Below the pieces are notes generated by a model. That model did no database searches and was not told the DNA's origin. It saw only the letters and a program-made list of their open reading frames with translations. Both the position numbers and the translations under genes were made by a program. Below are positions 1-45,507 of a stretch of 45,507 nucleotides of DNA, one piece after another (positions within the stretch are counted from its first letter, which is position 1; the number at the start of each line of letters is the position of its first letter). This stretch comes from Pseudogymnoascus verrucosus (taxonomy: Eukaryota), in assembly GCA_001662655.1 (NCBI GenBank), contig KV460284.1. One strand, written 5' to 3'.

Positions 1-2129
1 GAGTGCCAAAAGGCAGGCCTTTGCGAATGAGTACTGCATGTTGAAGAATTGAACGCGAGGTCGATCGGTGTAAAGAGTGACTGGTATCCGAGGATACTGA
101 ATGAGCGACAAAGGGCAGAAATAACAAAAAAATGAAGGTCAGCGGCGCAGTAATGTAAAGTGTAAAAGGTTAAGAAAGCTGAAGGCGGAGGTGTCGCAGA
201 TGGACATAGGCAGCGAGGGCCAGGCGCCAGTCCAGTGTCAGCCCCCGCAGGGATCCTCTTACCTGAGGGCCTCATTGGAAATTGGGTGTGAAGTCCATCG
301 AACTGCCCATCTTAGCGGACCAACAGGCAGGTGGATACTCACAGGGAAGAAATTAACGATCATATCGAAGGGTTGGACTGGGGTGTGTCTCCCAAAATAA
401 ACCATAAGTCTAGCCCAGGGCGGACAAGATGGCGAGAAAGTCTCTCAATATTTCCCCGGAACCTACCTTTTGCAGCTGGATGAGGCGAATCATCAAGTGA
501 TCTAGGAACGGCAAATGTTCAGCCCCTTGCCTTGATTGCGGCAATGGTGGTAGGTAGACAGACGATGTATTGATTTGAGGCGTTTCTTTGGTTTGTTGGG
601 GGGGCTCATCGCTGACACGGTAAGGGTCCATGGTTGTAGAGCACCCGCGGCACAGTGTCTGAAAGCCACGAGGTAGGTGCGGCTGGGGGGGAGCAAGAAA
701 GAGTCCGCAGCACGCAACGAACGCATCCATGCATTGGCCCCATGGGTGTCGGTGTCTCTGTTTGTCACTTCACCTGTGCCTCGACGCATCCAATCAAGGA
801 TGCGTAGACGGAAAGTGCATTGGGCGGCGCAGCAGCGACAACAGCAGCAGAGTGAATGGACAGTGAGTGGACAGCGAGTGGACCATGGTGGATGACGGTG
901 GATGGTTGGTGGATTATAGTGGATGACAGTGGATGACAGTGGATCTAAGCCATGGTGCCGCACATTCCGACGTTGACGGGTCTTATTGGATGAATGTGCC
1001 AATGAGGCAGCTGGGGGGAATATTTACCCATGGAGAAGTGGGAATTTAGCAACAGAAGCAACAGTGCGCAATTACGGCTAATCCCCTCTAGTGCCCAAAG
1101 GAGTAAAAAGGAAGCAAGCATGGAGACACCACCACACACCATCAGAACACTAGCGATAGGCAGCGTTAGGCAGTGTGTTGGACTGTGGAGGCAAAAGGGG
1201 ATCAGCAAGATTCTTAAGGGTCTGAAGGTTCTGACCGCCCATGACCGACATCTTAGGCATCTTGCGCATCTCACGGATTTGACCGACCACACCACAACAG
1301 CTTACCTGCTTTGGGGATAGCCGGGTCTAATGGGCCGATCCAGTGAAACTAACGTCAGGAACGGAAGAACTAATCCTCCACATTGCTTATCTTTTTATCT
1401 TTTCTTGTCTCCTGATTGCTGACATCATTTAAGCGAGGTCTCATGTCTTTCGAGTATCGAGTCTGGAGTCTCAGGTCGGGAAGTGGGAACCTCAATCAAG
1501 CCTCACGTCTCACGTTCTCCTTGAAGCAATACAACGCGCGAGTCACATGACACATACATCCCCATCCCAACAACACACCTACCTAACCCTGGCTTATGGG
1601 AATTTCTGAATATGGCAATGCCAAGACAGATATATTGTGCATTATAAGACAATAAACAAACTGCAAATCAACCTCCTACTAACTTCCTTAATAATCAAAG
1701 TCATGTGCTGATTATCTCATTGGACGACAATTGGGAAGGAGCGAGACACCACATCATCATGCCTCGAGTAACCTTAGTAACCTTAGCACCGTTCCTGGCC
1801 TGACAAAGACAGCAATGAGGGGTAAGACACGATATTCAACAGTTTACCTCATAGCTGTCTTAAACACCTATTACTACTCTTCATATTATATTCCATAGTC
1901 CTCTTCTGTCATTATTTAAATCTCCAAAAACCAATGCTATAATGTCTTCGTGAGTGACGACTCTACCCCAGATTCTTCCCTATCGCCTTCCCACTTGGTC
2001 TCTGCCCCGCACATCATCCCTGCCGTGACCTTGGTAGCTCGGTGGCTAACCAGCGAATGCTCACTCCGCAGCACGAACTTGCCAGAGAACATTCTCAAGA
2101 CAACCACTGCTGCACTGAAAGACACAATC

Positions 2130-5100
2130 ATGGGCGGACAACCTGCTGCGGAGGCAGACGGCCAGTATCCTCAATTGTCTGCGAAACCGGTCGGGCAGCG
2201 GATCTCGCGGATTTATAAGGAGCGCATTAACTCGTTTACGGCGGGTGGCCAATATGAGAGCCAAAACTTACGATCGTGAGTTGATTTAATGGCGGTAATT
2301 ATAATACCAGAACCGTCGCTGATTACGTATTTGATAGTATGCTGAATGAGGCTGTGGTGTCTGGAGAACCGCATGTCAGACTATCAGTCTATAACGTGCC
2401 AGACCTTGCTCGGCCGCCCTTCAAAGATGCTGTTTCCCACGACTTTAAGCCCACCAAAGTCGGCGAGTCTTTTGGCCCGTCGTGGTCAACCCACTGGTTC
2501 AAGGTGGCTATCACAATTCCTAAGGAGCTACTGAAGAAGGAGCTTCTTGAGTTACACTGGGATGGTAATAACGAGGCGCTCGTGTGGTCTGAGGATGGCC
2601 ACCCATTGCAGGGCCTAACAGGCGGAGGCGAAAGAGTAGAATGGGTTATTCCTGATTCCTTCAGAGACGGGAAAGAACATATCGTATACGTCGAGATGGC
2701 CTGTAATGGCATGTTCGGCAATGCTCCTGGAGGAGACTCCATCCAGCCACCTGATCCAAACAGGTATTTCAGACTAGGCAAGGCGGAGATTGTCGCCGTT
2801 AACGTTCAGGCGAGGGCTTTACGCCTGGACTTCTGGGTTATTGGCGATGCTGCGAAAGAGTTCCCAGAAAATTCCTGGGAGCAGCACAAAGCACTTCAGG
2901 TCGCAACGTCAATAATTGACGCTTTCGAGGCTGGCAACCAGGATTCGATTATAAAAGGTAGGAAGATTGCCCAGGAATACTTGGGTGAGAACGTAGACTC
3001 CGAAAAGGTCTACGAAACCGGCACCGAACCTCTTGTATATGGAATTGGTAACTGCCACATCGATACATGTTGGCTCTGGCCATGGGCCGAGACCAAAAGA
3101 AAGGTCGCCAGAAGTTGGACAAGTCAATGCAACCTCCTTGATTCCTATCCAGAGCATCGTTTTACGGTCTCCCAAGCACAGCAATTCAAATGGTTGAAGG
3201 AGTTCTATCCATCCCTCTTTGATAGAGTCAAGGCGCATATTAAGAAGGGTAACTTCCAGACTGTTGGAGGTAGCTGGGTGGAACACGATACAAATATGCC
3301 AAGTGGAGAATCACTTGCTCGTCAGTTCCTATACGGCCAACGCTTTTTCGAGAGCAACTTCGGGGAGCGATGCAAGACGTTCTGGCTTCCAGACACCTTC
3401 GGCTACTCCGCGCAACTCCCGCAATTGTGCAGGCAATCGGGCATGAAGCGCTTCTTTACCCAGAAGTTGAGCTGGAACAATATCAATAAATTCCCGCACA
3501 CCACGTTCAATTGGGTGTCCCTTGATGGAAGCCAGGTTATCTGCCACATGTGTCCGTCTGAGACGTATACTGCGGAAGCTAACCTTGGCGACCTTCGTAA
3601 GAGCGTAACCCAACATAAGTCGATGGATCAGGATGCGACCTCGCTCTTGGTCTTTGGGAAGGGTGACGGTGGTGGCGGTCCTACATGGGAGCATTTGGAG
3701 AAGCTCAGACGTTGCAGAGGGTTGAGTGATAAAATAGGCTCATTGCCTAGAGTTCACATGGGACAGTCCGTGGAGGACTTCTATGACCGACTTGAAGACC
3801 GAATTGGGAAGGGCTTGGATCTCGTCACTTGGTATGGTGAGCTGTACTTTGAGCTTCACCGTGGGACATACACGACCCAGGCGAACAACAAGCGCAATAA
3901 TCGGAAGGCTGAGTTCCTGCTTCGTGATATTGAGCTTTTGGCTACTGCTGCGTCTCTTAAGAATTCGAAATACAAGTATCCTAAGGAGGATATAGATGAT
4001 ATATGGGAGGCTACGTTACTGTGCCAGTTCCATGATTGCCTACCGGGGAGTTCGATAGAGATGTGCTACGACGACTCCGATGAAGTAAGGACCCCCTACC
4101 CAACTACTTGAAACATTCTAATTGAACTTGCAGCTTTACGAAAAGGCATTCACAACTGGGCATAGACTTTTAAAAGAAGCCCACAAAGCACTTGGTCTTG
4201 AGGACCCTGTAATTTCTGGGGTCAGTGGTGGACTTGTTGCTGTGAACACCCTTCCATGGTATCGCAAAGAGATCGTGAGAATCTCAGAGACCGCAGTCGG
4301 CGTAGTTTGTGGAAGCGGAACTGCCATCAAAATCAAGCCATTCAACATCGCCGAAAAGCCAGCCGTGACAGTCCGCGAAGTCATCAAAGACGTCTTCGTC
4401 CTAGAAAACGACCAGCTCAGAGTCCAGGTCGAAGGCGGGAACATCACATCCCTCTACGACCACCGAGCCGGCCGCGAAGTCATCCCCAAAGGCAGCCGGG
4501 CCAACCAGCTCGTGATCTTCGACGACAAGCCGCTCTACTGGCAAGCCTGGGACGTCGAAGTGTACCACCTCGACTCACGCAAGGAGCTCCACGCCACCAG
4601 CACCCGCGTCGTTGAGAACACCCCCCACCGCGTCAGCGTCCAGAGCGAGACCCGCATCAGCGACGTCTCCTGGATCAAAACAACCATCAGCCTCAGCGCC
4701 GCCTTCGTCAACACCCCCTCCCTCGTCGAAATCACCGCCAACGTCGAGTGGCGCGAAACCATGCGCTTCCTCAAGGTCGAATTCCCCGTCGACATCCGCA
4801 ACACCGAGGCCTCATACGAAACGGCATTCGGCATCGTGCGCCGCCCTACACACTACAACACCACCTGGGACATGGCCAAGTTTGAGGTCTGCTGCCACAA
4901 GTGGGCTGATCTGAGCGAGCATGGCTACGGCGTGTCGGTGCTCAACGAGTCGAAGTACGGGTTCGCGACGTGTGGGAATGTGATGAGACTTAGTCTCCTG
5001 AGAGCCCCCAAGGCGCCCGACGCGCATGCGGATATGGGGAGGCATCAGATTAAATGGGCGTTGTTACCGCATCAGGGGGAGCTGGGAAGTGAGACGATCA

Positions 5101-5474
5101 GGGCGGGGTATGCGTTTAACAACCCCATGCGTGTGCTGCGCGCGCCGGTGGCGGCGGTGGAGGCGCTGAATGTACTTGATATCCGTATCACGGGGGATGC
5201 GAGTCTGGTGCTTGATACGGTGAAGAGGGGGGAGGATGATGAGGATGTTAGTCGGGGGGAGCTGCCGAAGAGGGGGGGGAGGAGTGTGGTGCTGAGGATC
5301 TTTGATAGTTTGGGGGGGACTAGTAGGGGGGTGATTGAGACGGGGTTTAAAGTGAAAAAGGCGTGGAAGACGAATGTGTTGGAGGATGAGGGGGTGGAGG
5401 TGGAGGTTGGGGAGGGAGGGGTGAGGATTTGCTTGAGGCCGTTTGAGGTTGCTACGTTTAGGTTGGAGGTTTAG
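2130..5474 (+). CDS. AMS1: Vacuolar/cytosolic alpha-mannosidase (GH38), 3 exons: 2130-2275, 2338-4084, 4134-5474
   Basis: GH38 motifs (GNCHIDTCWLWP, FWLPDTFGYS, WYGELYFELHRGTYT, QFHDCLPGSSI, RPTHYNTTWDMAKFEVC). Introns GTGAGT..TAG (2276-2337) and GTAAGG..CAG (4085-4133) join the three ORFs in frame. Confidence 0.95.
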
Positions 5475-5652
5475 GGGGGAGACAGTCCTGCGAAGGTTTA
5501 ACGGCTGGGAGGGGGAGTCAGTGGTAGCCCCGGAGAGTCAAATTGAATATGTGATGAGCTCGATGGTATGCACTTAGTCTCCAAATGTATGTAATAAGCA
5601 GAGTCTCCCTCCTACTAATAACACTATATTACCCCGCCACCACCCATCCAGC

Positions 5653-6612
5653 TCACGCCACGATCTTCACCCAATCCGTGCACCGAACAGGCTTAGCCTC
5701 AGCAGGCTCAATCGCCGCAATAACCTCCTCCACAAGCCAACGATACGACATCCTTCGGGACTCGCCATGATGATTGCCACCCCCGCCTCCCTGAATAAGC
5801 CGCACATTCGTTCCCTGCTTGTTAATCGCCGTCCGCAGCGCAGCTACGAGGGACCATCCGCTGATTTCACGCAGGCGGAGGACTTTTCCGTCTCGGTAGT
5901 AGGTGCGGCTGTTGGTGGACCATGAGGGGTCGTATATGGTCATCTGGTTACTGTTAGGATATTCTGTGCTGTCTGTGGGATAGGGGAGGGGGGAGGGGGG
6001 GGGACCCACCACATTATCCTCCCACTTAACCACAATAACATTCCCCGGCGTCTCAGGCTCCTCCCACAACCTCCTCCTCTCCTCTGCACTCCTCGTACCC
6101 TCCGTCCGCCCCGCCTGATCCGCAGCAGCGAAGTTAGTCCACGGTGCTAAACCCATGATGACAGCTAGGTTGACGTTTCCCTTCCTCCGCCGGAACGTAT
6201 CATGCATGAACTCCGTTAGTTTCCCACGCTCTTGGACTTCGACATCCAGCTCGGCATTAGTGAATTGCTCAGCTGTTGGGTCCTGGTTGCGCGCGGCTTG
6301 GACGCGCCGGAGATGGGTCTCGGCTTTTGTGGTGTTGAGGTATTGGAGTTCTTTGGGGAATATGTTGATGGTCTTGGCATTGGTGGAAGGGGGAAGACTG
6401 GGGTCCTTGGGTTCGAGGTTGGCTAGGTCGGCGGCACGCTTGATCGAGAGAAGGAATGCGTTGATGACCTCGAGGCGTGCGTCTGCTGCTGGTTCATGGT
6501 TCCGGAGGCCTTTGAGGATCTTGAGGGCTGCGGATTTGTTGGATTCGGTGGATCCGTTGGTCGGTTAGGCGGGAGATGGGGGGGGTGGGGGTGGTGGCGA
6601 TGAGGGGGCCAT
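5653..6612 (-). pseudogene. Hypothetical protein gene (about 319 codons) with an in-frame TAA at codon 16
   Basis: ATG at 6612 (context ACC ATG G) reads MAPSSPPPPPPPSPA, then TAA at 6567-6565. The same frame stays open (PTNGSTESNKSAALKILKGLRNHEPAADARLEV...) into the listed ORF 5653..6207. Confidence 0.55.
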
Positions 6613-8165
6613 GGTTGTTGTAGGGGTAGCAGGCCTGGTAGAGGCAGCTGAGGAGGAAGAAACTCGTCCTCGTCCTAACGGACCTTGAGGACGTGATGTG
6701 TGTGTGGAGATGTGGTAGAGTTCAGGGTAGCTGGGGTGTCGGAGTGCACGGTGGTTGGAAATGGGAATAACGCCAGGTTGAGTGTGTAAACTTGATATTG
6801 AAATGTATGTTGCCAGTCGTCCGCCTCGCGGAAGCTGGTGTGGTCTAGCGCGTTGTAGCTGGTAGACAAAGAAATAATGAAATAGGGGATTTCTGCGCCC
6901 AATTTGGAGGAGGTATTGGTCTGTATGTGGTTGCAGCTCGCCTGGGAGGTAAAGGGAGAAGAAAGCCCCCTTCTACAACTCTATTTACTACTTAATCGCG
7001 GGTGGAAGGAAAGTGCGTTCGTGAGAAGATGTAGGAGCAATATACGTTTGCAACTACTAAATATTACAGGTACCTTTATATGGTAAACTGTACTTAACGT
7101 AACTTAAGATAGCAAAAAGATGGAGATATAGTTGGATTTTTAAAATAAAAAAATATATAATACTATCTATACCTAGAAGCATATAGATTTTATAATTTTA
7201 TGCAAGATTGTGATGCCAGAGCTGCTGTTTTCAGCTGGCTTTGGTTGCTGCTTTACGCCACCACGAACACCAAGATCTAGACTACCCTATCAATAGTCAG
7301 GTTGGTACAGGAGTTGTAGGTTCCCGCTGTAACACTTCAAAGGTTCATGTAGGTCTTTACAAGCTATGCCTGCTAGCAAGTGGCTATACAGCATTAGCTA
7401 CAGCTCCGGTGTTTGCTCTGTATTGCTTTGCTACTGCTATACTGTTAAATAGGAGAGGCTAGGACAGGTTCACTTAGTTCTTTACTTGCTTTCGTCTTTA
7501 TTTAAAGATCGAGAGTAATAAACTTAGATGTCTAATAACAAATCACTTTCCAACTTCACATCATAGTGTACGTCCTAGTCCATGTTGCGTCAAAAACTCC
7601 ACATTTACTTTCTGTTAAACTGTGCGGGTAGCATTCAGTAGAATAGGAAGATATGAATTGATACAGCCCTCAAACTACTTACAAGGGGTCCTTTATCTTT
7701 GTGAGGCTGTGCTTCGAGGAGATGTTTGTGGAACTGTTTCTCGTAGATGAATATCCCTTTGCGTTGTAGCAGCCTTCATTATATAATCATTGTTGGTTGT
7801 GGCGCAGGCTGTTGCAACTTCCATGTAGACAGCCAATGACTTCCTTGCACTATTTTCGTATGGGTGTCTTTCGATACGCAACCATGTCATTATGCAGGCC
7901 TCACATTGTGGCTGCAAAATGGCGCAGTAAAAGGACGACAGCTAGGGCTTCGGTCGTGAAAGTACTATCTGATTGATGAGGATATATAGGTGGCATGCGC
8001 ACGTCTCTAATGCAACTATAATTACAGTTGAGTTTGGTATTCTCACTTAAAGGTGTTTGTGGCCTGCATTTTTTTACTACGACTCTTTCATTTATATTCT
8101 CCGCAGAATACTTTAAAGCTAAAAGTATACCAAATAATAGTTCAGTATCGACGAATCAGGTCAAA

Positions 8166-9182
8166 ATGAAGGTTGAAGCTCAGACTCCATTCTCAAGTGC
8201 TTGCAAAGCTACACAATGGGATCCGGAAGCTATACTGGGCATTATAAACCCAGATCGAGGATCCTTTACTTGCGTGGGCTACGCACCGTCCATGCGGCGA
8301 CAATGCCGGAACCCGATTGCGCGAAATAATCGTGACTTTGTGTACGGACTGCTCGATCTCCTCGCCTTAATGGGTCCTAGTAGCGGCAACTTTGCGACTC
8401 TGCTGGAAGAAGCGGCATATCGGTCTTTATGTTGGCGGCACGGTATCCAGGCTGACGACATCGTGAAGAAGTGGGAAGCCAGTATCGTTGCATTAAACCT
8501 ACCTGGCCCTGAGGCTAAGGGGAAAGGAAAGCAATCCAAAAACCGCACAAAGGAGTCGCAGTCAACGCGCTCATATTATACTCGCTACACGGATGAGTAT
8601 GTCAAGACTAAGGCAGAGGATATGAAACAGAAAGAGCGAGAACAGGATTGTCGGGAGGCTCAACAGGACCAGCAACGGAAGAAGAGGCAAGAGGAGCAAG
8701 ACAAGGAGAAATTGCAGCAGGAACGGCGAGACAAAGAGGCTCGCGAGCGAAGGCAACGTGAGGCACAGAAACGTGGAGAACGAGAGCAACAAGCGAGAGA
8801 GCAAGCCATGAAGGAACGAAGAGAGTGGCAACAAGCGTGGCAAAATTACGTGACTAAATGGGCAGCTTTTAAAGAAGCCAAGCACGAGCCCTGTACAGTG
8901 CAACAAGCTCAAGCGCTCATTCCGTGGCCAGTGAAATCCGGCAGATTTGGAGATTTAACCAGAGAACATGTTAGGGGCTTCTATCGCGAGGCGTGCCCGG
9001 ATACGAAAACGACCGCGATGTTTAAAACTATGCAGCGTGAGAGTTTGAAGTGGCACCCGGATAAAATGGTTAACCTGTATCGCAATTGTGCACCAGGTGA
9101 TGCGGATAAGATGGTTATTGGGATGATTTGCAGAGTTGTGCTTGAGTTAAGAGAGGAAGCGAAGGCGATGAGAGATGAGTGA
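8166..9182 (+). CDS. Hypothetical protein: N-terminal Cys/His motif, central charged coiled coil, C-terminal J-domain-like WHPDK motif
   Basis: Single ORF; likely start is the ATG at 8166 (AAA ATG). Contains C-x9-C (TCVGYAPSMRRQCRN) and LCWRH, an E/R/Q/K-rich helix, IPWP and LKWHPDK. Confidence 0.75.
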   Translation: MKVEAQTPFSSACKATQWDPEAILGIINPDRGSFTCVGYAPSMRRQCRNPIARNNRDFVYGLLDLLALMGPSSGNFATLLEEAAYRSLCWRHGIQADDIVKKWEASIVALNLPGPEAKGKGKQSKNRTKESQSTRSYYTRYTDEYVKTKAEDMKQKEREQDCREAQQDQQRKKRQEEQDKEKLQQERRDKEARERRQREAQKRGEREQQAREQAMKERREWQQAWQNYVTKWAAFKEAKHEPCTVQQAQALIPWPVKSGRFGDLTREHVRGFYREACPDTKTTAMFKTMQRESLKWHPDKMVNLYRNCAPGDADKMVIGMICRVVLELREEAKAMRDE

Positions 9183-10518
9183 TTAGATACGTTACCAGTG
9201 TTTGTAAGTCTACTGAAGATGGTAGTGTTGTGGTCTTTACCAGGCTAGGATTGGGGCGGGGAACCATGCTCTGAGGTAGATAGGTTGGCGAACACCGCGA
9301 CTAAGATGTTTGCAGTCGGGAGAGGGAGTTGTTGCCATTTGATAGAACTCGAAAGCGGCAGCAGGCACATGCAGGCGTATTGCCTGATTAAGGCGGGCAC
9401 TAAACCCGAAGCTCGAACACCACGATCTAGATTATAAGATTATAAAGTTACTAATTACTAAAAAGGGTGTAAAATAGGCTCATATTAAAAATATAGAAAA
9501 TGAAGAAGTTCTGATATTTACAAATTTACTATATAAATGTCTCCGAACGCACTTTCCTTCCACCCACGATTAGTGTCAATGTGACACCACAAAACGCCTC
9601 CTTAACAATCACGTGCCCCTAAATATCTCTACCCCCAGGCATGAGGTGGGCGTAGAGTTAGTTAAAAGAAAAACAGAAACTATCGATGTGCTGTGATGAA
9701 CTCGGCAGCAAGCGTATGTGATAGTGATGGTGCTACCCCAATTGTGATACTGTACCACAAAACGCCATCCCGAAAGCCAACAATCACGTGTCCCATGTAT
9801 TGTCTCGGACTTCCATCCCAACCAAGCGGTCCAACAACGTGACGGCCGAGCGCCATGCACGTGCCCCGTCGGTGTCCGTCCTATTGTGAAAGGTATCCCG
9901 TCGGTCATCCCGTTTTGGCCTCTAATCCCGTTCTCGGCATTCCTCCCCTCTTGTCCCTTCTTTCCCCTCTCCTCTAATTCTGGCAGAACTCCAGCTCTAA
10001 AACAGGACCCCAACACACCCCCTCGAAACAACAGGAGCGATTGAAACACTAAAAATAACCCTCCTTGAAACTGCGTCTGCGTTTCACAGCGCACTCTCAA
10101 AACTCACACCCGCATCCAACCAAGCTAAAAATACCCACACCTCTCACCATCCCTGTCCCCCGTCTGCTCCCGCAGGCCCCACACCATTAGCTTATTAAAA
10201 GAACCCAATCAGAGCGCGTACATAAGATTCCAGCGCCGTGGGTGATCCTGTAGCCGCCGGGAGGGGGAGGGGTGCGGGTACGTACCGGCGTGGAGACTGG
10301 GGGTGTGTGGTGCTGCTTTTAGGGGATTTTGGCGGGGTGAACTGGGTGGGTGATGGGTGATCGACGGGCAATGGGGGGAGTTTGTTTCTGTGTCTTATTT
10401 TCGTGATGTCGTCGTCGCTGTGCACAGCTGCGCCGCAGGAACGAGGTTTTTTTCTGGCGGTTTTTTTTATTAGGAACTATTGGTATGCGCAAGCGGATAT
10501 TGATTGCTCATCGGGATC

Positions 10519-10770
10519 TTGGCTTTGTTGGGGAGTGGAGAGAAGTAGTACTAACCGGCTAAATGTCTAGATATCCCTCCAGTAAATATCCTCTCGACGG
10601 CGTCAAGTATGCCTAATTGGGACATCAAATACTGCATTTGCTCGTAGGGGCCTTGGCTTTGTTAGTTATTAGAGAAAAGTAATTTGAGCCGGTTAAGTGT
10701 TTGGATAATTCTTCAGCAAAATATCCACTCGAGGGCATCAAGTATGTCTATAAGATAGTAAATACTGCGT
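10519..10770. repeat. Degenerate tandem duplication (2 x about 133 bp) upstream of the secreted-protein gene
   Basis: TTGGCTTTGTT...CCGG(C/T)TAA(A/G)TGT...AATATCC(T/A)CTCGA(C/G)GGC(G/A)TCAAGTATG...AAATACTGC occurs at about 10519-10637 and again at about 10652-10769. Confidence 0.8.
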
Positions 10771-10845
10771 ATTATATCCTTCTGTTATAGCACGCCTCCA
10801 AATCAGTCTCATATTACAACCAAAACAAACCACACTGTTATAATC

Positions 10846-11244
10846 ATGCGGTTCACAACTACCACTACCCTCTCTACGCTCTCGCTTCTCCTCGCCTTAC
10901 CAACACTCAGTACGGCTACGCCATGCAAGGCCAACGAAGTCGGTGTTGGTTACACCTACATGACCAATGGTCAAACCCCTCAAGGGGCGGGAGTTCTCTG
11001 GGTTCAGCCCACAATCTTTGCTACCGACTGTGGAGTTCTTGCCAGCAGCCATCAGAGTCATTACTGTAATATGGGGTGGGATGACCCTAGCGGTATTGTC
11101 GCCTGTGATAAAGACCGTAAAGCCACAGGTGTGGTCCTCAACGGTCGACACTATGGCAATTGTTACTCACCATCATCCTACATCTGTGCCGCCTGGTTAT
11201 GGGGTAAAGCCTCAGCGGAAATGTGCTGCATCCGGGATGTGTAA
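10846..11244 (+). CDS. Small secreted cysteine-rich protein (132 aa, 8 Cys), effector-like
   Basis: Hydrophobic signal-peptide-like N-terminus (MRFTTTTTLSTLSLLLALPTLSTA), 8 Cys in the mature part ending in CC, intronless, TATAA about 100 bp upstream. Confidence 0.8.
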   Translation: MRFTTTTTLSTLSLLLALPTLSTATPCKANEVGVGYTYMTNGQTPQGAGVLWVQPTIFATDCGVLASSHQSHYCNMGWDDPSGIVACDKDRKATGVVLNGRHYGNCYSPSSYICAAWLWGKASAEMCCIRDV

Positions 11245-12016
11245 GGACGAGGAATCAGATGTGGTTGTGTGTATGTACAATACTGCGTGCTGAGGGCAGT
11301 CGAGATGGCGATGTGGTGGCTTTGGCAGCGGGAGCTTGGACACGTTGCGGGCTGCAGATATGGTAGTGGGTTGGTTGGTCGAGGCCATGGCGACCGGCTG
11401 TTTAGGGAGGAATGGTCGCGTATTGGGTTCTGTTTATTTGTTTATTTTGTTAGAGGAGGCAGAGGAGAGTCAAAACGTGATGTGGACGTGCTTGATATAT
11501 GAATCTTCATTTCTTGCTATGTACGGGCATCTAACCCTCCCACTCCGCAATGACATAACATGTATGCCTCCCATTGACCCCCCGTATAGTCCCCCATAAC
11601 GAACTCCAAAAGCACACTCCCATAAAAACGCCTGCTCCCGCCATCCCGTCCCAGCATACGTAGCATAGGCAGACGGGAGACAAAGTACCCCCCTCCCACC
11701 CCAACCCCGCCCCCAGCTGCTCCGAGTGCTCCAAGCCTGAAGCCGAGCGTTCCTCGAGCGCATGCGTTGCGTGCGTGGCTCGTTAAATAGAAAACAACCG
11801 TTTTTCTCCGTGTCCGAGAGGTATATAGTTCGATGTGATGGATAAATAAGGTAGATAGGTAGTGTGCGATGTGTCCAGCGCATCTTAAATTAGTGTGTTG
11901 ATTTTCGTATCCACGGCCCAAATTCATGGTAATTGGGCTGTCGATGTGAAGGCCTTCACCTCACCCGGTATCGACCTAGCGATCCGGTGAGGCTCCCCAT
12001 AGCCATTCGTAACTCT

Positions 12017-12700
12017 CTACTCGATCCTCCTCCTCTTCCCCTTCGGCGCCGCGCTCATCCTCGGCGTATATGTGACGGTGCGCGTGACAATCTCACGTAT
12101 TTGTTTTACGCCGCTACGGCTCGTCTTCGGGCTTTTGACGTCGAACCAGCGTCCCTTGAGCGCGATGTCCCAGTCGTGAGGACTACGGGCGCTGAAGGGG
12201 GAGCGAATGCTGGTGGCGCTCATAGGGTGTGCGCTGTATGGGTTTGCGCTGAGCGGGGAGCGGGCGTCCTTTAGAGAGAAGGCGGGGGAGGGAGGTATGC
12301 GGAGGCGGATGCGAGAGGTGGAGGGGGCGGAGGTGGGGTAGACAAAAGGCGAGGGCGCGGGTGATTTGTGTGGGAGGGTGTGGTCATCGTCGGTGATGGG
12401 TGAGACTGAGGTGGTAGAGCCGCCGTCGGAGTGGGCGGTGGAGGAGGGAGTTGTCGAGCCAGACTTGGGCTTGTCGGCTACGACGGGTGAAGCCATGCTC
12501 TTGAGGAAATCGAGGTAGGCGGACGGCGGGGTGATGGGGGTCTTGGTATCGCACTCGATCTTGATGTAGTCGGGGAAAGCAGAGAGAGGCGTGCGAGCAG
12601 ACCGGGCGCTGAGTTCAGAGGGGAATGGAGAGGGAAAAGACGCTGTCTGAGGCGTCTTCAGCTTTGGCAGCGTCGGGCGGGTAGTCGTTGAAGCGGCCAT
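12017..12700 (-). CDS. Ser/Pro/Thr-rich hypothetical protein (227 aa) with C-terminal basic NLS-like tail
   Basis: Likely start AAA ATG GCC at 12700 inside the listed ORF. Coding-like codon bias, many S/T-P sites, ends TRTVTYTPRMSAAPKGKRRRIE. Confidence 0.7.
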   Translation of the reverse strand: MAASTTTRPTLPKLKTPQTASFPSPFPSELSARSARTPLSAFPDYIKIECDTKTPITPPSAYLDFLKSMASPVVADKPKSGSTTPSSTAHSDGGSTTSVSPITDDDHTLPHKSPAPSPFVYPTSAPSTSRIRLRIPPSPAFSLKDARSPLSANPYSAHPMSATSIRSPFSARSPHDWDIALKGRWFDVKSPKTSRSGVKQIREIVTRTVTYTPRMSAAPKGKRRRIE

Positions 12701-15402
12701 TTTGAGTATTCGATTGTTGAAGCGAGTGTCCTTAGGCGTCGAGAATGAATGACTCGGGATGGGAGACGAGGCAAGATGCGAGACGCAGGGCACCTTGGAG
12801 CGAAACCGTAGCAGTGGTCCGTAAAGATGAAGTGATCGTGACGGGTGGATAGGTAAAGTATTATAGAGAAACAGAGGCGGCGGGTGGGCCTGGGTGAGAT
12901 GAATGTTCCCGTGTGACAAGGGTGGACCAGGTCAACAAGCTGGCGCAGCAGTGTTTGGAGTATGAAGTAGCGGCCAGATATAGCAGCAACGAGGGGCACA
13001 AGGAGCAGTAACGCGGGCAAGTCAGGGCGAGTGAGCAGTGAGTGATAGAGGGATTGTAGGTTGCAGGACAGGTCGTAGTTGGACGCAGGTGGCAGCTTTG
13101 TTCGTTCAGTTGGTCCCCCTGGTCAAGCGCTGGCAGGTGATAAGGGCGGCAATGGAGAAGGGTGTGTGAGACAAGAGCCAATTAGAGGCGATGGTTGACA
13201 AGAAACGGGATGAATGATTGTGCTTTGCCTCTGCTGGGAACTAAGCGACACGCCAATCAGTAGGTCGCGAATCGCGCCAGGGTGGGATTGCGGGTTCTGT
13301 TTGTGGGTAGTGGGTCGCCCAGTCCTGTGGGTGCAATAGAGCGCCCGTTGGTTCTTGGCCGCGTTTTAGGTCGAGGGCGAAGGATCGATGATTGAGCTCG
13401 ATATAGATCTTGGATCAGTTGTTGATTCGTACTGTTGACGCGTTTGAAGAGAGCGCGCAAGAGAGATCGTTGGATATGGCGATGAAGACGAAGACGGTAA
13501 AGAATAATGTGAATGCGACGATAATCGGGGAAACCGTGGATGAGGAGAAGAGATCGTCAAAGTGTGAATGTGAACTGTATGTACAGTTGCAGTAGGGGCA
13601 CAGTGCTCAGATGCTGTGGTGCTATTGTGAAGGTCACTGCCAGCGAATGCGTCGAGCTTGAGCGGCGCCTGCAGATACCCGCTCTTGATTGGCCTGTGAC
13701 TTCCGTGTTTTGCTTGTGATTGGACAGGACGAGAATGCGTATGTGCGTCAGTACTATACTTGGCGCTCAGTCCTCGGCGGCTAACTCTTCAACTCTTTGG
13801 TCTTTGGGCCAATGAGACAAAAGGTGATCTGGACGGAGTCTCAGCACTACTTGGGCCAATAGTCCAGCTATGTATCGAAGTACGGGCTTGGTCGTGCTGC
13901 GCAATATTTGGTGGCTGGAAGGGAGCGTCACTTGTTGGCTGCGCTGCAGTTGGAATTGGGAAGTTGGACAGGTTGACCAGCGGTACTATCCAGAGTAACT
14001 CGAGGGCGTCGTGGCTTCAATGTGGTAGAGGCGTGGTAGACGGAAAAGGGCAATGGGCCCGAGGTGAAAGCGAGACAAAAAAAAATCCCAAGATCCAGAG
14101 CGGTGTTGGAACCAGGCCGACGGGTCAGACGACTTTCGTTGGGAGGACGGGGAAGACGGGTGGCTTGAGTGAGGCGAGACAACCAACAGATCCAGCAAGT
14201 AAACGCTGATCCCGGGTGTACAAGTTATGTCAGAACAGAATGTCAATGAGGTTCTTGCTTAAATGTCACGATAGTGGGCATTTCCCTTGCTTATGTAGTG
14301 TCAAAGTGCCAAACTGAGAGTCTCCTATTTAGAGAAGGACGGCCGTCAAAGTAGGCCATGCAGATAAACTGACACAAAGAGCGCGCGCCAGCAGAGTTAT
14401 ATTTTGGTCTGTGACGGGCGCGAATCAACGAGATCCAGTGTCGACGACCTCTTCGCCGTTAATAATACATTGGCGCCAGAAGATGAAGCAGAGCTTCGCA
14501 GAGCGCGCGGTATCTGGTGTTCTGTGGCCCGTGGACCAACACCAATTGCTGCCAACATCTGTTCAACTCAGAAGTGTGTGTTGGAGAAGATACAAGACTG
14601 TTGTCTGACTGGCTCACAAACCTTCTGGAGTCTTTCCAATAGAAACGCCAACTAGGCCGGCCACTTCGATGGCCATTGCTCAGCGCGCGGCTGCACGCCA
14701 TCATCTAGACGCCGAACTTGTGGCTGACAACCACCACCATCAGAAGGATTCTTGGCGAATAGCAGATAACCACGACGCAAGCGCGTAATATCTCGAGGTC
14801 TCTCTATTATCTTCCCCTCATTGCCTATAGCCAATCATGCCAAATCATCCAACACACACGTTGGACAGCCGCCCATCGTCCACACCCATTCCATCGGGCT
14901 GCAGATTGATTACCAATGAACCCTTTGTTGACAGCTGCGAGTCAGTGTCGCATTGTTGGGAATCATGTCGAACAGCCTACTGCATCCTCCAGGGAGCATC
15001 ATGGGCATGGTACGAAATTCGAAAAGGCCGACATGCATCATGCAAGTTATAATCCATGTCGTGTGAGTCCGCACGTGTCTTCCATGTTTACCTCCATTCC
15101 TTCAAAATATGTACGTTGGTCATGGGGCTTGTCACCCTCCCCCCAAAATCCAAATGACTATAAGCAGAAGAGAAAGCAAACGGACCGAGGCCATTGATGA
15201 GCTCACCATGACTCCCTGGACAAACCCATGCATGAACTCACCACCCCTCACTGGCTTGAAAAATAGCGACTGCCTGCAAAGGAGTTATGGGTGTGCTCGT
15301 CATCTCAATCTAACCTGAAGGATAAGCAGCTTGTCAATATCCATGAAATCTGAGTTGTGTAGCCGAGGGACGCCGCAAAATCGATTTTCAGCGGCCACCC
15401 CC

Positions 15403-15790
15403 CAGAGAAACAAGATCTGTAGCAGTCAGAACGAATGGGAGTAGAATCAATACTGTACGAAACGAGCCACCCCCCAAACCTTCAGAGAACAGGATCCGTG
15501 ACAGTTTGAATGACATTGAATAAAACCAATGCTGTAAGAATCAGTCCGCTTCTCCGAGCCCAAAGCTCCAGAAAATAGAGTCCGTAGCAATCTGAACGAA
15601 CGCTGTAGGAATAAACCAATCCTATATGGAGTGAGCCGCTCCCCCGAAACCAAAGCTTTGGGGAGCAGCATCCATCGTAGTCAGAACGAATACCGCAGGA
15701 GTGAAATCAATATTGCAAGAAAAGAGCCTGACTGCGGGAGACTTCAGGGAACAGGATGGATGGCTGAACGAATAGGAAATGAACCGGAGG
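15403..15790. repeat. Highly degenerate tandem repeat, about 5 units of 80-90 bp
   Basis: Recurrent blocks CAG(A/G)GAACAGGATC..GT..CAGTC(A/T)GAACGAA..AA(T/C)CAAT..TG..GA..GAGCC starting near 15403, 15483, 15569, 15660 and 15745. Confidence 0.55.
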
Positions 15791-17377
15791 TTCAGTAGCA
15801 ACCTCAACGAGTAGAGGGAAGAATCGGAGATCGCAGACCACCATCAACTACGAGATGCAGGCGCCACGTACGCATACTCCCGAGGTGTGTGCTACCCAGA
15901 CAGGCTTCGGCCAAGACAATTATCTTTCTGGAACACGCCCCAGATTACCATCTAGCAGAACACTACCGAGTATTCCCAGCAGCCACTGCAAGCCGACTTG
16001 GCGATTCAATATATCGGCTGCCATGCTTGCACTGTACATGCAACAGATCGACGGCGCATAGCTCTCAGCTCTAGCTCGCTCTTCCCTCAGCCCTTTTGCC
16101 ACCCCATCCCACGTGCATGTGGCGTGACGGGTGGATCGTTCTTTCCCTCCACGCGGTAATCCTCGTCTGGGATTGCACTTGCAGCTTTCTGCCTGAAAGG
16201 AAAGAGCGATGGAAGTGGACCTTGAGGCGAGAATCATGTTGGGGGAAGAGTCCGCTTCAGTATTAGGTCGCTGGGATGAGTCGTTAGCTGGATAATGGAA
16301 CGGGTTCGAGAAGGCCGGCTAAGTTGCTGGTGGGGGGAATACTTCATTTTGGGGATTCTTGGAGACTATAGACCCATTCAGTGGAGACCCCACATCCAGA
16401 CCCTCGGTTTATCGGATCAATGCACATGCTCCAGTACGCAAAGTGCGAGAACGCCATACGCATTGTCATTGTTGGAGGTGGTATTCAGTTCTGAGGTTGT
16501 TAGATACTATGATTCCTGCGAACTATTGTGCAAAAATACAGCTGATCAAAGCTGATCGATGGCAAAAGCGGTACAGTTCTATGGTTTTTGCGGCGCTTTG
16601 CTCGGCGATGGTAACCGAGCGCCGGGACTGGATATCGCCACGGCAGTTAACAAGCATACGCCACGCGTTTACCATTGGCTCTCTCTCTCCTTCATACTCG
16701 ACAACAATACGCGGGCGACGCCCACGCTTTCCACATCGAACACCAAATCTACTTAGCACCTCCACAGGACGGTTCTTGCCTGATTAGGGCTTCGTTTGTT
16801 CGTGCTGTTCGATATTACCCAGATGAAAAACTCTCTTCCCGTCCTCGGTGTCCCCAGCTTTCACCCAAAATTAAACCTCTTCTCCCGACTATGCCTTTGA
16901 TCCACCCTCGCCGAAGACGGATAGAGGAGATCAATCTCAGGCCTCGGCAGGAAAAGAAGAAGAATCCACTATTTGACCATCCACTGTGCTGAAGCTCCTT
17001 TTACCGGCATGGGTTTTGCGCTGGTGACTTCTGACAGTGCCAAGTGTGTCTTGTCTCCTCCACGGTTAGACCTCCCCTCTCAAGGTTCATGTGCCACTAT
17101 CCCAGATGTGGTGGTGGATCACGCATGTTCCGGGGTAATCGACTTTATCCAGAGTGCGGAGTACGACGGCGGTATTTAGCCTAATGCCATGGAAAACAGA
17201 CCATCCAATCGCTTTTCTCTACAGAACCAATGGAACCCTTACCGGCTCAGGGGAACGCATAACTGCCCTGCCGTGATGGTGGGATAAATGCGCCCTGGCC
17301 GCTGTTGGCTTTCGGCGGCCCCAGTGTAATTGACAGTGTCAACCCCCAACTCCATGTGTGATGGGATCCACCGCAGA

Positions 17378-17602
17378 CTCCACCGACGCACTCCACCCGG
17401 CACCAGAACACGCTCGTGATTTTACTATGCCCCAGTGGGAAGAAAATCGCCCTCAGTGGTCTCTCTTTCTATGCGGGGATGAATTGGAGGGGCGTTAGGG
17501 TGTACTCTAGATGCGATTGTTTTCGGGGTACCAGGGTTGTATTGGGAGGGGCAAGGGGGGGGAGATGCACGTTCTCGGAGACAACCCCAAAATGCATATA
17601 TA
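17378..17602 (+). promoter_or_regulatory. Putative promoter of the sugar transporter with CreA/Cre1-type SYGGRG sites and a TATA box
   Basis: CTCCAC at 17378 and 17391, CCCCAG at 17430, GCGGGG at 17473; TATATA near 17597, about 90 bp before the ATG. Confidence 0.35.
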
Positions 17603-17685
17603 GTCATTGACGCCCCTTCTCCTGCACAGAAAGGTATCCCCAAGATCGGCTATCAAACAGCGTCGCGAGCAACTCAGTCGCCGCC

Positions 17686-19507
17686 ATGCCGTTCTACACT
17701 CCAAGCAAGCCAACCTTCGAGGTCGCTGGACGCGACTTCCCGCGCATTACCTGGTGGAATGAACCTGGCATGAGGTCGCTGTACATCTGCCTTGGTTTCG
17801 TCGTCTTGACGTCTGCTACGAACGGTTACGATGGATCTCTCATGAACGGTCTCCAGGCTATGGAGTCATGGAGGAGTGGTGAGTACCCCGCGCGCTGGCT
17901 TTGGCCTTAACCCCGAATACGTCCTAACATACCTCACAGAATTCAAGTCCCCGGACCCGGCCTCCCGTGGTCTCCTCAACGCCATCATGTCAGTCGGTTC
18001 TATCTGCGCGCTCCCAGTCGTCCCATATACCGCCGATATCCTCGGCAGACGTTGGGGTATCATTATTGGCTGCACTATTATGATTCTCGGTGTTGTTCTC
18101 CAATCGATTGGTATCAACTTGCAACTCCTTACTGCGTCACGTTTTTTCGTCGGTTTCGGTGTCGCCATCGCTCACGGAGCTTCCCCTCTTCTTGTTGCAG
18201 AGCTTGTCCACCCCCAGCATCGCGCGATTTACACCACAATTTACAACTGTACCTGGTATTTCGGTAGCATTGTTGCATCATGGACAGCATTCGGTACAAA
18301 CAAGCTGGGAGATACAAATAATTGGGCATGGAGAATCCCCACCATCCTCCAGGCCCTGCCGTCCTGCCTCCAAATGATCTTTATCTGGTACGTTAACCGT
18401 AACTTCTGTGGGACACATTTTCCTCTGCACTATACATGCTGACAATATAAACAGGTTCGTACCGGAATCGCCGCGTTTCCTTATCGCTAAGGGAAAGCAT
18501 GAGCAAGCCCTCAAAGTTCTTGCTGACGTACACGCTCGCGGCAACCAAGACGATGAGTTGGTGCAGCTCGAGTTCACCGAGATCACCGAGACCATCAAGC
18601 TGGAGCAAGAGTTCGAGGGTAACGGATGGAAACAGCTGATCAGCACCAAGGGCAACCGCCATCGTCTTATCATCCTCATCTCTCTCGGCTTCTTCTCCCA
18701 GTGGTCTGGAAACGGACTCGTGTCCTACTACATGACCGACGTTTTGAAACTGATAGGAATTGAAGACTCCGACAAGCAGCTTGAGATCAACGGTATCCTG
18801 AATATTGTCAACTTCTGCGTCGCCTTGTTCATGTGCTTCTGGATTGACAAGCTCGGCCGTCGCCTACTCTTCCTTACTGCAACTGGAGGCATGCTCGGAG
18901 CCTTCATTATCTGGACCGCAACTGCATCAATTGTCGCCAGGACTGACGAGGAGAACCCAAATACCATGGCTGCAAATGCTGAGATCGCCTTCATCTTCAT
19001 CTTCTACTGTTTCTACAACATGGCCTGGTCTGGTCTGCTTGTCGGCTACGCCGTCGAGATTTTGCCATACAGTATCCGTGCCAAGGTACGACACCCTATC
19101 AATATCCGAAGCTAGAAACGCGGAAACTAACTTCATTTTAGGGTATGACCGTAATGTGGCTCGCGATCGATCTCTCGCTGTTCTTCAACAGCTACGTCAA
19201 CCCCGTCGCCCTCGGCAAGCTGGCATGGAAGTACTACATCGTGTACGACGTCTGGCTGGCCGTTGAGCTTTTGGTCGTCTACCTCTTCTACGTCGAGACT
19301 AGCAACACCGCACTCGAGGAAATCGTCAAGCACTTCGACGGCGACTCCGCTTTGTTGGGCGGCGCCGTCGCCACCGAGAAGGGCAGGCAGCTGGTTGAGC
19401 AGATCGAAAACTACAGCGCCGCTGGTGGCGAGGAGGGTATCCACGGCATGAACCACATTGACGCGAAGGCGCCAGAGGTCGTAACGGACGAGAAGGCGCT
19501 GAACTAG
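17686..19507 (+). CDS. MFS sugar porter, lactose permease/cellodextrin transporter-like; exons 17686-17878, 17940-18387, 18455-19085, 19142-19507
   Basis: Motifs TSATNGYDGSLMNGLQ, DILGRR, PESPRFL, FSQWSGNGLVSYY, DKLGRR, VEILPYSIRAKG, YVET. Three GT-AG introns restore a continuous frame. Confidence 0.92.
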
Positions 19508-20450
19508 AGCTTGCCATTGTAGGTGTGCGCTGGTACGCGGCGCCTCTGGTTTGAGACACTGGATTAATGGAGCGGTTCTTGGATTACACTCTTTTGTATG
19601 ATGATGATTAGATAATTATAATTATGAAACTCAGTAGCGGCGAATAAATTTATTTGATCCCTCTGAATTATGGTTTTTGTTTCTACTGTTGAATGGCTGG
19701 GACGTGACTATGTTTTTGAGTGACTTGGCTATTTTTCTAAATAAATAACACTAATCAAGTAAAGGAGAAGAAGGAGAATTCGTTCGCCCTCTAGATTATA
19801 TATCAGTGCACAGTGATTTAAGTATAATCCTCAAACAATAGTAGCAATAAAAACACCCCGACGCAAAAAAGTGATTATCCCACATCACGGCAGAGCCACA
19901 ACCACTAACCAAACGTCACTCTCCCAAAAACCCACCCAAACCCCCCAAACAACCTCCAAACAGAATAATTCCCCTCCCCTCCCCAATCCCCTCATCCCAT
20001 CCCATACACCACACACTGACCCCCCCCCCTTTCCCCTCAATTTTTTTTTTCGTGCCGCCTCCCCCCCCTACGTCGACCGCCGCATCGACACACACGTCCC
20101 GCCCGCCTGCCTAATCAGTCCCCCAAGCGAGCCCACCCCCGCCGCCAAGCTACGTAGCTCCTCCCATCCAATCCAATCGCTCGCGACATTTCCACTCGCG
20201 GCCGCGCGCGCAACGAACATCAGGTCAGTCCAGTTTACGTCCACCTCTGCGTTCTGGTAATCTCGACACATACGCATACTTCACATCGCAAGAATTTCTG
20301 TCGCGCGCAGCAGCAGCAGCATACGAATCGCGAAGGAAACGGGAGACGCATTGAGGTTTACGAGCGCGAAAAGGAACAATACGGTTGTTGCGGGATTATT
20401 GGGGATTGAATAAGAAGAAGGAGTAAGAGATAGCAAGAACAACTGCCACG

Positions 20451-21195
20451 ATGAGTTTCCTCGGCCTCAAAACTTTCGATGACCCCAATCGCGCGCCTAG
20501 CTCGGGGTCATTCGCTACATACATGATCGTTGCGCGTACGTCCCGTCCTCCCTCCATCCCCTTTCCCCTCATCCCTTCCTTCCCCAAACCCCTCAAACCA
20601 GACCAACCAGACCAACCAGCTAACCTCTTCCCCTCCCCCAACAGCAACATCCTTCTTCCTCGGCATGCTCTTCTCCTCCTTCCCCTACGACTACCCTCTC
20701 CTCTGGACCTCCAGCCCCCTCCCCCCCACCTTCCTCTCGGACCTGGAAACGCACCTCCAATTCCTTCACGCCTCCCCCCCTCTGATCCCACGAATCCTGC
20801 ACTTCCTCATCGTTGTCGGCTTCGCCGGTTTCCTCTTGAAACTCTTCAAACCCTCCGAAGCGAATTTACTCTTCGATGGCGCTAGCTTGGTCCTCTACGT
20901 CGTGGGCGTGATCGTTTACATCACAAACATTATCAAGGGATTGAGAGTGGTGACGAAGGGGGAGTGGGACGCTGTTGTACAGGTTGCGGATGGGGAGGAG
21001 GTGGTTGGGAGGGAGGATAGTCTTAAGGTGCTTGCGGCGAGTAATACGATTCTTGCCTTAGTGCTGGTGGGTGTGCTGGTGCTGCAGGCGGGACAGTGGT
21101 ATGCGGAGCGCAGGGAGAGGGAGGAGAGGGCGCAGTTTGAGGCGATGGAGAAGAAGGAGGGGAAGGGGAAGGGGGGTTCCAAGAAGAAGCAGTAG
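20451..21195 (+). CDS. SHR3: ER membrane chaperone for amino acid permeases (Shr3 family); exons 20451-20535 and 20645-21195
   Basis: Intron GTACGT..GCTAAC..ACAG joins SFATYMIVA-PTSFFLGMLFSSFPYDYPLLW. Also KLFKPSEANLLFDGASLVLY, VLAASNTILALVLVGVLVLQAGQWYAE and a charged C-terminal tail. Confidence 0.9.
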
Positions 21196-21866
21196 GGGGC
21201 TGGGCTGGGTGATTGGAGGGTAGTAGTGAGGAAAGGGGGGTAGGAGGAGTTGTGTTTGTGTATGTATGTGTAAGGAGATGGGGGAGGAGGAGGGGGGGTG
21301 CGGTGGTGCATGGTGGCGCGGGCGGCGTGGTTTTGATATATTTTTTGTTTTATTGATATAATTACCGCTTCTCTCGGTTCTGCTTCATGTGAACATTGGT
21401 TTCGTCGCTGTGAAGCTGTAAACCTGCTTGAGTGGGGCGTCTCTTCCCCTTTTTCCGCGCCGCGTATTATCTATGTACGCCTATGCTAAAGCAATATTTT
21501 AAATTCCCAAAACGCCTTCCATATGCTGCCATTTTTCCCTGCCCGCTTTTAATGCTCAAATTTTGTAGGTGTTCGTTTCTGTAAATGTCGTGTATCGTCA
21601 TCCGGCCTGGTACCCCATTCTGGGCGTACTGTCCGCTCATGTATATTTTCGCCATGTCTGCCGTCTAACATGCCATGTAAATCTGCCGTCGTATCTGGTC
21701 TGCCGTATATCGATGCCGTATAAACCGCCGTTTTGTCTAGTCGTCCGTCTAGCCATGTCGTATATAATCTCTTCAGGTCTATCCCACCACCCGTCTAGTC
21801 CGTCTACCACACACAGCCTTCCATCCGTGCTCGTCTAAAGCCAGTCATTCATCAATCATCCCTCCA

Positions 21867-21900
21867 TCACGGCACAACCTTCACCCCCATCCCCCCCTTC

Positions 21901-21938
<38 letters not shown>

Positions 21939-22931
21939 CCTCCCCTCAATCCTCTCCAAAACCTCCCTCTCCCCCTCACTCAACACAAACCCCCTCGGCA
22001 ACACCACCACCCTCTCCCCCCTCCCCTCCTCCATCTCCTTCTCCACCACCCCCTCCTCCACCTCCCCCAACTCCATCTCCGTCCACCAAAACACCGGATA
22101 CCTCCTCCCCTTGTGCAGATTCCCCCACACCAGCGCCACCACCATCATCGCCGCACACCCCACCTCAATCAGTGCCACCAACCCCCAGCCCAGCTCTATA
22201 ATCTCGTCTGACGTAACAGCCAACAACGCCGTTGCGCCGGCGGGGGGGTGGACGGTCTTCGTAAAAGACATCACCGCCGCCGCTATCGCGACAGCTAGGG
22301 CGCCTGCTAACCATCTCAGGCGTTCGAATTCCTCATGGCCGAGAGAGCGGAAGGCGAGCGTGATTAGAATCCCGACTGTGGCTGATATCGCCTGTCCCAA
22401 CAACAACGGCCGCGGTTGCGCGAGGGGCGAGGCGGGGGTGGAGTACAACAGTATCGCAGTAGCGCCCAGCGAAGCGATGATAAGGGGATTCGCATCCGTA
22501 GCCGCAGAGAGGGAGGGGAGGATGTGGAAGAGTAAAGTGGCGAGAGCGAGGCCGGTGAAGGTTCCTAGGAGGGCGAGGAGAGTGGTGAGGAGCGTGCGAG
22601 GGGGGTGGTGGAGGTGGGGGCGGTGGCCGAGGAGGTGGGCGAGGGGGCGGGGGAGGAGGTGGAGGCGGGGGGTAGGTAGATAGGGGTTGAGGTGGTGGTC
22701 TATGTCGAAGGGGGTGCGGCGGGGTTGGTGTGTAGGTGAGGGTGGGGGGATGGGTGAGAGTGAGGGTGAGGGGGATGGTGATGGTGAGGGCGAGATTGAC
22801 GGTGATGGCGAGGGTGATGGCGAGGGTGATGGTGAGGCTTGGAGAGTTGTTTTTGAAGACGTTGAGCTAGAGGCCGTTGAGCTGCCAGCTGACGTCGTGT
22901 ATGGTGCGGGCGACATGCTCGAGTGGAACAT
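21867..22931 (-). CDS. HPP-family integral membrane protein with low-complexity Ser/Pro N-terminus
   Basis: IIASLGATAILLY..PASPLAQPR, TKTVHPPAGATALLA and RRYPVFWW motifs; several hydrophobic segments. True start is uncertain. Confidence 0.85.
21902..21935. repeat. (CAG)n microsatellite, encoding poly-Ala on the minus strand in the HPP gene
   Basis: About 11 consecutive CAG units. Confidence 0.9.
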
Positions 22932-23726
22932 GGTGAGGGCTCTGATGACATCTGCGGTATCGTATATTTCTCGCTCGCGACGGGGGATGAGATCATATAA
23001 AAAGCAAAAGAAAGCAAACGGACTCGGAATGGAAGACTCAAGGAAGAAAAGAACGGACGGGTATGTCCGAATATGACGAATACCCAGGATGTCTCAAGAA
23101 CAGACAAAAATAACCAGTTACTTACCGAAAGTACCTACCAACCACAGCAGCTACAGCAAGCTCTGTGCTCCCTCAGCCGGACAAAAACCGTGGACATAAC
23201 ATCTCCGCGGCACAATAGGCCGACGGAGAGGGCAAACTACGCAAACTGCTCGCGTCAAACCACGTGGAGACGAGCGTTAGTAAGGGTTTGAGTCCGGAGT
23301 TGGAGTGGTTTTGTGTGGGGTAGCGTCGAAAAGAAAGAAGCGGGGAGGCGGTCTAGAGTGTGAGAGGGTTAGAGGGGGTTCTTGAGCCGCTCGGTGGTAA
23401 GGGGCGGGTGGCTGGCTTTGGTATGTAAGGTACGAGTGGCCGTTGTACCGAAGAGGGTTTGCCGTGCTCCGGCACTAAAGTGTTGGGATTTTGGTGGTGG
23501 ATGAGGGGATTGTTCCTGAAATGTTAGGCTGCAGTGTGACTCTTTGCAAAATTGTCGTCGGAGTTTGTCTTCTAACCGGCGGATCCGAGGGAGTGAAGGT
23601 GAAAAGGGATATCAACGATTGATATAGCTGAGAACTACCGTATTGTGGCGGCTGACTGATCCTGCAAGAGCCGGAATAGGCACAGCCGTTGAAGAGATAA
23701 GATTAGATAGATCGCCAATCTATTAA

Positions 23727-24161
23727 ATCACATGACCAAATTGTGAAAGGAGCTGGCGCCATATACCACTCGGTCATCTGTATTCGATTGGCTCATATCA
23801 AACTAATCACATGATCTAAAATTCAGTCATCACGTGCAAACAACCACGACCTGGCGCCATATACCACTCGGCCATTTGTATTCGATTGGCTCATATCAAA
23901 CCAATCACATGATTTAAAATTACACTATCACGTGCAAACAACCATCACCTGGCGCCATAGATTTCTGATCACATGACCATAACTATTTCAATCACGTGTA
24001 AAAACCCCAATCTACTTCCTAACAATCCAATCACGTGATCGCTGCCATATACATCACGTGCAAACATCCGCAACCTAGCACCATAAATATACGATCACAT
24101 GACCAATAATATTTACATCACGTGCAATAAACCCCTACCAACTCTATAATGTAATCACGTG
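23727..24161. repeat. Tandem array with 12 ATCAC(A/G)TG E-box motifs, ten of them in pairs exactly 23 bp apart
   Basis: Motif starts at 23727, 23806/23829, 23904/23927, 23968/23991, 24030/24053, 24094/24117 and 24154; pair periods 98, 64, 62, 64 bp. Confidence 0.9.
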
Positions 24162-24855
24162 CATCAACTTGTCATGCAAGCACCACCCCAACCAACGCCT
24201 TCAACCACTCAGCCATTTTACTTGATAGGCTCCGACCCCTCCAATCACCTGACTTCTCCTCCCCTCCCCATCCCCAACAACAACCCATCTCGGTCCCATC
24301 CGCACGTGAAACTCCCCCTCCTCGCTTAGATCTCTCTTCCCACCCCCCACCATCCCACCACCACCACCCATCCATCCATCCATCCATCCCCCCCATGTAC
24401 CCAGTACACACCCTCCCGTACCTCTCCACCATCCAGCCAACAGACAGACACACACCGCCCGCCAAGTCTTCCCGCTCTTCCTTCCGAGAGGGGGACATGG
24501 GTGTCGTGGGTGGGTGGGTGGGTGGTACTCTGGTGGTCGGTCGCGTCCTCAACAATTTTAAGGTTGGGGACGCTAGTGGGGGGCCCTGAGAGGCGAGTGA
24601 GTGGCATGCAGGGATGATGGGATGGGGGGGTTGTGATTGGGTGGGGGGTGGCGATGGTGGGTGATGGGCCGAGGTGAGTCGAGTTTCTACGATACGATCT
24701 GTTGCAGCTGCTACAGCTTACTACAGTATCTGCCGTAACCAGTCTGTCTTCTGGCGGTATGAAGGTGTTGAGATGGCAGTGCGTGTGGTATCACGTGGAA
24801 GAGTGTACGGAGTAGAGATTTGTACGAGGGAAGGTGGGACGGGTGGGATCAGATC

Positions 24856-24882
24856 GGTGGTGGTGGTGGTGGTGGTGGTGGT
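24856..24882. repeat. (GGT)n microsatellite
   Basis: About 9 consecutive GGT units. Confidence 0.85.
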
Positions 24883-26863
24883 CGGGTGGGACAGGAAGGG
24901 ATAGAAGGGAGCACATGCAATGCAACATTTTGTTTGATTCTCACTTAACCTGCGGGTGGGAAGAGACCAACTACCAGCCAAGGAGGCCGCGGAGAGCTGG
25001 GCGGGCATACTTCATCCTATCCTATCCCATACAGCAGTACAATACAGTTTTGTACAGCGTGTACAGTACAAGTAAATTAACATCCAGATTCTCAGGTATA
25101 TTGAGGGCGGTGGAGATCGGGTTGCCACGTCATTCGCTCGTTCTCATAATGGGGAGGAGGGAGGAGAATCTTTTTTCTCTGGATGAGGAGGGGGGTTGGT
25201 TATATGTAGAGTACAATACAGTATACTGCAGTCCCAGTTACTCCGAACTTGATAGAGTAGTGAGTAGAGTACCAGTCGGTGTGGGATTTGACAGGAGCTT
25301 TCTCGTTCCCTTCCTTCTCTCCGCCCCATAGTTATTCTTCTTGGGGAGATGGAGCTGTCTGTCTTGTTTTGATCACCCCTCTTCTGTTGACCTTGGTGGT
25401 TCCGCAGTGTTAGTACTGTTAGTATTGTTAGTAGTGTGTCAACAAAACCGCAGCAAATACTGCAAATGCTGCCGATCCCATTGGCCAGTGGCGAACACTC
25501 CCGTCTCTCTCTCGTTGAAATCCTCCCAGTATCTCCTCGGTGGGGGAAGGTGGTTATGTTACACACATGCACAGCTACTGGTGTTGCAGTTGCACATGTC
25601 AATCACAAACGGGCCACAATTCCGTCGTCTCTCGATATCTCGAATCCGTGACGGCAAGTCTCACACCTCTGCTATACACTACACACACCGCGAATCAGGG
25701 CTAGCTACCGGGTGGTTTAGTTAGTTACGGCGAGTACTCTGTGTGGAAGTATCGGATGTATATTTTTTATCTGAAGGGGGGGATTGATTGTGCCACTTTG
25801 TGATGGACTCTTTCCTGGTAAGACTTCTTGTTCGCCTATTCGCCGGTGTGACGTTGTCAGCTCTCTTCGATCCAGCCTCGTCTGCTCATGCGATCGATTC
25901 ATGCATGCCATGTGCTGAGATCCCAGGCCCGAAACGGATGGGGTTCGTGGAGATAGATGGTTACTTCGGGGGGAGGGGGGGTGATGTACCGATCTTTGAT
26001 TGACTCTGGACGAGCCCGCTGTGTGTGTGTGTGGGATGTTGTGACGAGAAAGTCTCGAAGGTTGAGAAGTGAGGTCTCGGTGGGAGAGAGTTAGGAAGGA
26101 GATAGGCTGGCTTGCTGGTGTTACATTCTCAGGTTGGTCCTGTGAGCCATTCTTTCTCTTCTTCCAGCACCAGTCTCGCCACCCTCGCTCACTCAGACTT
26201 TTGTAACTTGGCAAATCAAAATAGTTCTAGACACCGAGTTTATGTGGCTAGAATGGCGTGCAGGAGAGGGCCGTCAAGTTCGAAGCTGATGATGTGCACC
26301 CCCCTGTGTACTAGATCGTCGTTGGGGGAGGGTGTGGTCTATGTCTGGTGTGCTAATCAAAATTTTATAGGGGGCAAAAATCGTGAATTAACCGCCCTAG
26401 AAAACATAACATGAGTAATTGCCCTGTAAGAAAGACCACGAAGAAAACACGCCAAATCGCGGAACTAACAGATAGCCAAGAGACCTAACTATTTTTCCCC
26501 CAACCACACTAAAATTCCAACACAGTACAACTTTTGCCGTTCGTTGCGTGGTGGAAATAATGAAATAGCGTGGGATGGGACAAGTTGTAGAAAAGATAGC
26601 GTGCTACGAGTAACTCTACTTCCAGAAACTGTAACTAACTGAACTGCAAGGTTGTGCCAAGCCAAAGGGATGGGGGTGGATGGGGAGGGTACGGTGGTAC
26701 ATACATAAGCCAATAAATCTCCCCCACACCCAGACCACCGCGCCCCGAGCTTTTTCTCATTTTGAAGAACCGTCCCCCTTCAACCCACATCTCCCCCTGT
26801 CACCGCGAACCTCTCCCTTCTTCTTCTTCCTTCACCGTCCTGTGAACGTTTTTTGGTGAAATT

Positions 26864-26960
26864 GTAAGTTCTCGTGGCCACCGGCGAGTCAATTGATCAA
26901 GTTTGATTTGACCAGACAGATTAGATCTACCGCTAACGACTCCCGCCAGCCAATCTACAG
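26864..26960 (+). other. Putative 5'-UTR intron of the desaturase gene
   Basis: GTAAGT donor at 26864, GCTAAC branch point near 26932, CTACAG acceptor at 26960, about 200 bp upstream of the ATG at 27162. Confidence 0.6.
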
Positions 26961-27161
26961 CCCCGGGTTCCTGCGTTAAAGAAACCTCGGACCCAAAAAA
27001 GACGAGAATCGTACCAAAAATTCCCCCAACAAACGCCTCCACGCCCCCCGACCCGAAGGGAGCACCCGACTTATAAAACATCTCCCGCAAGCCCCTCCAC
27101 CTCCATCTCTTACCTTTTACAACATCCCCCCGGGTCGTCGATTCTCTCACATCCCACAACC

Positions 27162-28679
27162 ATGGCCTCCTCAACAGCCATCCCCCGCCGTGATGGCCTC
27201 CGCCGCACCGCTGCCGCCGCCGCAGCAGCAGCGGATTCCTCCCCCTCCACCGCGGACGTGTCTCCCACCGACAGCCCGCGCGCCTCTCCCTCCTCCTCCT
27301 CGCTCTCCTCCATGTCGTCCATCGACAACGATGTCTCCGCCAAGTCCACAACATCGACAAAGCTGATCGACACCTACGGCAATGAGTTCCAGCTCCCCGA
27401 CTACGCGATGGGGGATATCATCCGAGCCATCCCCAAGGAGTGCTTTAAGCGCAACACCGCCCTGGGTCTCTACTACGTCGCCCGCGACATCGCCTGTCTC
27501 GCCACCACATTCTACCTCTTCCACACCTTCGTCACCCCCGAAAACGTACCATCCACCCCTGCCCGCGCGGCCCTCTGGGCGGTGTACACTGCGATCCAGG
27601 GTCTCTTCGGGACTGGCCTCTGGGTGCTGGCTCACGAGTGCGGACACCAGGCTTTCTCGCCCTCGAAGGTCGTTAATGATACTGTCGGCTGGGTCTGCCA
27701 CTCCGCCCTCCTGGTCCCCTATTTCTCCTGGAAGATCTCGCACGGGAAGCACCACAAGGCTACGGGGAACATGGAGAAGGACATGGTTTTCGTCCCAAAG
27801 TCTCGCGAGGTGTACGCGAACCGCATTGCGAAGTTTGTGCATGAGCTTGATGAGTTGACTGAGGAGACTCCTATTGCCACTCTCTTGCATTTGGTTGGAC
27901 AGCAGTTGGCGGGGTGGTGGTTGTACCTCTTTGCTAATGTTACTGGACATAATCACCACGAGAACCAGAAGGAGGGACGCGGGAAGGGGAAGAAGAACGG
28001 GTATACGACTGGTGTCAACCATTTCAACCCCGCCAGCCCGCTCTACGAGGCTAAGGATGCGAAACTCATCGTCCTGAGCGATATTGGTGTTGGACTTACC
28101 ATCGCAGCTCTTGTTTGGGTGTCCAAGACCTTTGGAGCGGCGAATATGTTCGTTTGGTACTTCATCCCGTATCTCTGGGTTAACCACTGGCTTGGTATGT
28201 CATCCCCCATTTAACCCCTTTCAACTCCCCAGAAGAATATAAGTCTAACAACCCCCACAGTCGCTATCACCTACCTCCAACACACCGACCCCTCCCTCCC
28301 CCACTACCAGCCTTCGTCCTGGAACTACGTCCGCGGTGCCGCCGCCACCATCGACCGCGAATTCGGCTTCATCGGTCGCCACCTCTTCCACGGCATCATC
28401 GAGACTCACGTCCTCCACCACTACGTCTGCACCATCCCCTTCTACAACGCCGACCTCGCCTCCGAAGCCATCAAGCCCGTCATGGGCCGCCACTACCGCG
28501 CCGATGTGGAGGGAGGGAGCTGGGGCTTCCTGAAGAGCATTTGGAAGAGTGCTAGGTGGTGTCAGTGGGTTGAGCCGAATCAGGAGACACTGGGGAAGGG
28601 AGGGGAGGCGGAGGGGGTGCTGTTTTTTAGGAATAGGAATGGGTTGGGCGTGCCGCCGGCGAAGGTTGCTAAGGCATAA
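27162..28679 (+). CDS. FAD2: Delta-12 (oleate) fatty acid desaturase; exons 27162-28194 and 28261-28679
   Basis: Three His boxes HECGH, HGKHH and HVLHH; LIDTYGNEF; intron GTATGT..CTAAC..ACAG joins WVNHWL-VAITYLQHTD; AAATIDREFGFIGRHLFHGIIETH. Confidence 0.93.
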
Positions 28680-30033
28680 GGTTGGCGAGGCTAGGAGGGG
28701 GGAGGTTGAATAATATGTGCGCGTGGTGAATGTGATGGAGAAGGATGGGGGGGAAGAGAAGAGAAGAAAAGAAGAGGGAGCAGTGGACGCACGCAGTGAT
28801 GATGAAGACGGGATCTGAGCTTTTATATGTGGCTTCATTTTCGCAGTTCTTTTTTTGTTATAGAGAGACGTCGAGATGGGCAAGATTGATGATGAAAAAG
28901 AAAGATTTCAGGAGTTTATGGGAGCACTACGCGTTTAATTACAAAGACAAGAACTGCTAAAGATTTTTTTTTCTTCCGATTTCTATTTGAATTGTTGTCT
29001 CCCAAGTCTTTATTTTATTTTTGTGCTTGAAAGTTTTCGCGTTGTTTTTTAGGGGATTTTTTAGGGGGGTTATCTTTTCTTTTGGAAAGACGAGAGATAG
29101 AAAGGGGACAACAGGTGTAATAGACGGTGGCTTTGACTGAGTTAAATCCACCGTCTACTACACATGTTTGACTCCTTTCCATCTATCTCCCTTGCGCTCC
29201 GCTCCGTCCCGTGCCGTTTTGAAAGGGGGTGTGGGGTGGGGCGATCGATGTCTTACTGCTGTCTTAGATACCTGTCTCACTTCTGTTTGGTGTCTCGGGG
29301 GGAGCGGGAAATCGGGAAAGGGAGAAAGGGGAAAGACGGGAGGGGAAGAGGGGGTTGAATATATGATAGACGATAGAATCCGCGAATACAGCTTTTTCTC
29401 ATTCACTCACTGGGTCGCCTTGAAATATCATGCTTCGACACGTGTGGTGGCTGTTCGTCGACTCACGATCGATGGATCCATTGATAGAGTTTCTTGATAG
29501 AGTTTTCTTCGGGGTGTGGATAAGGTAGGTTGGTGTTCTTGCCGTCACATCTATTTCTTGCGAGGCGGGTTCTTGCTGTCGCGCTCCTCTCACCTCTCCC
29601 TTTCTCACCACCACCACCACCACACCCCCATCACCTCCAACCCCACCAGCTTCGAAAGCATCCAAGAGCCGCGCGGGAAGCTCAGTAGTCACACCGTCGT
29701 GTGCGAGGCCTGTTTTACATCAGTTCCAGAGGAGAACTGATGCCTTTTTCTGGTGTGTACCTGTTTGCTGTGTGATTAAAAGATTTCTGCTCGGAGGCCC
29801 TTTTTATAGACTTCGTCCCGCACTGTTGGTCGATGGAAGCTCAGCTGGTGAGGATGGGATAGGGGGTTTACCTTTTTGTTCTCGGGGAAAGTGGGACGAG
29901 CAGAGAGGGGGATGGATATATGTTCCGGGCCAACCGTAAACCGTATTACGGCCCAACTACGTGGCAGTGTAGAATAGTATTAAAAAATAAATCCTACTTC
30001 CTATTTCCTACTTCCTATATAATCACGATAATT

Positions 30034-32135
30034 ATGGCTACTATTGCTTCGATTAACCCGTTTCCAAACGATGTACGTACTGCTTTTGAAGCCTATATAA
30101 GCAGCTCTACCTACTACAACCGTGAGCAGTTATCACACGCAAAATGGAGCTAAATCCGTACTATTCTTGAGAATCCTACAGCCTATACACCATATAATAG
30201 AGAGACTAGTAACCTTAAAAACCGTACGCAATCTACCTTTGAGCTTATTAATAATAAGATCTATAAGAGTGATATTCGGCATCTACAGCCTCGATATGTA
30301 GTATAGAAAGCAGAGGTGTTTGATACTATTACACAGGAACACCTTAAGCTCCTACACGCAGGCCGGAATAAGGTAAGCCTTCCTTATATTCTAGCTTAAG
30401 CTCTCGCTCCTACTTTATAGTACTAACTATAAGAAGGTATGGCCTACTATAGAGCAACAGTACTATGGAATAAAGCGAGAGGATGTAGAGTTTATACTCA
30501 AACGGTGTAAGAATTGCACACTTAATAGGCCAAATACTACAAAAGCTCCCTTAGTTCCTATTACTACAGGGCGAGCGTAGGAGCGGGTTCAAATTAATCT
30601 AATTAATATGCGCCACGAGCCTTTAGGGCAGTATAAATGGATTCTACATATAAAGGATCACTTCTCAAAGTATACACAGCTATACCCATTAAAAAGCAAG
30701 CACGTAGAGCCTATTGCAGAGTGCTTTGCTCAATTCATTGCAGCTTTCCTACCTCCGAAGATTATGCAGGCTGATAATGGGAAGGAATTCAAGGGGGCTC
30801 TCTTACTCCTACTACGGAAGTATGGAATACAGGTAGTAAATGGAGCACCATGATCACCACAAACGCAAGGCCTAGTTGAGCAGGCAAATGGAGTTGTTGA
30901 GAATAAGCTCTAGGCATGGAAAATGGATCACGGGTCTACAGAATGGAAGAATGGGCTACTTAAAGTGGTGCTTGCTATGAACACCCAAATCCACTCTACA
31001 ATTAGGTGTGCGCTAGCTGAGCTTCTGTTCCGAGAGCGGAGCTCATACATTGACTGGCTCAATAGTCAGGCCCGGAAGGATCTGTCAATTGGAATTGAGT
31101 AGGAAGACCCAACCATAGGCCCGATATTTGAGAGCGAGCTCTAGTCCGAGCTTGAGTCTGAGACGGAAGCTCCAATCGACCCACGGCTTCGGCAGCGAGA
31201 GCCAGAGCTTAATTATGAGCCTAGCTCTGGTTCTGAGCCAGAGCTCCGAATTGAGCTCAATTCTAAGCTCCGAACCAGAGCCAGAGTTTAATCTAGAACT
31301 CGAGCTAGAGCTACAGCTAGAGCCCAGCTCCAGCTCGAGTCAGAGCTTGAAATTGAGCTCGGAATTGAGCTCAATTCGGAGCTCAATTCGGAGCTCCGCT
31401 CTGGCTCTAAGCGAGAGCTCAAGGCTTTAGGCTCGAGCGCCAGAGCCTAGAATTGAGAGCTCTAGCTCAGAACTCAATTCTGAGCCAAGCACTAGCTCTA
31501 AGCCAGAGCTCCAGCGTGGGAGCCGGGCCCGAGTTCCAACTCAGCTTAGAACTAAGCTTCAGCTTACACTAGATCCTGTAATTGAGAGAGCTATAGTAGC
31601 TACTCAACGAGCAAGGATTTCTATGGTGCGGAAGTATATAAAGAAGCATGATATTCAGCACTTTAATATAGGAGCAATAGTCTCTATTAAGGTTCCTTAA
31701 GAGGATAGAACTTCAACTAATAATAAGAGGCTATTTACAAGAATTCTAGAAGAGCCTTACCCTCATAGGTATCGGATTCTTACAGCTTCTAGTATTATAC
31801 AACGCCTTATTCCTACTAAATCACTAGGAGTTGTAGGGTGAGCTCTATAGGGTGATATAGTAATTCCTACTTCTACTAAGGAAGTAGGCCTAGGGCTTGC
31901 AGCTAGAGAGGCTTCTACAAGTGCTCAGGTTGGAATATCCTGTCAGTGCAAAGGGCTGTGTAGTACGAAGAGGTGTAGGTGTTATAAGGAAGCAAAGGAG
32001 TGTAGTATACACTGCTATAACGATGACCACGACTGTGGCAATTTATCAGGTCTTACTACTCGTACAGAAATAGCTTTAGTTGAGAGGCCTCGTTAGAAAC
32101 GAGCACGGGCAGACACAGTAGGTAATACTACGTAG
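30034..32135 (+). pseudogene. Integrase-like transposase (H2C2 zinc finger, rve core, E/P/L-rich spacer, C-terminal Cys-rich domain) with an intron and many premature stops
   Basis: EHLKLLHAGRNK, intron about 30373-30436, VWPTIEQQYYGIKREDVEFILKRCKNC; HIKDHFSKY, MQADNGKEF, P*SPQTQGLVEQANG; CQCKGLCSTKRCRCYKEAKECSIHC. Stops at 30151, 30578, 30851 and 30911, among others. Confidence 0.9.
31130..31562 (+). repeat. Low-complexity GAGCTC/GAGCCA-rich repeat within the transposase gene
   Basis: Short units GAGCTC, GAGCTA, GAGCCAGAG and AATTCGGAGCTC are iterated. Confidence 0.7.
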
Positions 32136-32299
32136 CTATATAGATCAATTGATTACTTCTACTATTTCTAGTTTACGGTTGGGCCGGCCAGTTCATGAAC
32201 CAGTCTGGTTCACGGTTGGGCCGGAACACATATTATGCGCAAAATCTCACAACTCTCAAATGTCCGTTAAAGATGCACATTCTCTCTAGGAATCTTCTA

Positions 32300-32700
32300 T
32301 TTGGAAACCTAGAAGATATAAACAGACAACATCCGATTACAAATCAAGAAATCTTCGATACCCCTCTTCAAAGCCTTAATAGCTTAACCTCTGTCCCTGA
32401 AGCAAACATCATTCACTAAGATATTAAACCAGAAAACATTCTCATTCAATCTCGAGAACTGCTCCACATAAAACTGTCAGACTTTATCCTTTCAAAGACA
32501 ACCGCTGACCTCCAACCACTCTGATATGGACACATTGCTATGCTGCACCGGAAGTATATACTAAGCACCGTACTGTATACTACACAAAGGCTTGTGACAT
32601 CTGATCGCTCTGCCTCGTTGTCTACAAGAATGCAGTGGGCGGTCTTCCGAATATCCGGCCGGCGGAAGACGGCCGTAGGCTGCCTTGGTGTAAGGAAATT
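32300..32700 (+). pseudogene. Ser/Thr protein kinase remnant (C-lobe only)
   Basis: Reads IIH*DIKPENILIQSRELLHIKLSDF (HRDIKPEN and DFG-like), then after a frameshift CYAAPEVY...YTKACDI*SL; no recognisable N-lobe. Confidence 0.8.
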
Positions 32701-32741
32701 ATCGAGCGAGCAAATAACGGGAAATCTAACATCTTAATCGA

Positions 32742-35700
32742 CTAAGATGTCAATACGTCGCCCAACTTCATGTCGCCCTTCTCCTCGTTCAGTAAGGAAA
32801 TCATTTTATGAAATAGATTCAAGATCTTTTGCATCTGCGCTGTTGGGACGACTGTAGCATCGAACCGAGCCTCGAAAAAAACGCCGTCTTTGGCCAGATT
32901 ACACTCCATGACCAGGGCATATGAATCGAAGTCCTTGAGATGCGTCGGACCTACCTCCAAGCCAAGGATACTGGATTGTTCTCCTTGGTCTATGTAGGGC
33001 TGTATCAACAACAGGTGCTTAAAATCGAGTGCTAGTCGGCGGATATTTTGAGGCCCTGTGTGTTCGAATGGTATCATCTCCGCCGCCTGGCTCTGGGCCC
33101 CGTTCAGATAGTCAGGAACAGGTTGTCCTCGATCTAAGCGCATTCTCATCGGCACTGTCGTGAATGTAGGTGCGATTATTTCCATGATCCCTGGCACTGG
33201 CGCATTCCGGCCTGTGAGTGTGACAACGAACAACACATCGTCCGAGTCCGACAACTGCGCAACCACGACAGCCCATGCGGCTCGCACAATAGTTGACGTC
33301 AGCACACTGGAATTCGAACCCCGCATCATGGGCACAAATTGCCGTATGGAATCATTCGGTCGCGGCTGATATGTCGCAGAGGGCAGCGGTGGAAAACTTG
33401 TCGGCAATTTACCACTAAGCTGCGATTGCCAGTACATAGCGGCCCTCTCATGATCTAGACCAGCAAGATAGTGAATGAATCTGTTGTAAGGCACCGGTTG
33501 AGGCACTGAGCCCTCACGATAAATGCGGCTCACCTGTTCAAACAAGGAAGCGGAGCTCCATCCGTCGTATAGTGCATGGTGGACGGTCAACACAAAGACC
33601 CGTGCATCTGCCTGACCGAGAATGGCATATCGGGTAAGAGACTGGCCGTAAGACATCGGAGCATGCTCGTCTTGCTTCAAGTACTCATCCAGAGATCCGC
33701 TTCTGTGCCACGATATCTTCTCTCTGACCACCACCTGGAGAGGCCTTGATCGCGCTGCGGGCACGATCCGCGTTCGTAGGATGGCGTGTACCTCAGCAAG
33801 TCTATCCCATGCCATCTGAAAGCGGCCAAGGTCAAGTGATTGCGGCAACTTGAACACTCTGCGAGCCATGTACGCTTTGTGCTGCCGCGCCGAAATTGCC
33901 ATCATACCCTCTTGCTGGGGAGTGCAAGGATAGACGTCCTCAATTTGGTCCTTCGCCACGTTGCAAATTGCTCCAATTTCCTCCAGTCGATTGAAGTCAG
34001 CGCTGTCGGTTTCTTCCCACAGCCCAAAGGGTGCAATCTCCCTAAGGCTGTCGTCATCTGCCATGTTGCTTTTCTGTGACATGTCAGAGAGCGTGGGAGT
34101 CTGGAAAATTCCTGCCACCGTCAACACGATCCCTTTTTCGCGGGACGCCGCCACGAGCCGCATGGCCCGGATCGAGTCGCCTCCGAGACGGAAGAAGCTG
34201 TCGTCCGCCCCGATCGAGCTCAGCTCTAGATGCAACACCTCGGCCCAGAGCTGCTGTAGCTTTAACTCCATCACTGTCGACGGCGGGCGCTTGGTCCGCT
34301 CGCCCACTGAGCACGCCGTCAGCTGCAGCACAGTCAGCCGCGCACCTAGCTGCCGTAGCCGCAGCCGATCGGTCTTGCCAGAACTCGTCAGAGGCAGGTG
34401 CTGAAGGGGAATGTACACGGCCGGCATCATGTACCCTGGCAACTGTGCAGCTAGGCCGTTCTCTAGCTCTAGCATCTTGTCGTGTATCGCGGCCAACGCG
34501 GACAATGCTAGGTCTGCATCAGCCGTGTCATACTGCCTAACTTCAGTACAAATAAATGCTGCCAGCATCGGATCCCCATCTCGGCAGGTAGGCCGGATCA
34601 TCTCCACTATCAGCTTCCAGTTGCTAGGCACCAACAGCTCTAGGTGGTGCTCAATCTCGCCCAGCTCGAGTCGCTGCCCACGCAGCTTAACCTGCGTGTC
34701 TTTCCGGCCCATGAAGTTCAGCGTGCCGTCTGGGTTGTACCGCACTAGGTCCCCCGTTTTGTAGAAACGTCTTCGGCGGCCTAGTCCAAAGTGCTCTGCC
34801 CACTCAGGGTTCTCGATGAAGACCGCAGTGGTCTTCTCTTGGTCGTTTAGGTATCCGTGGGCTAGGATAGGCCCCTCGATTAGCAGCTCTCCAACGCAGC
34901 CAATGGGCATAAGTCGTTCATGGTTCCCTGGGTCCACTACCCACAACACCGATCCTATCCCTCGTCCGATATTTGCTCCGGACGTATCTGGTTGGAGCCC
35001 ACCAAGACAAGAAGAGAAAACTGTGCATTCCGAAGGTCCATATACACTAACCAGGTACACGCTATCCGCCCATCTTTTAACAACACCTTGTGTGGTAGCC
35101 TCTCCACCAACGGCGAGAAACTTGAGGCCTGGAACATCCTTAGGTCGAACTAGGTTAGCCACCGACGACGTAAGGTGGGCTACGTTAATTTTCATCGTCC
35201 TAATTACTTTACCTAGATTGTCCATCTTGTCTTTCTCAGATGGCACGCAAACGCAACCACCATGAACAAGCGTGCTAAAGATCTCTGCCAGGCTAAGGTC
35301 AAACGTATATGCGGCGAACTGTAGCACCCGCGAGTCGAATCCGAGAAACATGGCCGCACCATGCTGCCGTGCAGTGGTGCAGAAAGATGCATGCGTAAGC
35401 ACGACTCCTTTAGGCTTTCCAGTGCTCCCTGAGGTGAAAATGACAAATGCAGGGTCATATGGCCGTGCTTTCTGAACCCCTAGATGAGGAACTAATGGTA
35501 TCTTCCTAAACAATGCTGTAGGGCCAACAGACACGATTTTGTCAACGACCCCTTTGAACAAAGCAGCATTAGCTGTAGAAGAAATGATAAGGTCGGCGTT
35601 AAGGTCAGCGATGATAGCCTGCAATCGGTCAATGGGATGCTTTGGGTCCAGAGAAACACATGCGCCGCCAGCCTTTAGCACAGCTAGCATCGCAACGATG

Positions 35701-38674
35701 GTCCATGCTGACTTCTCGAAGCACAATGGCACGAACTTCTCTGGTCCGACACCGAGGCCAACAAGATGGCGTGCTAGCTGCGTCGACAGCTCATCGAGCT
35801 TGCGATAGCTGAAGCTAGCATCCCACCCATAGACAGCTGGCGCGTCAGGGCGCGCGACGACCTGCTGCGCGACGGTCTCGTGCACGCACGCCTCCACGGC
35901 CTCCGGGCAGTTGCTGTTCCAGGCACAGATGTCTGTCTGGTCCTTTCGATTGATCATTTTGATTTCGCCTACAAGCGCAACTTCATGCTTCCAACATATC
36001 TGATTTATCAGGTGTTCGAATTGCCCAGTAAGTCTTACGATCTGGGGTTTGTCCACGATCTTACTATCAAAACTTACTTTGATCTGAATTCCATCTGTAG
36101 TGAGCGTACATTCCATGACCAATGGATAAGTCTTGTCGTTTTCAAGCTCACTCAGGTATGTCTCGACGCTGCCAATGCGACCTATCTCCTTGCTCCAAGT
36201 TGTTGGGTGTATGACTAACAAGTTCTGAAATTCGCACGCTGATTGGGTCTCCGAATTGATAGCTTTGATATTAAGGAGGCCGTATTGCTCGAAAGGGATC
36301 ATAGTAGTAGCTTGTTTCTGCAACACTTCTAGATACTCGCTTATGGTCTGGTTGGGATGAATATTGACACGGAAAGGTACAGTTGCGATCGTAGGCCCGA
36401 CGATGTTCTCAATGCCAGACACTGGTGCGTTTCTTCCTGCGATGGTTACACCGAACACAACAGTATTGCTGTTTTCGTACATAGACATCAGAAGTGCCCA
36501 TGCTGCACGGATTATGGTCGGGGTGGTTATGTCCGTGTTTGTGGTCCGTGATATGCAAATTTGGTGCTTGTAGGAACTTTCCACCGTCGTCGTACACATC
36601 GCTCCTGTAACGATTGGAAATGTTGATGGTTGTGAGCTGGATAATTGTGACTGCCAGAATGCTCTCGCCGCATCACCATTCGCGCCTTCAACATGCTTTA
36701 CAAAGCTGTTGAAGTTGGTCGGATTGGGAACCGTCGCACCTTCATACAGTTGAAGAAGGGTTTTTATGATCAACGATAAAGACCAACCGTCGTATATGCA
36801 GTGATGCATCGTCCATACCAGATAGGATTGCGCGCTGGTAATATCATTCACTATGGCGCATCGATTTAATGGTTCTCCGAAGCTCATAGTCAGCCGCTTG
36901 TCATTTTCAAGATATGTCTGGAGATCCGAGCTGACCGCCCAGCTCGGATGCTCCTGGATAACCACTTGAAGCATTTTCCGTGAAGAATTAGACTGCACTA
37001 TTCTTGTACGTAAGATGGGTGAGGATTTCACAGCGGTCTCCCAACAGGCGCGGAACCGGTCCACGTCCAGCGTCGACTTAAGTGAGATCAGGTGTTGGGC
37101 CACATATGCGCCAGTTGTCCTGATAGAGAGGGCCATGAGTGATTCTTGTAGAGGTGTACATGGGTACAAATCTGCAATATTGTCCCGATGTACGGTACAC
37201 ATGGCAGCAGCCTCATCAACGATGGTGTCGGTAGCTTCATGCCCACTTGAAATTTCAAATGGCATTAGGTCAACGTGGGTTGATTTCTCGATTCCAGTTG
37301 CGACCAAGGACAACTCAGATATTGTCGAGTTGGCAAACAAGTCTGCAACGGTAAACTGGACCCCGTGTGCTCGCGATGCAGCTACGAGCGATACTGCTTG
37401 GACAGAATTCCCACCGAGTCGGAAAAAGTTGTCCTTCAGTCCTATGGTATCCACATCCAATTCCAAGATTTCGGCCCAAAGTCTCTGCACCTTCACTTCC
37501 ATTTCCGTTAATGGTGCCAATTTCTCAGTCGACGTATCTCTCATGTCCAGCACGAGCTTCCTTGAAATAATACGTGCTGCCGTGTGCCTGAAAAGTTGCA
37601 GCGTCTTGACAATTTTTTCTCGCAGGGCAATGCGATCTCCTAAATAGAGAAACCCGGCCAACCAGGGCAGTAGCTTCACGAACATCCTCCATGGCCACCC
37701 AAAAATTGATGTACCAGCGACATTTGCGCTGTTTACCTTCAAAATTCCACTGGCGCATCTTTTGGGTTGTTGTTTTGCCAAGATAAACCGTCGATTCATG
37801 CTCCGGATCAACTTGTAAAACCAGAAGCAGTTCATGACACTTAACGCCGCAACAGCGAGAGAGGTGGTGAATGCCAACCACAGCGGAACGCAACCTTCCT
37901 GAGTAGCCTGACATGTATCAGACGGGTTTCTGTTCGCCAGACCCATGACACCAGAATCGAAACTGATCGGCGAGTGATTTTTGCAATAAGAGGTCCAGAT
38001 ATCGTGGTAAAGACCCAAAGACTGATAGTTCCCGCATATTATACGAGACCAAAAGAAGACGAACAACAATGCAAGGCCATTACAAAGTTGTACATTACAA
38101 CCAGTCATATCCAACATGTCACAAAACCAATGAACTTGAAGGAACGGATTCGAAAGCTGGTAAAGAATACCCCATGGCGCGTAGAACTGGAGAAACGATT
38201 GCTGTACGCATAATTAGTGAGCGCTGCAAGCGTTTCATATGGTAGAGGGTGTCATTGTATACATACAGAGGACGCACATAGAAGACCTAACGTGCATACA
38301 GAATGTAGCAACATTCCTGTACCAAAGGATCTAGTGTTCTTCATCATGGTGATCAAATCCCATAGATAATACCCCATAGAATACCCGGTAAGCATGCCCG
38401 CCTTCTTGCTGTACCCCCACAACCTCTCTTGGGCGTCTGTCATGTTCGATCTCTCTTGGTCATTCAGAACCACCCAGAGGGCCATGCCGCAGATGAAGGT
38501 TGAGTGTAGGAGTGATATGATGCGAATATTCCATTGCGTCTTCGTATGTGAGTAGGTGGAAGCACGCCAGTGGGGAAAGAAGTAGCTCAAGATTCGTGGT
38601 TGAACAACCCAATTCATAAGGCAACAAGCACCAAACATGAAGCTAATCTCCCGAGTGTGCCATGAGAAATCCAT
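32742..38674 (-). CDS. TLC-domain/NRPS fusion, TLC-T-C-A-T-C (about 1955 aa); exons 38674-38267 and 38201-32742
   Basis: Intron GTATGT..CTAAT..TACAG (38266-38202) joins the TLC exon (WNIRIISLLHS, ERLWGY, GYYLWDL, GMLLHS) in frame to QSFLQFYAPWGILYQLSNPFLQVHWFCDMLDMTG..NG..FFWSRIICG and on into the 1791-aa ORF. T1 FFRLGGNS, C1 HHCIYDG, A (FTSGSTGKPKG, YGPSE, YKTGDL, SGKTDR), T2 FFRLGGDS, C2 HHALYDG. Confidence 0.85.
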
Positions 38675-38940
38675 AGTAGTCGTATAGGTTGCGGCTAGTT
38701 CTCTCTTATCTCGTGTGGTGTAGAGAAAATGTAAGCAGAAAAGAGTTTACCGTCTTGGGTGTGAGGTGAGATCTCGAAGATATGGGATTTTATCAAAGTA
38801 AATATACTTTCCTAGGCCAAGTAAGTGGGCGCTTTTCGTTTGCAAAGCTACGAAGTTCGTAGGAAGTAAAGCGGTTAATCCTTGTAATAGTCAATGCGAA
38901 AGTCTCCTGAAACTAAGGGATAAATCTAAGTGTTCAAGAA

Positions 38941-39146
38941 AGTGCCGTAGGGGAATCCAATATATTGAAGCCGAGGCAGGTCAGCCGGGTGTTTGTTTCA
39001 CCCTGCTGTGTTGGACCTCTTCCGAGGGGTCCACGGCCCATGACTTGGGGGGGAATAATGGATAAGTCTGATTACCCAGATAGTGCCATAGGGGAATCCA
39101 ATATACTGAAGCCGAGGCAGGTCAACTCGGTCTTTGTTTGCACCCT
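38941..39146. repeat. Direct repeat (2 x about 64 bp, period about 141 bp) in the divergent NRPS/ABC intergenic region
   Basis: AGTGCC(G/A)TAGGGGAATCCAATATA(T/C)TGAAGCCGAGGCAGGTCA..GGT(G/C)TTTGTTT..CACCCT at 38941 and 39082. Confidence 0.85.
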
Positions 39147-39501
39147 TAGATCGTGAAGACGGAGACGGTATTGCTCCTCATCGATCAAGTGACCAGAGTC
39201 AAGGTGCTCAACAGTCTGCTTCAGGAGTTTTGAACCTCATCAACTATGGCGATCACGTCTTGAGCCACACTCGCAGTGCCCATGTAAGCCAGGACGTAGG
39301 CATTGGCTCCACGATCCACTGCATCGCAGCGGCAGCTAAATGCATCATCTAGAGTGAAGGCATATATACTAGCGCTACTAGCCCTATGTCAATGTCACCG
39401 TTGCCGGGGGACTCGAGGACAAAATAATCACGGTTAAGAATATCCTTTCTTAAAAGATTAAGGGGTGTTCTTAAATGAGGGGATGAAGAAACAAAGACAA
39501 A

Positions 39502-39752
39502 GCGACCCCGTATCATCCTTCGCAAGCCATGCCCTAAGCTTAAAGATTCACTGCGACCCCGCATCAACCTTCGCAAGACATGCCCTAAGCTGAAAGGTTT
39601 AATTGGACCCCGCATCATCTTTCGCAAGCCATGCCCTAAGCTTAAGGTTCAATGCGGCCCCGCACAACCTTCGCAAGCCATGCCCTTAAGCTTAAGGCTC
39701 GAATGCGTACCAAGCTTCGCAAGCCATACCCAAAGCCCAAGGTTTGATGCGC
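39502..39752. repeat. Minisatellite, 5 x about 50 bp
   Basis: Unit GCGACCCCGCATCA(A/T)CCTTCGCAAGCCATGCCCTAAGCTTAA(A/G)G.TT near 39502, 39553, 39605, 39654 and 39705; the last copy is degenerate. Confidence 0.9.
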
Positions 39753-40322
39753 AGAAGCGGGTCAGGTGGCACGCTAGAAGCCGGCTCATTATCCGAATTT
39801 AGTCTAAAACATGCCAAGGATCCCTGTCAGGGTCCTTACTAATAAGGCCTTATCCCCATGGGGTATTAGACCACACCACTAAAGTACCCACATGTGGAAA
39901 CGGCGTCCGGCATAGAGCCGCCTGTCGAGTTAAAGATGGGTAAACGATGCGTCACAGAAGTTAAGTCTGCATCTACACAGACAGTCTTACCCTTCAGCTT
40001 ACCAGTATGCCCCGCTTGGGAAGATTTCGCAGGCAGAGAGACGACAATCCCGTTTCATCTTCTCCACCATGTGACGCCGCTTTGTCCTCTGGGTTCATTT
40101 GCGGGAGGGTTCGTTCGTCCACCTCTAGGGCCTTCTCTATTCTCCGATTGACCCAGGTGACAGCAGTGGTGAGTATCCCAGCATGCCCGAGTATAACAGT
40201 AGGTGGAGCTGCCGTGGTTTCCAGAGGCTAGAAAACTGGACACTTAACCGAACAACCCTCATCACCTTCTAATCTCTCTTCTACGAATATTCCGCTTCAC
40301 TAGAAATGGCAGCAACCGCATC

Positions 40323-43300
40323 ATGACTTTGATGGGCTGTCTTAACGACGACACCTTTGGACCAGTTGTCCAGGGGTGTCGCGACGACTTCGACTTTACG
40401 CAGAAGTTTGAGAGGATTTTATTCACTGCAGTTCCTGCTTCGGCTTTCATACTCGTGGCCATAGTCAGGGTATCTCACCTGGCCCAAAAACCGCGATTAG
40501 TGTTGGCGACGCCATTTCAGCTCGTCAAAATTGTAAGAGGCTATTTGTGCCAAATAAAAACGCAAAATCTTTGAGCGCAGTACTAATTTATGTCCAGCTG
40601 ACGATTATTATCTATGCTGCTTCTCAACTGTCTCTTCTAGTTCTCCTGAGCATCGTGGACGCGGCTGCTGTACGTAGCTTTTCTATTGCCGGGATAGCTC
40701 TGGCCTTTACTGCTAGTCTCCTCATGATCGCCGTATCATTTCTCGAGCATGCACGATCACATCGAACGTCAGCCCTTCTTAATATTTACCTCCTATTTAC
40801 CTTGCTCTTTGATATTGTCCAGGCCCGAACATTATGGCTTGTAATAAATTCTCGAAGCCAGGCTATATTTACCTATTTGTTCACAGCCTCGATCACCATA
40901 AAATTGATTGTCCTCGTCCTCGAAACTCACAGCAAGGCTAGATGGATTATCTGGGACGAGAAAGAGCACAGCCCTGAAGAAACAAGCGGAATCTACACCC
41001 TGTCTGTCTACTATTGGCTGAAGCAGCTTTTTTTACGAGGGTATAAGAGCATTTTACGCTTCGACGACTTGTACGGTCTAGATAGCGCAATGAGTGCGGA
41101 GACCACAGCCTCAAAGCTAATAGAGAAGTTAAATGATCAGAAACACCATGGTCAAAAGCCTTCTTTACTAAAGGCCCTTTTCAGAGCATTTTCTTGGCCG
41201 TTTTTGCTGCCCGTCTTTCCCCAAATTGCTCTTATCGCCTTCCAGTATTCTCAGTCATTCTTTCTGGAGACTTTGATTGAATATCTGGAGCGACCAGATC
41301 ATGAGTCGTCTAAGAATATGGGGTATGGTCTTATTGTTGCATGTGCGCTGATATACCTCGGAATGACAGTATCTACCTCTTTTTACGCCTATCACAGTCA
41401 GAGAGCGGCGTCCATGGCCCGTGGGAGCTTGTGTGCAGTCATCTACAAAAAGACCACCGAAATAACCACCGCGACTGCTACCGACACGGCCTCGGTCACG
41501 TTAATGAGCACTGACGTGCAGCACGTTGAAACCGGCATTCGCCTTATGCACTTCATGTGGTCCAGTTTGATACAGGTTGGACTCGGATGCTGGTTGCTCT
41601 ACACAAAACTTGGTGTCTCGTTCGTAGCACCTATCGTCATCATGTGCTTATGCTCCGGCATTCTTCTCTGGGTAATGACATTTGTTCAGAGTCGCCAGAG
41701 TGTCTGGATGGGAAAGATAGAAAGCAGAGTCGGCCTCACGGCCAACGTAATCTCCAACATGAAATACTTCAAGATGTTGGGCATTTCGGACCATGTAGCG
41801 GACTTGATACAGGACCTACGAGAGGAGGAGATTCGGGCCGGAACCAAGTTTCGAATCCTCTTGTTGGCCGCCTTCGGCCTCGGCTATATTCCGTTGTCCA
41901 TATCGCCAGCGGTCACATTTGGGCTTACATTTAGAAACCTCGATGCCTCGACTCTGTTCGTTTCGTTGTCTTTTATGACACTTCTAACGACTCCCTTGTT
42001 GCAACTTTTTCAAGATCTACCTCAATGCCTAGCCGCCCTGACCAGCCTCCATCGCATCGAAGCATATTTAGCGAAACAGCCTTGGGAAGATTTTCGCCAT
42101 CGGGATGCGCCCGGAGCTTCTGAAGGCCAGGTTATAGATGACCACAAGTCCTGGACTTCTGAAACCGCACTGGTGGAACTTCATCGCCCGGATCTCACAC
42201 ATGCTGCTAGACATCAAGCCGGTGTCCTGCCATCGTCCCAAGAGCCAGCATTCGAGATAGAAAATGGTTCGTTCGGTTGGGACGAGAGCAAAATGGTATT
42301 GAAAGATATTGATATTGCCTTCCCCAGCGGCAAAATGTCGATAATTGTTGGACCAATCGCGTCGGGAAAGTCAACTTTATGCAAAGTTCTTTTGGGTGAA
42401 GTTCCAATAGCCTGCGGAAGCACAAAAATTAAATTCCCCAACTCCCCTATCGGTTACTGCGCGCAAACGCCATTTCTCTTGGACGCGACCATAATGGAAA
42501 ACATCATTAGCTATTCTCGATTTGATCAAAAGAAGTACGATGCAATAATTACTGCCACTATGTTGAGTGTTGATGTAGCAAACCTACCATCTGGTCATCA
42601 CACCAAGATTGGGAGCAATGGAATCCTTTTGAGCGGCGGGCAGAAACAACGCGTGTCGTTGGCAAGGGCTCTTTACCTTGAATCGGAAGTCCTGATATTC
42701 GATGATGTGTTTAGTGGACTGGATGCCCCTACTGAGACAGAGGTCTTCAAGCGAGTCTTTGGCCCAGACGGGATCATCCAACAACGGAGGGCTACATCAA
42801 TATTATTCACTCACTCGGTACGCCATCTTCCTTTCGCGGATTACGTCGTCGTTCTTGGGAGCGACGGCGGAGTCGTCGAACAGGGACCGTTTGATACACT
42901 TGCCAACAACGGCAAATATGTATCGAGCCTCGGCGTCATGACAACCACCCCAGATACCAATAGAGTGTCGAAGGCGGAAGATATACCGAAAGTTTCAATC
43001 CAACGCAAGACTCTACTAGAGATGAATAACGCCAATCAATACAGGCAAACAGGCGATTGGTCGATTTATGCACACAACCTATGCCGTGATTCCGTATTCG
43101 GGGGAGCCCTCAACTTGAATTTCTTGATCCCTGAAGAGTTACCGGAAGTTTCAATCCAGCACAAGGCTCCACTAGAGATGAATGACGCCGACCAAAGCAG
43201 GCAAGTAGGCGATTGGTCGATTTACATACACTACCTACGCAATGTCGCGACACGATCCGTTGCCGCGTGCATTATCCTTTGCATAGTGAGTGGAACTGCC

Positions 43301-45149
43301 GCAAACTTTTCCACAGTATGGGCGTCGTTCTGGTCCGAAAATTCTTTCGATCGACCAACAAACTTCTATGTGGGATTATACGGCTCAATACGTGCTTTGG
43401 AGCTCTTTTCCATACTTGGCGCGGTTGTAGGGCTGGTGCACATGGTCTCATCATCCGGATCAAATCTCCACAGACAGGCCATCATTACCGTTGTAAGGGC
43501 ACCGTTGAGCTTTTTTACTACAACAGACACCGGTACTGTAACGAATCTATTTTCGCAGGATATGACTCTTATCGACGGAGAGCTACCGCTAGCCTTTATA
43601 AACACCTTTCTTGGTGTCGTTATTCTAATCGGGAACTGCTTTGTCGCCGCCATTGCATCGCCATATCTCGCAATAAGCTATCCATTCGTGGCTGGCATAC
43701 TCTACGTGATCCAAGTATTTTATCTCAGAACATCAAGACAGCTGCGATTGCTTGATCTAGAAGCAAAAAGCCCACTATAGTAATTCGCTAGAAACAATCC
43801 ATGACCCCAATGCCGATCCACTAACTTGACTGCAGCAACCACTTCATCGATACAACAAGAGATCTCGCTACTATCCGGGCTTTTGGATGGGTAAAAGATG
43901 AAATTGATACTAGCAATAAGTTTTTGAATGCGTCCCAGCGACCGGCGTACCTCCTGGCCATGATTCAAGCTTGGTTGCAGACGAATCTCACAATGCTGGT
44001 TGGGGTGATTGCCATCTGTCTTACCACGCTCGCCACCCAGCTCAGGACGAGCTCGAGCTTCACTGGAGCTAGTTTGCTCACGTTGATGAGTTTAGCGAGC
44101 ACAGTGGCAGCTGTGATGCAGAGCTACACTCAACTTGAGACGTCCATTGGGGCAATCAACCGACTGAGGACGTTCAGCCAGAAGGTTAAGCCCGAAGACG
44201 GGAATGACGCAAACATGCCCATTCCAGAATTGTGGCCTACTTATGGTAGTGTATCGCTCAACGCTGTATCAGCATCATACAGGTATGGCTGCAGTACGCT
44301 TACTCTTGCAACTACAAGCTAACATATTTTCCTAGCACTAAAGCTGCAGATGCGGATGATAAGTCGACCGGTAAAAGCCCTCAAGCCCTCGCTTTAAACA
44401 ACCTTTCTCTATATATTCGGCCAGGGGAGAAGGTTGCTGTTTGCGGAAGAACTGGCAGGTGAGTTTCCCTCAAACATATACGCGCTAAGCTTAATGTCTG
44501 ACGTTAAAAAAGTGGAAAATCATCTTTGATGTTACTTCTCCTACGCCTCCTCGACCCTTTGCCAGGTTCGGAGAACATAGAAGTCGATGGCATACCTATT
44601 CATCAAGTTCACCGTTCAACTCTCCGGCAACGATTCATAACCGTTCCTCAGGATTCCATCTTCCTTCCGGGGGTAAGCAGTATCAAATTCAACCTCGACA
44701 CCCTCAGCTCGGCCACAGATGAGGAGTGCATATCAGTGCTCGAGACAGTTCAGCTCTCCAGCTTCGTCCGAGCGTGCGGCGGTCTCCACGCACCAATGAG
44801 CGCCGATAGTCTCAGTGCGGGACAACAGCAGCTTTTTGGCTTGGGCAGGGCCGTCCTGCGACGAATATTGCGAGACAAGATGGGCGGGCCGAGGGGGGGT
44901 ATTCTCCTGCTTGACGAAATGAATTCTAAGTTGGATAAAGACACAGACAGAATCACGCAGGAGATAGTTAGAGAGCATTTTGCGGATTATACTGTCATTA
45001 TGGTAGCCCACCGGCTGGATATAGTGATGAACATGTGTGACCGGGTGTTTGTCCTAGATAAGGGCACGCTGGTTGAAGAGGGCAGTCCGAAGATGCTGGC
45101 TGCAACGAGCGAGAGTCGGTTTGGGGAGCTTTGGAAGGAAGATGCCTAA
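40323..45149 (+). CDS. ABCC/MRP-type ABC transporter; exons 40323-40532, 40598-43779, 43836-44282, 44336-44458, 44513-45149
   Basis: N-terminal DDTFGPVVQGCRDDFDFTQKFE; NBD1 GPIASGKS, LSGGQKQR, IFDD; NBD2 GRTGSGKSS (across an intron), LSAGQQQ, LLLDE, VAHRL. Four GT-AG introns keep the frame. Confidence 0.93.
42986..43240 (+). repeat. In-frame internal duplication in the ABC transporter linker (period 156 bp)
   Basis: PKVSIQRKTLLEMNNANQYRQTGDWSIYAHNL versus PEVSIQHKAPLEMNDADQSRQVGDWSIYIHYL. Confidence 0.9.
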
Positions 45150-45257
45150 CATACTTCATAAGTGAGCGCGCCTTAAGGTTAGGGCTGGTTAGGGGTTGGA
45201 CGGTTTTGCAAGCTTTGTTAATAGGTAGCGAAATAAATATTCTCTTTGTCTGGTATA

Positions 45258-45507
45258 TGTTCCGGCCCAACCGTGAACTATTCTGGTTCATGAACTGGCC
45301 GGCCCGTTCATGAACTGGCCGGTCCAACCATGATTTTTCCGGTTTACGGTTGGCCCGGCCTAACCGTAAACCACAAATAGTAGAAGTAATCAATTGATCT
45401 GCCCTGACGGTTCGTAGCGCATATCAATTAGGTCAATTTGAACCCTCTCCCACGCCCGTCCACTTATAATAGGAACTAATGGAGCTTTTGTAGTATTTGG
45501 TCTGTTT
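45258..45507 (-). mobile_element. Second, inverted, internally deleted copy of the Ginger-like transposon (runs off the window)
   Basis: 45258-45400 is the reverse complement of the right end of copy 1 (32142-32228, with extra subterminal repeats). 45400-45507 on the minus strand encodes NRPNTTKAPLVPIISGRAWERVQIDLIDMRYEPSGQ, matching about 30523-30631. Confidence 0.9.

What the first reader, a model, noticed from the sequence alone, without database searches (positions are those of the whole stretch)
32742..38674. TLC (TRAM/LAG1/CLN8) membrane domain fused in frame to a T-C-A-T-C NRPS
Seen: after one canonical 65-nt intron (38266-38202), a complete-looking multi-pass TLC domain continues with no stop into T-C-A-T-C. 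Both carrier serines (GGNS, GGDS) and both HHxxxDG motifs are intact. Known: the TLC family includes acyl-CoA-dependent acyltransferases such as the ceramide synthases Lag1/Lac1, and fungal lipopeptide NRPSs such as echinocandin EcdA start with a T0-C that receives a fatty acyl chain from a separate enzyme. Inference: the TLC domain sits where the starter-loading activity should be. This suggests a membrane-anchored NRPS that makes an N-acyl amino acid or transfers an aminoacyl unit onto a lipid. I do not know this architecture from characterised NRPSs.
Basis: partly seen in the sequence, partly recalled or inferred. Interest (0 to 1): 0.92.

Follow-up and report, generated by a model that had tools for sequence, protein, structure and literature searches.

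The report
Membrane TLC domain fused to NRPS slice
A soil fungus carries one continuous gene that joins a lipid-enzyme-like membrane domain to a middle piece of a peptide-assembly enzyme, a combination found nowhere else, but the piece lacks its usual start and finish and may be a young evolutionary accident.

Summary
On the minus strand, exon 1 (38674-38267), a 65-nt intron and exon 2 (38201-32742) give one 1955-aa frame: TLC, about 60 residues of linker, then T-C-A-T-C with all core motifs intact. The same fusion is annotated in two Pseudogymnoascus assemblies. I found it nowhere else in three large protein searches.

- The TLC part is TLCD/CLN8-like ("DUF887"), not Lag1-like.
- It keeps the acyl-carrying His, the TM3 Asp and the TM6 Arg. 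The near-invariant TM5 Glu is Gln (121 of 123 homologs have Glu).
- The NRPS part looks like a middle slice of a longer synthetase. Relatives have an A domain where the TLC sits.
- The last C is elongation-type, not release-type.
- The gene stops in the C-A linker, next to transposon debris.
- No RNA data were available.

Best reading: a real, lineage-restricted chimeric gene encoding a membrane-anchored, cytosol-facing NRPS fragment. Whether the TLC domain loads or unloads the first carrier is open. Interest is moderate.

The parts
38267..38674 (-). Exon 1: start codon, TM1, and the N-terminal half of the TLC domain. It holds the TM3 Asp (YYLWD) and the acyl-carrying His (MLLHS).
   Evidence: Translation. 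Pfam PF03798 profile 1-93, E 4.7e-13. Alignment to family members. Residue counts: Asp in 56 of 67 homologs, His in 70 of 75.
38202..38266 (-). 65-nt phase-0 intron, GTATGT...CAG, with a CTAAT branch site.
   Evidence: Its position coincides with insertions in 4 of 20 full-length homolog models, and with the point where P0153 leaves the alignment. The public models use the donor at 38299 instead.
37752..38201 (-). Start of exon 2: C-terminal half of the TLC domain (TM5-TM7). It has Gln in place of the family's TM5 Glu (LYQLS) and keeps the TM6 Arg (WSRII).
   Evidence: Pfam profile 97-198, E 2e-14. Counts. Mapping to CLN8 E167/R204 through and PMC13661276.
37566..37751 (-). Linker of about 62 residues with no detectable homology to TLC or NRPS. 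It is basic (+8 over residues 160-215) and has one weakly hydrophobic segment (KD 1.13).
   Evidence: TLC matches end near residue 150. NRPS homology starts near residue 212. No A10 remnant: 161 of 500 shuffles score at least as high. No alternative-frame remnant. Hydropathy. Codon score.
37302..37565 (-). A-T-type interdomain linker plus carrier domain T0 (GGNS, Ser266).
   Evidence: PP-binding at residues 237-298. HMM of A-T junctions aligns from residue 212. 36-38% identity to T domains of relatives.
35931..37175 (-). Condensation domain C1 (HHCIYDG), elongation type.
   Evidence: Pfam residues 343-757. Best solved matches are McyB, TycB and BacC C domains. Groups with internal C domains.
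34332..35867 (-). Adenylation domain, complete, with the A4 Asp (FDLS) and the A10 Lys (SGKTDR).
   Evidence: Pfam residues 779-1118. End-to-end alignment with LgrA A domains. 60-64% identity to the A domains of P0055.
34077..34274 (-). Carrier domain T1 (GGDS).
   Evidence: Motif at 1340. 85.5% identity to the first T of P0055.
32742..34004 (-). Condensation domain C2 (HHALYDG) and the stop codon. It is elongation type by sequence, although it is last in the protein. The ORF ends in what is the C-A linker in relatives.
   Evidence: All 12 of the top 12 BLAST hits are internal C domains. It lies in a clade of 15 (support 98) whose other 14 members are internal. No NRPS remnant lies downstream.
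38675..40411 (.). Shared upstream region between the fusion gene and the divergent ABC transporter. It holds a 62-nt direct repeat and a 51-nt x5 tandem array.
40412..45149 (+). Divergently transcribed ABCC-type ABC transporter (TMD0, two ABC_membrane, two ABC_tran domains; several exons). Candidate exporter.
   Evidence: Pfam.
30581..30850 (+). Fragment of a retroelement integrase core (rve) in low-GC DNA, 1.9 kb beyond the 3' end of the fusion gene.
   Evidence: Pfam E 1.2e-8. GC 0.39-0.43.

Best explanation
This is a genuine, lineage-restricted chimeric gene. Rearrangement in a transposon-littered region joined a divergent TLCD-type (CLN8/TLCD1/'DUF887'-like) seven-helix membrane domain in frame to a middle slice, T-C-A-T-C, of a multimodular fungal NRPS. 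The TLC domain took the place of the upstream adenylation domain, and the downstream module or release domain was lost.

Shown:
- one open frame;
- all NRPS core motifs intact;
- TLC His, Asp and Arg kept, but the TM5 Glu replaced by Gln.

Inferred:
- If made, the protein sits in the ER membrane. The TLC C-terminus, and therefore all NRPS domains, would be on the cytosolic side, which is where the TLC cavity opens.
- The TLC part acts mainly as a membrane tether or lipid-facing platform with an altered acceptor site.
- The single A domain charges T1, and possibly T0.
- C1 joins the T0- and T1-bound units.
- The elongation-type C2 needs an outside nucleophile or partner to release the product at the membrane.
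- The neighbouring ABCC transporter may export that product.
For: - Continuous ORF and domain order.
- The intron position is conserved in the family.
- The fusion is identical in a second assembly. That assembly's odd annotated stretch is only an alternative reading frame of the same DNA.
- The linker is coding-like and rarely open by chance, and no intron signals lie in it.
- Relatives carry an A domain upstream of the homologous T. NRPS homology resumes in the A-T linker.
- C2 is elongation-type. The closest relative, P0055, continues with A-T-C(SHAQYDG) after the homologous C.
- No NRPS remnants flank the gene, and an rve fragment lies downstream.
- TLC residue states.
- Topology: the tail after TM7 carries +6 charge and the linker's hydrophobic segment is weak. 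The CLN8 cavity opens to the cytosol (PMC13661276, passages read).
- A divergent ABCC transporter is adjacent.
Against: - There is no transcript evidence at all.
- The gene is known only from two nearly identical strains, so purifying selection cannot be shown.
- An NRPS slice without its own loader for T0 and without a release-type C may make nothing.
- Retention of the His, Asp and Arg argues that the TLC part could be more than an anchor.
- The N-terminus is about 30 residues shorter than in family members.
- The TLC domain differs at 8 of 38 conserved columns, against a family median of 5%. Only 5 of 64 homologs are as divergent. This fits decay as well as it fits new function.
Confidence: 0.4

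Rival explanations
1. Evolutionary accident without a product. The fusion is recent, the frame is still open only because too little time has passed, and the protein is either not made or makes no metabolite.
For: - The fusion is restricted to one species-level lineage.
- The loading A domain and the downstream or release module are both missing.
- The conserved TLC Glu and Asn are lost, and the N-terminus is shortened.
- Transposon debris is adjacent.
- Similarity to P0055 is mosaic (T1 85%, C2 41%), which suggests recombination.
Against: - 5.9 kb of coding sequence has no stop or frameshift.
- Every NRPS core motif is intact.
- The TLC His, Asp and Arg are kept.
- The junction preserves the whole A-T linker and T0.
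- A paired ABC transporter is intact.
Confidence: 0.3
2. The TLC domain takes a fatty acyl group from acyl-CoA onto its His and passes it to the phosphopantetheine thiol of T0, which is chemically the same arm as in CoA. C1 then forms N-acyl-aminoacyl-T1, and C2 releases a lipoamino acid or its conjugate.
For: - The TLC replaces a loading (A) domain directly upstream of T0.
- TLCD enzymes work by a ping-pong mechanism through an acyl-His, with a cavity that opens to the cytosol (PMC11838012, PMC13661276 and PMC11919693, passages read).
- The His, TM3 Asp and TM6 Arg are kept.
- Loss of the TM5 acid could reflect loss of the lipid-acceptor pocket only. In CerS6, Asp242 (TM5b) binds the acceptor (PMC11919693). 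That the TM5 Glu here corresponds to CerS6 Asp242 is my inference.
Against: - For TLCD1, the paper says that all variants tested except D98A were impaired in forming the acyl-enzyme (PMC11838012). I could not see which residues were mutated, so Gln at the Glu position may block the first step.
- C1 groups with ordinary peptide-elongating C domains.
- No TLC enzyme is known to acylate a thiol or a carrier protein. That is from my own knowledge; searches found nothing.
- The docking prediction never ran, so it bears on nothing.
Confidence: 0.17
3. Dlt-like direction. The A domain charges T0 (and T1). The TLC domain treats aminoacyl- or peptidyl-S-T0 as its 'acyl-CoA', takes the unit onto its His and puts it on a membrane lipid, giving an aminoacyl or peptidyl lipid.
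For: - T0 is tethered next to the cytosolic mouth of the TLC cavity (PMC13661276).
- There is a precedent for a carrier protein handing an aminoacyl group to a membrane acyltransferase: DltA/DltC/DltB. I saw only search listings and abstract starts (PMC11035591, PMC9338922).
Against: - The acceptor-side TM5 Glu, which this model needs most, is the residue that is lost.
- The TLC acyl tunnel is built for hydrocarbon chains (PMC11919693).
- No direct evidence supports this direction.
Confidence: 0.08
4. Two products. Despite the open frame, a TLC-only mRNA ends in the linker and an NRPS-only mRNA starts there, for example at the Met just before T0. The fusion would then exist only on paper.
For: - An in-frame Met lies about 17 residues before T0.
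- The closest TLC relative, P0150, ends about 15 residues after the last TLC helix.
Against: - A TLC mRNA ending in the linker would have no stop codon.
- The unexplained gap is only about 190 nt, too short for a terminator plus a promoter.
- Two public annotations call one gene.
- The linker has coding-like codon usage.
Confidence: 0.05

Closest known systems
TLCD-type TLC proteins: fungal 'DUF887' proteins, and by the papers read, yeast YPR114w/ALE2, human TLCD1 and CLN8
   Same: - Pfam PF03798 match.
- Collinear with 361-369-aa fungal DUF887 proteins at 36-38% identity.
- CLN8 is the only solved relative found by profile search, E 5e-4.
- A model of homolog P0149 (pLDDT 85.7) has the ceramide-synthase fold, TM-score 0.58-0.60 to yeast CerS.
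- The acyl-His, TM3 Asp and TM6 Arg are present.
   Different: - Fused to an NRPS.
- TM5 Glu is Gln, the FLN Asn is Gln, and the RPF Arg is Gln.
- The N-terminus is about 30 residues shorter.
- It sits at the divergent edge of the family.
Fungal multimodular NRPSs of the A-T-C-A-T-C(T) kind (P0087 and P0088 at about 2230 aa; P0055; P0031 and P0032)
   Same: - The T-C-A-T-C region is collinear at 41-46% identity over 85-100% of its length.
- Its A and T1 domains are 60-85% identical to those of P0055.
- All core motifs are present.
   Different: - There is no A domain before T0. A TLC domain sits there instead.
- There is no downstream module or release-type C. In 166 C domains of relatives, the terminal ones carry SH (17) or QH (10) and rarely HH (2). 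This protein's last C is HH and groups with internal C domains.
Lipo-initiation modules of fungal lipopeptide NRPSs (EcdA and EasA type T0-C start; recalled, not fetched)
   Same: The synthetase begins with a carrier and a C domain, so T0 must be loaded by something other than a cis A domain.
   Different: - In the known cases (recalled), separate soluble ligases or transferases load T0.
- Here C1 looks like a peptide-elongating C domain.
- No comparison with a known starter C domain was made.
Dlt pathway of Gram-positive bacteria (DltA adenylation, DltC carrier, DltB membrane MBOAT)
   Same: A carrier protein presents its thioester to an integral-membrane acyltransferase. I saw only listings and abstract starts (PMC11035591, PMC9338922).
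   Different: - The membrane enzyme belongs to a different superfamily (MBOAT, not TLC).
- The proteins are separate.
- The system is bacterial.
- The resemblance is functional only, and is hypothetical here.
Ceramide synthases (Lag1/Lac1, CerS)
   Same: Same fold superfamily and the same His-based ping-pong chemistry (PMC11919693).
   Different: - The second His of the Lag1p HH pair is Ser here, and Ala or Gly in the DUF887 family (33 each of 73).
- No CerS chain matches the family profile at E<=10.

Membership tests
TLC domain (PF03798) superfamily | Significant match to the family profile over its whole length | tested here: met
   Profile positions 1-93 on exon 1 (50 bits) and 97-198 on exon 2 (54.5 bits); the cut-off is 24.6.
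TLC domain (PF03798) superfamily | Seven-helix ceramide-synthase-like fold | tested here: inconclusive
   Only the homolog P0149 could be folded (pLDDT 85.7, pTM 0.82). It matches yeast CerS at TM-score 0.58-0.60. The spliced protein itself was not folded. Its hydropathy peaks agree with those of the homolog.
TLCD acyltransferases (TLCD1/CLN8 type) | Acyl-carrying His in TM4 (CLN8 H138, TLCD1 H117) | tested here: met
   The His in MLLHS aligns with the family His, present in 70 of 75 homologs. Mapping through, PMC13661276 and PMC11838012.
TLCD acyltransferases (TLCD1/CLN8 type) | Acidic residue in TM3 (CLN8 E117, TLCD1 D98) and Arg in TM6 (CLN8 R204) | tested here: met
   Asp in YYLWD (56 of 67 homologs have Asp). 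Arg in WSRII (150 of 151 homologs have Arg).
TLCD acyltransferases (TLCD1/CLN8 type) | Glu in TM5 (CLN8 E167) | tested here: not met
   Gln in LYQLS, where 121 of 123 homologs have Glu.
Ceramide synthase (Lag1/CerS) type | Lag1p motif with an HH pair and paired Asp residues | tested here: not met
   The second His position is Ser. The profile of the family hits CLN8 but no CerS chain at E<=10.
Nonribosomal peptide synthetase | Carrier Ser motifs, C-domain HHxxxDG, and complete A-domain core motifs | tested here: met
   GGNS 263, GGDS 1340, HHCIYDG 466, HHALYDG 1541, A3 924. Pfam. The A domain aligns end to end with LgrA.
Self-contained NRPS assembly line | A cis loading domain for the first carrier, and a release domain (C_T, TE or R) at the end | tested here: not met
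   There is no A domain before T0. The last C groups with internal C domains: 12 of the top 12 BLAST hits are internal, and it sits in a clade of 15 with support 98. No TE or R domain appears in Pfam.
Lipo-initiation (starter C) module | First C domain of the starter type that accepts an acyl donor | tested here: inconclusive
   C1 groups with internal C domains of relatives, and its best solved matches are peptide-forming C domains. No known fungal starter C domain was included in the comparison.

The most novel reading that the evidence does not exclude
The TLC domain is a working catalytic partner of the first carrier domain. The phosphopantetheine arm of T0 is the same moiety as in CoA, so it could enter the cytosol-facing TLC cavity and exchange an acyl or aminoacyl group with the active-site His. 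Acyl groups could flow in from acyl-CoA, or aminoacyl groups out onto a membrane lipid. That would make this the first NRPS with an integral-membrane TLC-type loading or off-loading domain, producing a lipoamino acid or an aminoacyl lipid at the ER membrane.
Probability: 0.22. Interest if true: 0.85.

Novelty: new variant of a known kind. Interest (0 to 1): 0.5.

Why it matters
If the fusion protein is made and active, it would tie nonribosomal peptide assembly directly to a membrane acyltransferase fold. That fold was only recently shown to work through an acyl-histidine intermediate (TLCD1, CLN8, CerS6). An active fusion would give a natural test of whether a carrier-protein arm can substitute for CoA in such enzymes, and it could point to a new route to lipoamino acids or aminoacyl lipids.

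If it is not active, it is still a clean example of how NRPS genes are cut at A-domain borders and pasted to unrelated genes in transposon-rich DNA. It also shows that public gene models for this locus are wrong in their splice site and start.

Tried and rejected
- **RNA evidence.** No RNA holder was listed. Laying runs X1 and X2 gave only short contigs (36500-36702, 37149-37672, 38754-38998) and no joints. Nothing can be said about expression or splicing.
- **Whole genome.** None is held for this window.
- **JGI metagenome scan** with the TLC half, linker and T0: 30 pattern matches, none confirmed by tblastn.
- **A remnant of the lost A domain in the linker.** By eye, GDRIALRE resembles the A10 region. 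A profile of 236 A-T junctions gives the linker -2.4 bits, and 161 of 500 shuffles score as high. No alternative-frame remnant was found. Rejected.
- **NRPS remnants outside the gene.** tblastn with six relatives found nothing outside better than E 0.14.
- **An intron in the linker.** The GTAAAC site at 37736 is a poor donor, has no CTRAY branch motif, and its acceptors give mixed frames. Rejected.
- **Pseudogene in VKM F-103.** Its odd 130-residue stretch is the alternative frame of DNA that the window also has, so it is an annotation artefact.
- **Protein atlas** on residues 1-400 of P0003: the best score was 0.83, to carrier proteins only. Uninformative.
- **Earlier scan notes:** nothing for this genome. 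One unrelated TLC fusion in a protist was not used.
- **TLCD1 paper supplement.** The one supplementary file held as text, searched for the list of mutated residues, gave no hits.

Full report
**1. What is in the sequence**

On the minus strand a frame is open from 38213 to 32742, 1823 codons from stop to stop. An ATG at 38674 opens a 136-codon exon that ends at 38267. A 65-nt intron follows at 38266-38202, reading GTATGT...CAG with a CTAAT branch site. Exon 2 then runs 1819 codons to the stop at 32742-32744.

Pfam places TLC (PF03798) profile positions 1-93 on exon-1 residues 47-135 (E 4.7e-13). Positions 97-198 fall on exon-2 residues 2-133 (E 2e-14). Downstream come PP-binding (two stretches), Condensation (two) and AMP-binding. 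In exon-2 numbering the motifs are GGNS 263, HHCIYDG 466, A3 924, GGDS 1340 and HHALYDG 1541. The A domain aligns end to end with solved A domains, including the A10 Lys.

**2. Gene model**

Two public annotations give this gene as one product. They are P0003 (Pseudogymnoascus verrucosus, 1881 aa) and P0004 (Pseudogymnoascus sp. VKM F-103, 1807 aa). Both are 100% identical to the window over the TLC half, linker and T0.

Both models start at later Met codons and use a donor 33 nt further upstream, which removes 11 residues. Four of those 20 homolog models carry an insertion at exactly this point, and P0153 leaves the alignment there. I read this as an intron at a conserved position.

The strange 130-residue stretch in P0004 is the alternative frame of DNA that the window shares. 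It is an annotation artefact, not a frameshift.

**3. Is the fusion more than chance?**

TLC homology ends near exon-2 residue 150, and NRPS homology begins near residue 212. The 62 codons in between match nothing.
- A profile of 236 A-T junctions scores them at -2.4 bits, and 161 of 500 shuffles do as well.
- The other two frames hold no remnant.
- The stretch is open in only 514 of 20000 shuffles, and 692 of 10060 flanking non-coding windows are open.
- Its in-frame codon score (0.076) equals that of the TLC exon (0.067) and beats 98% of 164 non-coding windows.
- From 37850 to 37450 there is no branch-site motif and there are only two weak donors.

I conclude that the fusion is real at the DNA level. 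No RNA run was available, and the contigs laid on the region showed nothing about splicing.

**4. How rare it is**

- A word-indexed search of 5.8 billion proteins with the TLC half, linker and T0 gave 28 hits of 1000-3184 aa. Only P0003 and P0004 carry PF03798.
- A search with the NRPS part listed 120 proteins, and again only those two carry PF03798.
- An exhaustive HMMER scan of 1.84 billion cluster representatives with the TLC half plus linker gave 321 hits. Of the best 150, only P0004 is longer than 498 aa.
- JGI metagenomes gave nothing.
- Full-text searches for 'TLC domain' with 'nonribosomal peptide' or 'NRPS' each found one unrelated paper. A search for membrane-anchored NRPSs found three unrelated ones.

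**5. The TLC part**

Family. The nearest standalone proteins are fungal 'DUF887' proteins of 361-369 aa at 36-38% identity. Two closer fragments come from unnamed sources: P0153 (63% identical to exon 1 over 164 residues by tblastn) and P0150 (58% to the exon-2 half). A profile of the family matches CLN8 among solved structures (E 5e-4) and no ceramide synthase at E<=10. A model of homolog P0149 (pLDDT 85.7) has the ceramide-synthase fold, TM-score 0.58-0.60 to yeast CerS. The domain therefore belongs to the TLCD/CLN8 branch, not the Lag1 branch.

Known chemistry. The papers I read in passages show that TLCD1, CLN8 and CerS6 are acyl-CoA-dependent ping-pong acyltransferases with an acyl-His intermediate. 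Their cavity opens to the cytosol (PMC11838012, PMC13661276, PMC11919693). CLN8's active site is given as E117, H138, H139, E167 and R204.

Residues in the fusion, mapped through:
- It keeps the His (70 of 75 homologs have it).
- It keeps the TM3 Asp (56 of 67).
- It keeps the TM6 Arg (150 of 151).
- It has Gln at the E167 position, where 121 of 123 homologs have Glu.
- It has Gln for a neighbouring Asn (119 of 127).
- It has Gln for the Arg/Lys of 'RPF' (84 of 95).

Overall divergence. The domain differs at 8 of 38 conserved columns, against a family median of 5%. Five of 64 homologs are as divergent. It also lacks about 30 N-terminal residues that relatives have.

Topology. The segment after the last TLC helix carries +6 charge, and the only hydrophobic stretch in the linker is weak (KD 1.13). 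With the cytosolic C-terminus of this fold, the NRPS domains should be cytosolic, on the side where the cavity opens. This is inference.

**6. The NRPS part**

Relatives reach only 41-46% identity overall. They are A-T-C-A-T-C proteins of about 2230 aa, or longer synthetases. An A domain therefore stands where the TLC domain now is.

T0-C1 and T1-C2 are 38% identical to each other. Both C domains best match peptide-forming bacterial C domains, and the fungal cyclising TqaA C_T scores lower.

Among 166 C domains cut from relatives:
- Terminal domains carry SH (17), QH (10) or HH (2).
- Internal domains carry HH (109), SH (12) or NH (1).

The fusion's last C domain is HHALYDG. Its top 12 BLAST hits are all internal C domains, at 308-385 bits. 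The best terminal domain scores 302, and the median is 123 for terminal against 267 for internal domains. In a FastTree of 164 C domains it sits in a clade of 15 (support 98) whose other 14 members are all followed by an A domain. The 28 terminal domains form three clades of their own.

The closest relative, P0055, matches A-T1-C2 at 54%, with T1 at 85% and C2 at 41%. After the homologous C it continues with A-T-C(SHAQYDG).

The fusion gene stops in what is the C-A linker in relatives. No NRPS remnant lies beyond either end. An integrase fragment sits in low-GC DNA 1.9 kb downstream.

The NRPS part is thus a middle slice. It has no cis loader for T0 and no release-type domain.

**7. Surroundings**

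An ABCC-type ABC transporter is transcribed divergently from 40412. The shared 1.7-kb upstream region holds a 62-nt direct repeat and a 51-nt x5 tandem array. The other genes in the window look like housekeeping genes: a FAD2-like desaturase, HPP, SHR3, a sugar transporter and a GH38 mannosidase. No second NRPS or tailoring gene is in the window.

**8. How it most likely works**

*Shown:* one open frame, intact NRPS chemistry, and a TLC domain with its nucleophile but without its TM5 Glu.

*Inferred:* the protein, if made, is an ER-membrane-anchored, cytosol-facing T-C-A-T-C.

My weights for the readings are:
- **0.40** — A real chimeric gene in which the TLC part serves mainly as a tether or lipid-facing platform, and the slice works only with outside help. 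The A domain charges T1 and perhaps T0, and C2 hands the product to an external nucleophile.
- **0.30** — A young accident that makes nothing.
- **0.08** — A Dlt-like off-loading model.
- **0.05** — Two separate products.

The loader model has a real attraction. The arm on T0 is the same moiety as in CoA, and the residue lost in the TLC domain may belong to the acceptor pocket rather than to the first half-reaction. The TLCD1 paper, however, reports that most active-site variants also lost acyl-enzyme formation. I also could not run the docking test.

**9. Novelty and verdict**

The architecture is new. It is known only as unremarked database entries labelled 'NRPS' or 'hypothetical protein'. 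It is built from two known kinds of parts and occurs in one lineage, with signs of being a cut-and-paste product. I file it as a new variant of a known kind, with interest 0.5. The bold reading (probability about 0.22) would deserve about 0.85.

Noticed in passing
window 38267-38674 and 38202-38299: Both public gene models for this locus (P0003, P0004) start at internal Met codons and use a donor 33 nt upstream of the better-supported one, which deletes 11 residues of a TLC helix. The VKM F-103 model also reads about 130 residues of the A-T region in the wrong frame.
   Followed up: yes
window 39502-39749 and 38937-38998 / 39078-39139: The region between the fusion gene and the ABC transporter holds a 51-nt unit repeated five times in tandem (61-86% identity to the first copy). 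It also holds a 62-nt direct repeat at 89% identity, 141 nt apart. Contigs of run X2 have loose ends at 38935 and 38998.
   Followed up: no
window 30581-30850 (+) and 31203-31512: A retroelement integrase-core fragment (Pfam rve, E 1.2e-8) lies next to a patch of short palindromic and direct GAGCTC-rich repeats, in DNA of 39-43% GC. This is transposon debris between the fusion gene and the desaturase gene.
   Followed up: partly
window 26937-28679 (+): A fatty acid desaturase gene is read as two ORFs in the same frame, separated by a single stop at 28212-28214. The stop probably lies inside an intron. Atlas look-alikes are FA_desaturase clusters, some with DUF3474, which suggests a FAD2-like enzyme. 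It sits 4 kb from the fusion gene and is probably housekeeping.
   Followed up: partly
window 32745-35399 against P0055: Similarity to the closest NRPS relative is mosaic. The carrier T1 is 85% identical and the A domain 60-64%, but the adjoining C domain is only 41%. This is what recombination at domain borders would produce.
   Followed up: partly
window 37460: A contig of run X2 ('organism A') covers 37149-37672 with one difference (A>T on the plus strand). By my reading of the codon, it changes Leu248 to Met in T0.
   Followed up: no
P0150 C-terminus, compared with window 37700-37760: The closest relative of the exon-2 TLC half ends about 15 residues after the last TLC helix. I cannot tell whether that is a true stop (an unfused gene) or read-through into an intron. 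The contig could not be fetched.
   Followed up: no
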